Below are positions 1-64,000 of a stretch of 64,000 nucleotides of DNA, one piece after another. Source of the DNA: Candidatus Brocadiia bacterium (GTDB lineage: Bacteria > Planctomycetota > Brocadiia > SM23-32); assembly GCA_046538485.1 (NCBI GenBank), contig JBKHIT010000004.1, forward strand, positions 1 through 64,000, in the 5' to 3' direction. The first letter of the stretch is position 1. Each line of letters starts with the position of its first letter. A program made the translations under genes and the position numbers. The notes beneath the pieces are model-generated. The model was not told the origin of the DNA. It saw nothing but the letters and a program-made list of their open reading frames with translations, and did not search any database.

Positions 1-50
1 CGGAGAAACAGACTGGAATGAGTGAACGGACAACGGAAAACGGACAAACT

Positions 51-666
51 GCCGTGAGCCCTCGCAGAGGGCGCGGTGTTTCTAGCCCCGGGTGCGAACC
101 CGGGGTTTTGGGGGCGCGCCCCCAAAATGAACCCCCGCAGGGCGGTGACACGTGCCGACGCATCGGAACAGGTGCCACCCGCTGCGCGGGTTCAGGATTG
201 TTTTATCGGCATCTGTCCCACGGGTTTGCACCCGTGGCTAGACGAGTGCCACCCGCTACGCGGGTTGAACGGCAAACGGACAGAGGTCAGGAACGGACAG
301 ATGTCAGATGTCAGAAGTCAGAGATCAGAGGTCAGCGACGGCGATACGGCGACGGACAACGGACAAACCGCCGTCAGCCCTCGCAGAGGGCGCCGTCTTT
401 CCAGCCCCGGGTGCGAACCCGGGGGTTTGGGGCATTCGCCCCCAAAAATGAACCCCCGCAGGGCGGTGACACGGACAGCCAGAGGACAGCGGGTCAGAGG
501 TCAGAGGTCAGCGACGACATTACGGCATAACGGCGGAACGACAGAACGGCATACGGCAACGGCGGGTGCCACCCGCTGCGCGGGTTCGGGATTGTTTTTT
601 CCCGGAACCTGTCCCACGGGTTTGCACCCGTGGCTACCCGAGTGCCACCCGCTACGCGGGTTCAAC
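51..666. repeat. REP/BIME-like array of four ~100-bp multi-hairpin units in alternating orientation (A1 ~51-151, B1 ~171-270, A2 ~370-472, B2 ~565-666)
   Basis: A1 and A2 are near-identical (GCCCTCGCAGAGGGC...AGCCCCGGGTGCGAACCCGGGG...TGAACCCCCGCAGGGCGGTGACAC). B1 and B2 are near-identical to each other. The reverse complement of B (..TAGCCACGGGTGCAAACCCGTGGG..TGAACCCGCGCAGCGGGTGGCAC) aligns with A. Confidence 0.85.
276..563 (+). repeat. Degenerate short tandem repeats in the spacers between REP-like units: 7-mer GTCAGA(G/T/A) and ~7-8-mer ACGG(A)CA
   Basis: GACAGAT GTCAGAT GTCAGAA GTCAGAG ATCAGAG GTCAGCG (~296-337); GTCAGAG GTCAGAG GTCAGCG (~493-513); ACGACATT ACGGCATA ACGGCGGA ACGACAGA ACGGCAT ACGGCA (~514-558). 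Confidence 0.8.
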
Positions 667-826
667 GACAAACGCCACACGCCACACCGACAAACGGCTA
701 CCACTGGTCTTGTGCCAGTGGAGGCATACTTCTGCACTGCAGGCTACGAGCTTCCGGGTAAATTACTTGTAGACATAAGCGTCCATTCTGATCAGCGATG
801 TCCAATCTCTTGAGACGGTGCCCGGG

Positions 827-1585
827 TCAGACGGCGCGGAAGATTCCCATACCGGGATCGGACACACAGAACTCTTCGGGCGGTTTGAGCACTTCGAACC
901 CGCAGTCCTTGAGACCATCGATAAGTTCTTCAACGGTCACGGCGAGCATCTTGTGGGTCACATCGATTTTCTTTTCATGCCCGTGTTCATCGGTGAAAGT
1001 TATATAACAGTGTTGTGTAAATATTTTGCTACCCCTGTCCCAGGAATAATTCAAAACCGCATTTCCACCGGTCAGATTCCGTCTGTCGATTCGGGTTTTA
1101 CGCCAGAAGCCTTCTGTGTCCAGGCATTTGTCGAAAGCAAAGAGTGCGCCGGTGCGCAGATGCGAGCGAATTTGGTCAACGGCTCCCATAAGACCTTCGA
1201 ATGTCAGTATATAGTCCAAACCGCTGTGCATACAGATTGCGGCGTCAAAGACGTGTGATAGGCTCATCGAAGACAAACGGGCCTGGTAAAAGCGGGCATT
1301 CAAATTGCGTTCATCTTTTTCAACTTTCTCCCGTGCGAGGGCGAGCATCTCAGATGAGGAATCCACACCGATGACCTCAAATCCCCTGTGGAGGAGCGGC
1401 AGGGTTGAAAGCCCCGTCCCGCAGGCCGCGTCCAGGATAACATCTTCATCTGTCAGTCCGAAACGCTTCAGGTCTTGGAGAAGGTTTTCGATCCATAGTT
1501 CATACGGTGCCCAGGCGACCAATTCATCGTAAACGGGGGCCAGCACATCGAAATTGTTGACTGCATTCGTATCTGTTCTGGGCAT
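827..1585 (-). CDS. Class I SAM-dependent methyltransferase
   Basis: Motif I ILDAACGTG, GVD-S-EML, FDAAIC. Start taken at MPRTD (1585); the ORF extends to 1654. Confidence 0.85.
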   Translation of the reverse strand: MPRTDTNAVNNFDVLAPVYDELVAWAPYELWIENLLQDLKRFGLTDEDVILDAACGTGLSTLPLLHRGFEVIGVDSSSEMLALAREKVEKDERNLNARFYQARLSSMSLSHVFDAAICMHSGLDYILTFEGLMGAVDQIRSHLRTGALFAFDKCLDTEGFWRKTRIDRRNLTGGNAVLNYSWDRGSKIFTQHCYITFTDEHGHEKKIDVTHKMLAVTVEELIDGLKDCGFEVLKPPEEFCVSDPGMGIFRAV

Positions 1586-1724
1586 AATAACGAGACGTTG
1601 TCGACTTAAAAAGTGCACTTTATGTATTGACCCCACCTCTTCTATATAATACACTATTAAGTAAGTTTATATGTTTCAAATGGACCAAAGTAGCTATTAA
1701 TCCTTTTTTTGGAGTTGTGGCACT

Positions 1725-3617
1725 ATGGGTGACGAAGAAGCGATGGAATCAAAGAACGAGTCAGGACTCTTGCAAGCGATAAGACGACAGCGAGAAAACC
1801 CTGTCGCGGAGATTTTTCGCAATAGCCCCTTTCTGTTTTTGAGTCTTATTTTTCATCTGATTATTTTCGCGATGCTGGCTTTCTTTATTGCACGCGAACC
1901 TGAAAGGGTTAAACGCGAGATCGCCCTCAATATTGAAGAAGTGAAGGTTGAAGACGTTCAGCACCAGGTTCCTCGAAAAGAGGAAAATCTCTCTGAGAGT
2001 GCCACGAGTGGAGCTCTTTCCTCCGCAGGTGGCGGTGTGGAGGGGGAGAGTCACAAATCGGCGTCCAAAGGAACCGAAGATGTCAGCATCAACAGGCTCA
2101 ACGTTTTGGGACTGAAATCAGCAGTTGGGGGTGGTGGAACCGGCCAATTTCAGGGTGTGGGAGGTGACAGCTTTGCTTTTGCGGGTGGGCGGGGCGAAAA
2201 ATCCATCGAAGGGGCCGTCGATCAGTTTGCCATCGTGACAATCAACGCTGTCTCTCGAGGCAACACGCTGGTAGCGTTGATGATAGACCGTTCACGAAGC
2301 GTCGTCTACGGCGATCTTCCACGTCTGATCCAGCGCATGGATCATTATTTTGATGAAATCGATAAAAATCTCTCGAGCAACATTCGTGACAATGGGCGCT
2401 GGATTGTTGTTGGCTATGGACGGGAAGCAGAATTCAAATGTCATCCCAGCGCAAACCTGTCGTATGTCAAATCGGCGCTTCGAAATGTTAATGTCGGCGT
2501 GTCCGGGATGGAAAATGTGGGAAAGGCAACCGAGAAAGTTCTCGATCGCTTTGGCGGACAGTACGACCACATTCTTATCGCGGCTCTTACCGATGAATCG
2601 GGAAATGACATCAAAAATGGCAAACTGCTTGAAAGACTCGTGCAGCGGATGAGAGGGAAAAATGCACGATTCTATACTTTTGGATACGAAGCGACATTTT
2701 GCGCGAGGAAAAAGAGAATTCGGTTCAAACTCGATCCCGAGCTGATGCGCGGTCAGGACCGCAACGCAATCCGCGGGTTCGAAGGGCGGGTCATACACGG
2801 TTGGGCAGATGGTGGCCCGGAAGCTCCCAAACCCGAATTATGGTGGGGACAAAACTGGCACAGGTGGCATCGCTGGGGCGGCCATCTTAATGATATCCCT
2901 TCCGGTTTCGGGATGTACGGTTTGAACCGGCTCGTGCTTGCCACAGGCGGTATCTATTTTCTCATGAAACCGGAATCGAAATACGATGAGCAGAAACTCT
3001 ATGCCAAATACAAACCTGACATCTGCTCGAAAGCGAAATATGAATTGCGCAAACAGAATCGGGATATCCGGCGTATTCTCAATGCGACCTGGAAGGAAAT
3101 CGGACGTTTCTACCTCCCCTATCATCTGCATAAAGCAAAAGATATTGAGAGAGAACTTCGTGCAGCCGCCAAGGGACGTCAGTACTGTGCCGACCGAATA
3201 AGGGCATTGTCGAGGTACATTGAGAACCAAAAAATGAAAGCGCCGAATCCGGTTCGCTGGCGAGCACACGCCGACCTGACGCTGGCCGAACTCTACCGGC
3301 TTCATTTCATGCTGGGTCAGTACCACGATGTGGTGGAGCAGACCTGGGAAAAACATAACCGAGCCGAAATCCCGAAAGGCAAAAGGCTCGTGGTGCATCG
3401 CGGAAAAGCACCCAGCGATTACGTGGGCCCGCAGCAGGCCAAAGTCGAGTTCAATACAGCAAAGCAATACATCCAGCTCGTGATCGATAATCATAGAGAC
3501 ACGCCCTGGGAAACGGCGGCTAAACGCATGAAGAAACACCTTTTCCCGTGGCGCTGCACCCTCCGGAAGATTCCGAAACACAAGGGGCGTCCCAGCCCGC
3601 CTTCACTGCAGTTCTGA
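1725..3617 (+). CDS. Membrane-anchored vWA-domain protein
   Basis: N-terminal TM helix (FLFLSLIFHLIIFAMLAFF), Gly-rich linker, MIDAS-like DRSRS ... LTDE, helical C-terminal region. Confidence 0.7.
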   Translation: MGDEEAMESKNESGLLQAIRRQRENPVAEIFRNSPFLFLSLIFHLIIFAMLAFFIAREPERVKREIALNIEEVKVEDVQHQVPRKEENLSESATSGALSSAGGGVEGESHKSASKGTEDVSINRLNVLGLKSAVGGGGTGQFQGVGGDSFAFAGGRGEKSIEGAVDQFAIVTINAVSRGNTLVALMIDRSRSVVYGDLPRLIQRMDHYFDEIDKNLSSNIRDNGRWIVVGYGREAEFKCHPSANLSYVKSALRNVNVGVSGMENVGKATEKVLDRFGGQYDHILIAALTDESGNDIKNGKLLERLVQRMRGKNARFYTFGYEATFCARKKRIRFKLDPELMRGQDRNAIRGFEGRVIHGWADGGPEAPKPELWWGQNWHRWHRWGGHLNDIPSGFGMYGLNRLVLATGGIYFLMKPESKYDEQKLYAKYKPDICSKAKYELRKQNRDIRRILNATWKEIGRFYLPYHLHKAKDIERELRAAAKGRQYCADRIRALSRYIENQKMKAPNPVRWRAHADLTLAELYRLHFMLGQYHDVVEQTWEKHNRAEIPKGKRLVVHRGKAPSDYVGPQQAKVEFNTAKQYIQLVIDNHRDTPWETAAKRMKKHLFPWRCTLRKIPKHKGRPSPPSLQF

Positions 3618-3706
3618 ACAAGCCGGGATGAATTCCTGTCCACCCAGCGCACGCCGGGGGTGTTCTCATATATTGCGAATCAGGTTCATTCAATTGGAAC
3701 AGCGGT

Positions 3707-4117
3707 ATGGGCTCTCACGTAACAACCACCGAGTTTCGCGTGCGTTACAGCGAGACCGACCGAATGGACACGATCTATAATTCGCGGGTACTCGAATGGT
3801 TTGAAATGGGCCGAACCGAATACCTGCGCGAGATCGGAATCCCCTATCGTGGAATGGAAGAGCGTGGCATTTTGCTGCCGGTTATCGAAGCCCATGTTGA
3901 ATATCGCGGCCGGGCGACCTACGACGATCTGCTCCGAATGGAAACCAGGGCGATGATGCCTTCCCCCCTGCGACTGAAGTGTGAAATCCAGATATCTCAT
4001 GCTCGCAGTGGCGATCCCGTTGCCCGTGGTTACACGATCCATGCCCTGACAAATGCTGACGGAACTCCGAGCCGCCCTCCCGAAAGCTTTCTGGACGCTG
4101 TGCGCAGGGCAATATAA
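3707..4117 (+). CDS. Acyl-CoA thioesterase (YbgC/FadM hotdog family)
   Basis: RVRYSETDRM..IYNS...WFEMGRTE; 136 aa. Confidence 0.85.
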   Translation: MGSHVTTTEFRVRYSETDRMDTIYNSRVLEWFEMGRTEYLREIGIPYRGMEERGILLPVIEAHVEYRGRATYDDLLRMETRAMMPSPLRLKCEIQISHARSGDPVARGYTIHALTNADGTPSRPPESFLDAVRRAI

Positions 4118-4154
4118 GGCAAACAGCCGGGGGGCCAGCCCTGCTGGCGGCGCC

Positions 4155-4664
4155 TTACCGATCCAATCCTATCCGCTTCTCCATCCGATAATCGTCCATA
4201 ACAAACCCCTCGCCGATATCTTTTTTTCTCGTTTCGATGATTTCAAACCCCATGCGTTCGTACCATCTGATTGAGCTCTCGTTACCTTTATTCACCGTAA
4301 GCCAGATCTTTTGGAGGCTCTTTTCGAAACAAATTCTCTCCAGAAATTCGATGATACTACGGCCAAATCCCCGCCCTCGGAACTCTTTAGTGACGTATAT
4401 TTTACTGAGAAACATGCTTGATTTTGCGGGTTCGATATCAAAGGCAAAATACCCCACCTCGTTCCCATTATCTTGAACGAAAAAATAACTTCTTCCATCA
4501 TTTATCTGTTCTGTGATCGCGCTTTCAGTCTGGAAATTCTCGAGCATATAGTCGACCTGAGGCTGGCCGATGATATTGACGTAATGTTCGTTCCATATTT
4601 CGTGCGCCATTTCTTCCAGCTTCTTAATAGCCGCGCTGGAACTGACTCGTTTAAAGGTTGTCAT
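4155..4664 (-). CDS. GNAT family N-acetyltransferase
   Basis: LSKIYV..EFRGRGFG acetyl-CoA motif; LTVNKGN..SI.WYERMGF. Confidence 0.9.
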   Translation of the reverse strand: MTTFKRVSSSAAIKKLEEMAHEIWNEHYVNIIGQPQVDYMLENFQTESAITEQINDGRSYFFVQDNGNEVGYFAFDIEPAKSSMFLSKIYVTKEFRGRGFGRSIIEFLERICFEKSLQKIWLTVNKGNESSIRWYERMGFEIIETRKKDIGEGFVMDDYRMEKRIGLDR

Positions 4665-4755
4665 CTATCTGCCCGTTTCTGGGAATCGGGACGTTTTCTT
4701 GTTTTTTATTGTAATTTTCTTTATGACGATCTGCGCAGTATTCCACAGTTGTGTT

Positions 4756-5763
4756 CTACGTTTCACGCCCCTGTTCAGCGCCAGACCTCTGGCTCAACCT
4801 CTTCCCAAAAAGCGGCAACATAAAATCCCCAAACAGACTGAGGGCAGCCAGAATACACAACCACGGGGCAATCAGTTTCGGGCCATTGCCAGAGGGGGTA
4901 AACGTTGTCCCATGTGTAATCACTTCTTCCCGATTCGTAGGATATTGAGCTTTGGCAGATGAGACCTGCCAGAACTTTCCACCACCCGCTTTTGCCCACT
5001 CCCGGGCACGATCCGGGCGAGCCCGACTCACCACCGGCTTTCCCGCTCGGTCCATTTGCACATGCCACTCCCCCTTCAGACCTTTTTCACGGACTTTTCG
5101 TGCTCCACGCCCCCCCACGCAAACAGTATGAACAATCATCCCATTTCGTTTGGCTTTCTTGATCGATTTCCGCACGTCTCCGATAAAATTCTCGCCGTCA
5201 CTGGCCACCACAATAAACCCTGCGGGGATTTTGCATTCCCTCAGCAACTCAGCAGCTTCATCGATTCCGGCAGGCAGATTGGTGCCGGCGCTGCTGAGCC
5301 AGGTTGGATTGATTTTGTTCATGAGTTTATTGAATGCGGATCGGTCCGTTGTGGGCGGGCAGACCACAACCGGTCGACTTCCCGCGGCGACGCATCCTAA
5401 AGCGTCGGCCTGCATTGTGGCGCCGGCTTTTTCAATCCATTGTTTGGCAGCCAGCAATCGATACCCCGGAACATCATCGCATGACATACTGGCAGAGACG
5501 TCAAGAACGAAGACAACGTGCGCGCCTTCAGTGGCCTGAGCTTTCGTCTGCAGGAAAGGATTGGCTGCGGCGATTATGAGGGAGAGCAGCGCAAGAACCC
5601 GCAAAATCCCTCGTGTTCTATTCACACGTGCATTATCGTCGAGAGACCCGCTGCAGCTTTCAGATGCTTTCCTTACCAGCGCAGCACTTCTTTGCCACAA
5701 TATTCCCAGAAATACAACGAATGGAATTCCGATCAGTAAGATAAGAGGATGGCGAATTATCAT
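4756..5763 (-). CDS. vWA-domain membrane protein, BatB-like
   Basis: Two N-terminal TM segments, VFVLDVSASM MIDAS, GTN, VASDGE, C-terminal TM. Confidence 0.75.
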   Translation of the reverse strand: MIIRHPLILLIGIPFVVFLGILWQRSAALVRKASESCSGSLDDNARVNRTRGILRVLALLSLIIAAANPFLQTKAQATEGAHVVFVLDVSASMSCDDVPGYRLLAAKQWIEKAGATMQADALGCVAAGSRPVVVCPPTTDRSAFNKLMNKINPTWLSSAGTNLPAGIDEAAELLRECKIPAGFIVVASDGENFIGDVRKSIKKAKRNGMIVHTVCVGGRGARKVREKGLKGEWHVQMDRAGKPVVSRARPDRAREWAKAGGGKFWQVSSAKAQYPTNREEVITHGTTFTPSGNGPKLIAPWLCILAALSLFGDFMLPLFGKRLSQRSGAEQGRET

Positions 5764-5799
5764 GGTGCCCTGATTCCCGACCTATATGTTCGGACAAGT

Positions 5800-6708
5800 T
5801 CAACCTGACCCGTCCACGATCTGCGTTCCCACCCCTTCGTCCGTAAAGATTTCCAGGAGCAGAGAATGATTAAGGTTTGCGTCGATGATGTGAGCTTTAC
5901 TGACGCCTCCTTCTATGGCTCGCAGGCACGCCCGGACTTTTGGTCTCATCCCTCCCTGGATGATACCGTCGCGGATCAGATTATCGACCTTCGTTTTATT
6001 GACCGTTGAGAGAAACGTGTTTCTATTCCCCGGTTCTCCCATTATTCCGTGCACATCGCTGAGGAAAACGATTTTTTCGGCATTCATTCCGCATGCCAGT
6101 GCCGCCGCTGCGCTATCGGCGTTCACGTTATAGAGTTGCCCCGTATCGTCCTGCCCGATCGGCGGGAGGATGACAATATCTCCCTCTTGTTCCATGGTTC
6201 GTATCCGCTCGGTATCGATTTTTTGAATTTCTCCCACAAAACCAACATCGACTTCACCGTGTTGGCCATCTTTACCGTCTACCGTCAGGAGCTTCTTTTT
6301 CGCCCGCAGAACACTCTGGTTCTCACAGAATCCCCGAATCGGCTCTGCTCCGAGAGATCGTATACGCCGGGCAATCTGTGCATTGATTTCTTCGCCCAGG
6401 ACGCGGACGGCGATATCGAGCGTGTCCTGGTCAGTCACTCGATGCCCCGTGACGAATTGGGCCTCCAGACCGGCTTCTTCCATGGCCCGGGAGATATGTT
6501 TGCCACCGCCGTGAACTATAATCGGCTTGATTCCAACGGTGGCCAAAAAAACAATGTCCTGCAGAACCTCATCCATGACCTTCTCTTCGGCCATAGCGCT
6601 TCCACCGAACTTAACGACGATATCACGGCCCTTGAAGCCTTGTATGTAAGGGAGTGCTTCAATGAGCACCGCCGCTTTTTCCATTGCTTCTTCCACAATT
6701 TCCTCCAT
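5800..6708 (-). CDS. argB: Acetylglutamate kinase
   Basis: [46 protein letters not shown]. The true start is near 6708/6696, not 7173. Confidence 0.95.
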
Positions 6709-6835
6709 GCCGCTAAGGAACATAAAACTATCAGATTGTATCAGCTTGATGGCATTAATGCAGGTTGATTGCCGGGCAAACTGGACAACTCGTTCGGTCT
6801 CCCTTAGAGTAGGGAAGGAAACTGAGGAGGCGGGA

Positions 6836-7522
6836 ATGGATTCAACATCTCTAAGACGACGTCTTGAACTTGAACAACTTATGGGCGTGGAGGTTTTAAT
6901 GAAACCACATGCGCAGGGTGAACCTACGGAAGAAAATTCCGTTAAGCAGCAACTTGCAGAAATTGAAAAGGACGTCCAGCAGTGCACAAAATGCCCGCTC
7001 CATAAAACGCGCACACAGGGCGTTTTTGCACGCGGACGATGTGATGCGGATTTGATGTTTATCGGGGAAGCCCCCGGAGCTGATGAAGACCGCCTGGGGG
7101 AACCCTTCGTCGGGCGCGCCGGGAAACTTCTTGATAAAATGATCGAAGCAATGGGCCTCGGCCGGAACGACATCTATATCACCAATATTCTGAAAAGCCG
7201 TCCGCCAAAAAACCGCGATCCACGAGCCGACGAAACTGAAGCCTGCTGGCCTTATCTTGAACGGCAGATTGAACTGGTTGACCCGGACATAATCGTGACG
7301 CTGGGTCTGCCCGCGTCGAACACTTTGCTGGACAACAAAACATCCATGTCAAAAATGCGGGGCAATTGGTTCTTCTACAGCGAAATACCTGTTTTACCTA
7401 CATATCACCCCGCCTACCTTCTGCGTTCCCCCAGTCAGAAAAAGAAAGTCTGGCTTGACCTCAGAACGGTGATTTTTGCCCTGACAGGGGAAAAACCCCC
7501 TCCGTCCCCGGGATTGGTCTGA
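6836..7522 (+). CDS. Uracil-DNA glycosylase family 4
   Basis: CTKCPL Fe-S cysteines, [32 protein letters not shown] before ATG 6836. Confidence 0.93.
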
Positions 7523-7596
7523 TTCCCGATTTTCTCTCCGGCTCGTATGATACCCGTGCTGAGTGGCCGCTATTTTCGGCGGGAACTCCCCGTCCT

Positions 7597-8568
7597 TCAC
7601 TGTTCCCGTATGAGCGACCGCCGGTCTATTTCACTGTTTTCAAGTAACGGTTTGATGTCCGCGAGAAAACGCCGCGCATCTCTGGCATAGCCTGCCGTCG
7701 GTTTCAGATCAGGTAATTCCTTTTGCCAGTATCGGTTGAAGACAATCATATAGAGTTCGCGGACGTATTTTGCCGTCATTGAAGCCAGGGCAACGGGCAA
7801 AGCTCGCTGGTCACCGTTTTTCTTGAATGCCACGTGCATTTGGTCCTGATTATGGCTGATTTCATAGCTGGAGCCCGCTGGGCCTTCCTGCACAACGTCA
7901 ATCTGACATTCCGGGAACGCATCGCAGAGCAACTTTCTATAGTGCACTCGTCCTCCATGTCGATCGACCAGCACAAAAACGCTTTCCTTATTGGCAAAGC
8001 GCCACAACCGCTGCAGAAGCAGGCCGCACTTTTGCCAGAGGAGGTTCGCTTTGTTGCGAGTATGACTCACAATCTTATTGTATTCGCTGGGGAGCACAGT
8101 AATCGCCCGTATTCCCAGGAAGGCAAGTGATTCCTTTTGGAGTGAAATTTTCAGAGGGGCCGCTTTGCTATCTATTGAAGAAATATTGGCCTTTCGGGGC
8201 AATATAAGCTTTTCTATACCTTCCCACCACGGACTCCGGTCGGTTGGAGAGACAGAGGGATGGAAGATTGCTGAGAACAACTTTCCACAGTTAGAAAGTC
8301 TTGGATGGCGCACAGACAGGAAACCAAGCACGCCTTCTTCCAGTGCACGGAGCCCCTTACGCCGCGAGTAAACCACTTTACTGTCATTGACGATCAATCG
8401 GCCGTCGGCGTGTGCGAAATTGCGAGAGATGGCAACCGAAAGTTGGTCCCATAATGCCCCCTCCGTCGGCACCTCGCCGGTTCTGAATGCGGTACCTGCC
8501 ACAACAAGCGGACCGAGAAGCGGTCCGTATCCAGCTTCATCAATTCCCGCCCAAATAGCCACTGGCAA
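7597..8568 (-). CDS. Ribonuclease HII-like protein
   Basis: GIDEAGYGPLLGPLVV, NDSK, VDRHGGR, VALASMTAKYVRE, PTAGY. Confidence 0.75.
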   Translation of the reverse strand: MPVAIWAGIDEAGYGPLLGPLVVAGTAFRTGEVPTEGALWDQLSVAISRNFAHADGRLIVNDSKVVYSRRKGLRALEEGVLGFLSVRHPRLSNCGKLFSAIFHPSVSPTDRSPWWEGIEKLILPRKANISSIDSKAAPLKISLQKESLAFLGIRAITVLPSEYNKIVSHTRNKANLLWQKCGLLLQRLWRFANKESVFVLVDRHGGRVHYRKLLCDAFPECQIDVVQEGPAGSSYEISHNQDQMHVAFKKNGDQRALPVALASMTAKYVRELYMIVFNRYWQKELPDLKPTAGYARDARRFLADIKPLLENSEIDRRSLIREQ

Positions 8569-8685
8569 TATCCGTCAAATGGTCATATCTGACAATATTC
8601 AGAAAATGCAACTACAGACCTGTATGCACACCACCGGGGAAGTGATTTATCTTGCCCTGACGGCAAGCGACAGGCATTAGGCATT

Positions 8686-8721
8686 AAAAAGCCGTCCCGG
8701 TCTATACGCCCGGGACGGCTT
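8686..8721 (-). terminator. Intrinsic terminator after the 8742-9641 gene
   Basis: Stem AGCCGTCCCGG/CCGGGACGGCT followed by a T-run on the minus strand, about 20 nt after the stop. Confidence 0.8.
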
Positions 8722-8741
8722 ACTCTGAACGGTGTCAGCGA

Positions 8742-9641
8742 TTATTCTTCTTCGCTGTCACCGTCTTGCTCTTCTTCCTCTGCATCCTCATCCTTTTCGT
8801 CTTTATCCCCTTCCGACTCTTCTTTTTCGTCTTCATCATCGTCGCCGGTTCCCATCAGGAAGTCAAGGTCTTCCCCCGTACCCATTTTGGCCCGATCTTC
8901 TTTCGGTTTTTCAGCTCTTTCAGCCGCCCGGCGTTTTCGCTCTTCCTCACGGAGTTTTCGTTCAGATTCTTCTTTTTCTTTCAATTTTGCAAGACGTTCT
9001 TTCCTCTTTTTTTCGGCCGCTTTTCGTTCTTTCATAATCTGTTCTTTAACGGTTTGTTTGATATCTGGCAGGATTTCCCTCGGTGATTTGCCTTTGTCAC
9101 GTTGAGTGAAATATTCTTTTATCAGTTTCATATCGAACCGCGCCAATTTAAAGATTGCCAGACACTCTTTAGCGGAGTATTTTTGGATTTTCGGATTTTT
9201 CTGACGTTCCGGCAACTTGGTTTCGCCTTTTGTCCCGCCCACACGGTATGCAAAGTAATACCAGCGGGTAATTTTGTTCGTTTGGGGGAATTCTTCGAAA
9301 ACTTCCTTTATCTCCCCCAGATCGAAATGGTACTTGAATTTCCACTCCCAGAACTCTTTGACCATTGAAGGTTCGCCGCCGCAGACGGCGAAACTGTCCG
9401 CGATCAACCTGTCGGGAACTTTTTTCTTTTTCAGTCGGAAATATTGTTCCACAAGGCCACGTCTCCCCTTGGCCATATCAAGGGCTTTTTTCATATCTGA
9501 ACGCGACCAGTGTTTCTTCTTTTTCTTCCAGAGCTCATTGATTTCTTTTTTGCTCATTTGCGCCATTGCGGGGGCGCTGATGGCCAGGAAAAGAACAGCT
9601 ACAACTGCCAGAGTCATCCCTTTGACTACTTTTTTATACAT
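8742..9641 (-). CDS. Hypothetical secreted protein with basic helical repeats, a coiled coil and an acidic tail
   Basis: Signal peptide ending APAMA|Q, K/E/R-rich coil, D/E-rich C-terminus, downstream terminator. Confidence 0.7.
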   Translation of the reverse strand: MYKKVVKGMTLAVVAVLFLAISAPAMAQMSKKEINELWKKKKKHWSRSDMKKALDMAKGRRGLVEQYFRLKKKKVPDRLIADSFAVCGGEPSMVKEFWEWKFKYHFDLGEIKEVFEEFPQTNKITRWYYFAYRVGGTKGETKLPERQKNPKIQKYSAKECLAIFKLARFDMKLIKEYFTQRDKGKSPREILPDIKQTVKEQIMKERKAAEKKRKERLAKLKEKEESERKLREEERKRRAAERAEKPKEDRAKMGTGEDLDFLMGTGDDDEDEKEESEGDKDEKDEDAEEEEQDGDSEEE

Positions 9642-9772
9642 AGTAATTCACCTGCATATCTACGCCAACTTCCCTGTTACTCAGCCTACTTATTATACCA
9701 CGAAAAAGCAGAAATGTAAACGCCTCCAATCCAATTTTCCTAAACATGCTATCAGTAACGGCAAAATGCCCT

Positions 9773-12649
9773 CTATTCGTCTGTTGCTTCTTCACAGGGG
9801 TTCTTGCCAAGCTCACGCACAATACCCTGTATTAGCGCGCCATCGTCAGTTTCCCACGAACTGGCAGATATTTGGGCCGACAACAAGGTTCCATCCTTTT
9901 TCTTAAAAGGGATTTTGAAACATGTGTAGCCTTTTTCCACAACTTCTTCGAGGGCTTGCTGTGAATTGTCCAGTTCGTTTTCAGGATGAAAGTCGGCGAC
10001 GTTCATCGATTCCAGTTCTTCTGCCGTATATCCGAGCATTTTCTCGGCCCGTTTATTCACATGGAGGATATTGCCATCGGTGTCATGCACAAAAATGGCA
10101 CTGAAAGAATGTTCAAAGAGATCGCGATAGCGTTTTTCGCTTTGCTTCAGGGCTTCTTCTGCCATTTTCCTTTCGTGAATATCGATAAACACACCCAGCA
10201 GGGCGGGTTCGCCACGGTATTTAATCTGTGATACAAAGACTTCCATCCACCGCCAATTGCCTTCGCGCGTTTTCACACGCAACTCGTAACGTGACGGTAC
10301 AGCCTCACCGCGCATCCGAGCTTTGTTACGCTCTCTGATTTTGTTGCGTTCGTCAGGATGGGCGTGCGACAGTAATTTTTCGAAACTCCAGCCTTCTACT
10401 TCCTCAGGTTCGTATCCGAGCAGGCGTCCCACCTGCGAGTTGGTGAATACAACAGTCGGAGGAGTCCCCTGGAAAATAACTACGTCCTGGTGCGAGTTTT
10501 CCACGAGCGTCTTATATTTTTTCTCTGATTCTTCCAGAGCTTTCTGGGCTTCGATACGCTCCGTAACATCCATCGCCACGCCGTCCATATATTCAATCTC
10601 GCCATTCTCATCGAAGTGCGCCTGCGCTGTAATGGACACCCAGATCGGCGTGCCATCTTTCCTCTTCAAAGGCAGCAATTCACCGTCCAGTCGTCCCCCT
10701 GCCTCCTTCATTTTCCTGACAAATTCCGACCGGTCCTCCCGGCACCGGTAGAGATCGGCTACGCGAACTGTGAGAAACTCTTCCGTCGAGTCATACCCGA
10801 ATATATTTGCGATCGCAGGGCCTGCCTCGAGAAACTTTCCCTCTGGCCCTCCGGTGTTTCGATAAGCCCCTACACTGCGCGCCAGAGTGCGGAATTTTTC
10901 GGCCGAATCTCTCAGCGCTATCTCGGCATCCTTGCGTTCGGTGATATCACGAATGATGACCAGCTCCGCTCCAGCGTCCTGATACTGAATGCGCGAAACG
11001 CTGATTTCCGCGCACCGCTCAGTCCCATCCTTTTTACGGATTCGTAACTCGTAAACAGAAGGCGGATTCTCGCCTTGAAGTCTCTCCTCATAGCGTTCTT
11101 CAACCAGCTCTTTATCTTCTTCAGCAATCAGTTTTGAGATGGGCATCCCCATGAGTTCTTCAACGGAGTAGCCGGTAATTCGCGATTCGGCTTCATTTGC
11201 GAATTTATGTACCCCATCCTGGACGATAGCAATCCCATCGTTCGCCATTTCGGCAACAGTGGCATAGCGGGCTTCGGACTCGCGTAACGCTTCTTCAGCA
11301 CGTTTTCTCTCGGTGATGTCTTCCACTATTGTGAGGATATACGTTTCATCTTCTATGTCCACCAGGGTGGCGGAAATCAGACCATGCAAAATGGAGCCCG
11401 ACTTATGTCGGAAGACGAACTCCTCGTTTTCGATTTGCCCCTCGTCTTTTAGAAGCCGGACAAACCGGCGCCGCTGTTCTTCCGCCGGTTCCGCCCAGAT
11501 CTCGAGTTCAAAAGCAGTTTGGCCTATCGCTTCCTCCGCCGTCCAGCCCATCAACCTCCCGAATGCCTGATTTACTTCCACATAACGCCCGTCTTCCACA
11601 GTGCTCAGTGCAATGACGGAGGGACTTGCTTCGTAGATACTGGATAAACGTTCTTCGCTTTTTCTCAGGGCTTCCTGAGCCCGTTTTCGTTCGGTAATCT
11701 CACGCGTAACTTCGATAAAACCGACCTGTTGCCCGTCTTCATCTTTCACGGGTGATCCGCGGATCCACCACGCTCTCCCATCCGGCGTTTCCATTTCGGC
11801 CTCTTCCGCCTGCCCCGATTGACGTGCCTGGTCTATTGGACACCCTGCGCATTTGTCGTCGCGTCCCTGCCACACTTCGTAACAAAAGCGCCCCTTCAGG
11901 TCTTCTAATTCCAGTCCCACGGAGTCGGCAGCCGCCCGGTTAGCCCATTGGATCCGGAAACGCGGGTCGTGGTAAATGACGTGCTCCGACATAGACTCCA
12001 GTATGACGGCTTTTTCTCTTTCGGCTTTTGCCAGTTCATTTTGGGCCCGCTTGCGCTCTTCAATCTCACGTTGCAGTTTCTTGTTGGCTTCGCGGAGTTC
12101 TTCTGTTCTTTCCCTGACCCTTTTTTCCAGTTCTTTATGCGCGTTTCGCAGTTGCTCCTGAGCCTGTTTCCGCTCTGTTATATCACGGTCTACTCCCCGA
12201 TAACCCGACGGTTTGCCGTCTTTGTCGATAATAGGAACACCGTAGCTTTCCAGATGTACAAGCCAGCCTTCTTTATGCCATTTCTGATGTTCCAGCCCCG
12301 TGAAAAGCCTCCCCTGCGCGAGAAATTCCCTCATGGCCCCCGCCGCAAGTTTGGCCTCGTCGGGAGGCATGAAATCGAAAGGCTGCCGCCCCACCATTTC
12401 GTCCGCGTCATATCCGAGCACGTCTTTGAACTGAGAGGTTACGAATGTATAAACGAAATTCTCGTCCAGTTCCCAGACACAATCATTAGCATTTTCAGTG
12501 ACTGCCTGAAAGCGTTCTTTGCTTATTTTGAGCCTGCTGACCAGCTCGTTGTGTTCAGCCTCCTGCCCCTCCAGGTCGTCAAGCTGAGCCCGGAGCCTGC
12601 GGACCTCCGTGAGAAGCTCTTCTCGGTTTTTATCTTCATCGCTGGCCAT
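9773..12649 (-). CDS. Multi-PAS/PAC protein (7 PAS domains) with no output domain
   Basis: Repeated DITERK/EITERK/DVTER/DIHERK PAC ends with 'AEEALRESE.RY' linkers. No H-box, HATPase or GGDEF motif. Confidence 0.9.
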   Translation of the reverse strand: MASDEDKNREELLTEVRRLRAQLDDLEGQEAEHNELVSRLKISKERFQAVTENANDCVWELDENFVYTFVTSQFKDVLGYDADEMVGRQPFDFMPPDEAKLAAGAMREFLAQGRLFTGLEHQKWHKEGWLVHLESYGVPIIDKDGKPSGYRGVDRDITERKQAQEQLRNAHKELEKRVRERTEELREANKKLQREIEERKRAQNELAKAEREKAVILESMSEHVIYHDPRFRIQWANRAAADSVGLELEDLKGRFCYEVWQGRDDKCAGCPIDQARQSGQAEEAEMETPDGRAWWIRGSPVKDEDGQQVGFIEVTREITERKRAQEALRKSEERLSSIYEASPSVIALSTVEDGRYVEVNQAFGRLMGWTAEEAIGQTAFELEIWAEPAEEQRRRFVRLLKDEGQIENEEFVFRHKSGSILHGLISATLVDIEDETYILTIVEDITERKRAEEALRESEARYATVAEMANDGIAIVQDGVHKFANEAESRITGYSVEELMGMPISKLIAEEDKELVEERYEERLQGENPPSVYELRIRKKDGTERCAEISVSRIQYQDAGAELVIIRDITERKDAEIALRDSAEKFRTLARSVGAYRNTGGPEGKFLEAGPAIANIFGYDSTEEFLTVRVADLYRCREDRSEFVRKMKEAGGRLDGELLPLKRKDGTPIWVSITAQAHFDENGEIEYMDGVAMDVTERIEAQKALEESEKKYKTLVENSHQDVVIFQGTPPTVVFTNSQVGRLLGYEPEEVEGWSFEKLLSHAHPDERNKIRERNKARMRGEAVPSRYELRVKTREGNWRWMEVFVSQIKYRGEPALLGVFIDIHERKMAEEALKQSEKRYRDLFEHSFSAIFVHDTDGNILHVNKRAEKMLGYTAEELESMNVADFHPENELDNSQQALEEVVEKGYTCFKIPFKKKDGTLLSAQISASSWETDDGALIQGIVRELGKNPCEEATDE

Positions 12650-13362
12650 AGCCTGCGAAACCTCTTAGAAACAATCGTCCTCGTTTCCGGATCCCGTCCT
12701 GTCTAATCTTTGCCAACTTCTATGTTCCGGGCTACGGACGGACCCAGATTTCCGGATTGGACAACAACCTGTTACATTATGAAACTACCTCCACACACAG
12801 CGTCTAAACTTCGTGAAAAACAGCACGTGTCGAAGCAGACGGAATGAGCACCTCAAGATAGAGCAGGAATTGGGAAAGTTTGTCGCAACAGGTAAGGAAA
12901 CAAGGAATCCCTCAGAATCCGCGAGGTGATTAACATAACTCGATAACGACCCTTCAAAAAATTACACCTTTGCCTTTCACGCAGGTGAATCTATTTCACT
13001 TCATTTCCAGTTCTTTTGTAATTGCTCCCCTGGATCAGAAGGAAGTGGCTAAAAACCAATAATATTCCTTACAAGCCAACAATATGGTGCAATATGAGCC
13101 TATCGCTGTCAAATGATTTTTGGTCCGGACCATCAGGTGTTTTCGATTCGAAAGAACCCAGTGGCGGGCAAAGAAACAGCCGTTGTGAGCCCTGACGCAT
13201 AGTGGCCCGTTCCCGATTACCCCCTGCTGCTATTCAGAAGGGCCTTTGGCAAAACTATTCAAGCTTTGCTTATTGTTTTCAGGCCCTGCCATACCTCAAA
13301 AGCAAAACCTGAGAAAACATATCCAGGACCGCTGATACCTCAAGAGATTTATGCAAGATTCT

Positions 13363-14580
13363 TCAGGCGGTGTTATCGGAATCATAACGACCGTATTTTT
13401 GGATCGCGGACATAATCAGCCGGAGTCCCGTCAGACGTGACCCATTATTAATCGAACCCGCGGTTGCGAAGACTAAGCCCCTATGCTCCCGAGCCATTTC
13501 AAAATCGCGCAGAAACTCCGCAACGATATTTTCTTCTTCGTTCCGGCTGAAGGTAAACGGTGCAAGAACACCTCGTATGACGGCCGTTGGTATGTGTTTG
13601 CGGATATGGTCAACCATAACTTTCGGGCCGAAGTTCACACCCGTGAGGTTCAGCCGTCCAAGTATCGGGACGATATGGCCCATATCCGAATCGGAATGCT
13701 GGAACCGCCGATCGTCGGGATCTGGACTGTATTCTTCGAAGACACCTTTCAAAATGGGGAACCCGAACAGTTCGTACATTTCAGGGGTCATCAGGGCGCA
13801 GTTATCATCGGCAAAACTGAATCCACGGGGCGCTGTCTCCCGGGTATAACCGGCTTCTTCGTCCAGGATGCGGGCAATCCCCAGCATGGATCTGAGAATC
13901 AGGTCGCTGAACCTTTTTGCAAGCGAAGGGTCATCATGGATTAAAAAAACGAGGTTTTCAGTGCCATATATGCTTGTAGCGAACGTTACAGGGCCTCTCT
14001 GGTGACGATACAGGGACGGTTTTACGCCCTTTGCCATCAGTCGTTCTTTTTCTTCCTCCCAGTTCTCCGGAAGCATAAAATCCCTCAGGTTTTCCAGACG
14101 TTTCTCGACCCGGTCGAGCAGTGATTTTAATTCCTCTTCATTATCGACGGACTGTTTCAGCCACCAGGAACCGGCCTGCCAGATATTTTCCGCTTCGAAA
14201 ACATCGTGGAGACGCTTGTGGGGCGGATATTTCAGCGGCTCTCGGTCAGAACTGGAGGGCTCTTCGTTGAGCAAACGGCGTCCGACAATTTTTTCCGCTT
14301 TGTCGTTGTAGGCCCGATTCAGCTCCAGGCGGTATTCTTGATCGTTTTGATAGCGCCAGCGATCCTCTTCTATACTTAGTTCGTCCCACACGCAAAGGCC
14401 ATTCATCCAGACCCCCAGTGGACATTGAGGGATATCATTTCCAAAAGGATCGGCAATAGCTTTTTCCTGATCGGCATAAAATTGGTCCAGGTCTACAGGA
14501 GCCAGACCATCGTTGTCGTGAGCTTCAGCGACAAGTTCAGAAGCGATTCGGTGGTGCTCGGGTTTTGTATTCACACTCAA
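13363..14580 (-). CDS. Uroporphyrinogen decarboxylase (UroD/MtaA-like) family protein
   Basis: RGPVTFAT..YG.E, ADDNCALMTPEMYE.F, HSD, G.L.P. These motifs fit the URO-D-like TIM-barrel family. Confidence 0.7.
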   Translation of the reverse strand: MSVNTKPEHHRIASELVAEAHDNDGLAPVDLDQFYADQEKAIADPFGNDIPQCPLGVWMNGLCVWDELSIEEDRWRYQNDQEYRLELNRAYNDKAEKIVGRRLLNEEPSSSDREPLKYPPHKRLHDVFEAENIWQAGSWWLKQSVDNEEELKSLLDRVEKRLENLRDFMLPENWEEEKERLMAKGVKPSLYRHQRGPVTFATSIYGTENLVFLIHDDPSLAKRFSDLILRSMLGIARILDEEAGYTRETAPRGFSFADDNCALMTPEMYELFGFPILKGVFEEYSPDPDDRRFQHSDSDMGHIVPILGRLNLTGVNFGPKVMVDHIRKHIPTAVIRGVLAPFTFSRNEEENIVAEFLRDFEMAREHRGLVFATAGSINNGSRLTGLRLIMSAIQKYGRYDSDNTA

Positions 14581-14673
14581 GGAAATGCTCTCCTTTTTTT
14601 GACTTAATGATAACGAAGGCGGCAGCGGTTCTTTTTTACACCGTGCCGTCTTCTTGTACGAATTCCCTTTATC

Positions 14674-17109
14674 TTACTCTGAGTTATTTTCGGAACCTTC
14701 GCGGGCCGGGCCGTATTCCTGCAGCACATCGGCAATTTCACAAAGACGGGAGTCAACCCTACCAAACAGGGTGTCGGCGGGATACTGCTCTTCTCCATCT
14801 TTTTCTCCGGCCGGCATCCCCGTCAGAATTTCTACGCCCTCTTCAACAGTATCGATAGCGTAGATCGAAAAATCGCCTTCTTCGACCGCTTCGAAAACTT
14901 CATCGTTGACCATCAGGTCCTGGATATTGCGCGCAGGGATCAATACTCCCTGTTCCCCGGTCAGGCCTTTTTTCTGGCAGACTTCGAAGAAACCTTCGAT
15001 TTTCTCATTGACCCCACCGATCGGCTGAACCTGGCCCTTCTGGTTCACAGAACCCGTGACGGCAATATCCTGGCGCAGCGGGACATCTGCGAGGTCAGAA
15101 AGCAGCGCATAGAGCTCGGCGCACGATGCGCTATCGCCTTCGATTTCGGAATACGACTGTTCGAAACAAAGGCTGGCCGAAAGGCTCAGCGGTTTTTCCT
15201 GCCCGAAACGTTTGGCAAGGAAACCACTCATGATCATCACACCTTTGTTGTGGATATTGCCGCTCATGTCGCTTTCGCGCTCGATATTAATTACACCTTT
15301 CTGGCCCACAGAGCTCACGCAGGTAATACGCGATGGTTTTCCGAACCTGTATTCACCCAGTTCGAGCACAGCGAGACCGTTTATCTGCCCGGAAACCGAA
15401 TCCTCAGTATCGATCAGTAGCGTGCCCTCTTCGATCATCCGCTGTATTTTGTCTTGCGCCATTCTGGACCGTCGGTGTCGTGTCAGTATGGCTTCGCGTA
15501 CGTGTTCAGCACTGACACAGTCGGCCCCGTTGAGTTTGACCTGGTGGCCCGCTTCTTCGATCAAATCGGCAATTTTCAGGAACTGCGTCGACAGTCGTTC
15601 CTGATGCCCGGCCAGGCGCGCGCCGTATTCCGAAATCTTTGCCACGGCTTTTCGATCAAACGGCGGTAGATCGCCGTCCTCACAGTGGTCGGAAACGAAA
15701 GCGGCATATCGTTCCAGATGCTCGTCTGTCATATCCATTTCAACATCAAAGGCCGCTTTAATTTTGAACAATCGCCGGAAATCTTCGTCCAGTGTGTACA
15801 GCAAGTGGTAGAGCAAGGGGCTTCCCACCAGAACAACGGTTACGCTGACAGGGATCGCTTCAGGTTCGAGGGTGGCAGCGGGGATGGGGCGGTACTGCTC
15901 GTACATATTTTCGATTTTTACTTCTCGGGCCCGAATCGCCCGTTTCAAGGCTTCCCAGGAGAAGGGATTTCGAAGGACATCTTTGACCTGCAGAACAATG
16001 AATCCGCCGCTTGCCTGGATGAATGATCCGGCGCGTATCATCGTGAAATCCGTCGTCATGCCCCCGAACTGTGATTTGTACTCAATCTGACCGAAAAGGT
16101 TATAATAAGTCGGGTTCCTTTCGTCGACCACCGGAGCGCCCTCAGTCCGCGCGTTATCCACCACCACATTTGCGCGGTAACGATTGTAGGCCTGTTTCCG
16201 CATTGCTTCTTGCATTCCCATTGGATCCTGGGCTGCCTGGTCGGCCGTTCGGAAAAGATCGATATTTTCGATGATGTCATCCTTGACGTTATCCAGGTAA
16301 TCGCAAACTCTGTCGAATTCGGAGTACTTTTCTTTCAGCTCATCGACCAGATGTCCCACGGCAAAAAGGCCGACGTTTTCGTCCAGTTCACCGGTTCGTT
16401 GCTTAATTTCCTTCTCGATTTCCCGCGCCCTGGCAATTGTCTCCCGGATCAGTTCCTGAACTTTCTCGTTTTTGCTGCGCAGTTCCTCTTTTTTTTCTTC
16501 CGGCAATTCATCAAATTCATCCTGTGAAATGACTTCGTCGTCGACAATCGGAGCAGCAGCAATACCGGCGGGACTCACCTGGATGGCATGATCATATTCC
16601 TTGGCTTCTTCCCGCAGTTCGTCGATCATCTCACTGCGTTTTTCATTGAGTTCCTCAACAACTTGCCTGCGTTTTTTTTCGTAATCTTCACCCTCGAACG
16701 CTTTCGGGATTTCGTCTTTACACTGCTGGATAAGATCCTCCATATCGTCCCGCAGCTCGCGTCCTTTCCCCGGAGGCAGGTTTACAGCAAGGGGTTCATC
16801 TTTCTCATCGAAATTATAGAGGTAGACCCAATCATCAGGCACAGGCATATCTTCGGACTTGTCTTTGATCAAAGCATGCACGGTCGAGTTGCGTCCTGTG
16901 CCGACCTGCCCACTGGCATAGATATTGAAGCCATGGCCCTGTATCTGAAGGCCGGTTTCTACGGCTTCCAGCGCTCGCTGCTGACCAATTGTGCCTTCAA
17001 GCGGCTCGACCTCAGCGGTTGTGTCAAATGAGAAGAAATCCGGATCAACACTTCTGCGCAGCTTTTCAAGGGGCACACGTTTCTGATCAAGTAATTTCTC
17101 AGCGCCCAC
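14674..17109 (-). CDS. Lon-like protease (peptidase S16, LonC type)
   Basis: IGQQRA, P-loop GQVGTGR, coiled-coil insert, GQINGL, catalytic EGDSAS and PIGGVNEK. Confidence 0.9.
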   Translation of the reverse strand: MGAEKLLDQKRVPLEKLRRSVDPDFFSFDTTAEVEPLEGTIGQQRALEAVETGLQIQGHGFNIYASGQVGTGRNSTVHALIKDKSEDMPVPDDWVYLYNFDEKDEPLAVNLPPGKGRELRDDMEDLIQQCKDEIPKAFEGEDYEKKRRQVVEELNEKRSEMIDELREEAKEYDHAIQVSPAGIAAAPIVDDEVISQDEFDELPEEKKEELRSKNEKVQELIRETIARAREIEKEIKQRTGELDENVGLFAVGHLVDELKEKYSEFDRVCDYLDNVKDDIIENIDLFRTADQAAQDPMGMQEAMRKQAYNRYRANVVVDNARTEGAPVVDERNPTYYNLFGQIEYKSQFGGMTTDFTMIRAGSFIQASGGFIVLQVKDVLRNPFSWEALKRAIRAREVKIENMYEQYRPIPAATLEPEAIPVSVTVVLVGSPLLYHLLYTLDEDFRRLFKIKAAFDVEMDMTDEHLERYAAFVSDHCEDGDLPPFDRKAVAKISEYGARLAGHQERLSTQFLKIADLIEEAGHQVKLNGADCVSAEHVREAILTRHRRSRMAQDKIQRMIEEGTLLIDTEDSVSGQINGLAVLELGEYRFGKPSRITCVSSVGQKGVINIERESDMSGNIHNKGVMIMSGFLAKRFGQEKPLSLSASLCFEQSYSEIEGDSASCAELYALLSDLADVPLRQDIAVTGSVNQKGQVQPIGGVNEKIEGFFEVCQKKGLTGEQGVLIPARNIQDLMVNDEVFEAVEEGDFSIYAIDTVEEGVEILTGMPAGEKDGEEQYPADTLFGRVDSRLCEIADVLQEYGPAREGSENNSE

Positions 17110-17264
17110 GTTGCGTTCCTTTCGGGTAAAAATCTTCCTAAAACTGAGCGTTCATTTGTGTGGTCGGGATATTTCCAAATTCTAATGTACCATTGGCTTT
17201 CGTGCGAACCCGAACGTAAAAAGGTCTGCTATTCAGGGGCAAGCGGTGGGATTTTCAGACCTGC

Positions 17265-18221
17265 TCATCCTCCCGGTTCTACCGTCTCTGTCTTGACGAC
17301 CCGCAAAACGTCATTGATATTCGCTCTTGCGAGGCAGATTGAGGAATCGGCGGCTCCGTAATACAACCACAGCATTCCATCGCGAATAAACCCCCCGCAG
17401 GCAAAAATAACATTTGGCGCGTCACCTGTCCTTTCGTATTGGGTTTCCGGTCCCAGGAGCCAGCGACGTGCCCGGGCTCTCAACACGCTGGGGCGTTCTC
17501 GATCGAGTAAAGCAGCGCCCATGCGGTATATCGGCCGCCCGGCAAGGTCTTTGACACCATGGTACATCAAAAGCCAGCCTTCATCGGTCAGGACTGGCGG
17601 CAGGCCCGCCCCGACTCGTTGTCCGTCCCACCATGGCCCCTTTCGAACTGGCACGACGAGCTGGGATTTTCCCCAGTAAACCAGGTCCTCCGAGTATGAA
17701 AGCCAGATGCTACCTCCCCCCACCGAAGGTCGGTGAAGAATGGCATATTGTCCGTCGAACTTCGCCGGCAGAAGAGCCCCATTTTTGTCGTTCGGAGGGA
17801 ACATAAGCCCCAATCGTGCAACGGTTTTGAAATCCTGAGTCGTCGCGATGGCGATACCGGGGCCCTGATCCGAATACGCGGTGTAGACGAGTACGTAGGC
17901 CCCGAGATCTTCCATCCATGTGATTCGGCAATCCTCACAACCATTGGATTCGTAGGGGAAATTGTCTTCGGGATGAAGCAGCGCACGGTCTCCCACACGC
18001 CAGTTCGTAATACCGTCCTCGCTCCGCGCCACGATCAGATGCGAGCGGCCCGATGCGCTTTCAACCCTCAGAAGCAAAAGCACTTCGTTTTCAAATTGAA
18101 TCGCTCCTGCATTGAATACCGTGTTTGCGAGATATGGGATATCCTCCGCGGTGATGAGCGGATTCTGTTCGATTCGTTTGAAAACATGTTTCATCTCTGT
18201 GTCATGCATAAGAACCGTCAC
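17265..18221 (-). CDS. GH130-family glycoside hydrolase/phosphorylase
   Basis: VFNAGA, LLRVE, ARS.DG..W, GCEDCRIT, DKNGAL, LHRP, GWLLMYHGV, YYGAAD. Confidence 0.85.
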   Translation of the reverse strand: MTVLMHDTEMKHVFKRIEQNPLITAEDIPYLANTVFNAGAIQFENEVLLLLRVESASGRSHLIVARSEDGITNWRVGDRALLHPEDNFPYESNGCEDCRITWMEDLGAYVLVYTAYSDQGPGIAIATTQDFKTVARLGLMFPPNDKNGALLPAKFDGQYAILHRPSVGGGSIWLSYSEDLVYWGKSQLVVPVRKGPWWDGQRVGAGLPPVLTDEGWLLMYHGVKDLAGRPIYRMGAALLDRERPSVLRARARRWLLGPETQYERTGDAPNVIFACGGFIRDGMLWLYYGAADSSICLARANINDVLRVVKTETVEPGG

Positions 18222-18334
18222 TTGCCTTTAGTTGTTTCTTGAGGTTTCAGGTAAAGCCGATCTTTCCATCTCTTCTGCTAAAAATCGCTGTTCGCAGAAA
18301 TGTCACTTGCTGGCCTGCATCTTACGGATGCCGG

Positions 18335-19132
18335 TTAGAGTTCTTTAATGCGATCTATTTCTTTTGCAGATTCTTCCAGCGAGGCCACCCCCTGGCTCAC
18401 TTCGCTCACAAGCGCCCCTTCATAACCCGTGGAATGCAATTCAGCCATTACGCCGGGGAAATCAACGTCGCCTTCACCCAGCGGGACCCATTCAAAACCG
18501 TCGCGTTTGAAATCTTTCATGTGCACCGCCATCAGGTGGTCGCTCAGCAATCGAAGCCATTGTTTCGGATAACTGAAAGCGCACATGTTGCCGGGATCGA
18601 AATAAAAGCCGACACGTGGGCTATCGACTTCATCCAAAAACTGGCAGAACTCGAGCGGGCTCAGCAGGAATTTGTTCCAGACGTATTCAATGGCCAGATT
18701 CACGCCCGCCATTTCTGCTGCCGGCGCAAGCCTGCGCATGGAGTCCAGTGCGTTGTCATAAGCCTCTTCGTAACCCAGGTCCGGCGGCAATTGACCGAGG
18801 ACGATGAGAACGGTTTCCACACCAACCGCATTGGCAACTCGCATGTAATCGATAACAGTCTCTCTGGCAGCCTCTCGCAGGGTCGTATCGTTCGTCATCA
18901 GATCTTTCGGACGTTCCGTCTGTGCAGGGCACATGCTGACCAGCTCGATCCCAGCACCCCGTGCAGCCTCCGGCAAACCGGCAAGGTCCTTCTCATCGGC
19001 CGCGAAAGAACAGTATCCCTGGTCCCTGAGAGCAAGTTCAAGGGCTTCATAACCGGTTGCGCTTATGTTTTGCAGAACCTCGTCAAAACTCCAGTCCGCC
19101 GATAGAACCAGTTCAGTTACTCCCGTCTTCAT
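18335..19132 (-). CDS. Sugar-phosphate isomerase/epimerase (xylose-isomerase-like TIM barrel)
   Basis: LAIEYVWNKFL.SP.E, YFDPGN, VHMKD, LGEGDVDF; GGAGG RBS before MKTG. Confidence 0.85.
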   Translation of the reverse strand: MKTGVTELVLSADWSFDEVLQNISATGYEALELALRDQGYCSFAADEKDLAGLPEAARGAGIELVSMCPAQTERPKDLMTNDTTLREAARETVIDYMRVANAVGVETVLIVLGQLPPDLGYEEAYDNALDSMRRLAPAAEMAGVNLAIEYVWNKFLLSPLEFCQFLDEVDSPRVGFYFDPGNMCAFSYPKQWLRLLSDHLMAVHMKDFKRDGFEWVPLGEGDVDFPGVMAELHSTGYEGALVSEVSQGVASLEESAKEIDRIKEL

Positions 19133-19557
19133 TTCCATCCTCCAAAAAAAAGAAAATCCTGCGCGTGATGCATGGCGCCCGGCAAATTGGACGCAAATGC
19201 CTCTCCACAGAACGGAAATCATTTATGTGATTCCCGGGATTTTGGACAAAAATCCACCACTTATGTCAGGAAATCAAAACCAAAACGACTGGATTATATG
19301 GCCACTGGCCCCGGAGGGCAAAAGGAAAGCATGTCACGAGCCGGGATTCTGCAGATGATGTTAAGCGATTGTTATCAAGTTAGCGATTGGATTCCCAACC
19401 AATATCAGTCATATTTCTTCTTTTTGAATATGGGGATTCGGGGCGGAAGCGCCGATGCGGAAGAGCGCCGCTCACTGTCCACCGCGAGGTTCGGGAGGTT
19501 GCTAACCTGGCCAGACCGTGTGGTCGAAAAGACAAACGGTTTTTCCCCGACTTTTTC

Positions 19558-19585
19558 TTGACAAAAGCCACAGTTATGGTAGTAT
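19558..19585 (+). promoter_or_regulatory. Candidate sigma70 promoter for the regulator/pilin operon
   Basis: TTGACA (19558-19563), 16-nt spacer, TAGTAT (19580-19585), about 45 nt before the ATG. Confidence 0.45.
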
Positions 19586-19631
19586 TACCTTACATGGTTT
19601 GCGCATTAATTATACATCGGTAGGCTCCGCT

Positions 19632-20735
19632 ATGAAAATCAAGTATCGTTCGCTGGCCAGGGAACTGCGACGTGTAATCGATGAAGAGGAGTATGCACCT
19701 GGAGACGCCCTTCCCTCGCAGTCGAATCTTGCGGACCGTTTCGGTGTGAATCCGCGCACGGTTGCCCGGGCCCTGGATGTGTTGGAGGAGGACGAACTTA
19801 TAACCCGCAAACGTGGTAGCGGCACCTACATCTCCGATCTGCCGGATTCCCGCACCACCACCCCGCTGCTGTATATCGGGCGCACCGAAGGCCATTTCCA
19901 TAAAGACCTTTATTGTGCATTGACGGCGGAGGCGCAGCGTAGTGGACCCGGAGTCATTGCATTTTCCCCATGGCAAGAAACCGAAGAGTTGCAGGACTCG
20001 GAACACCTCCGCGCCCTGCTGGAATCATCCCAGAGAATTATCTGCGCGTCGCAGCACTGGTCAAAACTCCGTGAGATCGTTCCGAACAAATGCCACGTCG
20101 TGCTGGTCAGCGGTTTCTCTGGTTCAGTTGATACGGATCAGACCTCCGCGGGATACACAGTAGCGACCAATATCAAGCACGCCAGCCAGCTCGCGACCGA
20201 ACATCTTCTCGAACTGGGTCATCGCCGTATCGCGCTCGTCAGTGTCGGCTGGGAACCCGGGGAATCTGCGGAGGTTCGACGGATTCCTCCCGACGCGTCG
20301 GTGTATCAGGGCTACCATCTCGCCCTTCGCTCTAACGAAATCAACCAGGAGTTCCCGATGGGATGTCCGCACAGCGGCTCGGATAAAGACTTTCGTGGGG
20401 TAACCATGAAAGCTCTTGAAAAACACTTTGCCTCAATGGACGAGTTGCCCACGGCTTTTGTCTGCGAAACGGATTTTCGGGCTTCTGTTCTTTTGAACCT
20501 GATGCGATCGCGCGGGCTTGAAGCTCCGCGGGACTTCAGCGTCGTTGGTATTGGTAATACACCCTGGGCTGAAATGACCCATCCGCGTCTCACAAGCGTG
20601 AGCCTGCGGGAAGAGGTGATGTCACGAGTGGCCGTTGACCTCTGTTCTGGCGAACCTCCTTCCGGACCGGCCGTGGTCCGGATCGACCCCGAACTGGTTG
20701 AACGAAACTCCACTAAAGCGCCGACTGAAACCTGA
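19632..20735 (+). CDS. GntR-type HTH fused to a LacI-type sugar-binding domain (AraR-like regulator)
   Basis: PGDALPS...LA.RFGVN..TV.RAL..L...LI.R.RGSGTY; C-terminal [38 protein letters not shown]. Confidence 0.9.
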
Positions 20736-20758
20736 ATGTTTGCCGAAAGAATCGCAAA

Positions 20759-21721
20759 ATGATCTTATACCCCAGGAACGCTGGAGAAAAAGCGGGCTCA
20801 CCCGACGCGTTCACGCTCATTGAACTCCTCGTCGTTATCGCCATCATCGCGATCCTGGCAGCGATGCTCATGCCGGCGCTGGAACGGGCCCGTGAGGCTG
20901 CCCGACGAGCGGTCTGCTTGAACAAACAGCGTCAGATCTATCTGCAGGCCAATATGTATATCAACGATTTCGACGGCTGGTGCCCGCCGGGATCAAATGC
21001 CGCCAGCGGGTATCTCCGCGCCGATAACCACTGGTATCGGGCCCCGTACATCTTCGAGATCTGGAACGAAGAATATCTGGGGCTTGATGTCTACCCGCCC
21101 GATGGCCATGATCACGAGCGCTCCGATCAGCGTTTCCGGAAACACGAAGGGCTGATATGGTGTCCGAGTAGTAAACGCACACAGGAAGAAAACTGGATTC
21201 ACCACAACTCCTCAGTTGATCCATCCAAAGAGGCAATGCCATGGTCGACGGGCACCGACTACGCGATCGTTGGTGGCGCCGGATACCACACCAGCTCCAA
21301 AACCAGCACCGTCCCCTGTCCCGCTTTGTCCAGAAAAGCATGGCACAGCACCTCCGGCTTCCCCCGCCTTTTCTCCATGGACATCTGCAACTGGCAGGGC
21401 AATTTCAGCCAGTACCAGGTGCATCAGAAGGGCCGCTATCCGGACGGACTCAATATCATTAGTTGCAACGGCGCGGGCAAATGGCTTCCAACGGGCGAGT
21501 GTACCCTCTATGGCCCGGGTTCCTGGGGAAATCCCAACTGGCAATATATGTGCCGAACTTACAAGCTGATCCCGAAAGGTTACGAGTTCCCATACAATAT
21601 CAAGGATCATGACAATGACCTCTTGAAAGTAGCCAGAGATGGCCACGTTGCCAGCATCGGCGGGGGACTCGGCTCCGGGTGCGCGCCCCTGAGCGATTGG
21701 GGGTATATTGCTGATTGGTAA
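20759..21721 (+). CDS. Prepilin-type N-terminal cleavage/methylation protein (DUF1559-like), copy 1
   Basis: [38 protein letters not shown]-terminal H-x14-NG. Confidence 0.9.
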
Positions 21722-21918
21722 ACTTTTTCTGATTTAAGAAAGCGGCGACTTTAAAAATCGTCACATGGACGGAGCCGTATTCAGCCTTCGTTTTTTGCTC
21801 GAGAAGTGCTTTGAACGGTTTCCCGTGAAAATAGCCGTGCGTTTTGACAATCACCTGTTCAGATTCTGTATAAAATTCGGACTGGCTTTGTTCGCCGACT
21901 GGCGTCATCGTGAAAAAC

Positions 21919-21964
21919 ATAAACAGTCCCCCAGACTGATGAACCGAAAAGGAGTTATATAATG
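21919..21964 (+). repeat. Conserved 5' leader/RBS, copy 1 (second copy 23020-23065)
   Basis: ATAAACAGTCCCCCAGACTGA(T/C)GAACCGAAAAGGAGTTATATAATG, with one mismatch between the copies. Confidence 0.9.
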
Positions 21965-22876
21965 AGGCAGAGCATCGGTTATAAGAAAGTTGGCTTCACG
22001 CTGATCGAACTCCTGGTTGTGATCGCCATCATCGCGATCCTGGCCGCGATGCTGATGCCGGCGCTGGAACGGGCGCGTGATGCTGCCATGGCAGTCGCCT
22101 GCAAGAACAACCTGAAACAAATCGGACTTGGCAACATGATGTACGTAAACGATTACGGTGGTTTTCTCCCAGGCCCTCAATGCGTTGACCCCGGCAGCGG
22201 AGAAGTCGTTGATGGTGGAAGCCATTGGGACGGCGTCCGCTGGCCGCATGTGCTATCGCGTTATGGAATAAGTGGAGGCATTTTCACGTGTTCGGCAGTC
22301 GACCCTGATTCTATAGGAAGATACGACAGCATGTGCCCCGATCTTCCCGGATTTGATAATGCCCCCGAATACAATACCTATACGTGGAATGGGGCTTCTT
22401 CTGATATCTGGAACACTGCCTATGAGGGTTATTATGCGCCCGGTCAGAGCCACCTTAATCGTCCGACCGGATACGTACAATCCGAAACGGGCATGGGTGC
22501 GTTGCCGCATGAGGATGCGACCTGGGGGCCTGCCCTGAGAAAAGTTACTGCCTCCCGGTCGATGATGGTCATGGACCAGACCCAGTTTGGCGGCTGGGGT
22601 GGCAATATTGGCCATATCTACACCACCAGAATGTCTGACATGCGGGAACTGTCCACGGGTATGCCGAACTGTTGGATTAACCTCGGCGTGCCGGGTTTTA
22701 CCTGCACGGAGTGGGTGGCCTCTGATGGATCTTGGATTGATGGGAGGAAAAGCCCTCTTCACGGGCAGGGCTACAACGCCCTCTTCGGCGATGGACACGT
22801 GGACGGTATGACCGCGGGAGAAACCACCCTCCGTGAATGGGCGGCCGTCAACGGAGACCTCGTGGAAAAACGTTAA
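21962..22876 (+). CDS. Prepilin-type N-terminal cleavage/methylation protein (DUF1559-like, H-X9-DG), copy 2
   Basis: [37 protein letters not shown], terminal [14 protein letters not shown]. Confidence 0.92.
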
Positions 22877-23019
22877 GGGAGGAGCGAGCATCTGGCCGAG
22901 CTTTTCGTTCGACAAGGAAAAAGCCGCAGCTTGCTTTGTCCGTATTTAAAGCGAATTAGTGTTCGGAGGACGAACCGTGACGTGCTTGAGCTGTTGCGGC
23001 CACTGGCACCATGAAAAGG

Positions 23020-23065
23020 ATAAACAGTCCCCCAGACTGACGAACCGAAAAGGAGTTATATAATG
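23020..23065 (+). repeat. Conserved 5' leader/RBS, copy 2
   Basis: Near-identical to 21919-21964. Confidence 0.9.
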
Positions 23066-23956
23066 ACGCAAAAAATGGGGTATAAAACGGTTGGGTTCAC
23101 GCTGATCGAACTCCTGGTTGTCATCGCCATCATCGCCATCCTGGCGGCGATGCTGATGCCGGCGCTGGAACGGGCGCGGGAAGCCGCCCGCCGCGCGGTT
23201 TGCATGACCAACCAGAAGCAGATACACCTGGGCGGAACGATGTATGCCAACGACTGGAACGGGCTACTTCCTGGCGGAGGCTACGACTGGTACCGCAACC
23301 TCGTCGGCGAACGGAACCGCGGCAATGTCATCTTCTTTTTCAGCGATTACCTGTCCGTTCCCATCGTCGGCAATCCTGATCCTCAAAGTATCCAGCCGGG
23401 CAACTCCTACAGCCTCGCAACCCGAAATTGCGTCGTTTACTGCCCGAGCAATCGAGGTAACCGGCCCCGCTCCAACAAATACGCAAGTTCCGAATGGAGC
23501 CCGGACATGATGCTGCGGGGTTTTGGCACAGTGGACGGCCAGGACTGGTGGTTGGGATTCGGATATCCCTCGCTGGGCAAGATGGCTCGTTCCCGAAACG
23601 GATACAAGAAGACGTTGATTCAGGACATGATTTATCTACAGGAGTGCCCGTCTTTCCCCGATTATTACGAAAGGTACAATAACCACTGGCAGGGTGGCGA
23701 ACCAGCGGGAGGTAATGTTGCCACAGCGGACGGCGGGGTCAAATGGGTCCCCGCCAGTGAATTTGTGCCCCATAGCGATTCCAATGCTCGGGACCACCCT
23801 GCGAATTACTGGAATATCCACTTCGGTTATCATAAGGCCGCGCTCGGAAAACCGCCCCCCACTATTCGCGTCCGTGTCCCGCCAAGTGGAAGCTATTCGC
23901 ATACCTCAAATATTGGGATTATGGGCTACAGCTCAAGTAATGTTCTTCCCCCCTGA
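23063..23956 (+). CDS. Prepilin-type N-terminal cleavage/methylation protein (DUF1559-like), copy 3
   Basis: [42 protein letters not shown]-x14-DG ([17 protein letters not shown]). Confidence 0.9.
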
Positions 23957-24001
23957 TCAACCCACGACGGCAGATCAGAACATAATTTTCGGGAGTGCAC
24001 A

Positions 24002-27000
24002 ATGAAACGTTTATTTGTTGTCTTCGTATCTGTAACATTTGTTTTGTTTGCCCGTCTGCCGGGTGCAGCTTCTGCAGAAAGAAAACCCTCGATCATTGAG
24101 AGTGCCGCCGCTCAAACAGCCGTCCTTGATCCTGCCAGCTGGGGCAAGACGTTACCGGATGAGCGATACTTCGATGCCATACGTCCGATGCTGATGCGGT
24201 TCCCCGGACTGGCGGAAAAAGCTTACAAAAAACTCCAGAAGGGATACGAGATTGAAAAAGCGGAGCTCGTCCTCACCTGGGAAAAGCAGGAGAAAGCAAA
24301 ACCACAGCGTGGTCGCCGCGGCTGGGGATCGGAAAAAGCATACAATAAAAATCCCGGACGCTGGCACGCCGTCGCCTATCCCCTGCTCCGATCATGGAGC
24401 CTGAAACCCCAAGGACCCACCGCCGACGCCTACGTCAACGAGCTGGCGTACTGGGCCCGCGGGGTGGCCCGGGGCGATGGGGATGACCGGGCACGTAAGA
24501 GGTTTGGACCGGCCCCACTCCATTCAAAGAACAAAGTGGCGCGCCTGGACGTGACGGCCACCCTGAAATCGGATATGTGGGGCGATAACGTCGGCGAACG
24601 GCTGCGTTCTGTGGAACAGCGAGGTTTTCAGGTCCTCAAAGACGAACTGTATGATCTCAAATATGGGAACCAGGGAGGTCATTGGTTCAGCGTATATGGC
24701 TGGAAACCGTGCACGGGTTATATGCGCATCTGGGTGGAGGAGCCGCGTCTGGTCCTGACCCTGCGTAAAGGCAACGCCCCCGACTGGCAACTGCCCGATC
24801 CCATCGACTACACGCGCCGCGCAAAGAAACTACAAAAAGATCCCCGCGGTGAGTCGCACATGGCACCGCCGGAGAACTGGAAAGAACTGGCCAGTCGATT
24901 CACCGAGAAGCCCGCTGATATGCCCGCCTGGCAGTGGAAACGCATCCAGCAGCTTCACCGGCTGGGAGGATGGAATCTTGGTGGCCGGCTCAACGCCGCC
25001 CCCCTCCTGTCGCTGGAGAAGGAAACCTACCAGAACGGCTTGAAAAACGTGCTGGCCGCACCACCGCGGTACTGGTACGGGCATCTGACGTCGAGCTGGG
25101 CGCTGTTGCCCAACGCGTTCGGTGAACTTTTGCCGGATCTGGCCCACGACCATCTGAAACTCTACTGGACGGCCTGGCTCCATCCCGAGACCAAATGGAC
25201 GGAAAACCCCCGCAAGCGGTCCTATTTTCGCCAGTATAGCTGGAGCCTGGGAACGCAGAACTTCACCTACAACGCCACCGCTGGATGCTATCTGGGCGGA
25301 CAGGTGATCGATTCGGAGTATGCCCTTCGCGATGCTCGATACGGCGTGGAAAACCTGATGCTTCGCGGGTTCGGGTTCTACAACGGCGCCAACCAGGAGG
25401 TCGGCGATACGTATTACCAGGCGCTGTCGAACGCAGGTGCCAAGATGGTGGCCGACTACGCGGAAGATGAGCTGGGGAGCCTGATGGCGCAGTGCACCAG
25501 CGACAAACTCACAGAGCAGCTCGTCTCGATGTATCATCCCGGCCTGCGCCGCATGACGCATCCGATGGGACGTGGCGAGATGAAATACCAGTGCGCTTAC
25601 CAGGATGGACCCTACTTCGCCGTGCATACGTTGTCCCGCTCCGGTGCACTCACAAATTTGCAGGCCGGTTATAAGGCGAAATCTTATAGACACGTCAAAC
25701 GTTACAATGTCCCCATTTTTGGAAAAGAAGGTCCGCCGGCACGCATGGCTCTGCTGGCCCCGTGGGCCGAGCAGTACTGGGCCAACGTCGTGGACGGCAA
25801 AGAGTTACCGTGGCAGGTGACCGCCCGCGACTGGGATTTCCACGTGGACAGGGGCCCCTCCCACTGGCACGTGAATTATCTGGCTGAGAACTACAGCCTG
25901 GCCTCCCGGAGCGACGGAGGAGTGACCCCCGTCACCGCCCAGTGGCGGCGTCAGGCGGAGAAAGTCGAGCAAATGCAGCAGGTGTCCACGCTGCAGTTGA
26001 GTTTCGGCACGAATGGCCGCATGTATCAGATGATGAATCCATATGGAATTCTGCAGGACAAAAATCGTCTTATGGCGATCAAAGCCCTGTCCCCCAAAAA
26101 GAAGATGAAAGCACCACCCAATCCCGATTACGGCGGCGGGTGGCGCACGAAGGAAAAAGGACGGGGTGGAACCAGCTACAACGCCATCCATACGACGGCC
26201 GCCATCATTGTGTTCGGCGACGTGTCGAAGCGGGAAGTCTGGGTCAATGACCGGAAAATCAACAAACTTTCCGGCAATGCATCGCCCCGAAAAGGACACG
26301 ATTACCAATGGGAACGCCATCTCCGCACGACAGGAGAAAACTCCGTCTACGTGGATGAAAGAAGCGTAATCACCATCAAAGACGGGGTGACGTATGTCGC
26401 ACTGATCCCGTTTGCCCTCAACCCGATGGAATGCGATCAGGAAGTAGAGATCGCCTACGAATGGCCGACTCTGTTTGTGCACTCTTTTCTGTATCGCAGC
26501 CAGGACCCCCTGGATCTGAACGAGTGGTATGAGCAGGAAGGGGCGGATCGGGCAACTTCGGGATTCGTGCTCGAAATGGCGGACCAGTCCGATTACGACT
26601 CGTTCGAGGATTTTCGCAAACATATGCTCGAGGCGAACCTGTCCGATAAGTGGGACGCCAAAGCGCAGACCAACCACGTCGAGTACCGAAGCGGCGACGA
26701 TACCCTGGCGATGGGATTCTATCCCTGGTATCAGGTCAGGAAAAACGCGGACCTGCTCGAGCATCCGACCTACCTCCGGGTCAACGGCGAGGAGGCATAT
26801 CTTAAACCCGGCATCATTCGCGAGTCACCCTGGAGCATACTGGGACGCACGGGCCGACTGGAGAAAAACGGTGCCGTTCTGGAAAGTGAAGCCGAATCCC
26901 GCACCTATCTTCTGTGCGATCCGAAAAGCGGCATCGCCAGTGCATACAATCCCGTCCCCGATCCCAAATTCATGCGGCTGATGATGCCCGACGGGCAGAT

Positions 27001-27907
27001 GGTCAGCGCGAATGGACGTCTTGGACTGACCCGCATAACCGTGGATCCGCGGAACGAACGAGTTAAAGTGCGTTACGCACTGAAAGATAAGCAGAAAGGG
27101 CACCCCGACATAGCATCCGCGCTGATGCTGTCAGGCTTTGACGATAAACCGGATGTCACTCTGAACGGTGCGACCGTGGGTAATCTGAGAACCTTCACCG
27201 TGGATGTTGCCACCGCATATGGACTGCCGCTGCGTGACAATGCGGATATGGCGAACCTGCCCGACGAAGTGGCCCGCGCCAATGAACTCTGGAAACAGGT
27301 CGAAGAATCGAACGCGCGAAGCACCTATTTTCGCGATTGGCACGTGGTGGGGCCGTTTGACGCCGGATCGTATGCGCAGGAGAACTTCCAGCTCGAAAAG
27401 TGCGGGCCGGAGGAAGGGTATGATCCGGACGCCACCTATGAGGGCGTGAGACCGGGTGACAGGGGCACGAAACCGACCCGGGTGCGCTGGAAACCGGCCC
27501 TGGAAGACGGCGAAGACGCGCTGTCGGCGAAGCCACTCGACCTGATGAAACTGTTCCGGCCGAACAAAGGCGTGATGGCGTATGCCACCGCGACGATCGT
27601 GAGTGACCGGGACCGGCGCGTGAAAGTGCTGGCCGGGAGCGACGAGCGGCTGGGAGTCTGGGTCAACGGTGAAAGAGTTATCTATAACCGGGGATGGCGC
27701 ATGTGCTACCGCGACCAAAACCGCGCATTTGCAAATCTAAAGGAAGGCGAGAACAAGGTGTTGATCAAACTCAGCCACGGATATGAGTCATGGCGTCTGT
27801 ATTTTCGCCTGGCCGATGAAAATGGGCTGCCAATTGACGATGGGGTGGTTTACCGTGGAGCGCACGGGGATGTGCCGGTGGGGGGACGTGGTAAACACAC
27901 GGACTGA
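24002..27907 (+). CDS. Large secreted hypothetical protein (1301 aa), possibly carbohydrate-active; paralogue of 28934-33112
   Basis: Signal peptide (..GAASA|E), Trp/Tyr-rich core, C-terminal beta-sandwich-like module (WHVVGPF...AYA..I.S...GSDE..VWVNG...L.EGEN.VL.K). Confidence 0.8.
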   Translation: MKRLFVVFVSVTFVLFARLPGAASAERKPSIIESAAAQTAVLDPASWGKTLPDERYFDAIRPMLMRFPGLAEKAYKKLQKGYEIEKAELVLTWEKQEKAKPQRGRRGWGSEKAYNKNPGRWHAVAYPLLRSWSLKPQGPTADAYVNELAYWARGVARGDGDDRARKRFGPAPLHSKNKVARLDVTATLKSDMWGDNVGERLRSVEQRGFQVLKDELYDLKYGNQGGHWFSVYGWKPCTGYMRIWVEEPRLVLTLRKGNAPDWQLPDPIDYTRRAKKLQKDPRGESHMAPPENWKELASRFTEKPADMPAWQWKRIQQLHRLGGWNLGGRLNAAPLLSLEKETYQNGLKNVLAAPPRYWYGHLTSSWALLPNAFGELLPDLAHDHLKLYWTAWLHPETKWTENPRKRSYFRQYSWSLGTQNFTYNATAGCYLGGQVIDSEYALRDARYGVENLMLRGFGFYNGANQEVGDTYYQALSNAGAKMVADYAEDELGSLMAQCTSDKLTEQLVSMYHPGLRRMTHPMGRGEMKYQCAYQDGPYFAVHTLSRSGALTNLQAGYKAKSYRHVKRYNVPIFGKEGPPARMALLAPWAEQYWANVVDGKELPWQVTARDWDFHVDRGPSHWHVNYLAENYSLASRSDGGVTPVTAQWRRQAEKVEQMQQVSTLQLSFGTNGRMYQMMNPYGILQDKNRLMAIKALSPKKKMKAPPNPDYGGGWRTKEKGRGGTSYNAIHTTAAIIVFGDVSKREVWVNDRKINKLSGNASPRKGHDYQWERHLRTTGENSVYVDERSVITIKDGVTYVALIPFALNPMECDQEVEIAYEWPTLFVHSFLYRSQDPLDLNEWYEQEGADRATSGFVLEMADQSDYDSFEDFRKHMLEANLSDKWDAKAQTNHVEYRSGDDTLAMGFYPWYQVRKNADLLEHPTYLRVNGEEAYLKPGIIRESPWSILGRTGRLEKNGAVLESEAESRTYLLCDPKSGIASAYNPVPDPKFMRLMMPDGQMVSANGRLGLTRITVDPRNERVKVRYALKDKQKGHPDIASALMLSGFDDKPDVTLNGATVGNLRTFTVDVATAYGLPLRDNADMANLPDEVARANELWKQVEESNARSTYFRDWHVVGPFDAGSYAQENFQLEKCGPEEGYDPDATYEGVRPGDRGTKPTRVRWKPALEDGEDALSAKPLDLMKLFRPNKGVMAYATATIVSDRDRRVKVLAGSDERLGVWVNGERVIYNRGWRMCYRDQNRAFANLKEGENKVLIKLSHGYESWRLYFRLADENGLPIDDGVVYRGAHGDVPVGGRGKHTD

Positions 27908-28057
27908 CACGGACGGACACGGAGTGCATGGACGAGCACGGAGCACATGGACGAGCACAAAGAACACGGACAGACACGGACCAGCACGGACAAACGGCCC
28001 CGTGTCCAGAAGCCAGGCCGTTTCCTCCGTCCGTGTCCGTCCGTGTCTGTCCGTGTG
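27897..28057. repeat. 10-bp tandem repeat (ACACGGACNN) array with an inverted arm, forming a long hairpin
   Basis: ACACGGACTG ACACGGACGG ACACGGAGTG ... ACACGGACAG ACACGGACCA GCACGGACAA (27897-27993), then CCGTCCGTGT CCGTCCGTGT CTGTCCGTGT (28027-28056). Confidence 0.9.
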
Positions 28058-28083
28058 AAACCAACGCCCTTAACACAACCCAA

Positions 28084-28770
28084 TCACTCTTCATCACGCT
28101 CCTTCTTTCGAATCCGATACATCCGTTCTGTGAAGCCGCCGTTTTCTTTGAAAGCCCGAGCCTGAGCCGCCAATTGACGCTGCAAGAAGTAGCAGCACAG
28201 ATTCAGCAGAGAAAGCGCACCGTTAGCGGCTATGGCTGAGTATGGCACGGACCCACACGGACTTTCACGGACGGGACGGCCTGTGGAAGATGCGGCACCC
28301 TGGCATGCCGTGCCCCCGCCGTCGTCCGTGTCCGTCCGTGCCGGTCCGTGTGCCTTTCCGTGCATCTTATCATGTTCATCCCGCACCCAATCCTGCATCT
28401 CTTCAAGACTCGAAACCCGTCGTTCCTTGAACCGCTCAAGTGCGGGATGATGGGGCTCCCAGCAGGGCAAATTTCTCTGCCGGAGATAATCCTCATAATC
28501 GCAACGCAGTTCCTCCAGACTTGCCCGGGCGATATTGGTCAGTTTCAACTCAATTTTGGCCGACGTGCCCGACGCTTTGCTACCTTCGGCGATGTTCTGA
28601 ACGCCGGATCGTGCAGCCTGGACCATTTGATCATGGGTACGACTCCGTTCGTCAATGTAAAGATTGCAGAACCGAACGGTGGTATCGTAAATCAACCGTG
28701 CGATCCGAAAACTTTTCAGATTTCTAAAACCACCATGTTCGGGGATCAGAGATTCTCCCTGTCCGCTCAT
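28084..28770 (-). CDS. Four-helix-bundle protein (23S rRNA IVS / bAvd-like fold) with four-helix-bundle suffix domain
   Basis: GGFRNLKSF..A..IYD.T..FC, RTHDQMVQAARSGVQNIAEGS, LTNIARASLEEL..DYEDYLRQR, C-terminal AAN..L.L...C.Y.L.RQ......F...GGFTERMYR.R; GGAG RBS. Confidence 0.88.
   Translation of the reverse strand: MSGQGESLIPEHGGFRNLKSFRIARLIYDTTVRFCNLYIDERSRTHDQMVQAARSGVQNIAEGSKASGTSAKIELKLTNIARASLEELRCDYEDYLRQRNLPCWEPHHPALERFKERRVSSLEEMQDWVRDEHDKMHGKAHGPARTDTDDGGGTACQGAASSTGRPVRESPCGSVPYSAIAANGALSLLNLCCYFLQRQLAAQARAFKENGGFTERMYRIRKKERDEE
28245..28363. repeat. Second CACGGAC decamer inverted-repeat element, in frame inside the four-helix-bundle gene
   Basis: GCACGGACCC ACACGGACTT TCACGGACGG GACGG (28245-28279) versus CCGTC GTCCGTGTCC GTCCGTGCCG GTCCGTGTGC (28319-28353). 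Confidence 0.85.
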
Positions 28771-28933
28771 GAAAAACTCCTGTCACTATTGAATTACTGA
28801 AGGTGCTCGCTCCCCTGCGAGACACCAGGCCATCTTTGTCGTCCGCTTTTGGAAATTTTCCCCTGTTTGATAGGTTACAATCGTTGGCGCTTTTTCGCAA
28901 CGTTTTCTCTCGCACACAACCCGGAGAAAAAGA

Positions 28934-31900
28934 ATGCATACCCGAAAAAACCGCTGTTTTTTTGTGATCATCTGTCTTGCAATTGCCGTGACTGCCGCTG
29001 ATGCCGGTGAAACGACTGGAGATCAGGACCGTTTGCTTCTGAAGGACGCCGAGACCGCTCTCATCAGCGGTTTTCGCGAGCAGTGGAACGAGCCGCAACC
29101 GGATAAACTGCTGTTCGACGGTGTGCATCGGAATTTGCTTGTCCGTTTTCCGAAAGCTGCCGAAAAAATTGCCGGCAAACTTAAGCAGGGCTACCGCATC
29201 AAAAAAGCCGAACTCCTGCTACCGTTTGATGGCACCGACTTCGGTAAAGGTCTGTACGAGCTCCGCACCAGTTTTGGAGGAGCGAAATTATACAAACAGC
29301 GCAAACCGCGCTGGCACGCGGTGGGATGGGCATTGAGAAAACCGTGGACGGCGGATTCCGAACTCGGCCCGACATTCAACGCATATATAGACGGCACGGG
29401 ATACTGGGAAAAATTCGGAGCTCAAAGCCCCCAAAACGACCGATTTGAAGAGCCGTTTGGGCCCGTCGAAGTGTCCTATTTCCAGGCCTGGCACAAACCG
29501 GACCCGGTGCTGGATAATAGCGAACTGGAAGAGACATCGCCTCTGAAGCGGTCTGCCGACAATATAGAAAAATCAGGCGTTACACCCGAACAACCCTTTG
29601 AACCTGATTCAGAAGCGAACGATCCTGAGGTCGAGCTCGACGAAAAAACCATCGATCCGGCGCGTATGGACGTCACAGCATCTCTAACCAATCCATCGTT
29701 CGGAAGATCGCTGGCGAAGCGTCTCCGACGTTTGAGCGATTGCGGATTCCTGCTCGAAAAGTGGGAAACCTACGACTGGCGCTATCGTGTGGCCGGTCAG
29801 GGAGCCTACGAATGGCAGGTTGCGGTGGGCGGCGGAGCTCTTCACATTCAAAAACCGTCCCTGGAAGTCACTTTCACTCAAAACGAAAACCCCGTCAAAA
29901 TCGATGTCCCTCCCCCGGTGGATATCCCCTCTCTGGCGAAAACTCTGAAAAAAGAAAACCGCGGCGGGCAGCCAACTGCTTCTATCCCGGGTGATGGTAA
30001 GCTTGACAACCTGATCGCCGCGCATCAAATCCAGCGGGCTGACTGGATGCCAGAGTGGCAGTGGAAGCGCGTTCAGGAATTAGACGACCTCGGCGGCGGC
30101 TACCGTATGCCGTCTTCCCGCAAAAAATATCTCCAGTGGATCGACGGGATGCTCAATGATCCGCCGCGCTACTGGAACGGATGGGATGTTCATGATCGCC
30201 TTTTGACCTATTTTCTTTACCGGAATGCACTCCCCCGGCCTGTTCGCGAACACTATTTCCACGACTACTGGAAAGCCTGGCTGATGTGCTGGATGGCCAC
30301 CGACAAACTGGAACACCCCCAGGCCGTCGAACTGCGCCACGATGGGGAGAACAAATATTACAACCGAACCGGCGATTGGCGCGGGAACGCCAGTTTTTAC
30401 CGTGATGGTTATTGCTACAACATGGGCACCATGAATTTCAATCACACCTCAGCTATGGGCGCCCTCCTGGCAGGCGGTTTTACAGATTGCCAGCGCGCCG
30501 TGCGCGACGGTCGTCATGGTCTTGAACAATGGCCCCTGCGCACCTGGTGCTGGTACGACGGATCCACCCAGGAATCCATCGACCACTACTATTTCGCCAT
30601 CACCCTGAGCGGACAGAAAATGTTCGCTGATTTCGGCCCGACCCATCTCGACCGGCTGATGGGAAAAAGCATCCTGGCAAAATCCGTCGGGGAGATCACA
30701 TCGGCATATCACCCCGCCCTGCGACACTTTATTGCATCCAGCGGACGCACGAACATGCAATACGTCCTTCTCACCCAGGATGGTCTGCAACACATTGTCC
30801 ATACCCTATCAAGAAAAGGATCTCTGCACGATGTGAACAACGACAATCTGCCCGATACTCTTCGCACTATCGGCCGTGATGTGCCCCCCGGTCGTGTGGC
30901 CCAGCAGGCCGCCACAGGCGCCTGGGCGCCCGCATGGGTAAGTAATATGGTCGACCAGAAACCAATCCCCTTTTCAATGACGTGCGCGTATAAAGAATGG
31001 GGCCATCACGCACGCAACCCGCTGTGGCGCCGGACCTACCTGGGCAAAAATTATGGGCTTGGCAGCACGGACCTCCACTGGGGAGTCGTGCAGGTACTCG
31101 GTCAGTGGCGGCGCGAGCCGGCGAAACCCGTAACGAAACTGCAGGAGATCGGGATTTTCACGATCCGCTGCGGCGTCAACGAAACCCGGCTGGTCAACAG
31201 CCATTCGGGTTGGATGCCCTCGGAAGGGAATCTCGCGGTGTTTCAGGAGAAGAACAAAATGATCGCGGTCGGAAGCCCCTACAGGATGGACCCGGACAAA
31301 ATGGGGGCCTATATCAACACAAAAACGGAAAAACCGAAGCAAGAGATCCGGTCTGGCGAGCCAGCAACAAAAAGTGCTGGGCCAGCCCTTAAGAGTCTCC
31401 AAACAACGGTCGGGTTTTTCAATTATCAGAAACCCCGGACGTGGCAAATTTACGTGAATGGTGAGCCCGTTTCGGAGCTGCCATTCACGGCTGAACACGG
31501 GCAGCGGATAACCATCCGGGATGGCGCCAGTTATATCGGTTTGATCCCGTTGCCGGGCGGACCTCCGGCCAGCACGAACAAAGTTGTTATCAAAGCCGGC
31601 AATGAACAGACCGGATATCCCAAGAAAATCAGAATCACCCCCGCCCTCGTCATTGACTCGTACAGCTATTTTGTATCGGGCGATGCAAAAAAAACCAACG
31701 CGGATAAGCTGGACGCCCTGATCAACGAAGACGTCAAAACAGAGAACGACAAAGGTCCCAATATGAATGCGCTGGATCATTCTTACAGCGGGTTCGTGGT
31801 GGAGATGGGCGACGAAACGGAATATGACTCTTTCGAAGATTTCCAACGACACTTCGCCGAAAGCGAGTTGAAAACCCGGTGGCAAAAAGAAACAAAGACC

Positions 31901-33112
31901 GTCCATGTCAGCTGGAAAAGCGGTGCCACGAGGATGGAGGCGGGCGTCAAAACCGACTACAAAAAAGGCGGCGCATCGCCGAAATGCTGGGCATACCGCC
32001 GGGTGAACGAAAAATGGCCGTACCTGGCCGAGGATATGGATCGCGATACGACACTGACTCAACAGGGACGGTGTGCGCGGCTGGAAAAACAGGGAGCCGT
32101 ATTGGTCACTGACCCCGAGAGAATGGCTTATTTGCAGGCAGAGCCCGTAAGCGGCACGTATTGCGGCTGGAATCCGCTTCCCGATATGACAATGTACCGA
32201 CTGGTCACACCCGAAGGAATACGCCTTGAAACCGACGGACGCACAGGACTGACGCGGGTGATTGTGCAACCGGGAAACAGACGCATTGAACTCGATCATG
32301 CTTTGAAGGCCGGGCAGAAGGATCGAGGGGACCTTGCAACGACCCTTCTGGTGTTTGGTATGGACAAACAGCCGACCGTTTTTCGCAATGGACGCCGGAT
32401 TGCCCCGACACCTGCGGCCAAACCACCTCAAGTGCTGAAGAAGAAAATTGGTGAGAAACACGCCTGGGTGATCCCCCTTCGTGAGGAAGTGACGCGCCAG
32501 GATCTGGGAGGAGTGGCTGAGCGCTACCAGCGCGTGACCGAGATACTCGATATTATCGCACGAGGCGAAAAACCTGATATAGTCGATACAGTCGTCCAGG
32601 ATTGGTTGGTAATCGGCCCGTTTTCCAACAAAAATAAGAAGGGATTTTCCAAAGCCTATCCCCCCGAGAAGCAAGTCGACCTCGCAGCAACCTATCAGGG
32701 CGTCGGGGGAAAGACCGTTGCCTGGAAACGAACCCAAACTCCAGATAAACCACCGCTCGGTCAAGGCCCGATCAACCTGAAAAAGCTCTTCGACCCCGCT
32801 CAAAACGTCTGCGCTTACGCCTTTACGGAAATCGAATCCGACCGTGCTCGTGACGCAACCCTGTACGTGGGCAGCGACGATACCATCACCGTATGGATAA
32901 ACGGAGACCAGGTGCTGAGCCGAGAGGTGTATCGCGGCGCGGCGCTCGATCAGGACCAAACGTCCATCCACCTGCAGGAAGGCACCAATCGTGTGCTGGT
33001 AAAAATCTGCCAGACCTGGGGTGGATGGGAGTTTTATTTCCGCATCGGCGACGTTTACGGTCTGCCCATTGAGGAAGGCCTAAAATTCGGCGTGAGCTTG
33101 CCCAACAAATGA
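28934..33112 (+). CDS. Large secreted hypothetical protein (1392 aa), possibly carbohydrate-active; paralogue of 24002-27907
   Basis: Signal peptide (..TAADA|G). Blocks shared with the first copy: RFP..AEK...L..GY.I.KAEL, RWHAV, MP.WQWKR.Q.L, PPRYW.G, GT.NF, QE..D.YY, YHP.LR, YDSFEDF, W.V.GPF, GSD[DE]. Confidence 0.8.
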   Translation: MHTRKNRCFFVIICLAIAVTAADAGETTGDQDRLLLKDAETALISGFREQWNEPQPDKLLFDGVHRNLLVRFPKAAEKIAGKLKQGYRIKKAELLLPFDGTDFGKGLYELRTSFGGAKLYKQRKPRWHAVGWALRKPWTADSELGPTFNAYIDGTGYWEKFGAQSPQNDRFEEPFGPVEVSYFQAWHKPDPVLDNSELEETSPLKRSADNIEKSGVTPEQPFEPDSEANDPEVELDEKTIDPARMDVTASLTNPSFGRSLAKRLRRLSDCGFLLEKWETYDWRYRVAGQGAYEWQVAVGGGALHIQKPSLEVTFTQNENPVKIDVPPPVDIPSLAKTLKKENRGGQPTASIPGDGKLDNLIAAHQIQRADWMPEWQWKRVQELDDLGGGYRMPSSRKKYLQWIDGMLNDPPRYWNGWDVHDRLLTYFLYRNALPRPVREHYFHDYWKAWLMCWMATDKLEHPQAVELRHDGENKYYNRTGDWRGNASFYRDGYCYNMGTMNFNHTSAMGALLAGGFTDCQRAVRDGRHGLEQWPLRTWCWYDGSTQESIDHYYFAITLSGQKMFADFGPTHLDRLMGKSILAKSVGEITSAYHPALRHFIASSGRTNMQYVLLTQDGLQHIVHTLSRKGSLHDVNNDNLPDTLRTIGRDVPPGRVAQQAATGAWAPAWVSNMVDQKPIPFSMTCAYKEWGHHARNPLWRRTYLGKNYGLGSTDLHWGVVQVLGQWRREPAKPVTKLQEIGIFTIRCGVNETRLVNSHSGWMPSEGNLAVFQEKNKMIAVGSPYRMDPDKMGAYINTKTEKPKQEIRSGEPATKSAGPALKSLQTTVGFFNYQKPRTWQIYVNGEPVSELPFTAEHGQRITIRDGASYIGLIPLPGGPPASTNKVVIKAGNEQTGYPKKIRITPALVIDSYSYFVSGDAKKTNADKLDALINEDVKTENDKGPNMNALDHSYSGFVVEMGDETEYDSFEDFQRHFAESELKTRWQKETKTVHVSWKSGATRMEAGVKTDYKKGGASPKCWAYRRVNEKWPYLAEDMDRDTTLTQQGRCARLEKQGAVLVTDPERMAYLQAEPVSGTYCGWNPLPDMTMYRLVTPEGIRLETDGRTGLTRVIVQPGNRRIELDHALKAGQKDRGDLATTLLVFGMDKQPTVFRNGRRIAPTPAAKPPQVLKKKIGEKHAWVIPLREEVTRQDLGGVAERYQRVTEILDIIARGEKPDIVDTVVQDWLVIGPFSNKNKKGFSKAYPPEKQVDLAATYQGVGGKTVAWKRTQTPDKPPLGQGPINLKKLFDPAQNVCAYAFTEIESDRARDATLYVGSDDTITVWINGDQVLSREVYRGAALDQDQTSIHLQEGTNRVLVKICQTWGGWEFYFRIGDVYGLPIEEGLKFGVSLPNK

Positions 33113-33273
33113 TAACCGCGCCTAAACAGGTTTCTGAGCGGGAACAGGTTTTTCACAAAGCTTAGAATCTGGTTGCGTTGGCGTTCTAAAATGTGCATTT
33201 TACACTGTAACGTGTATACTGGCCCTCGATGACCTTCGGTCGCCTGCTATTTTATTTTTCTCCGGGCTTTCTG

Positions 33274-34428
33274 ATGGACGACAAATCTTGCCTGATTAAA
33301 AACGGTGACGTTTTTATTGACGGCCATTTTGTCTCTCAAAATATAATTATTGAAAATGGCAAAATCGTACGGCTTTTTGCACCGGGGACTGCGCCGAAAA
33401 AAGATTTCGTCGTTATTGACGCGTCCGGGAAGTTTGTGCTCCCGGGGCTTGTCGATCTCCACGTTCATGGAGCGGGAGGAAGCGATTTGCTGGAGGACCG
33501 TTCTGATGCTCTCCCCGATGTCGCGCGCCATCTTGCTCGTTTCGGGACGACGGCTTTTCTGGCCACAACTCTGATAATGCATGAAGACAAAGGCCAACCT
33601 CATATCCGTCATATCGTGGAATCACCCACGAAACACGAAAAGGCGGCGCGGGTTCTTGGCATTCACATCGAAGGACCGTTCGTCAACCCTGATAAACGGG
33701 GTATGATTCAGCCAATCTCCATTCGCGAGCCGTCACCGGCTGCTCTGGGATCCATTCTCAAGCTTTGTCAGGGCAAGCTCAAGATGATGACGATTGCTCC
33801 GGAACTCGATGGTGTCATTCCCTTGTTGCGAGACCTTGCATCCCAGGGCGTCATAGCGGCACTGGGGCATACGGACGCCACGTATGCCGAGGTTCGGACT
33901 GGGGTCGAGAATGGGATAACGCACGTTACGCACGTTGCCAACGCCATGCGTGGGCTTCATCATCGCGAACCGGGAGCTCTGGGAGCGGCCATCATGGACG
34001 AACGTCTATCGGTGCAAATTATCGGCGACTGCGTGCATATCCATCCACAAATATTCGAGTTTATCGTTCGCTCAAAAGCCCCGGGGATGTATGCTTTGAT
34101 CACAGACGGAATTAGGGCTACAGGTCTCGCGCCGGGAGATTACGAGCATGGAGTTATATCATTTGTGGTAGAAGATGGCGTTGCGAGGGCCAAAGACGGG
34201 ACACTCGTGGGAACGGCACTTACTCAATTACAGATGATCCAGCGTCTCAGAGAACAAACGCAGATTCCCTTTGCTGAACTGGTTCGCATGGCGACCATTT
34301 ATCCAGCGCAGATTCTCAATATTGCCGATCAAAAAGGAAGCATTGGGGAAGGCAAAGACGCTGATATTGTCATTTGCAACCAGGACCTTGAACCGGTGCG
34401 GGTTTTTGTGGAAGGACAGTCTGTCTAA
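33274..34428 (+). CDS. nagA: N-acetylglucosamine-6-phosphate deacetylase
   Basis: PGLVDLHVHG, GIHIEGPF, TIAPE, LGHTDAT, THVANAM, HHREPG, LITD. Start is 33274 or 33229. Confidence 0.9.
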   Translation: MDDKSCLIKNGDVFIDGHFVSQNIIIENGKIVRLFAPGTAPKKDFVVIDASGKFVLPGLVDLHVHGAGGSDLLEDRSDALPDVARHLARFGTTAFLATTLIMHEDKGQPHIRHIVESPTKHEKAARVLGIHIEGPFVNPDKRGMIQPISIREPSPAALGSILKLCQGKLKMMTIAPELDGVIPLLRDLASQGVIAALGHTDATYAEVRTGVENGITHVTHVANAMRGLHHREPGALGAAIMDERLSVQIIGDCVHIHPQIFEFIVRSKAPGMYALITDGIRATGLAPGDYEHGVISFVVEDGVARAKDGTLVGTALTQLQMIQRLREQTQIPFAELVRMATIYPAQILNIADQKGSIGEGKDADIVICNQDLEPVRVFVEGQSV

Positions 34429-34482
34429 CGGCGCACGGAATAATGGGGAGCCTGTTCGCACGTTTATTCGAGTTCAGCTGTT

Positions 34483-36525
34483 TTACTTCTGACACAACAG
34501 GCTCTCCACAAACAGCAGGCCCAGGGCTATCCAGAAAAAGGTCTGCCAGAGAGAAGTCCCTTGTCCCTGCCCCGAACTCCTGGAATAGTTCAGAATTTGG
34601 CGCTGTCTTTTTTGCTCAAAATCGCCCGTAGGCAACTGTTGCAATTTAGAGGCCTTCGGGTCCGGGTTAACGGCAAAAGCCCAAGCCTGTCTTTGTGCGC
34701 CTGGCTCCGATGAGATCTTGTATATGCCTGGGCGGTTGGTTTTCTCAAATCGGGCTTTTCGTTCACGAACCATGACAGTTCGCCAGTCGGCATCCTTTCC
34801 CGGCGCCTTCACGAAAATAGTCCCTTTTTCAAATCGGAGAGTATGCTGCAACGTGCGCCCCACTTTTACACTGACCGGTTGATCATCAGTCATCCCGCCT
34901 CCCAGGTACCGAATACTCTGGTAGATAAAGGGCACAAACACGGGCTGAATGCAGAAATTGTTCCAGTCTCGATCCAGTGGACTTGCCAGAAGGAACACTC
35001 TTGAACTCTGCCCTTCGGTCTCAACCAGTGCCGGTTCTCCCGTATCGAACTGCAGCAATATGTTGGCCGTTTCCCTGGCTTCCAAACTCCAGTACTTGCG
35101 GAACTTCGCTCGCCCAAATTTGCGCACCCAGGTTTTGCTGAAACTGCGAAACAAAGGGTGTCGTGCGTTTTGCACGCGAACAGTGGCGTGCTTTTTATTT
35201 TGGCCTTGTCCTCCGCTAATTCTGAGTGGGACAGCTGGCAAAAGGTTACCGATATGTTTTCTGTAAGATGAGCTTTTGACCCGATCGCCCAGGATAAACC
35301 ACAGCGCTCCACCGGCGTCAACATACCGTTTTAGCTGGCCTCGCGGTGGCAATGATTTTGCGGGGCAATTGGCAAAAACAATACAGTCAAAGTCAGCCAG
35401 TGAAATTTCACGGACTTCTTCGTGGGTCACAGTCCGGGGTTTAAGCTGCAATTCCTGCCCGCCAGCTCTCAGAGCCGAGTCCAGATAGAATGTTTCACTG
35501 GCGTACATACTCTCGTGGGGATCACCATTAACTATTAATGTGCGTATTTTCCGATAACCGGCACCTGCCAGATACCAGATGTTATCTGCAGGAAGATTGT
35601 CTTCTGGAAGCCGGACCTGCCCGTAGTACCGCTTTTCTTGTGTTGCACCTGTAAGGCGGGCCAATCCCCTGCCCTCTCTATCAGGCGTGACGGTAACCTG
35701 TGACCGGGAACCGTCTTCGAGTTCGATTGAACACGTAAAGCTTTTGGTTTTAAGTTTTCCGGAACATTTAATTTTCACGACAACGGAGACGATACCATCG
35801 GCACTTTTAACGTCCAGGTCTTCGATATGTCGATTGGAGGCATTGTCATTTCGGCGTATCTTCACCATTCGGACGTCGACAGGTGCGCTGGCCAGCATTT
35901 CCAGGTCCCGCGAGTTCCAACTGCTGCGGGTCATATCTGAGATTATCACGAGCAATTTTCGCGGGCTCTTTTCCTTCTTGAGAGCGCTGAGCGCGGTTTC
36001 AAGGGCTGGCCGGGCGGGATCTGCAGTAAAAGAAGGTTCGGTGTCCTTTATCCCCTGTATTAGCCGTTCCACATCAGCGGAAAACCGCCCGGGCCCGATG
36101 GGCCGGCCGGTGAAAGACACGGCCCGGACACGATCGAAACCACGCAGTTGCTCCAAATATTTAAGGGTTTCTTGCTGCGCTTTTTCAAAACAGCTCTGTG
36201 AATCTTCCGCATATCGCATACTGAGCGTATCGTCGAAGACAATGGCCATGCTGGCCGGCCCCTCACCGAGAACAAACTGGTCTTCCGCTTTCAGGAGAGG
36301 CATTGCAAGGCCGAGAGCAAAAAACAGAAGACATAGGACGCGCAACATCATCACCAGTAGTTGCCGCAATCGGAGCCGGTTGGCAAGACGTTTTCGGGCA
36401 GCGACGAGCAATTTTACAGCCGGGAATTCGTGTTCTGGGGCCCGTTGGCGCTGGATTAGATGGATGATCAACGGTATTACCCCCCCGGCTAATCCCGCCA
36501 GCATTATCGGATGTAGCCACGCCAT
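34483..36525 (-). CDS. BatA-like double-TM N-terminus + vWA + glutamine-amidotransferase-like domain protein
   Basis: P..L.GL....IPLIIHL..R.R....FP...L, DDTLSM, IISD, L.ADN, YVDAGG.L, W.NF...PVF, C-terminal W......L...ES.L. Confidence 0.75.
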   Translation of the reverse strand: MAWLHPIMLAGLAGGVIPLIIHLIQRQRAPEHEFPAVKLLVAARKRLANRLRLRQLLVMMLRVLCLLFFALGLAMPLLKAEDQFVLGEGPASMAIVFDDTLSMRYAEDSQSCFEKAQQETLKYLEQLRGFDRVRAVSFTGRPIGPGRFSADVERLIQGIKDTEPSFTADPARPALETALSALKKEKSPRKLLVIISDMTRSSWNSRDLEMLASAPVDVRMVKIRRNDNASNRHIEDLDVKSADGIVSVVVKIKCSGKLKTKSFTCSIELEDGSRSQVTVTPDREGRGLARLTGATQEKRYYGQVRLPEDNLPADNIWYLAGAGYRKIRTLIVNGDPHESMYASETFYLDSALRAGGQELQLKPRTVTHEEVREISLADFDCIVFANCPAKSLPPRGQLKRYVDAGGALWFILGDRVKSSSYRKHIGNLLPAVPLRISGGQGQNKKHATVRVQNARHPLFRSFSKTWVRKFGRAKFRKYWSLEARETANILLQFDTGEPALVETEGQSSRVFLLASPLDRDWNNFCIQPVFVPFIYQSIRYLGGGMTDDQPVSVKVGRTLQHTLRFEKGTIFVKAPGKDADWRTVMVRERKARFEKTNRPGIYKISSEPGAQRQAWAFAVNPDPKASKLQQLPTGDFEQKRQRQILNYSRSSGQGQGTSLWQTFFWIALGLLFVESLLCQK

Positions 36526-36564
36526 GGAATTCTCCTGGCCCACTGTGTCTTATTGGTATGGTTT

Positions 36565-37749
36565 TCAGTGCAGAAAAGAACGCATCAACTCGTGTCCACG
36601 GTCCCAACGAACTTCCGTCTGTTCAGCGTAAGCTTCAGAGAAGGGCAATTTCGATATTGCTTCTATCCCCGCTCCCCACATCGCAACCGGCACCGCTCCT
36701 CGGAGATGCCGTCCTTGTTCGACCGACGTATAGTGATCGGGAAGGATGATTAATCTGAGATTGTCGTTTTCATCGGCAAGAGACATTAGTGGCCCCACAA
36801 TTTCCTGGTCCACTTTTTCGATTGCCTGGACTTTTGCTCGCACATCACAGTTATGCGACGCTTCGTCAGATGCTTCAATATGAACAAGAACGATATCATA
36901 TTTTTCAAGGGCGTCGATTGCATAACGGCCCTTGGCATTATAATCGGTATCGGTGAAACCGGTGATACCGGGGACCTCTATGATGTCCCATCCGATAAGA
37001 CGAGCGATTCCGCGCACCAGGTTAACCGCGCTGATGGCTGCGCCTTTTCCACCATATTTTTCGTCAAAATCTTCCATTTGAGGTTTTTGGCCTTCCCCCC
37101 ACAACCAGATCATATTGGCCGGATTTTGCCCGAGATCTCGTCGCACCTCATTAATCTCATGATTTTCCAGAATTTCACGCGACCTCTCCATCAAATAGAC
37201 CAGCTGTTTGCTGCCACCGCCCGTGGGTAAGATATCAACAAGGGGTTCCCCCATGGCCTGATGGGGTGGTGTCGTCTTTATTGAGAGCATACCGGCTGGA
37301 TTGTATGTCATAAGATGGCGGTAGCTCATGCCCGTGTAGAAATGTACGGCATCAGTTCCGAGTTCATTGTTAAGTTCTTCAATCAGGACATTGGCTTCCT
37401 CAGTACTGATATGCCCGGCGCAAAAATCTCCCATCTTACTGCCGTCGGTCGTGATAAAATTACACCGGAAACCCCACTCCTGAGATTCCAGTTCCACCCC
37501 CAGGTCGGCAGCTTCTAACGGAGCACGGCCGGTGTAATATTTTTCGGGGTCATATCCTAACACGCTGAGAATCGCCACGTCGCTTCCCGGTGCCTCGCGT
37601 TTGGGCACTGTCTTTACTTCTCCGAGTAATCCTTCCCGGGCCGCCCGGTCCATATTCGGGATTCGCGCCGTTTCAAGAGGCGTTCGTCCATCCAGTTTGT
37701 TCAAAGCAAAATCGGCCGCGCCGTCTGGTATGACAATGCAGTATTTCAT
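36565..37749 (-). CDS. Cofactor-independent phosphoglycerate mutase family (ApgM-like; alkaline phosphatase superfamily)
   Basis: IPDGAAD, GRTPLE.A..PNMD, PGSDVA, GRAPLEAA, HIEASDEASH, LPDH.T. Confidence 0.85.
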   Translation of the reverse strand: MKYCIVIPDGAADFALNKLDGRTPLETARIPNMDRAAREGLLGEVKTVPKREAPGSDVAILSVLGYDPEKYYTGRAPLEAADLGVELESQEWGFRCNFITTDGSKMGDFCAGHISTEEANVLIEELNNELGTDAVHFYTGMSYRHLMTYNPAGMLSIKTTPPHQAMGEPLVDILPTGGGSKQLVYLMERSREILENHEINEVRRDLGQNPANMIWLWGEGQKPQMEDFDEKYGGKGAAISAVNLVRGIARLIGWDIIEVPGITGFTDTDYNAKGRYAIDALEKYDIVLVHIEASDEASHNCDVRAKVQAIEKVDQEIVGPLMSLADENDNLRLIILPDHYTSVEQGRHLRGAVPVAMWGAGIEAISKLPFSEAYAEQTEVRWDRGHELMRSFLH

Positions 37750-37786
37750 TTTTTCCCGCAAACCAATGAGAGAAACAACAACGCAG

Positions 37787-39094
37787 TCAGATATCCTGCA
37801 CCCGGAGCATTCGAGTATCCGCACCGTCCACAGAGTCAAGGGCATTGATCTTGGAGAGTGCAGCGTTCATTTCGCTCTCCTTCGCTTGATGTGTCATAAA
37901 AACAACGGGCACGTAATGCTCGGGGTGAGAAGCCTGATCCTGCTGCATACAGGATGCGATGCTGATGTCGTGTTCACCCAAAATCCCGGCCACTTTTGCC
38001 AGCACACCGGGCCGATCGTGGCAACTGAGGCGGAAATAGTATCGCATCTCCAGTTCATTCGAAGGGATCATTCGGGCTTCTGGCACATCACCGAACTGTG
38101 AAAAGTCCCGGAAACAAGGCTGGTATGTCCCCAATGCAAGGCGCGCGACATCGGCCACCACAGCAGTGGCGGTGGGCCACCTCCCGGCTCCCAAACCGGT
38201 GAGCATAATCTCGCCGGCACACGCTCCGTGAACACAAACGGCATTATACGCTCCGCCAATTGTCGCCAGGGGATGATTGTGTTTAAGAAGCGCCGGGTGA
38301 ACACGCAATTCAGTGCCTTCCTCGCGCTGGATACCAATTGCCAGAAGCTTGACCGTGTATCCCAACGCACGCGCATACCGGAGATCTTGCGGCTCTATAT
38401 TCGTGACGCCTTCGCGGGGAATTTCATTGTCCTGGACTTCGACGCCGAATCCGATACGTGCCAGAACACCCAGTTTATGCGCTGAATCGTGCCCTTCAAC
38501 ATCCAGTTCCGGATTGGCTTCGGCGTAGCCTTTCTCCTGAGCTTCTAATAGAGCCTCCCCGTATGAAACTCCTCGATCAGTCATCTGTGTTAAAATGTAA
38601 TTGCAGGTACCGTTCACAATTCCGTACACACTCTGAATGCGGTCCCCAATCATCGCATCGCGCATCGACGCAACAACTGGGATGCCTCCGGCGACACTTG
38701 CTTCAAAAGCGATACTTTTGCCCACCTCCCTGGCCAGAGCATACAGGTGCTGTCCGTGAGCCGCGAGAAGTGCTTTATTTGCGGTTACAATATCTTTCCC
38801 CGATCGCAATGCTTTCTCGACTACCCTGGCAGCTATATCTGTGCCTCCGATAAGTTCCACAACGATACCCACATCTGGATCTCCCAACGGGGCGTCCAGT
38901 TCAGTTGTAACTTCGACGGAGGCAGGGAAATCTATCTCCTGCGCTATTTCTTCAGCTCGAACATCCACGACATAAGCCAGTTCGATGGGACTTGTCATTT
39001 TTCGGAGCAGGCCGCCCTTTTCACCCAGCAAAATGCGCGCTACGCCCGTTCCGATTGTGCCGCAGCCGTACAAGGCTACCTTGGTTTTTGGCAT
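37787..39094 (-). CDS. hom: Homoserine dehydrogenase with C-terminal ACT domain
   Basis: G.GTIG.G, VELIGG, VTANKA, FEASVAGGIP, GIVNGTCNYIL, GYAEA.P..DVEG.DSAHK, DRPGVLA. Confidence 0.95.
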   Translation of the reverse strand: MPKTKVALYGCGTIGTGVARILLGEKGGLLRKMTSPIELAYVVDVRAEEIAQEIDFPASVEVTTELDAPLGDPDVGIVVELIGGTDIAARVVEKALRSGKDIVTANKALLAAHGQHLYALAREVGKSIAFEASVAGGIPVVASMRDAMIGDRIQSVYGIVNGTCNYILTQMTDRGVSYGEALLEAQEKGYAEANPELDVEGHDSAHKLGVLARIGFGVEVQDNEIPREGVTNIEPQDLRYARALGYTVKLLAIGIQREEGTELRVHPALLKHNHPLATIGGAYNAVCVHGACAGEIMLTGLGAGRWPTATAVVADVARLALGTYQPCFRDFSQFGDVPEARMIPSNELEMRYYFRLSCHDRPGVLAKVAGILGEHDISIASCMQQDQASHPEHYVPVVFMTHQAKESEMNAALSKINALDSVDGADTRMLRVQDI

Positions 39095-39191
39095 GGGAAT
39101 AAGACCTTGCGAGAGTTTAAAATGTTGCTCCTCCGGCAGAAACAAACAAATATATCAGCCCCCCGCCGGAGTGTCAATCTCTCCCGTGCTG

Positions 39192-40826
39192 TCAAGATTC
39201 GCCAGAAAATCCATCTGCTGTCGATCCGTAAATCCGGTAATCAATTTCCGGGAAAATATTATCGCGGTTTTCGATTTGCTCGAGGTGCTCTTCCGATATG
39301 TCCTCCTCTTCCAACGCCCGGCAGAGGCTTTGGAAACGTCCGATATGATTTTCCACCCGGTAGCGAGCATAATCCCGGGCGGTTCCGACGCTCAGCAAAA
39401 ATGGCCAGTCGCTGCTCTGGGCCAGCATTAATTCGCGTGCACACTGATCAAGCGTCCGCTTTTGCGCTCCATCGGCAGTGGAATATTCATTCGCCAATTT
39501 TACCATGGTTTGTTCTGCTGCAAGCAGATGCCTGCAAATCCAGTCGTTAGAACCATTGACCCAGACGTCAAAGTAGCCTTCATAACCCCATGTTGATGGC
39601 GCCGGTGAAGCTAACTGATTCCTCGGATTCTTCGTCAGATATTCTGAAGGAGTTACGGTCTGCAGGAGTGGGGCGTCCTGAGTTTTGCCTGATTTTTTTT
39701 TGTCGTCCGTCAGTTGAAGGACAGATTCCAAAAAGATTGGTCCTTCGAACCACCAATGTCCAAACAACTCGGCATCATACGGAGAACTGATCAACGGGTA
39801 TTGGTCGATCACTCCTGCCAATTGATCGATTTGTTTTATCCGTTCGGAGACAAAATGGGCCGCATGATCCCGCGCTTTCTGGTTTGCCATTTTCGGTCTA
39901 TATGGTTCTTTATCTTCGAGGGGCACATCGCCCGTTATGCGATGATATTTAATCCCAACCTCATGTCTCTGGCCTGCCGGATCCAAATATGGTTTTATGG
40001 CGTCATAATCGGCATCGTAACCCAGGTCTCGATGGAACTCCCGGTATTCGGGATCTCCAGGATAACCCTCGTCGGCACTCCAAACCTGTTTTGAGGTCTC
40101 GACATCGCGTCCGAACGCCGCAAGTCCGGCGGGTGTAATAATGGGCGAGAAAACGCCGTAGACCGGCCTTGGTTCAGCCAGTAATACGCCGTGACTCTCG
40201 AGGAAAAAATACCTCAGACCGCTTTGTTTGAGCAATTCATCAAGACCATTGTTATAGGCACATTCCGGCAACCAGATGCCTCGCGGGCGGGTTCCAAAAT
40301 GCTTTTCGTAGTTCCTGCAGCCCTGCTCAATCTGTGCTCGTGCCCCCTCCTGCGTCGCCATCAATGGCAACAATGCGTGAGTGGCCGTGGAGGTAAGGAC
40401 TTCAATCACCCCTTCATTTTGCAACTGCCGCAGTCCTGTCAGAAGAGACTGCCCTGCCCGATTTCCGTAGGAACTTTCGATATCTTCAAAACGCTTATAG
40501 TACATTCGCGCTACGCGTTCAAACGGAGTGTTTCGGGTCCGTTCCAGTTCCTGCTCCATCAACTGTTTTCTTGCCCGTACGTAGCGCCCGCACCGTTCCT
40601 GCAGGAGCTCATCTGCCAGCATTTCACAGAGTGTCGGCGTTATCGAGAAACTGATTCGGTATTCAGTGCCTTCTCTGTGAAGCCGTTGCAACATCTCAAA
40701 CAACGGGAGATAGGTTTCCGTAACAGCCTCGAACAGCCAATTTTCTTCCAGGAACTGCTCGTATTCCGGATGACGCACGAAGGGCAAGTGGCAATGCAAT
40801 AGAAGGCACAAATATCCTTCAGACAT
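39192..40826 (-). CDS. GH57 1,4-alpha-glucan branching enzyme (with DUF1957-type C-terminus)
   Basis: LHCHLPFVRH, EENWLFEA..ETYLP, GIWLPECAY, VWS...GYPGD..YREF, PYDAELFGHWWFEG, RELMLAQSSDWPF. Confidence 0.9.
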   Translation of the reverse strand: MSEGYLCLLLHCHLPFVRHPEYEQFLEENWLFEAVTETYLPLFEMLQRLHREGTEYRISFSITPTLCEMLADELLQERCGRYVRARKQLMEQELERTRNTPFERVARMYYKRFEDIESSYGNRAGQSLLTGLRQLQNEGVIEVLTSTATHALLPLMATQEGARAQIEQGCRNYEKHFGTRPRGIWLPECAYNNGLDELLKQSGLRYFFLESHGVLLAEPRPVYGVFSPIITPAGLAAFGRDVETSKQVWSADEGYPGDPEYREFHRDLGYDADYDAIKPYLDPAGQRHEVGIKYHRITGDVPLEDKEPYRPKMANQKARDHAAHFVSERIKQIDQLAGVIDQYPLISSPYDAELFGHWWFEGPIFLESVLQLTDDKKKSGKTQDAPLLQTVTPSEYLTKNPRNQLASPAPSTWGYEGYFDVWVNGSNDWICRHLLAAEQTMVKLANEYSTADGAQKRTLDQCARELMLAQSSDWPFLLSVGTARDYARYRVENHIGRFQSLCRALEEEDISEEHLEQIENRDNIFPEIDYRIYGSTADGFSGES

Positions 40827-40873
40827 GATGCAAACGCCTTTTCAGGGGAGAATAGGGAGATGACTTCGAGATA

Positions 40874-41587
40874 TCATGACTCGGTGCTGGCCAAATGATA
40901 CGAAGAACTGCTTCCAACAAGCAAATCCGGGTCCCAGGCCAATCCCGGGATATCTGTCCGGGCGGCAAAAGGGTCAAAACCGATCGTTTCGGCGAGGATT
41001 CTTTCATTTTCGGTCCACCAGCCTTCCCCCCATTCCAGATTTTCCCGGTCGCCGGATGCTACTTCCATGTTTTCTCTACTGTCGGACGGAGGCTTGTTCG
41101 GCACGCGACATGACACAGCCGGGCAAACCGGGCGGAAACTCCCCTCAATTACAACCCCGAGTTTGATCACGTACCGTTGTCCCGACTCAACATTCAGATA
41201 ATAATTTTGCGCGTCAGGATCAACGGGAATTTCGGCTGATCTATTACCGGATGAGTTTTCCAGTATCAATTCCCATTGTATTCCTGGATCAAGTTTTTCC
41301 CGCAGGCGCATGCTGGCATCTCCGGAAAGTTCCCAGTACACGAATAAAGAGCCCGGCTTACGTGCAATCGCTCCGATACTGTCCGCACCATAGGACTGCG
41401 GCAGGGAAGCTTCTTCGGATTTCATTTCAGCTTCTGGGACGCTTCCCGCTGCAAAAACATGGAGAAGCGCTCCATTCGGCGCCGCATTTGGCCCGGACGT
41501 CGGTTCGATCAGTTCTTCTGCGTTTCCGCCGTCGGCTTCCCCGGGGGCTGAAGGATTTGAATTCCGCGGTTTATCTTCAGAAGGCAT
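40874..41587 (-). CDS. DUF4912-like protein
   Basis: LPQSYG...I..IAR.P..LFVYWEL, NYYL, Y...LG, terminal GSSS; adjacent to GH57. Confidence 0.7.
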   Translation of the reverse strand: MPSEDKPRNSNPSAPGEADGGNAEELIEPTSGPNAAPNGALLHVFAAGSVPEAEMKSEEASLPQSYGADSIGAIARKPGSLFVYWELSGDASMRLREKLDPGIQWELILENSSGNRSAEIPVDPDAQNYYLNVESGQRYVIKLGVVIEGSFRPVCPAVSCRVPNKPPSDSRENMEVASGDRENLEWGEGWWTENERILAETIGFDPFAARTDIPGLAWDPDLLVGSSSSYHLASTES

Positions 41588-41644
41588 AAATATTTAACTC
41601 CAAAATCCGCTGTCTGCGTTAAATCAGTTCTCAGTGTATTCCGA

Positions 41645-42967
41645 TTAATCGGGATACGTACCGCTTTTTCGGTCTGGACGGAACAGGGGCATTTCTTTCG
41701 GGACCACAACGATTCCGCCGTCACTCACGCTAAAATGCCTGTGGTCTTGTTCCGGATCTATTCCGACCTTATACCCGGCAGGTATTTCATTGTGTTTGTC
41801 AATCACAGCCTGGCGAATCCTAGCATTCTCCCCGATTTTAACTCCTTGCATAATGACCGATCCTTCGATTTCCACACCGGGAGCAACATGCACGCCGCGC
41901 CCGAGCACGGAATTTTTGATAGATGCACAATCGACGACACAGCCATCGCTCACTAAAACGTTGTGTAGCTGACTCTGACACGAACTTTCGATTTGTTCAA
42001 AACGGTTGCGTGCCGTGCACATGCTTTTCACAGGTGGCATTCCATGGGCGTAAGTTCTGAGAGGCCATCCCTCGTCATGCAAATCAATAGGAGGTGCTCC
42101 ACCCACAAGTTCCATATGTGTTTGCCAGTAGATGTCCAGTGTTCCCACATCCCTCCAGAATCCACTGCCTCCCGATTCAACACCTTTGAAACGGTAACCG
42201 AAGACTCTATCATCTTTTTCAATCATAGCGGGTATAACATCTTTGGCAAAATCGTGGGACGTCGATCGTTTCGAGTCTTCAACAACTCGCCGAACGAGGG
42301 TTTTGGTATTGAAAATATAGACGCCCATAGAGCACAGAGCCATTGGTTTTCCCCGATTTTCCGTGCCGGGAATTGGTGTCGGCCTTTGGGGTTTCTCTGC
42401 CAGCTCCAAAGCGCGCATATCCTCGTCTGTCGTCAAAACCCCCAGCCGTGAGGCTTCGCCACATGGGATGGCGAGACACGCAATGGTCAAATCCGCTTCT
42501 TTTTCAACGTGCTGGCGCAGCATACGGCAATAATCCATTTTGTACACGTGATCACCGCTCAAAATCAGCACATGAGTCGGTCGTTCTCTCTCCAGAGTAT
42601 AAATATTCTGGTGAATCGCATCGGCCGTGCCCAGGTACCAGTGTGAGGTCAAACGCATCTGTGGCGGATTGACCTCTATATATTCGCCAATCTCGGGATT
42701 AAAAATATTCCACCCGAGCCTGACATGCCGATTAAGAGAGTCGCTTTTATATTGCGTGAGCACATGTATCCGGCGAATCCCGCTGTTCAGGCAATTGCTG
42801 AGCGTAAAATCTATGAGTCTATAGCTGCCTGCAAACGGGACGGCCGGCTTTGCTCTATCGCGTGTGAGCGGATAAAGACGTTCGCCCTGTCCGCCGGCCA
42901 GCACAATACTCAGAGTCTGCCGCAAAGCTCCCGCCGTTTTTCCCGCCAGCTCAAGGGGACGCATCAC
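41645..42967 (-). CDS. glgC: Glucose-1-phosphate adenylyltransferase
   Basis: LAGGQGERLYPLT.DRAKPAVPF.G.YRLIDF.LSN, GTADA, LSGDHVY.MDY, EKP, SMGVYIF, WRDVGT, left-handed beta-helix C-terminus. Confidence 0.96.
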   Translation of the reverse strand: MMRPLELAGKTAGALRQTLSIVLAGGQGERLYPLTRDRAKPAVPFAGSYRLIDFTLSNCLNSGIRRIHVLTQYKSDSLNRHVRLGWNIFNPEIGEYIEVNPPQMRLTSHWYLGTADAIHQNIYTLERERPTHVLILSGDHVYKMDYCRMLRQHVEKEADLTIACLAIPCGEASRLGVLTTDEDMRALELAEKPQRPTPIPGTENRGKPMALCSMGVYIFNTKTLVRRVVEDSKRSTSHDFAKDVIPAMIEKDDRVFGYRFKGVESGGSGFWRDVGTLDIYWQTHMELVGGAPPIDLHDEGWPLRTYAHGMPPVKSMCTARNRFEQIESSCQSQLHNVLVSDGCVVDCASIKNSVLGRGVHVAPGVEIEGSVIMQGVKIGENARIRQAVIDKHNEIPAGYKVGIDPEQDHRHFSVSDGGIVVVPKEMPLFRPDRKSGTYPD

Positions 42968-43401
42968 CGATCCTCCATACCACCCGCGCTTTCACCATCT
43001 CCGAAGACAGGAGGCCGCCCGGCATTCTGGTCCCTCTCATCGTCTGAACCTTCCAGAACGTTTTTAATGGCCTTTTTCAGTGGATCAAGATCTCCGGATT
43101 TCACCACGTAAGCTTCAGCCGCCCATGTCATAAAATTTTCTTTGTATTGGCTGTAGCCTGTATTGATAATCACGGGAATAGATTTATCCTCGCTCAGTAT
43201 CCGGGACATTGATTCAATACCGTCCATTTTCTCCGGGAGGTTGATATCCATAATCACCAGGTCCGGTGATTCGCTCCGGGCAAGTTCGATCGCGGTTTTC
43301 CCGTCCTGTGCAACCACTACCTCGTGTCCCTCTGCTCCTAACTCGACCTGGTACAACAGACTGAGATTTTCCTCATCTTCCACAAGCAGTAGCTTAGCCA
43401 T
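42964..43401 (-). CDS. Single-domain response regulator (receiver only)
   Basis: LLVEDE, DLVIMDINLP..DG, IINTGY, VVKS. Its stop overlaps the glgC start (ATGA). Confidence 0.92.
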   Translation of the reverse strand: MAKLLLVEDEENLSLLYQVELGAEGHEVVVAQDGKTAIELARSESPDLVIMDINLPEKMDGIESMSRILSEDKSIPVIINTGYSQYKENFMTWAAEAYVVKSGDLDPLKKAIKNVLEGSDDERDQNAGRPPVFGDGESAGGMEDR

Positions 43402-43616
43402 TGTTGCCCTCCTTTTCCAGCTTTACATCATCGCGTATCGAGCGCCTGCAATCAAGCTTAACTTTTTTATTACCGACACGTACTTTTCGTTCTGGCAGCC
43501 AAATATGCCGTGAGGCTGCAATGCATAGAATATGCAAAAATCGCTGTCATGCTATCCCGCAGATTGAAACTCCTGTCAGAACCGGAATCAAGACCATCAG
43601 AACTCGTGCTGTGTTA

Positions 43617-46600
43617 CTACGCTCCCTCCTGCCCTGCTGTATCGTCGCCAACGGCTTCGAGGAATACAGTGAACCGGCTCCCTTCTCCCAGTTCGCTCTC
43701 AACCGCGATATCGCCCGAATGTTCCGTGATGATTTTCTTGCTGATGGCCAGGCCAAGACCTGTCCCGGCCACTTTAGTCGTGAAAAAAGGTGCAAAAACG
43801 GTTTCACGTGTATCTTCGTCCATCCCCACTCCCGTATCGGAAATTCTGAGGGCTACCTTACCCTGGTAATCCGTTGGCCGGGCAACCCGGGTTTGGATTC
43901 TCAAAATTTTCCGCGATGCGTTTTCCAGGGCATCGATACTGTTTTTCAAAAGATTAATAATAACCTGCTTTATCAGGGAAGGATCCATCAAAACCATCGG
44001 AAGTTCTTCGCCGAGAGACAGCCGTACGTCAACCCCGTTATCTTCCAGTTCCGCCCGGAACTGGAGAACAGTTTCCTCTACCAAACTATTCAAATCAGCT
44101 GGTTTCCGTTCGGGACCAACGGGCCGCACGAAATCAAGCACGTCTTCAAGCGCCGCCTCCAATCGCATTACCTCATTGTAAATAACAGTGGAATTGCGGT
44201 GGGTAATGTCTCCTTTTTCAGTTGCCCGTTGTATGGCTTTGGCAAAACCACCGATGGTTGTCAAAGGGTTCCGAATTTCATGTGCCAGATGGCTGGCCAT
44301 GCGTCCAACACTCGCAAGACTTTCTGCTTCAATGAGTTTTGACTGAGTTTTTCGCAGTTCAGCCACCTGATTACGAATTTTTCTATATGCTCTGATATTG
44401 GTTATAGCCAGCGCGGCCTGCGCCGCGAACATCCTGAGCAACTCCCTGCTGTTCTCATCAATGGGAGTGCCCGAATACTTGTTGTCGGCAAGCATAACTC
44501 CAACGGATCGATCGCGTGCGATGAGCGGCACAGCCACAAATTCTTCAAGTTGTAATGTTTCCCGAAGGGCCGGATACACCCTGGACCCATTTCCCTGCTG
44601 TTCCACAATCCGAGGGGATTGATCATAGAAAACTTTGGCAAGCACACATGAAGTATTTTTCACAGGGACTTCAATCTGACGGGCTTTCTCCGAAAGAGCA
44701 ATATCGCTTTCCGACGGCTCGCTCACCGCCAAAAGCTCTTCGAGAGAGCGGCTTTCCCGGGAAACCTGTTGCCATATCCGATTGGCATCTTCGGCAGAGG
44801 TCGGCCCCACTGCGGCACGGCCTAAAAGCTTTTTGCCGCCCGAATCCGGTGTAAAAATGAACGCGCGATTGAATCCCAGAGCATGTCCTGCCGTCACGCA
44901 CGTAAGAATCAAGTGGTAGATCTGATCCAGATCCAACGACAGAGTGCCTTCTTCGGAAGCCGAAACGGCGGGCGTATGCTCAAGCGCACGTGTCAAACGA
45001 TTGATCAGCTGCACCTGCTCGGTTTGTCGACGTCGTTCGGTTACGTCAAGGGTCAGCACGAGGAACTGGCTTTGCCCGAATTCAACGGGGCGAGCCACCT
45101 GCATGTAACAGTGCCACACACCATCGGGATCCACGCGCTCAATGAGGCCGGTTTCGAGTTCCCCGGTTTCCACTGCGTCCGCAAGAGGACAACTGGAGTC
45201 GCAACCGGCCTCAGCCTCTGCGGGCGAAGATTGTGAGCAACCAAACACCTGACCACAGGGCATTCGGTTCTCTGGTTCGCCGTCCTCCCCTGCACAATTA
45301 AACCAATCCAGAAGCGTTTTGTTTGCCCAATTCAGGCGGCAATCTCGGTCAAAAAGCGCGAGGCCGGCGCCCATGGCTTCGACAACGAGATTCAAATTGT
45401 TCCTCTCCCGCCGGATAGCTTCCTCATGTTGTCTTTTTTCCGTTACGTCGAGCAAAGAAGCGGTAAAGCCAACCCGCTCCCCATTTTCGTCCACCATCGG
45501 TTCCATCATTTCTTGAACGATCAGTGGTGTCCCGTCCTTATGGAGGAGAACGACTTCTCGGCTGATATCCCCTTGTTTGGTGCAATTCTCAAGCAGTTCC
45601 TCCATATCCACAGCTTCAGCTGAAAGATCGGAAAGTTTGCGTTTCCCCACAATTTCTTCTTCCTTATATCCAAGAAGCTTTTCGCAGCTCGGGCTCCAGT
45701 GGGTAAATATGCCTTGATTGTCCAGCCCTGTGATTCCCACGGCCGTGTTACGAACGATGCTGGATAGCTGGCTATGAACCCGCTCGAGCTCTCTTCTTGT
45801 TCTGCGCTGTTGTTGCAACAGCTCCACGTTTTGCAGTCCAAGACCTATATGAGTGGACAGATTCTGTAGAGCGCTACGTTCCCCTTCCTGGAAAGCGTGC
45901 GGTTCTCGCGAGACACAATCGAATATCCCGATGACGGTATCACCTCTCTTAATGGGGACGGCGATTTCACTGAAGTTCTCCGAAGCTTCCGGAACCGCTT
46001 CAACTGATGTTCCGGGCGAAACAACACGCCGTTCATCTTTTTCTACAACAATGTCCATATCGGCATTCTTGCCCGATTTGACAATCTGCTGACCTTTTTG
46101 CGCCGCCTGGCCGACCACTCCTTCACCAAAATGGATGCGACGGTCTTCTGTCCACCGCCCTTTTCCGGGCCCTGCTTCCGACATCAGCACGCATTCCTGC
46201 CTGGGACCATCTTCTCCTTGTAACGTTTCCACACGAAAAACAGATGCGTGCCAGTAATCGCGAAATTGCTGAAGGGCCTCGACGACAGCCAGAAGCAGGA
46301 ATTCGAGCGTCGGCACTTCCAACAGCACACGTCCAATGCGTGCAATCACTTCGGCCTCAGTCATTTCTCGGCGCGACTGCTCCATGTGGGCAACTCGTGC
46401 AAACGCCGGTCCAAGAACATCTCCCAGATCTTCTAACATAGCATGGCGTTCCTCTGGGAATGCTTTTTCCTCTCCGGTAGCGATCAGCAAAACCCCAACA
46501 ACGCGGTCGATCGCCATAAGAGGTACACATGCAACGCTCTTGATGCCAACCCGCCAGAGTTCGTCTCCGTTAACCAGTTCAGCGCTCACCCGAGGTCCGA

Positions 46601-47438
46601 AGAGAGTCATCTGATCCGCTTCCAGTCCGCTGCCTGCTGTGACATCTCTAACGATTACTTCCCCGCGTCGGCGGGACAATTCGAGCAAATCGATCGCACC
46701 CCGGGAATCCATTTCCTCTTTCGTCAGGTATTGAGGCCGCCCCACTGCCATCGGCACTGGCAACTCCTCAATCGAACAAAGTTCTATGCCCGCGCTAACT
46801 TCTGCCTTTGACTTGTTTTTGCCTTCATACAATCTCACAAGACAGCCGGAAACTGGAAAAAATTCTTCGAGTTTTTCGCAGGCAAGCCGAAACACTTCAT
46901 CGGATGTTTCGGCACGCGTTAATGTTTCCTCTACTTCCCATGCATCGGAGATCTGTTCAAAACGCGCTCGCATCACGCGCATATCTTCTCGGCGCGCCAC
47001 CTGGAAAAGTTCTCCTGCACGTAACACCATGCCGTCGACCGCTTCACCTATCTGGAGTTCCATCTGCATGGCACGGCTGAAATCATCAACTGTTTCTCGA
47101 ATTGCCTCCCTCGCGGCTTTTTTGAGGCTCTGCAGGACATGGGTAATATCGCTCAGTTCGATACCATACTGCCCGCCGTCGTAGATCCAGTGATGGAAAC
47201 TGGCATATTCCTGGGGCGATTGGTTTCCACGGAGCCTATCCAGTAGTCGCTGGAATACGGCGGCGATATCCGCGGAAATTGTTTCGGCCGGTGCCACCTC
47301 AGCTAACTGAATCCCCGTGAAGTGATCCCGTATTCGCGCTTCCCATTTCCGAAGGACATCCTCCTGGTTTTCAGCAAGCACACGGGCGGTTTCGAGATTC
47401 GCAATCCCTTCACCCGCATGCCTTTTTCCCTCAGCCAT
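43617..47438 (-). CDS. Cytoplasmic multi-sensor histidine kinase (N-terminal helical domain, GAF-GAF-PAS-PAS-GAF, HisKA, HATPase)
   Basis: LAHEIRNPL, NLLKNS, DTGVGM, FFTTK..GTGLGL; GAF 'VPL....VGVL' motifs; DVTE PAC ends; no TM helix. Confidence 0.92.
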   Translation of the reverse strand: MAEGKRHAGEGIANLETARVLAENQEDVLRKWEARIRDHFTGIQLAEVAPAETISADIAAVFQRLLDRLRGNQSPQEYASFHHWIYDGGQYGIELSDITHVLQSLKKAAREAIRETVDDFSRAMQMELQIGEAVDGMVLRAGELFQVARREDMRVMRARFEQISDAWEVEETLTRAETSDEVFRLACEKLEEFFPVSGCLVRLYEGKNKSKAEVSAGIELCSIEELPVPMAVGRPQYLTKEEMDSRGAIDLLELSRRRGEVIVRDVTAGSGLEADQMTLFGPRVSAELVNGDELWRVGIKSVACVPLMAIDRVVGVLLIATGEEKAFPEERHAMLEDLGDVLGPAFARVAHMEQSRREMTEAEVIARIGRVLLEVPTLEFLLLAVVEALQQFRDYWHASVFRVETLQGEDGPRQECVLMSEAGPGKGRWTEDRRIHFGEGVVGQAAQKGQQIVKSGKNADMDIVVEKDERRVVSPGTSVEAVPEASENFSEIAVPIKRGDTVIGIFDCVSREPHAFQEGERSALQNLSTHIGLGLQNVELLQQQRRTRRELERVHSQLSSIVRNTAVGITGLDNQGIFTHWSPSCEKLLGYKEEEIVGKRKLSDLSAEAVDMEELLENCTKQGDISREVVLLHKDGTPLIVQEMMEPMVDENGERVGFTASLLDVTEKRQHEEAIRRERNNLNLVVEAMGAGLALFDRDCRLNWANKTLLDWFNCAGEDGEPENRMPCGQVFGCSQSSPAEAEAGCDSSCPLADAVETGELETGLIERVDPDGVWHCYMQVARPVEFGQSQFLVLTLDVTERRRQTEQVQLINRLTRALEHTPAVSASEEGTLSLDLDQIYHLILTCVTAGHALGFNRAFIFTPDSGGKKLLGRAAVGPTSAEDANRIWQQVSRESRSLEELLAVSEPSESDIALSEKARQIEVPVKNTSCVLAKVFYDQSPRIVEQQGNGSRVYPALRETLQLEEFVAVPLIARDRSVGVMLADNKYSGTPIDENSRELLRMFAAQAALAITNIRAYRKIRNQVAELRKTQSKLIEAESLASVGRMASHLAHEIRNPLTTIGGFAKAIQRATEKGDITHRNSTVIYNEVMRLEAALEDVLDFVRPVGPERKPADLNSLVEETVLQFRAELEDNGVDVRLSLGEELPMVLMDPSLIKQVIINLLKNSIDALENASRKILRIQTRVARPTDYQGKVALRISDTGVGMDEDTRETVFAPFFTTKVAGTGLGLAISKKIITEHSGDIAVESELGEGSRFTVFLEAVGDDTAGQEGA

Positions 47439-47524
47439 TGGATTATACTGTCCCCTTTCCGATAACCACCGCGGACAAATCAGCTTAGCAGTTTTTTCAA
47501 GTAAGAGGTGGTATCATTTCCCGG

Positions 47525-49012
47525 TCAATCCTGATTGCAACCGAGTGCTTTCTTGTAAACATCAACATACTCGCGCGCACTCCGTTCCCACGACCAATCC
47601 TGAGCCATGCATCGCTCCATCAGGTTCTGCCAACTCTCCGGTTTATTCTTGTAAACATCGCAGGCCCGCGAGACAGCTGATACCATACTTTGTGAATCCT
47701 TCGGCTTGAACATAAAGCCTGTTGCGCTCTCCTGACGCACCGTTTGTTCATTATAATCCGTAACCGTATCAACCAGGCCGCCTGTGGCGCTAACAATCGG
47801 GATTGTTCCGTAAATCATACTGTAAAGCTGGTTGAGGCCGCACGGTTCGAATTCGCTCGGCATCAAGAACATATCACTCCCCGCCTCGCTATGATGAGCC
47901 AGTTCTTCATCAAAATCGAGGCGAATACCAAGCTGTTGCGGATATTTTCCAACGAATTCGGTCAACTCACGGTGGTATTTCTCTTTCCCTGTTCCCAATA
48001 TCACCAGTTGCAGTTCTTGGTCCATCAGATCGGGAATGCCCTCAAGCAAAATATCGATACCTTTTTGCTCGACCAATCGTCCAATCATCCCGATCAATGG
48101 GATATCCGAATCTTGCGGCAAATCGTATTCTACCTGTAGTGTTTCTTTGCAGCGCGATTTACCCGTAAGATCATCGGCCGTGTAGTTTGCGGGTATCATA
48201 TCGTCCGTCTCTGGATCCCACACCGAGGTATTAATACCATTTACGATTCCGAACAAATTCTCCGATCGATCACGCAGGACTCCTTCCATCCCCATACCAA
48301 ATTCTTCCGTCTGAATTTCATTGGCATAATGTCGGCTGACTGTTGTAATAACATCGGCTCCGACAAGCCCGGCTTTCAGAAACGAAAGATTCCCGTAATA
48401 TTCCAGCATCTGCCAGTTGAATAATTCCCATGGTAGGCCCGTTAATTTCATATCCCAGTGCCAAAAAAGGCCCTGGTATGCCAGGTTATGAATCGTAAAT
48501 ACCGTTGCAGTATTCGGCACAAGATTCTGATAAAGGTGTTCCACGTAAATCGGTAATAGCCCGGTCTGCCAGTCATGCGTGTGAATCACATCCGGTTCCA
48601 ATTCAAGTTCTTCGATGATCTCAAGGGCACCGCGGGAGAGAAAAACAAACCGTTCGCTGTTGTCCTGATAATCATTTCCGTCGCGCGGATTTACGTACAG
48701 CCCATCGCGATCGTAATACTGATCATTCTCGAGGAAATAAACCGTGACTCCACTATCGGGCAACCGCCCCAGGACCACACCCGCAGGCTGAGACAGATCA
48801 CCCACAGGCACCCGGGCTGTAGAGTCCGATTTCTCTTCCAGTTGAAGTCCATATTTCTCGGCGTTTTGCCGCACCTGCCGATAAAGCGGACTGATAACAG
48901 CCACATCTTCCCCCAACGCATCAAGGGCAACGGGTAGCGACCCTATTACGTCGCCAAGCCCACCTGTTTTTGAGTATGGGACGACCTCGGAAGCTACAAT
49001 TACAATCTTCAT
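47525..49012 (-). CDS. glgA: Glycogen synthase
   Basis: ASE..P.SKTGGLGDV, HDWQTG, TIHNLAYQG, GRL..QKG.D, PS.FEPCGL.Q. Confidence 0.96.
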   Translation of the reverse strand: MKIVIVASEVVPYSKTGGLGDVIGSLPVALDALGEDVAVISPLYRQVRQNAEKYGLQLEEKSDSTARVPVGDLSQPAGVVLGRLPDSGVTVYFLENDQYYDRDGLYVNPRDGNDYQDNSERFVFLSRGALEIIEELELEPDVIHTHDWQTGLLPIYVEHLYQNLVPNTATVFTIHNLAYQGLFWHWDMKLTGLPWELFNWQMLEYYGNLSFLKAGLVGADVITTVSRHYANEIQTEEFGMGMEGVLRDRSENLFGIVNGINTSVWDPETDDMIPANYTADDLTGKSRCKETLQVEYDLPQDSDIPLIGMIGRLVEQKGIDILLEGIPDLMDQELQLVILGTGKEKYHRELTEFVGKYPQQLGIRLDFDEELAHHSEAGSDMFLMPSEFEPCGLNQLYSMIYGTIPIVSATGGLVDTVTDYNEQTVRQESATGFMFKPKDSQSMVSAVSRACDVYKNKPESWQNLMERCMAQDWSWERSAREYVDVYKKALGCNQD

Positions 49013-49064
49013 TCAAATTACCTCGGGTATATTCTCAAGACCTCAGATGATTTGCAACCAACCC

Positions 49065-50129
49065 TCAATTAACCACAGAGCCCGTCTTTTCTGGTTCGAC
49101 AGAGCCTTTTTCGGCTCGGGCAACCTGATCCGCGAATTCAGGTTCGCGCAGACACCCGGCGGCTTGACGTGGCATAACCGGGTTTATGTAAAAACCCGTT
49201 CCCCACTCAAAACCCGCCACGTGAGTCAACCGGGGAATCACTTCCAGATGCCAGTGGAAATGATCCAGTTCCTGTACTGTGAACGGCGCGCTGTGTAACA
49301 CATAATTATATGGTGGGTTGTCAAGAACAGCATCCAAACGCCTCACAGTCTCGTGCAAAATCCGCCCAAAATCTTCGATTGAGTCCGGGTCCTCTTTTTC
49401 GTAATGAGATTCATGATGTTTGGGAACAATCCACATTTCAAACGGGAAACGGGACGCATACGGCGTGATGGTTACAAACATCTCTCCATCAATCACAACT
49501 CTCTCTTCACCGGAGCGTTCCTGCTGGATAATCCGGCAGATCAGGCATTCGTCCTGAAACCGATAATACTCGTCGCATCGGTCCATTTCTTCCCCAACTC
49601 TTTTGGGAACCACGGGGGTGCAGATCATCTGCGAGTGCAAGTGTTCCAGCGATGCACCGGCGCTTTCGCCAACGTTTTTGAAAATCAACGCGTAAACCAT
49701 CCGGCCATCCTGTTTCATTGCTCGCATCCTCTGCTGGTAGGTGCGAACAACTTGCACGGCAATATCGGGGGTGAGTTCGCTGAAACTGGTCACATGGCCG
49801 GGACTTTCTATGAATACTTCGTGCTGTCCTATGCCCGTCATCGTGTTGTAAACACCCATCGCGCCTTCCTCCCGCACCCCATCGGACCGAAGCGCCGGAT
49901 ATTTGTTGGGCACGACCCTCACTTGCCAGCCCGGCCCGTTCGCCTTTGACACGTCATTGCGAACGGCATAAACTTCATCAGGCGTACTATCCTCATTCCC
50001 TTCACAGAAGGGACAAAATCCCCCTTTTATTTCCCGGCGTGGGGCCGGGAAATCCCGGGGACGCGCCGCGCGATCTCCCGCAACAATCACCCAGCGTCCA
50101 CCAACAGGATCTCGTCGGAGTTGCGGCAT
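49065..50129 (-). CDS. galT: GalT-family hexose-1-phosphate nucleotidyltransferase
   Basis: LRRDP...WVI....RA.RP, CPFC.GNE, VVPNKYPAL, GASLEHLHSQ, AGFEWGTG..INP. Confidence 0.85.
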   Translation of the reverse strand: MPQLRRDPVGGRWVIVAGDRAARPRDFPAPRREIKGGFCPFCEGNEDSTPDEVYAVRNDVSKANGPGWQVRVVPNKYPALRSDGVREEGAMGVYNTMTGIGQHEVFIESPGHVTSFSELTPDIAVQVVRTYQQRMRAMKQDGRMVYALIFKNVGESAGASLEHLHSQMICTPVVPKRVGEEMDRCDEYYRFQDECLICRIIQQERSGEERVVIDGEMFVTITPYASRFPFEMWIVPKHHESHYEKEDPDSIEDFGRILHETVRRLDAVLDNPPYNYVLHSAPFTVQELDHFHWHLEVIPRLTHVAGFEWGTGFYINPVMPRQAAGCLREPEFADQVARAEKGSVEPEKTGSVVN

Positions 50130-50336
50130 TCGACATACTCCCAATTTAGATACACGCTAACTACAAGAATTATAACCGGTTGAAAAAGGCGAAAGAAAGT
50201 CTTCTTTCTCTGGCGGGCCATAACAGGTAAAACTGAAGAAACAACCATCTGTATGATACAATATGTGCATGGCGTCAGTTTTGCAAGCGTCCTACCGTTC
50301 TCGGGTCCGAATTTGCCCCGATAAAGGAAAACCACA

Positions 50337-51110
50337 ATGGAACTTTTCGATACCCACACCCACCTCGACCTGCCCGAATTCCAAAGCGATTTAAAAGAAG
50401 TGTTGCAGAGGGCCGGTGAAAAAGGTGTAGAAAAATTGATCTGTGTCGGGACCACCCACGATTCAACCCGGGATTGTATTCAACTCGCGCGACAGTTCCC
50501 CCAGCGAATATATGCTGCCGCGGGGCTCCACCCCAACTACTGTTGCGAATCGGCCCCCAACGATTTCGAACGAATTGCACATTTCGCCCAACACAGAGAA
50601 ATCGTTGCCATCGGTGAAACGGGCCTCGATTTCTACCGGGATTACTGCGATCCCGATTCGCAGAAAAACATGTTCCGACGCCATATTAAGCTGTCTTTGG
50701 AAATCGGGAAACCCCTGACAATTCATGCGCGAAAAGCCGATGAACAGGTGCTGCAGATTCTTGAGGAAGAAGGTAAATCCCTTCACGGAGTCAGACATTG
50801 TTTCGACGGTTCATCACAGATCGCTGCCCGTTATTTCGAACTCGGCTTCCACATAGCGCTGGGCGGAATCATTACCCGTCCCGGACATAAAAAGATCAAA
50901 GCCGCCGTTGCCCAGGCCCCCGGCGAGCGTCTGCTCCTCGAAACTGACTGCCCATATCTCTCTCCCCATCAGGTCAAAGCCGGTCGAAATGAACCCGCTT
51001 TCATCGCACACGTGCTGGACGCCCTCGCGGATATACGGCAAACCGCACCTGAAGAAATGGCTCGTCTGACAACCAGAAATGCCAATCGGCTCTTTCTCGG
51101 CGAAACCTGA
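50337..51110 (+). CDS. tatD: TatD family deoxyribonuclease
   Basis: DTHTH, GLHP, AIGETGLD, IHAR, HCF, ETDCPY, RNEP. Confidence 0.92.
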   Translation: MELFDTHTHLDLPEFQSDLKEVLQRAGEKGVEKLICVGTTHDSTRDCIQLARQFPQRIYAAAGLHPNYCCESAPNDFERIAHFAQHREIVAIGETGLDFYRDYCDPDSQKNMFRRHIKLSLEIGKPLTIHARKADEQVLQILEEEGKSLHGVRHCFDGSSQIAARYFELGFHIALGGIITRPGHKKIKAAVAQAPGERLLLETDCPYLSPHQVKAGRNEPAFIAHVLDALADIRQTAPEEMARLTTRNANRLFLGET

Positions 51111-51146
51111 CGTGCGATACCGGATCCTCGGTCAAAGTCGAACCGT

Positions 51147-52286
51147 CTATGAATCCTGAATTTGCCATCGTGTCAGCATGAGCGACGTTTTCTCAGCGGG
51201 TTTTTCCTGCTGGTAGTAGACCGTCAGTATCGTGCCATCTTCGATCTGCACGCTCGCCGGATAACCCAGATCACCGCTCGGGGCATCGTCCCGCAGAATG
51301 ACCTCTTCATCATACTCCCAGGTCTCACCTCCATCGTTGGATACGCATGCCCTCTGCCCGTACGGCTCGTAACGGTACCCATACGTCACCAGAACCCGAC
51401 CATCACGCAGTTTGGTCAGGTGAGGCGGTTTGCCTAAAATCGGCGTCGGTTCAGGAGCCGTCCAGGTCTGTCCGCCATCATCGGATCTGAATTGCCAGAG
51501 CAGACAGCGCATGCGGCCCTCATCACGCGGCGTTTCCTCGTGCCGGGCCATCGCAAGCAGTCGGCCCGGTTCAACCTCAACAACGTGAGGCTCGCAGAGA
51601 TATGCCACACCGTCCTGAGCGTCTCCCTCATATTCGGGATACATTTCGATGCGAGCGGCGACCGACCAGGTTTTCCCTTTGTCGGACGATTCAGCGGCGA
51701 GTATGCTCCCTTCGCATTCGGATCGTTTTTGGCACGTCTCAATCCCCACGAATATCAGGCGTCCGTCGGACAACTCGATGGGACCGTGCGGAGCCGTAGG
51801 CGGGACGCGGACCGGATCCTCCCACGAACTCCCCCCGTCCGGCGACCGTCGTATCCAGCAGCCAAGCTCGTAGCGGCTGTTGTGAACGTTCTCGCCCGCC
51901 CAGCGACGGATCTCCTCTTGCCCCACTGACTCGATTTTCCGTCGCCAGCGTTCTTCTTCTCCTTCGGGACACATCTTCATGTATCTGTCCGGTTCATAGT
52001 GCGACGTGAACCAGCTGACGATCGCCGTCCCGTCATCGCAGATACATACCCCGGCATCCCGGTCGTCCAGGGGCGTATCGTTGACAAGCCGGGGTTCACC
52101 CCAGGTCTCGCCGCCATCGTCTGACCGCATGACGAATGTCTTGCCAAACGGGTCGACGTGCGCATCACGATCACCGGAAAAAGAAACCACCAGTTCACCG
52201 TCGGGGCCTTTGGCGATTGTGGGCCAACCAATATAACGTCCCGGCTGTTTGCAAATAACCCGGGACTCAAGAATTTTGTAATTCAT
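51147..52286 (-). CDS. Asp-box (BNR) beta-propeller, sialidase-superfamily protein with no signal peptide
   Basis: Five S.D.G.[TS]W boxes; DDRD, DLGYP. Its start overlaps the stop of the upstream epimerase. Confidence 0.8.
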   Translation of the reverse strand: MNYKILESRVICKQPGRYIGWPTIAKGPDGELVVSFSGDRDAHVDPFGKTFVMRSDDGGETWGEPRLVNDTPLDDRDAGVCICDDGTAIVSWFTSHYEPDRYMKMCPEGEEERWRRKIESVGQEEIRRWAGENVHNSRYELGCWIRRSPDGGSSWEDPVRVPPTAPHGPIELSDGRLIFVGIETCQKRSECEGSILAAESSDKGKTWSVAARIEMYPEYEGDAQDGVAYLCEPHVVEVEPGRLLAMARHEETPRDEGRMRCLLWQFRSDDGGQTWTAPEPTPILGKPPHLTKLRDGRVLVTYGYRYEPYGQRACVSNDGGETWEYDEEVILRDDAPSGDLGYPASVQIEDGTILTVYYQQEKPAEKTSLMLTRWQIQDS

Positions 52287-53095
52287 GCTTTCTCCCATTC
52301 TTCACGGATATAGTCCATCGCTTTTGGGAATTCCTCGCACGGATCGCCCGGGATACCACATTCGAAGGCGAGGTAATGTTCGTAACCAATTTCTTTGAGA
52401 GCGGCAAAACCGGGTTTAAAATCGGTATGCCCGTACCCTGGCATAAGTCTCTGGCTATCGGCGAGATGGACATTCTTTATTCGATTGCCGGCGAGACGAA
52501 TGCTCTCGCCGAAATCGGCGTCTTCAATATTCATGTGAAAGAAATCGGCCATCATCCCGATGCCCTGTTTACCAACGTCTTCGCATATATCGACCCCATC
52601 TTGCAGGCTGCACGGCCACCACTGTTCGTACCGGTTCAGCGGCTCAATCACAACATGGGCCCCTTTGTCCTGAGCGACATCCGCGACTTCGCTCAGTATG
52701 GCCGCGAGCAGTTTGCGTTCCAGCTGCGCGGTATTCATAAAAGGCGAGAGATTGGGAATCCTCTCCCCATCACGCATCTTCACGGCAATAAGGGGCGGGA
52801 AAATAAACCCAATTGCACCTGTCGCTTCGCAGAGTGTCAAGGCTTCCTTCATTGATTCTACAGATGCGGCCCGCTGTTCCGGACGCGCATCAAGGCAGAA
52901 CAGGTTTTTCGCGGACATCTGGCTCGCGCGAACACCTGTGTCTTCAATAGCCTGCTTGATCTCCTCGAGGTGTTCCATATCGCTGCTGTTGACAATTTCG
53001 ATTCCGTCCAACCCAATGTCCGCAGCATTCTCAAAACGTTCCGCGATTGTATCGCCAGGAACCATGTGCTCCCGACATGAAAATTTCAGATCCAT
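52283..53095 (-). CDS. Sugar-phosphate isomerase/epimerase (TIM barrel)
   Basis: IEPLNRYE, ADFFHMNIE, VHLADS.R..PG.GH.DF, FEC. Confidence 0.88.
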   Translation of the reverse strand: MDLKFSCREHMVPGDTIAERFENAADIGLDGIEIVNSSDMEHLEEIKQAIEDTGVRASQMSAKNLFCLDARPEQRAASVESMKEALTLCEATGAIGFIFPPLIAVKMRDGERIPNLSPFMNTAQLERKLLAAILSEVADVAQDKGAHVVIEPLNRYEQWWPCSLQDGVDICEDVGKQGIGMMADFFHMNIEDADFGESIRLAGNRIKNVHLADSQRLMPGYGHTDFKPGFAALKEIGYEHYLAFECGIPGDPCEEFPKAMDYIREEWEKA

Positions 53096-53185
53096 CTTTC
53101 AATCCTCTCCGTTTAGAAACCTGCTCTTGTTAACTTTCACAAAAATGCAAACAAATGTTGGGGCCAATATCATTCGGCAACCGGT

Positions 53186-54175
53186 TCATTGTGCGGGGCC
53201 CAGACCACAGGCGTCAAGAATGGCTTCATAACCCCACATATCCCATTCAGGTTCGACGCCGATTCCCTGCAGGTCGCCGTAATTTTTCAATATCAGTCCC
53301 CCGTTGAACAGATCCACCATTTTGTGGGCTTCGTTTTCAATACAAGACCGATCTCCGGTCGGGAGTACACATTGGATATCCAGCGGCGACCACAAACCGA
53401 CACGCGCTTCTCGCAGTTTCTCGGCCAATGCCGGCATATCATAAGCTTCCGGTTGATCAAATTGGAAACAGTCGATGCCGACTTCGATCAAATCATCAAG
53501 AAGTTCCCAGTTGTAACCGCAGGAATGCATCAGAACTCTGACGTCACGTTCGTGAGCAGCTCCCACCAGTCGCTCGTAATGCGGTTTGAAAATGTCACAC
53601 CACATCTCGGGCCCAATAAGCGCTCGGTCTTGTGTTCCCAGATCCTCACAATAAAAAATGGCATCCACCCCCGCGTCAGCAAAACGATGGATGACTTTAA
53701 CATAGACATCTGTGACGAGATTATGGAGCTGATCGATCTCCTCGCGATACTCGATCAAGTCCATGAAATAAATCTCCATTTTACGCAGGTAACGGCTCGT
53801 TGCAAAGACCCATCCCGGCACAAACCCCGCTTTGAACTTCCCGTCATTTTTCCCAAAAACTTCAGCCGCCCTGACGTAGCGGTCGGGATCATCGAAATCC
53901 GGCACTTGAAGTTCGGCCAGCTCGCTCCAATCTTCGATTGCCGGTTTGTAAACCTCACCGCCCGCCGAACCATCAACATCCCGGTACCAGACGTTACCCC
54001 AGGCATCGTCATAATACTCAATATTGCCCTCAGTCCAGCGTTTGGGTTCATAGGTTTTCGAACTGGTGACCCCGGCCGTTACCATATCGTTAATACGATC
54101 ACCGGAAAAAGTTAATCCGGGCCGTGGCGGATTGTCGTGTTCCAGGTTGGCAACAATGATATCGTATGCACTCAT
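53186..54175 (-). CDS. Uroporphyrinogen decarboxylase (UroD/MtaA-like) family protein
   Basis: D.WG..W, LR.ME....D, EDLGTQ...LI.P.MW...FKP, MHSCG, DIQ..LP.G; GGAGG-like RBS. Confidence 0.85.
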   Translation of the reverse strand: MSAYDIIVANLEHDNPPRPGLTFSGDRINDMVTAGVTSSKTYEPKRWTEGNIEYYDDAWGNVWYRDVDGSAGGEVYKPAIEDWSELAELQVPDFDDPDRYVRAAEVFGKNDGKFKAGFVPGWVFATSRYLRKMEIYFMDLIEYREEIDQLHNLVTDVYVKVIHRFADAGVDAIFYCEDLGTQDRALIGPEMWCDIFKPHYERLVGAAHERDVRVLMHSCGYNWELLDDLIEVGIDCFQFDQPEAYDMPALAEKLREARVGLWSPLDIQCVLPTGDRSCIENEAHKMVDLFNGGLILKNYGDLQGIGVEPEWDMWGYEAILDACGLGPAQ

Positions 54176-54224
54176 CCTGGAGGTTTTTAAAAAGAAAAGC
54201 GGGCAATGCGCGAGCTGAAAGCTT

Positions 54225-55706
54225 TTATTCGCACTTCCATTCCGTACCATTCGCTTCATCTTTGAGGACAATTCCCAAACCCGCGAGGCGGTCACGGATA
54301 TGGTCCGCAAGATCGAACTGGCCGGCCTCACGCAGCGCCGCACGCGTTTCGATCATGGTTTCGATCAAATCCTTTCCCAAACCTTTGCCTCCCGTTTTTT
54401 CACCAGCTCCAGCATCCCGCAAAATACCCAGAACCTGCTCGCCCAATTCACTGTAAAGGCCATCGAGTGCAGCAAGTTCTGTTGAGTTCAGCGGACTCCC
54501 TGCATCCAGCAACTGGTTAACCAGATGTGTATATTTGCTCAGTTCACCTATGGCACCAGCCGTGTTAAAGTCATCGTTCATTTCGCCTTCAAATCGTTCT
54601 TGCGTTTCGTCCACGATTTGCTGAATGTGGTCGGCGACTTCGTCCTCTGACGTCTCAATAATTTCGCGTCTTTTCCGAAGTTCAGAGGCCGCATTCTCGA
54701 TACGTTCGAGGCCCTTTCGGGCGGCTTCAAGGGCTTCAGCGGAGAAATCGAGCGGACTTCTATAATGACTATTTAAGATGAAGTAGCGAATAACCATTGG
54801 GCGAACGGGTTCTTCGAGCGGCGGATCGCCGCCGAAGGCATCTTTCAGCGTTATGAAATTACCGAGACTTTTCCCCATCTTCCGACCTTCAACGGTCACC
54901 ATATTATTGTGCAACCAGTAACGCACGAACTGTTCGCCTGTTGCCCCTTCGCTTTGGGCAATCTCGTTCTCATGATGCGGGAAGATGTTTTCCAGTCCCC
55001 CACCATGGATGTCGAGCGTGGGACCGAGATATTTCAGCCCCATGGCCGAACATTCCACATGCCACCCCGGGTATCCCACACTCCATGGGCTTTCCCAATT
55101 CATCAGGTGGCGCTCTTCGGCTTTTTTCCAGAGCGCGAAATCAAGAGGGCTTCGTTTTTCGGCCCTTTCATCGACCCGAACATTTTCCAGCATTTGATCG
55201 AGATCGCGTCCGCTGAGCTTTCCGTAATCCTCAAAACTCATCACGTCGAAGTATACGTTCCCATCGACCTGGTAAGCATGTCCGTTCTCCAGCAGCTCTC
55301 GCACGAGTGCGATCTGTTCGGGGATATGACCTGAAGCACGGGGACAAATATCGGGACGCCGGATGTTCAGCGCATCCATGTCCTCGAAATAACTCCGGGT
55401 AAATGTTTCGGCGACTTCCATGGGTTCAACCCCCATCTCACGCGCCTTGAGCCCCACTTTATCCTCGCCTTCGTCGGCATCATCGGTCAGATGACCAACG
55501 TCCGTTATGTTCTGGACATACCTGACCCGGTAATCCAGATAACGGAGATAACGTATTATAACATCGAAACTAACGTAACTTTTGGCGTGCCCGATATGGC
55601 TATGACCATAAACCGTCGGACCACAGACGTAGATTCCGACGAAACCCTCATGAATGGGTTTGAATTCCTGTTCTTCTCTTTTGAGACTGTTGTAGACTTT
55701 TAGCAT
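54225..55706 (-). CDS. cysS: Cysteine--tRNA ligase
   Basis: YVCGPTVY..SHIGH, DFALWK, GYPGWH.ECS, HGGG..N.FPHHENE.AQ, KMGKSLGN, AD.IRD.L. Confidence 0.97.
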   Translation of the reverse strand: MLKVYNSLKREEQEFKPIHEGFVGIYVCGPTVYGHSHIGHAKSYVSFDVIIRYLRYLDYRVRYVQNITDVGHLTDDADEGEDKVGLKAREMGVEPMEVAETFTRSYFEDMDALNIRRPDICPRASGHIPEQIALVRELLENGHAYQVDGNVYFDVMSFEDYGKLSGRDLDQMLENVRVDERAEKRSPLDFALWKKAEERHLMNWESPWSVGYPGWHVECSAMGLKYLGPTLDIHGGGLENIFPHHENEIAQSEGATGEQFVRYWLHNNMVTVEGRKMGKSLGNFITLKDAFGGDPPLEEPVRPMVIRYFILNSHYRSPLDFSAEALEAARKGLERIENAASELRKRREIIETSEDEVADHIQQIVDETQERFEGEMNDDFNTAGAIGELSKYTHLVNQLLDAGSPLNSTELAALDGLYSELGEQVLGILRDAGAGEKTGGKGLGKDLIETMIETRAALREAGQFDLADHIRDRLAGLGIVLKDEANGTEWKCE

Positions 55707-55740
55707 GGCGGTTCCAATTGTTTTCGGTCCGTTAGGAAAA

Positions 55741-56859
55741 CTACCTGGGAAGCCCCTTTTCGCCATCTTCCAGCGCCGGAGGAGACCACAGATACATCGG
55801 GCGCATACCTTTCAAAGGAGGAAGTCTGCCCCCGAATTCTATATCCAGATCGGGGCCTTCCCCGAAAGCTGCCACTACGTCGGTCAGCGTGATCACCCGT
55901 TTGTATTGGACCAGATGCACGTTTTTCAGCCCCTCCATCTTTTTGATCGCTTCAATGGCGTCCGATTCATAGCCCACCTCGTCCACCAATCTGTTCTCAG
56001 CAGCCTGTGGTCCGGTGAATATTCTGCCATCAGCGAGTTTGCGCACTTCTTCGGGTTTCATGTTTCGACCCTCAGCCACAACTTCTACGAAACGTGTATG
56101 CAACTGGATGACTATCGTCTGAAGAAGCTCCCTTTCTTTCTCTTTCTGCTCCTGTGTTTTTTCTGTAAAAGGCGAGCCGATATCTTTAAAGTCACCGCTT
56201 GTAATCGTTTCGTTTTTCACGCCCACTTTTCCCAGCAGTTCAGTCGCATCATACATGGGCATCAAGACGCCAATACTACCGGTAACCGTAGTCGGGTGAG
56301 CGATGATTTTATCGGCTCCACATGAGATGTAATAACCGCCCGAGGCGGCCATGTCCCTCATGCAGACCACCACGGGTTTGCCATCGTCGCCTTTACGAAA
56401 CTCTTTGATCTCACGCAGCAAGATATCACTGGCCGTTATACCGCCACCAGGGCTATCAACAAAAATTACGGCCCCACGAACACGCGAATCCCTCTTGGCT
56501 CGTCTAAGTTGCTCGGATACAAACCGGACGGGTGTCAGCTCATTACTGGCACTTGAACTTCCAAAAATCATTCCTTCAACCGGGATACATACCACTTTTG
56601 CAGCGCCACGTTTGCCCCCGATTGTAACTTCACGAATCTGGGCATTACCGCCAGTGCCGGGCCCGCCCGCCATAGCAGCTGCAACGATGAGACCGACGAA
56701 AGCAACGGCCCCGAGAAAACCGAGCACACCGATCACCAGCACCGCGATCAGGCAGCCTTTGAAGAAACCGCTCCCGGTTGCACTCGTTTTCCCCTGGTTT
56801 TGAGAGGACTCGTCAGGGTGATACTGCGGCGACTCACTGCCAGTTGTATTTGTCGACAT
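55741..56859 (-). CDS. sppA: Signal peptide peptidase SppA (S49)
   Basis: N-terminal TM, DSPGG, MAASGGYY, TGSIGV, SG.FKD, DGRIFTG. Confidence 0.92.
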   Translation of the reverse strand: MSTNTTGSESPQYHPDESSQNQGKTSATGSGFFKGCLIAVLVIGVLGFLGAVAFVGLIVAAAMAGGPGTGGNAQIREVTIGGKRGAAKVVCIPVEGMIFGSSSASNELTPVRFVSEQLRRAKRDSRVRGAVIFVDSPGGGITASDILLREIKEFRKGDDGKPVVVCMRDMAASGGYYISCGADKIIAHPTTVTGSIGVLMPMYDATELLGKVGVKNETITSGDFKDIGSPFTEKTQEQKEKERELLQTIVIQLHTRFVEVVAEGRNMKPEEVRKLADGRIFTGPQAAENRLVDEVGYESDAIEAIKKMEGLKNVHLVQYKRVITLTDVVAAFGEGPDLDIEFGGRLPPLKGMRPMYLWSPPALEDGEKGLPR

Positions 56860-56948
56860 CTGTGCTCTCCTTCCAGGCAATACGATCTCCTGCATTCTCT
56901 GTGATTTTTATGCAGACGTCAAGTTGGGTGCTTCAGAGCAATGCGCCC

Positions 56949-58517
56949 CTATTCGTCGGCACATTCAGCCGGAAGGTACACAACAAAATGCGTCCCATGG
57001 TCATCAGGCTTCTCCAGCTCGATATGACCGTCATAGGTATCCACGATCGCTCTTGTAATGGAAAGCCCGAGCCCTGTTCCCCGAGCTTTGGTCGTAAAGA
57101 AGGGATCGAAAAGCTGTTCGCGATCCTCTTCAGAAATCCCGGCACCGTTATCTATGACATGCAACACAAGAAGCGGTGACCGCTCTGTGGCCTCGCCGGC
57201 AATTTCTTCGGTTTCCTGACCTTGATCAAGGCGAATCTCCCCTTTGATTTCGAGCCGCGCATCTTGCTGGCCCTGGAGTTCCTCAAGCGCGTTTGTGACC
57301 AGATTGAGCAAGACTTGTCTGAGGCGCCCCCGGGTAAAAGGAAGGCGGACCTTACGGTCCGTCACATCGACTACAATATCAATGTCAGGCGTGAGTTTCA
57401 GGACATGGGCAAGGTCCATCACCTCCGATACAACCTCAGGGGGGTGAACAATCTCGCTTTGCTGTTCGACCGACGGGCGAGCCAGTTCTAACAGCGATTG
57501 AACAATGCTTTTGCACTCGCGGGCCTCTTCCTCAATTGCCACCAGCGCCTCACGGTGAGGTGAATCTTCGGGGATCCGTTCTTTAAGAGTTGTGACATAA
57601 CCAATTATGACTGCAATCGGGTTATTTATTTCGTGGGCTATACCGGCGGACAAACGCCCGAGCGTAGCCACTTTTTCGGCTTCAACAAGCTCACGCTGGT
57701 GGTTCTCGAGAGTTGCTGCCATTCGATTGAAACTCCGCGCAAGCATCCGGAACTCAGCCGAACGAGGCAGTTCGACCTGCCGAGTAAAATCGCCCCGGCT
57801 CAACGCTTGTGCCTCGTCGACCAATCTATTAATGGGTTTTATTATCGATCGATGTGTTACATACAACACGATTAACACAACCAATCCGGCGATTCCCAGG
57901 ATAGCCCGCAGTATAAGCTGGGAGATGCGCCAGATGCGGCTTGCATCTGCTTCCAATCGATATGTCTTCCAGTCGAAACTTCGCCCAATCTGTGTATTGA
58001 GATTGACCAGATCCAGCCTTAGTTCGCCTGCTCGTCTGCTCAGATTTTCTCGATCCCCTTTTCTGCGCCCGGGTCCTGGCTCAGATACACCTTTTTCAAT
58101 AACATGCTTCAAATCCCCGGCGGTCCTCGCCAATTTATTAAGAAAAACTCGCTCAGGAGGATCTATATTGGCTCCGGTCAGGCCCTGAAGCGTCCGGCTG
58201 AAACGTTGAAGCATTTCTTCAAACCGCTTCCGCCTCATCGAATCAATTTTACCTGTCGAATCCCAACCCAGACAGACCTGATCGGCGGCATGTAGCATTT
58301 TCAAGGCTTCACGCCGCAACTGTTGTCGAATTCGCACCTCTGTTGTCGCTTTACGTAAACGCGCCAGAAAATACAAATGCGCTCCAAGCGCAGCACCAAA
58401 CACAAGAAACAGCACCCCGAATCCGACAGCAAGCCGGAAACTTGTTGTCTTTCGAAAAGGCGGTTTGTCCCATTCTTCTTCGGCCACGGAAACTCCTCGA
58501 TCAACATCGCTGTTCAA
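56949..58517 (-). CDS. Membrane HAMP-domain sensor histidine kinase
   Basis: Two TMs flanking a helical periplasmic domain, HAMP (KPI..L..A..L..GD...FNRM), IAHEINNP, NLVTNA, DNG.GI, FFTTK..GTGLGL. Confidence 0.92.
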   Translation of the reverse strand: MNSDVDRGVSVAEEEWDKPPFRKTTSFRLAVGFGVLFLVFGAALGAHLYFLARLRKATTEVRIRQQLRREALKMLHAADQVCLGWDSTGKIDSMRRKRFEEMLQRFSRTLQGLTGANIDPPERVFLNKLARTAGDLKHVIEKGVSEPGPGRRKGDRENLSRRAGELRLDLVNLNTQIGRSFDWKTYRLEADASRIWRISQLILRAILGIAGLVVLIVLYVTHRSIIKPINRLVDEAQALSRGDFTRQVELPRSAEFRMLARSFNRMAATLENHQRELVEAEKVATLGRLSAGIAHEINNPIAVIIGYVTTLKERIPEDSPHREALVAIEEEARECKSIVQSLLELARPSVEQQSEIVHPPEVVSEVMDLAHVLKLTPDIDIVVDVTDRKVRLPFTRGRLRQVLLNLVTNALEELQGQQDARLEIKGEIRLDQGQETEEIAGEATERSPLLVLHVIDNGAGISEEDREQLFDPFFTTKARGTGLGLSITRAIVDTYDGHIELEKPDDHGTHFVVYLPAECADE

Positions 58518-59500
58518 TATTCTGATTCGCTGATTATCATCTGGAGTTCGTTTCTTGCAACGTTCTCTACGTCCCCGTTTGCCCGCAGCACGAACCCACC
58601 TCGCATGCCATGATTCGCGAGAGAAAAATCGCAGACAAGAGCTCTGTCAGGCTCCGGTTCGGGATCGGGCGGGCGTCTGTAAAGATACCCTGCCCCAATT
58701 TCAGGCTGTTCCACTGAAGGACACTGCAATATTGACTTGTTGGTTACGTATTCAGGATATAAATCTTCCAGTAAGCGTGGATATTCTCCATTTTTGGCCA
58801 CATATTCCTTCATCGCCATGCCGATGGTTTCTAAATTCTCGCGACAGCGGCTATCGGAAGCTTTTTCGGTTATCAAGATACTCAGCCCCCCTCCGCGAGA
58901 ACAGGCACTCAAAAGTCCCATGCTGAGGCCACCGACCAAAATTAAAATCGCTACAATCGTTCCGCGGTGTTCTCCTTTGATTCTTATCTCCAGCAAAGCA
59001 AAAAAGCCAAGGATAACGGCTCCAATCCCAAATGCCCAAAACCAGCCCGCCAGTACAACAAAAGGGATTCCCGCAAGTGCGAGCGGATGGAAAGGCGGTC
59101 TTGATACTTCGACTTCTTCATCATCCTCAGCTAATTCCTCCGCCTGTTTTGCAAGTTCTTCGGAGACCTCTTTTTCGCGGATACTGTCTTCGCTCTGATA
59201 AATCAGCTTCAAAACACCGAGGTCAATCACATCACCATCTCGCAAACACCTGTGCTTTTCACGTTTCCCGTCCACCAACATTCCGTTCCGGGAGCCAAGG
59301 TCCTCAGCAAAACAATAACCTTCCTCACAGAACAGTTGTGCATGTCGGCGAGAAATCTGCCTGTCGTGAATAACCAGATCGCACTCTTCTGAGCGACCGA
59401 TAAGAACCCCATCAGCCCCAATCCTGATCACACGTCCATCGTATTCTCCCCCTTCAATGCGCACGGAATGGACTTCTTTTTGTTCAAACATATCATCCAT
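58514..59500 (-). CDS. FHA-domain membrane protein with a C-terminal pilin-like (DUF1559-type) segment
   Basis: FHA: IGRS..CD......ISRRHA, DLGS.NG..V.G, L.DGD.I.LG; TM helices; C.ENL..IG.AM..Y....G.YP...CPS...H....G.VL..NG.V. Confidence 0.8.
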   Translation of the reverse strand: MDDMFEQKEVHSVRIEGGEYDGRVIRIGADGVLIGRSEECDLVIHDRQISRRHAQLFCEEGYCFAEDLGSRNGMLVDGKREKHRCLRDGDVIDLGVLKLIYQSEDSIREKEVSEELAKQAEELAEDDEEVEVSRPPFHPLALAGIPFVVLAGWFWAFGIGAVILGFFALLEIRIKGEHRGTIVAILILVGGLSMGLLSACSRGGGLSILITEKASDSRCRENLETIGMAMKEYVAKNGEYPRLLEDLYPEYVTNKSILQCPSVEQPEIGAGYLYRRPPDPEPEPDRALVCDFSLANHGMRGGFVLRANGDVENVARNELQMIISESEY

Positions 59501-59607
59501 AAAAATGCCCTCTATTCAGACCGCCCGGGTCTGCGCTTTCACTACCTGGAATCTAATCGAGCAAAAGGCCGGTTTCAAATGCCAGAGTGAAAAACAGAGT
59601 ATGACAG

Positions 59608-61233
59608 TCAACGTCTGAACCGTCGCCAGATGATATGGAGCAGAAAACGCGTCTCTGATATTCCAAGAGACAAACTGAGGAAGAAATAAGCCAGTGTGCC
59701 TGCAGCAACGGGAACGAGAACACGAATAGTCTTGATCAACATTTTATCCCGCACAGGGGCGGCCGGCAGGAATCGAAGGGTGATGTAGCATACCGCTGCC
59801 ATGAATAGAGTTGCTAATAGAGTTTTCGCCAACACCTTTACGAGATGCCCCATATCGAGTGGAGCTACACCTCTGTGAAGAAGAAACGTAAGCAATGAGA
59901 CCTGCAACGCCGCGCTGATTGCCGTTGAGAGCGCGAGCCCTGCTGCCCCAAGAAACCAAATTAACGTGAGATTGAGAGCAAGATTCACAACCACAGCGCC
60001 GACGGCGACCTTGACCGGCGTGTGCGGATCCTGTACCCCGTAGAACGCGCGGTTCAAGATGTGAAGGGCACAGTATGCCCATATGCCGACCGCATAAGCA
60101 ATCAAAGCCGACACCGTTCGTACCGTCGCCTCGGTTCCAAATCGTCCGTGTTCAAACAGCAGTTCCACAACCGGCTCTCCAAGAATAATCAAGCCTGCTC
60201 CGGCCGGAATCCCCACCACCAGAACAGCGCCAAGGCCATGAGTTACAGTGTCCGAAAAACCCTCCCATTCTTCACGGGCGGCCCGCGCACTCAAAGCCGG
60301 GAAAATCGCCGTCGCCAGCGCTATCCCAAAGACCCCCAGTGGAAATTGCATCAGGCGGCTGGCGTACGCCAGCACGCTGTTCGCTCCGATTTCAAGAGGA
60401 TACGCGACCGTCGCTCCGAAGACAGTAAAAGTTTCTACCCCTTCGGGAGCCGCCAACCCGATGGCAATAACGCCGTCAAACAATACATTGAGCTGAAACG
60501 CGGCCATACCGACAACTATCGGCGCCATCGTCACGACAACGCGCCTGAGCCCGGGATGATGAAGATTAAATGCAGGACGAAGCGGGAAACCTTTCCGCAC
60601 AAGGGCAAAAACTTGCAAAATGAGCTGGCAAACCCCCGCCACCAAAATGCCCACCACCACAACGAGAATTTTTCCCCTCATCGTTGTGGCAACATATGGT
60701 GCGACCAGAACAAGAGCTACGATCCAGCACAAGTTCAGCAAAACAGGCGCCGCAGCCGGTGAAAAAAAATGTTTGAGCGAATTTAAAATGGCGCCCGCCA
60801 AAGCCGTCAGACAAATGAAAACCATGTAGGGCAGCAGTAAACCGGTCAGGAGAAATGTCAGACGCCATCGTTCCGACAGCGGCGCTACTCGGGGCAGCAA
60901 CACTATGAAAGCCTCCCCGAGAAGCAAGCAGGCCAGCAAAACTCCCAGCGTGGCCGTGGCAACAACCCAGGCCAGTTTCCAGGCATCTCTCTTGCTTTTT
61001 AGTTCAAGATATTCGGTAAAAACCGGAATGAGGGCGGAACTCAAAGCACCTTCGCCAAAAAGACGCCGGAACAAGTTTGGGACCCGCCAGGCGAAAAAAA
61101 AGGCATCCGCTACCATGCTGTCCGCAAAGATTGCCGCAAACGCGACATCACGCACCAATCCCAGGATCCGGCTAAAAAATGTCAGTCCCCCGATCAATAC
61201 CGTATTCTTGAAATGCCGACGAAGGTCACTCAT
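59608..61233 (-). CDS. murJ: Lipid II flippase MurJ (MviN)
   Basis: SRILGLVRD, DAFF.A.R.PNLFRRLFGEGALS.A.IP, RLMQFPLG.FG.A..T..FP, many TM helices. Confidence 0.95.
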   Translation of the reverse strand: MSDLRRHFKNTVLIGGLTFFSRILGLVRDVAFAAIFADSMVADAFFFAWRVPNLFRRLFGEGALSSALIPVFTEYLELKSKRDAWKLAWVVATATLGVLLACLLLGEAFIVLLPRVAPLSERWRLTFLLTGLLLPYMVFICLTALAGAILNSLKHFFSPAAAPVLLNLCWIVALVLVAPYVATTMRGKILVVVVGILVAGVCQLILQVFALVRKGFPLRPAFNLHHPGLRRVVVTMAPIVVGMAAFQLNVLFDGVIAIGLAAPEGVETFTVFGATVAYPLEIGANSVLAYASRLMQFPLGVFGIALATAIFPALSARAAREEWEGFSDTVTHGLGAVLVVGIPAGAGLIILGEPVVELLFEHGRFGTEATVRTVSALIAYAVGIWAYCALHILNRAFYGVQDPHTPVKVAVGAVVVNLALNLTLIWFLGAAGLALSTAISAALQVSLLTFLLHRGVAPLDMGHLVKVLAKTLLATLFMAAVCYITLRFLPAAPVRDKMLIKTIRVLVPVAAGTLAYFFLSLSLGISETRFLLHIIWRRFRR

Positions 61234-61487
61234 AAAATAAACCGTACCGGCTAAACGTTTATCCCGGTAGCATCATATGAACAGTCCTCAATGCCCACAA
61301 CAAAACCAGAATGATTCTACGACCCTGCCTGCCCCTTTGGCGAATTGATCTTATAACCCCTTTTCAGAAAAAAACTTACAGCATTTGCTATTTTGGGCAA
61401 ATCCTGCAAAGGGCAATCTTTGCCCCGGGTTTTTGATCGGAAACGACGCCTCTTTTTATGTCGAATAAACCGATAGCTGAATAATTT

Positions 61488-62858
61488 TTATTCGACCGGC
61501 GGGTTATCTTTCAGGGACGATAGAGACGTTTTAAGCTCTTCCTCGGGCAACGTAGAATCTTCAAGCCCTTCGCTCAGGTAGCTATCATAAGCCATCAGAT
61601 CCATCAAACCGTGGCCGCTGTAATTGAAAAGTATAACCTTTTCCCGGCCTTCTTCTTTGGCTTTTAAGGCTTCGCGAATGGTTGCTGCTATAGCGTGGCT
61701 GGTTTCCGGCGCACAAATGCTCCCTTCCGTACGCGCCCATTGGAGCGCAGCCTGGTAGCACTCAAGCTGATCCAGCGCCAGGGGCGACATAAGGTCATCA
61801 ACGATCGCCTGGCTGATCAACGGAGCCATTCCATGGTACCTGAGTCCGCCCGCATGGATGCCCGGCGGGATAAACTCATGACCCAAGGAGTGCATCGGGA
61901 GCAGCGGCGTCGTGCAGGCGACATCGCCGAAATCATACGCAAACTCACCACGTGTCATTGTCGGACACGCTGTCGGCTCCACCGGGACGACTTCAATATC
62001 GGCGCCGTTGATCTTGTCCGCGACGAATGGAAACGACAATCCGGCGAAGTTACTGCCTCCCCCGCAACAACCAACCAGGACATCGGGCTGTTTCTCGCCG
62101 GCCAGTTTCAGTTGCTTTTTCGCCTCGAGACCAATCACCGTCTGGTGAAGGAGGACGTGATTCAACACGCTACCGAGCGAGTAACGGGTTTTGCCTTCTT
62201 CATCAGATATTGCTTCTTCGATTGCCTCACTGATAGCGATACCGAGACTTCCGGGCGTATCAGGCTTTTCGGCAAGCACATTTCGCCCTGCTGCGGTTTC
62301 TTTACTGGGACTCGGCACGCAATTGCCGCCCCAAACCTTCATCATAATTTTTCGGAACGGTTTCTGATCATAGCTGATGCGAACCATGAAAACCTTGCAC
62401 TCGAGTCCGATCAGCTGGCAAGCGAATGATAGTGCGCTCCCCCACTGCCCTGCCCCCGTCTCTGTAGTCAACTTTTCAACCCCGAATTGTTTGTTATACC
62501 AGGCCTGAGCAACCGCCGTGTTCGGTTTGTGACTGCCCGGTGGACTGACACTTTCATCTTTGTAGTAGATCCGCGCCGGTGTATCGAGTTCTCTTTCGAG
62601 GTAGATAGCACGACGCAACGGGCTCGGGCGCCAACGCCGTAGGATGTCCAGGATCCCTTCCGGAATATCGATCCACCGCTCGGCACTCATCTCCTGTTCG
62701 ATCAAATTCATCGGAAAAATCGGAGCCATTGTCTCCGCGCTGATCGGCGTTCCGTCGGCTGTTAAGGGCGGACGTAGCGGATTGGGCAAATCTGCCGCGA
62801 GGTTATACCACTGGCGCGGCAAATTTTTTTCGCTTAACTGTATTTTCACTTCTTCCAT
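61488..62858 (-). CDS. trpB2: TrpB-like PLP-dependent enzyme (tryptophan synthase beta type 2)
   Basis: [61 protein letters not shown]. Confidence 0.93.
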
Positions 62859-62959
62859 AACAACTCCTTTAGCAGATCTTGGCAAAACGGGAATACTGTA
62901 GCGTCAGCGGCGCAGAAATTCAAACGTCAGCACCCAGCTGACGGCCCCGTCCGCCGACG

Positions 62960-64000
62960 TTATTCGTCGAAACTACGCGGTGTGGCGGCCCGCGCCACAG
63001 CACGAAGTCGGTTCACCCAAAGTCTCCATTCCCGGTCCATTACTTTAAGCAGCCCCTCCCAGTCTCTCCCTGTGAGATTTACAAGGCCAGGATTATCATC
63101 CATGGTCATCCCGTAAACCTCCAGTAATTGGTTCACAAATTCCTCAAGACTATAAGGCTCAGCGGAATGCCGGGCCCGACGCCGCATCTGCGCGGTTTCG
63201 TCGGAGGTCAGCCCCGCCACCCACCGCAAGGCATTACTGAAAATTTCCGGAGACTCCTCGTCAACAAGCATACCGTTGGCGCGCTGTGCTACGATTTGCC
63301 GGACTCCGGGAGCGTTCAGTGCGACTACAGGGCATCCCGCCGCAAGCGCCTCCGCAAGCACCACTCCTTGAGTCTCACTTCGGGAGGCAAACGCAAACAC
63401 ATCGAAGGCCGCGTATACATCAATCAAGTCCTGGTTTTTAAGCGTGCCCGCAAAAATAACCTTCGAGCTTACATCCGCATCAAAAATGTCCTGAAGCTCG
63501 TCAGCGGAAGGCCCCTCCCCCACTACCAGAAAATATGAATTCTCCTCGAGTTTCAGAAAGCGTTGCACGGACCGCCCCAAAAACTTGAGATTCTTCTCCG
63601 GTGCCAGTCTGCCCACGTATCCCACAACAAAAGCATCCGCTGGAATTCCGTGCTGTCCACGGGCCCTGTCCCTATCGCCCGAAGAAAACTTCTCCAGTTT
63701 CACACCTGTAGGCACGACATTGATCGGAGTTTCAACGCCTCTTTCCTCAAGAAGAGCTGCGATGCTGAGCCCGGGGGCTATGACCCGATGGCACAAGTTC
63801 GCATATCCCGTCGTCAATTCGACCACAAATCTTTTGATACCCTCAAATTGGAGTGGCACATATTCCGTACAATCTTCGTAGCGGGTGTGATGCGTGAAAA
63901 CGAGAGGTAAGTGCCGCGACGCCGCCACTCTGAGTCCCAGATCTCCAATCAGAAAAGGATAGTGAGAATGCAGAATATCCGGGCGAAAATCGTCAAGAAT
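62960..64000 (-). CDS. Glycosyltransferase family 4 (5' end beyond the window)
   Basis: Frame stays open to the window edge (..PDILHSHYPF..); THHT.YE, VGRLA.EKN, SETQGVVLAEALA.G.PVV. Confidence 0.9.
   Translation of the reverse strand: MLDDFRPDILHSHYPFLIGDLGLRVAASRHLPLVFTHHTRYEDCTEYVPLQFEGIKRFVVELTTGYANLCHRVIAPGLSIAALLEERGVETPINVVPTGVKLEKFSSGDRDRARGQHGIPADAFVVGYVGRLAPEKNLKFLGRSVQRFLKLEENSYFLVVGEGPSADELQDIFDADVSSKVIFAGTLKNQDLIDVYAAFDVFAFASRSETQGVVLAEALAAGCPVVALNAPGVRQIVAQRANGMLVDEESPEIFSNALRWVAGLTSDETAQMRRRARHSAEPYSLEEFVNQLLEVYGMTMDDNPGLVNLTGRDWEGLLKVMDREWRLWVNRLRAVARAATPRSFDE

Follow-up and report, generated by a model that had tools for sequence, protein, structure and literature searches.

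Proteins of the PF05635/TIGR02436 families are very widespread and were discovered in the 1990s inside rRNA intervening sequences (IVS); to our knowledge, no function has been assigned since then to those outside retroelements. In PMC4990558, rRNA IVS are described as long-suspected selfish or mobile elements whose route of movement is obscure. The helix-45 IVS of Coxiella burnetii has a 28-bp terminal stem and an S23p ORF; tandem GACAGAT heptamers, variable in copy number between strains, lie just upstream of this ORF. That paper counts IVS stems of about 28 bp among the substrates of RNase III, describes the Xanthomonas S23p protein as a homopentameric toroid, and points to Leptospira for a further ORF-bearing IVS (Ralph and McClelland 1993, as cited in PMC4990558). 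No description of TIGR04258, TIGR02436, PF05635 or GxxExxY repeats outside rRNA was found in open-access papers or bioRxiv. PMC10910872 lists the bundle family in a figure legend alone; a mention of GxxExxY in the myRT preprint is unrelated.

Three other kinds of system bear comparison. The Avd protein of diversity-generating retroelements belongs to the same fold superfamily and is reported to function in concert with a partner enzyme and with nucleic acid. REP/REPIN-RAYT systems consist of a Y1 HUH gene flanked by hairpin repeats of its own kind; these repeats differ by gene clade, and gene-less copies are scattered through the genome. Iterons, omega-repressor heptads and ParR-parC are short-repeat arrays bound cooperatively by small proteins; their units of 7-11 bp, about one helical turn, are both direct and converging and lie near the binder gene. 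We know of no case in which such an array lies inside the ORF of its own binder.

The window (the whole 64,000-nt stretch of a Candidatus Brocadiia contig that was analysed) contains the gene studied here:

28084..28770, minus strand: gene for a four-helix bundle with a suffix domain (ORF call and translation, 228 aa)

The gene starts with ATG at 28768-28770, has AGGAG 8 nt upstream and stops at 28084-28086. The sequence-only reading had named it a four-helix-bundle (Avd/IVS-like) gene, and profile searches agree. TIGR04258 (4helix_suffix) scores 67.2 bits (cut-off 40), its match spanning profile positions 2-48 of 49 at aa 179-225; TIGR02436 scores 32.6 bits (cut-off 24) at aa 19-90 and covers profile positions 4-70 of 109; PF05635 (23S_rRNA_IVP), at 32.6 bits, falls just below its gathering score of 33.8. 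These scores place the protein in TIGR04258, the four-helix-bundle-suffix family, and, with part of the profile covered, above the cut-off of TIGR02436. Both are annotation families without an attached function, and the literature searches turned up no paper naming them. Pfam and NCBIfam give four-helix-bundle families alone, with no catalytic or HUH/Y1 domain. Arg and Lys are abundant in the suffix domain of the translated protein, and 44 alignment columns are invariant among 17 bundle-suffix sequences from different families.

An AlphaFold model of the 228-aa protein (pLDDT 83.5) has helices at 19-38, 44-66, 71-98, 109-117, 122-138, 177-210 and 213-227. Two extra helices and a repeat-coded loop lie between the third and the fourth helix of the bundle. 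No PDB match was found with the sequence profile of the protein. The best fold matches for the three N-terminal helices are 2gsc and 2rld (S23p-family entries, chains A-E); the N-terminal ~85 aa superpose on 2gsc_B with an rmsd of 1.6 A and 29% identity (Foldseek probability 1.00, E 0.02).

Among the ORFs called from 19518 to 34428, all others are on the plus strand and this gene alone is on the minus strand; it lies between two paralogues, and both points agree with what was first read from the sequence; the flanking giant ORFs are 29% identical over their full length (E 9e-170). The claim that mobility genes are absent nearby also holds: no reverse transcriptase, transposase or integrase domain was found among the called ORFs of the region from 14.7 to 43 kb. 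The gene could in principle be the Avd of a diversity-generating retroelement, with the repeats as parts of its template or target, and the superfamily (PF05635/TIGR02436) is indeed shared. Since no reverse transcriptase lies among those ORFs, this reading is refuted for the studied locus, and its probability is negligible. Nor was the enzyme found among 72 neighbour ORFs of 40 related loci, and in place of a template/variable repeat pair there are short units in tandem.

The repeats and hairpins at the locus are as follows:

27896..27963, unstranded: outer left array of 2-3 good and about 3 worn decamers; can pair with 28030-28057
27905..27907, plus strand: TGA stop of giant gene 1, within an array spacer (GGAC-TGA-CACGGAC)
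27964..28057, unstranded: inner part of the downstream hairpin, with 3 CACGGAC, a loop and 3 GTCCGTG (inverted repeat of 28 nt, 89% complementary)
28236..28362, minus strand: internal CACGGAC-decamer hairpin, in frame (fold and unit search)
28771..28933, unstranded: divergent intergenic region from the bundle-gene start to giant gene 2, with a small hairpin at 28802-28826

The ACACGGACNN array and its inverted arm occupy 27896-28057, 3' of the bundle gene. The outermost arms (27896-27923 and 28030-28057) are 28 nt each and 96% complementary, and further in, AAACGGCC (27992-27999) pairs with GGCCGTTT (28017-28024). On the minus strand, RNA from 27890-28065 folds at -92.9 kcal/mol against -64.9 +/- 4.1 for shuffled sequences (z -6.86; 0/200 shuffles equal). 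The long stem with inner pairing that had been described here is thus confirmed. CACGGACNNNCACGGAC, with at most one mismatch, has 10 matches in the whole window, all within 27898-28350, where 0.03 are expected. The outer left array overlaps the final codons of the upstream giant gene (ORF 24002-27907) and provides its stop codon, as the sequence-only reading had noticed.

That reading made too much of a second hairpin, 5' of the gene, and overlooked the one inside the ORF; of its anatomy, the downstream array stands. The 5' hairpin (28802-28826) exists, and its fold of -14.8 kcal/mol is not above chance (z -1.28; 23/200 shuffles fold equally well). A pattern search finds no CACGGAC decamer units in 28771..28933. 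With no upstream array at this locus, promoter autoregulation is not evident there. A consensus scan of 27700-29100 finds no sigma-70-like promoter and no terminator, U-tract terminators included. Rfam finds no rRNA in 27000-29500 and gives just a sub-threshold match resembling a plant miRNA. Such look-alikes are a typical product of long hairpins. No sequencing run recorded as RNA contains the stretch.

The internal hairpin reads, on the sense strand, CACGGAA and 3 x CACGGAC, a loop, and 3 x GTCCGTG; by plus-strand position, CACGGAC stands at 28246, 28256 and 28266 and GTCCGTG at 28324, 28334 and 28344. Its fold (28236-28362, minus strand) is -73.4 kcal/mol (z -5.61; 0/200 shuffles equal). 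It is free of stop codons and codes for a disordered loop at aa ~139-176 (pLDDT ~50 in the AlphaFold model). Relatives from several phyla carry a CACGGAC-type unit at the equivalent gene position, read in all three frames. Successive decamers are read as HG, RT or TD, and those of the opposite arm as SV, PC or VR; this rules out a peptide repeat as the explanation. Since the 10-nt unit is used in all three frames, it is conserved at the nucleotide level. In at least six phyla the 7-nt core keeps one gene position and one polarity while the peptide frame shifts. Where the CDS codes for the loop, each orientation has 13-16 cores per kb; the first 330 nt have 0.2-1.8 per kb and the last 150 nt 0-4.4 per kb.

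The locus resembles a 23S rRNA IVS in combining a four-helix-bundle gene of the same superfamily with long inverted-repeat stems and in having short tandem repeats beside the ORF. It differs from an IVS in lying antisense between giant protein genes, not inside an rRNA helix; its hairpins are local (internal and downstream) and do not enclose the ORF, its unit is a decamer particular to the protein clade, and its protein has two added helices and the TIGR04258 suffix. The suffix family is strongly conserved, whereas the Coxiella S23p protein is thought not to be made. Relatives with upstream xGGAC arrays and internal or downstream GTCCx arrays come loosely close to the IVS build, in which the ORF sits in the loop of a stem. 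The locus shares with iterons, omega-repressor heptads and ParR-parC rows of units spaced at a helical turn near the gene. The binders of those arrays are ribbon-helix-helix or winged-helix proteins, whereas the bundle protein is a four-helix bundle, and a plasmid or partition context is absent here. Avd resembles the bundle protein in fold superfamily; unlike an Avd locus, the studied one has neither a reverse transcriptase nor a template/variable repeat pair.

The hairpins may act as structure alone, with no cognate reader, their long stems being cut by RNase III or stopping and insulating transcription as in rRNA IVS; we consider this unlikely. A cassette inserted in an operon would then be trimmed from host transcripts or isolated from them, and the downstream hairpin would be a two-way terminator or processing site for the convergent giant gene 1 and bundle gene. 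Its very stable 28-bp, 96% complementary stem sits exactly between the two convergent stop codons, and RNase III cuts IVS stems of such size (PMC4990558). That no U-tract terminator was found in 27700-29100 speaks against this explanation.

The array survey covered 105 homologous genes, drawn from relatives (20 loci), genome contigs (80) and this genome (4), an array being one 6-mer present at least 3 times at a spacing of 7-12 within the gene +/- 300 nt. Control windows (n=139) were of equal size and at least 700 nt away. Arrays are present at 63/105 homologous genes (60%), which come from many phyla, and in 15/139 control windows (11%), so that they are about six times commoner at the genes; 42/105 genes have none under this strict definition, which counts against recognition of a gene's own repeats. 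A genome-contig scan gives at least 583 relatives of the suffix subfamily. Within a locus, upstream, internal and downstream zones tend to share their unit: 29/39 zone pairs have an NNGGAC word in common, against 28% between loci.

A tree was made from 94 complete proteins with the repeat-bearing middle columns left out; 28 rows are labelled ACGGAC, 47 TGGAC and 19 other. A test for co-variation of repeat unit and protein clade had been proposed, and unit type does follow the tree: labels change 10 times, against a shuffled mean of 39.6, and 0/200 shuffles are as low. All 28 ACGGAC rows fall in one 38-row clade (SH-aLRT 99) which mixes Deltaproteobacteria, Acidobacteria, WOR-3, Lentisphaerae, Planctomycetes and Verrucomicrobia. 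As kin share labels, this clustering amounts to co-inheritance, not co-evolution. Independent switches of unit type are few: 1 on starred branches, 3 when every branch is counted. Residues at positions 108, 110, 111, 114 and 191 differ between unit types; they may have been swapped together with the repeat through recombination.

Since arrays accompany the family in many phyla, gene and repeat look like one unit. The original claim that the gene and its repeat hairpins form one unit gains support from the array frequency, from clade inheritance and from the agreement between zones. It was to be refuted if the gene were stably syntenic across relatives and its homologues lacked such repeats; on the latter count the refutation fails, as homologues do bear arrays.

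It is very unlikely that the arrays are functionless and arose neutrally, through replication slippage and fold-back copying in a tolerant loop and in DNA between genes. Copy number and spacers do vary, and in one clade member (L008) the internal repeat-coded stretch is wholly absent. Between the two ~95% identical strains, the outer left arm has at least 14 changes within 56 nt (12 substitutions and 2 indels in 27908-27963 among the differences listed). Evidence against a neutral origin comes from the inner hairpin, for which no change in 27964-28122 stands among the differences listed (247 others besides), from the retention of core, gene position and polarity across at least six phyla despite frame change, and from the excess of arrays at family genes over control windows.

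Orientation is also regular. In two-armed hairpins, xGGAC is the 5' arm in 50/50 (38 internal, 6 upstream and 6 downstream), and one-armed upstream arrays are sense-only in 22 cases and antisense-only in 2. Spacers between paired arms are complementary at 120/307 positions; many stems are therefore rows of 6-7-bp helices with bubbles. Sense RNA folds better than antisense in 16/38 internal hairpins (Wilcoxon p 0.29), and G-U pairs make up 59/1119 of the pairs on the sense strand against a larger share, 127/1201, on the antisense strand. With no sense-strand folding bias, a role at the mRNA level is not favoured. This absence of bias fits the structure-only explanation, as a hairpin is identical on either strand. 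That explanation does not account for the cross-phylum retention of the core word in the protein clade while spacers drift, nor for the fixed orientation of one-armed upstream arrays.

Suffix-type paralogues number four in this genome, and no two share a unit:

studied locus: CACGGAC
C44: GTGGAC/CTGGAC
C80: AAGGGAC
C26: TAGGTC-like

Four paralogues with four units in one cell are likewise left unexplained by structure alone. In addition, a classical TIGR02436 gene at C137 is bracketed by inverted arrays of the heptamer AGTTCT[AG], with 3 units upstream and 13 downstream, and so has the full build of an IVS. A GxxExxY gene of this genome, which is an unrelated cargo, is packaged in decamer hairpins that closely resemble those of the bundle gene. 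This similar packaging favours structure alone; it agrees with packaging independent of the cargo no less well than with self-recognition.

Gene-less arrays also occur. There are two CACGGAC arrays without a gene (C81:50712 and C127:91281), AAGGGAC clusters in 62 places, counting the flanking arrays of the C80 gene itself, with at least 12 of these clusters within a conserved repeat of ~300 nt, and, at C3, a tandem row of five CACGAAG hairpins. At C112:18740-18815 there is a mini-gene derived by deletion. In Rfam, the C3 hairpins gave miRNA-like noise, while two copies of the AAGGGAC-bearing repeat had no match. Y1_Tnp matches number nine in the genome, none of them on the bundle-gene contig.

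The bundle locus is like REP/REPIN-RAYT in having a gene with its own hairpin repeats, units that depend on clade and, for the AAGGGAC unit of C80, dispersed gene-less clusters. It is unlike these systems in that the gene has no HUH or Y1 domain, the arrays are periodic with 9-10-nt units instead of single palindromes, one hairpin lies in frame within the gene, and gene-less CACGGAC copies are few (2). Alternatively, some other enzyme of the cell, such as a Y1 HUH transposase or a GxxExxY-type nuclease, could move the arrays in trans as non-autonomous REP/MITE-like repeats; the bundle gene would then be cargo or a preferred landing site and would not read the repeats. The dispersed gene-less AAGGGAC and CACGAAG arrays, the mini-gene and the Y1_Tnp matches agree with this. 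We hold it to be distinctly unlikely, as gene-less CACGGAC arrays number just 2, Y1_Tnp genes are lacking on the bundle-gene contig, and unit type tracks the bundle-protein clade across host phyla, not the host.

Neighbours were surveyed for the first 72 of 143 neighbour ORFs, which represent 40 of 80 loci. A DDE transposase occurs at 1/40 loci and reverse transcriptase at 0/40; a transposase is thus not a regular neighbour, which also counts against movement in trans. Restriction-modification genes recur as neighbours (11/40 loci), not at the studied locus. In Geotalea, a family gene is present in one sister species and absent from the other, with 871 nt replacing 73 nt. This gain or loss would suit repeats moved in trans; no target duplication or terminal repeats are visible at the site, which would not.

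The sequence-only reading had proposed spread by an undescribed route and a search for empty-site alleles. No empty site for the studied locus was found among relatives, metagenome contigs or four DNA runs. A full-length orthologue of the giant gene is present in 0/30 relatives (best match 35% identity over part of the query), and no relative of its C-terminal third was found among metagenome contigs or in the genome (G005) of the closest bundle homologue. When 26000-31000 was compared with contigs of the four DNA runs, one ~95% identical contig from a different study had the cassette in place with its arrangement unchanged. A low-depth joint from 27991 to 28332 (side 20, with 28 foreign letters between) lies within repeats and was discounted. 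An insertion sequence or MITE was also considered and rejected: no empty site was found here, and the Geotalea site has neither terminal repeats nor duplication. Spread has indirect support, from the diverse genomic contexts of related loci, from the setting in G005 and from the gain or loss in Geotalea; the absence of an empty site and the intact cassette in the ~95% identical strain count against it.

The explanation we lean towards, tentatively, is an IVS-like module of gene plus repeats whose protein probably recognises its own repeats. Gene and arrays would be one co-inherited module, built like an ORF-bearing 23S IVS and placed between ordinary protein genes, with a clade-own unit of CACGGAC plus a 3-nt spacer (period 10). 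The arrays would be cis-acting nucleic-acid elements whose 6-7-nt cores line up at intervals of roughly one helical turn on converging arms. The protein, probably ring-shaped with a basic tail, would recognise the array cores. Such self-recognition could let the cassette regulate or insulate itself and might also help it to spread. Binding of a cognate repeat, which the sequence-only reading had suggested, is a reasonable proposal; its further suggestion that the protein modulates the host operon finds no support here. The data show directly that arrays go with the family, follow its clades and agree within a locus, that the unit inside the ORF is conserved as nucleotides, and that a family member was gained or lost between sister species, whereas we infer the binding, the choice of DNA or RNA as target, the oligomeric state and any mechanism of mobility.

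A wider generalisation is speculative and, in our judgement, improbable as a whole: four-helix-bundle (S23p/Avd-like) proteins outside retroelements would be sequence-specific readers of 7-10-nt arrays, forming undescribed, widespread and self-recognising miniature cassettes. The ring protein would dock on converging DNA or RNA cores, its own in-frame copy included, to control, protect or propagate the cassette; rRNA IVS and GxxExxY cassettes would then be variants of a single system.

A repeat which travels with the gene, varies by clade, agrees within a locus and is conserved at the nucleotide level inside an ORF is a concrete candidate ligand, and four paralogues with four units in one cell are a natural control. 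What bundle proteins do therefore becomes directly testable. A stop-free, disordered protein "linker" can be a nucleic-acid element, and repeat arrays can provide the stop codon of a neighbouring gene. If the module is mobile, it would represent a class of very small mobile DNA without a recognisable recombinase.

The window lies on contig C97 of an assembly of 5.19 Mb in 143 contigs (88% complete). A plus-strand run from 19518 to 34428 contains a single minus-strand ORF, the bundle gene. The features of this region are:

24002-27907, plus strand: giant gene 1, an ORF of 1301 aa flanking the bundle gene; no Pfam match
27896-28057: downstream hairpin, beyond the 3' end of the bundle gene
28084-28770, minus strand: bundle gene, an ORF of 228 aa
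28236-28362, inside the bundle-gene ORF: internal hairpin, with three to four CACGGAC units, a loop and three GTCCGTG units
28934-33112, plus strand: giant gene 2, an ORF of 1392 aa flanking the bundle gene; no Pfam match

The giant genes are paralogues (29% identity over their full length). Three prepilin-like DUF1559/N_methyl genes precede them (20759-21721, 21962-22876 and 23063-23956) in the stretch 20759-33112; more paralogues of the giant gene's C-terminal third are found on contigs C2, C143, C127, C107, C67 and C20.

The bundle protein matches TIGR04258, the four-helix-bundle suffix, with 67.2 bits (aa 179-225; cut-off 40) and TIGR02436 with 32.6 bits (aa 19-90; cut-off 24); its PF05635 score of 32.6 bits is slightly below the gathering score of 33.8. 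The AlphaFold model, for which a 17-sequence alignment was the input, has a pLDDT of 83.5. Helices are modelled at 19-38, 44-66, 71-98, 109-117, 122-138, 177-210 and 213-227, with a low-confidence part at about 139-176. Helices 1-3 superpose on 2gsc and 2rld, which are S23p-family entries with chains A-E (rmsd 1.6 A, 29% identity, weak Foldseek E-value of 0.02); no solved structure was found by sequence profile.

The downstream hairpin consists of an array of CACGGAC units with 3-nt spacers, starting at 27898, a converging GTCCGTG arm (28029-28055) and an inner pairing, AAACGGCC/GGCCGTTT. The TGA of giant gene 1 (27905-27907) is a spacer of the array. In all these points it is as the sequence-only reading described it; the element folds at -92.9 kcal/mol (z -6.86). 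A further hairpin proposed 5' of the gene (28802-28826) is indistinguishable from chance (z -1.28). The anatomy was real and incomplete, as the internal hairpin had been overlooked. This hairpin folds at -73.4 kcal/mol (z -5.61); it is in frame, contains no stops and codes precisely for the part that is disordered in the model. The 10 matches to CACGGACNNNCACGGAC in the window all fall within the downstream and internal hairpins (0.03 expected); elsewhere in the genome the exact pattern is found at two intergenic sites without such a gene (C81:50712-50738 and C127:91281-91307).

At least 583 relatives of the bundle family, 43-71% identical and from many phyla, are present in genome_contigs. 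Family loci were drawn from 30 relatives (20 loci) and from genome_contigs (80 loci). Under a strict definition of an array (one 6-mer at least three times at a spacing of 7-12, within the gene +/- 300 nt), 63 of 105 family genes carry one, compared with 15 of 139 control windows of equal size, taken 700 nt or more away; homologues do carry such repeats. Two unit classes dominate: CACGGAC (period 10) is found with the closest homologues of the bundle protein and G/A-TGGAC (period 9) with the next protein clade. A tree was built from 94 complete proteins after the middle columns, which bear the repeats, had been taken out. Unit labels need 10 changes on it, compared with 39.6 in shuffles, and none of 200 shuffles was as low. 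One clade of 38 (SH-aLRT 99) contains all 28 ACGGAC rows; its hosts belong to several phyla, so the unit follows the gene and not the host. Repeat unit and protein clade go together; this is co-inheritance rather than co-evolution, because related rows have labels in common by descent. Within loci, zone pairs have an identical NNGGAC word in 29 of 39 cases, compared with 28% between loci.

Sequence comparison shows that the internal copy is conserved at the level of its nucleotides. The loop-coding part of the CDS has 13-16 cores per kb in each orientation; the first 330 nt of the CDS have 0.2-1.8 per kb, and the last 150 nt have 0-4.4 per kb. The 10-nt period shifts the frame with each unit: one arm reads HG, RT, TD and the other SV, PC, VR. 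Across relatives in different phyla, the DNA word is retained and the peptide varies. The clade member L008 has 20 flanking units and lacks the internal array; consequently, the protein does not need it.

Of the two-armed hairpins, 50 were scored (38 internal, 6 upstream and 6 downstream), and in every one of them xGGAC is the 5' arm; this is true on both strands, so unit polarity is fixed relative to the hairpin tip. Among one-armed upstream arrays, 22 carry xGGAC on the sense strand and 2 carry its complement there. Neutral slippage, as an explanation of arrays with these properties, is very unlikely. Spacers in paired arms are complementary at 120 of 307 positions; many stems are therefore rows of 6-7-bp helices with bubbles, and the oriented core is what persists. 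A purely structural role for the stems (RNase III processing or insulation, as for the stems of 23S rRNA intervening sequences, IVS) is rather unlikely. Sense RNA folds better than antisense in 16 of 38 internal hairpins (p 0.29), and the sense strand has fewer G-U pairs (59 of 1119) than the antisense strand (127 of 1201). Neither the folding nor the G-U counts support an mRNA-specific role; DNA, or either transcript, is a possible level of action.

Four loci in this genome are over the TIGR04258 cut-off, each with its own short periodic unit:

Window locus: CACGGAC, period 10
Paralogue on C44, at 74603-75154: GTGGAC/CTGGAC, period 9; upstream, internal and downstream
Paralogue on C80, at 25789-26277: AAGGGAC, period 9; upstream hairpin and an inverted copy past the stop
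Paralogue on C26: TAGGTC-like nonamer; upstream

Having differing units, these suffix-type paralogues are natural controls within one genome. A fifth TIGR04258 match of 31 codons is under the cut-off (C112:18740-18815, 23.2 bits). It has the family's N-terminal HGGYR motif fused straight to the suffix domain, with GGAC-type units upstream, and looks like an internal-deletion derivative. The genome also contains a classical TIGR02436 gene of 112.5 bits (G000:C137:3170-3660; L106:771-1272). Inverted AGTTCT[AG] heptamer arrays flank it, with 3 copies about 30 nt before the ATG and 13 immediately past the stop, which gives the gene a complete IVS-like architecture outside rRNA.

Hairpin arrays in this genome also accompany a gene unrelated to the bundle family. 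A GxxExxY gene (TIGR04256, 151.7 bits) between hsdS and hsdR on C3 lies among five tandem CACGAAG-decamer hairpins (G000:C3:5992-7265; L105:1493-2766), four of them gene-less. Other CACGAAG arrays are at C26:82510, C43:4352 and C95:3902; CACAGAG arrays adjoin those on C43 and C95. Clusters of AAGGGAC, the unit of the C80 paralogue, are found at 62 places in the genome, the flanking arrays of the C80 gene counted (e.g. C13:52524, C19:149, C40:1009, C67:199554 and C126:537). At least 12 lie in a dispersed repeat that is conserved and about 300 nt long, with common flanks; two copies of it have no Rfam match. Both the GxxExxY parallel and the dispersed gene-less arrays favour REP/MITE-like repeats that are mobilised in trans, with the bundle gene as cargo; this explanation is unlikely.

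Spread by an undescribed route, as the sequence-only reading proposed, is supported indirectly, by diverse contexts and by gain and loss in Geotalea; an empty site, a target duplication and defined ends were not found. Neighbours were scanned in 40 of the 80 genome_contigs loci (L021-L062) and are diverse. Restriction-modification genes (HsdS, HsdR, HsdM, ResIII) are neighbours in 11 of the 40, usually co-directional and closely spaced, a DDE transposase in one and a reverse transcriptase in none. In the window, no reverse transcriptase, transposase or integrase domain is found in the ORFs called between 14.7 and 43 kb; it is extremely improbable that the gene is the Avd of a retroelement. Both neighbours are co-directional with the family gene in 36 of 63 loci, and antisense placement as in the window is seen in 9.

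In one Geotalea species, an ABC-type gene and a selB-like gene are separated by 73 nt (L101-L104). A sister species has 871 nt holding a suffix-type gene at the same site, with flanks 79-81% identical, and a third has a different, unrelated 3.4-kb insert; this intergenic spot may be an insertion hot spot. The 871-nt insert appears to carry a foreign gene's tail, and no target duplication or terminal repeats were seen. The family is therefore gained and lost, and no defined transposition was seen.

For the window locus, no empty site was found in 30 relatives, a metagenome scan or a ~95% identical strain contig; the 30 relatives and the scan likewise yielded no giant-gene orthologues. The ~95% identical contig, from a different study (run X2), has gene 1, hairpin, bundle gene and gene 2 in unchanged order. 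Within 56 nt, its outer left array (27908-27963) differs at 14 places, by 12 substitutions and by 2 indels of one base; of the differences listed (another 247 exist), none falls in 27964-28122 except a 5-nt insertion after 28071. The closest homologue of the bundle protein is in the relative G005, a genome that yielded no relative of the C-terminal third of the giant gene.

In the favoured reading, quite possibly the right one, the cassette is a self-recognising module, whose arrays would serve as rows of putative sites for the protein encoded in the same module. This protein is probably basic-tailed and, by analogy with the pentameric ring of a Xanthomonas protein (passages of PMC4990558), ring-shaped. 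Several points argue for self-recognition: the unit is clade-specific across hosts; units agree inside one locus; four distinct units are found in one cell; cores rather than stems are conserved, with fixed polarity; and the protein is strongly conserved (44 invariant columns among 17 aligned family sequences). The two main unit classes have different residues at positions 108, 110, 111, 114 and 191; at 111, 114 and 191, a TGGAC subclade that lies within the ACGGAC clade shows the states of the TGGAC class. Only one independent unit switch is on a supported branch, too few for a residue-to-repeat test, and recombination of the middle segment would explain the class-differing residues equally well.

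The nearest described thing to the window cassette is the ORF-bearing IVS of 23S rRNA. In the Coxiella IVS, RNase III cuts a terminal stem of 28 bp whose loop contains an S23p ORF; tandem GACAGAT heptamers, variable in number between strains, lie upstream of the ORF (passages of PMC4990558). The window cassette is outside rRNA and its stem does not enclose the ORF; failing these defining features, it is filed as working like an IVS-type cassette and not as an IVS. REP-RAYT systems pair a gene with its own hairpin repeats. The window cassette is alike in this respect; it differs in that the bundle gene has no transposase domain. Searches of open-access papers and preprints found none that describes repeat arrays alongside TIGR04258/TIGR02436 or GxxExxY genes other than in rRNA.

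The original interpretation is upheld in part: the gene and its repeats as one unit is supported, and spread by an undescribed route is supported indirectly. The locus is a further, informative case of recurrent gene-plus-repeat packaging, apparently undescribed so far; what sets it apart is a decamer hairpin that is in frame and, within a single genome, four paralogues that are each "addressed" differently.
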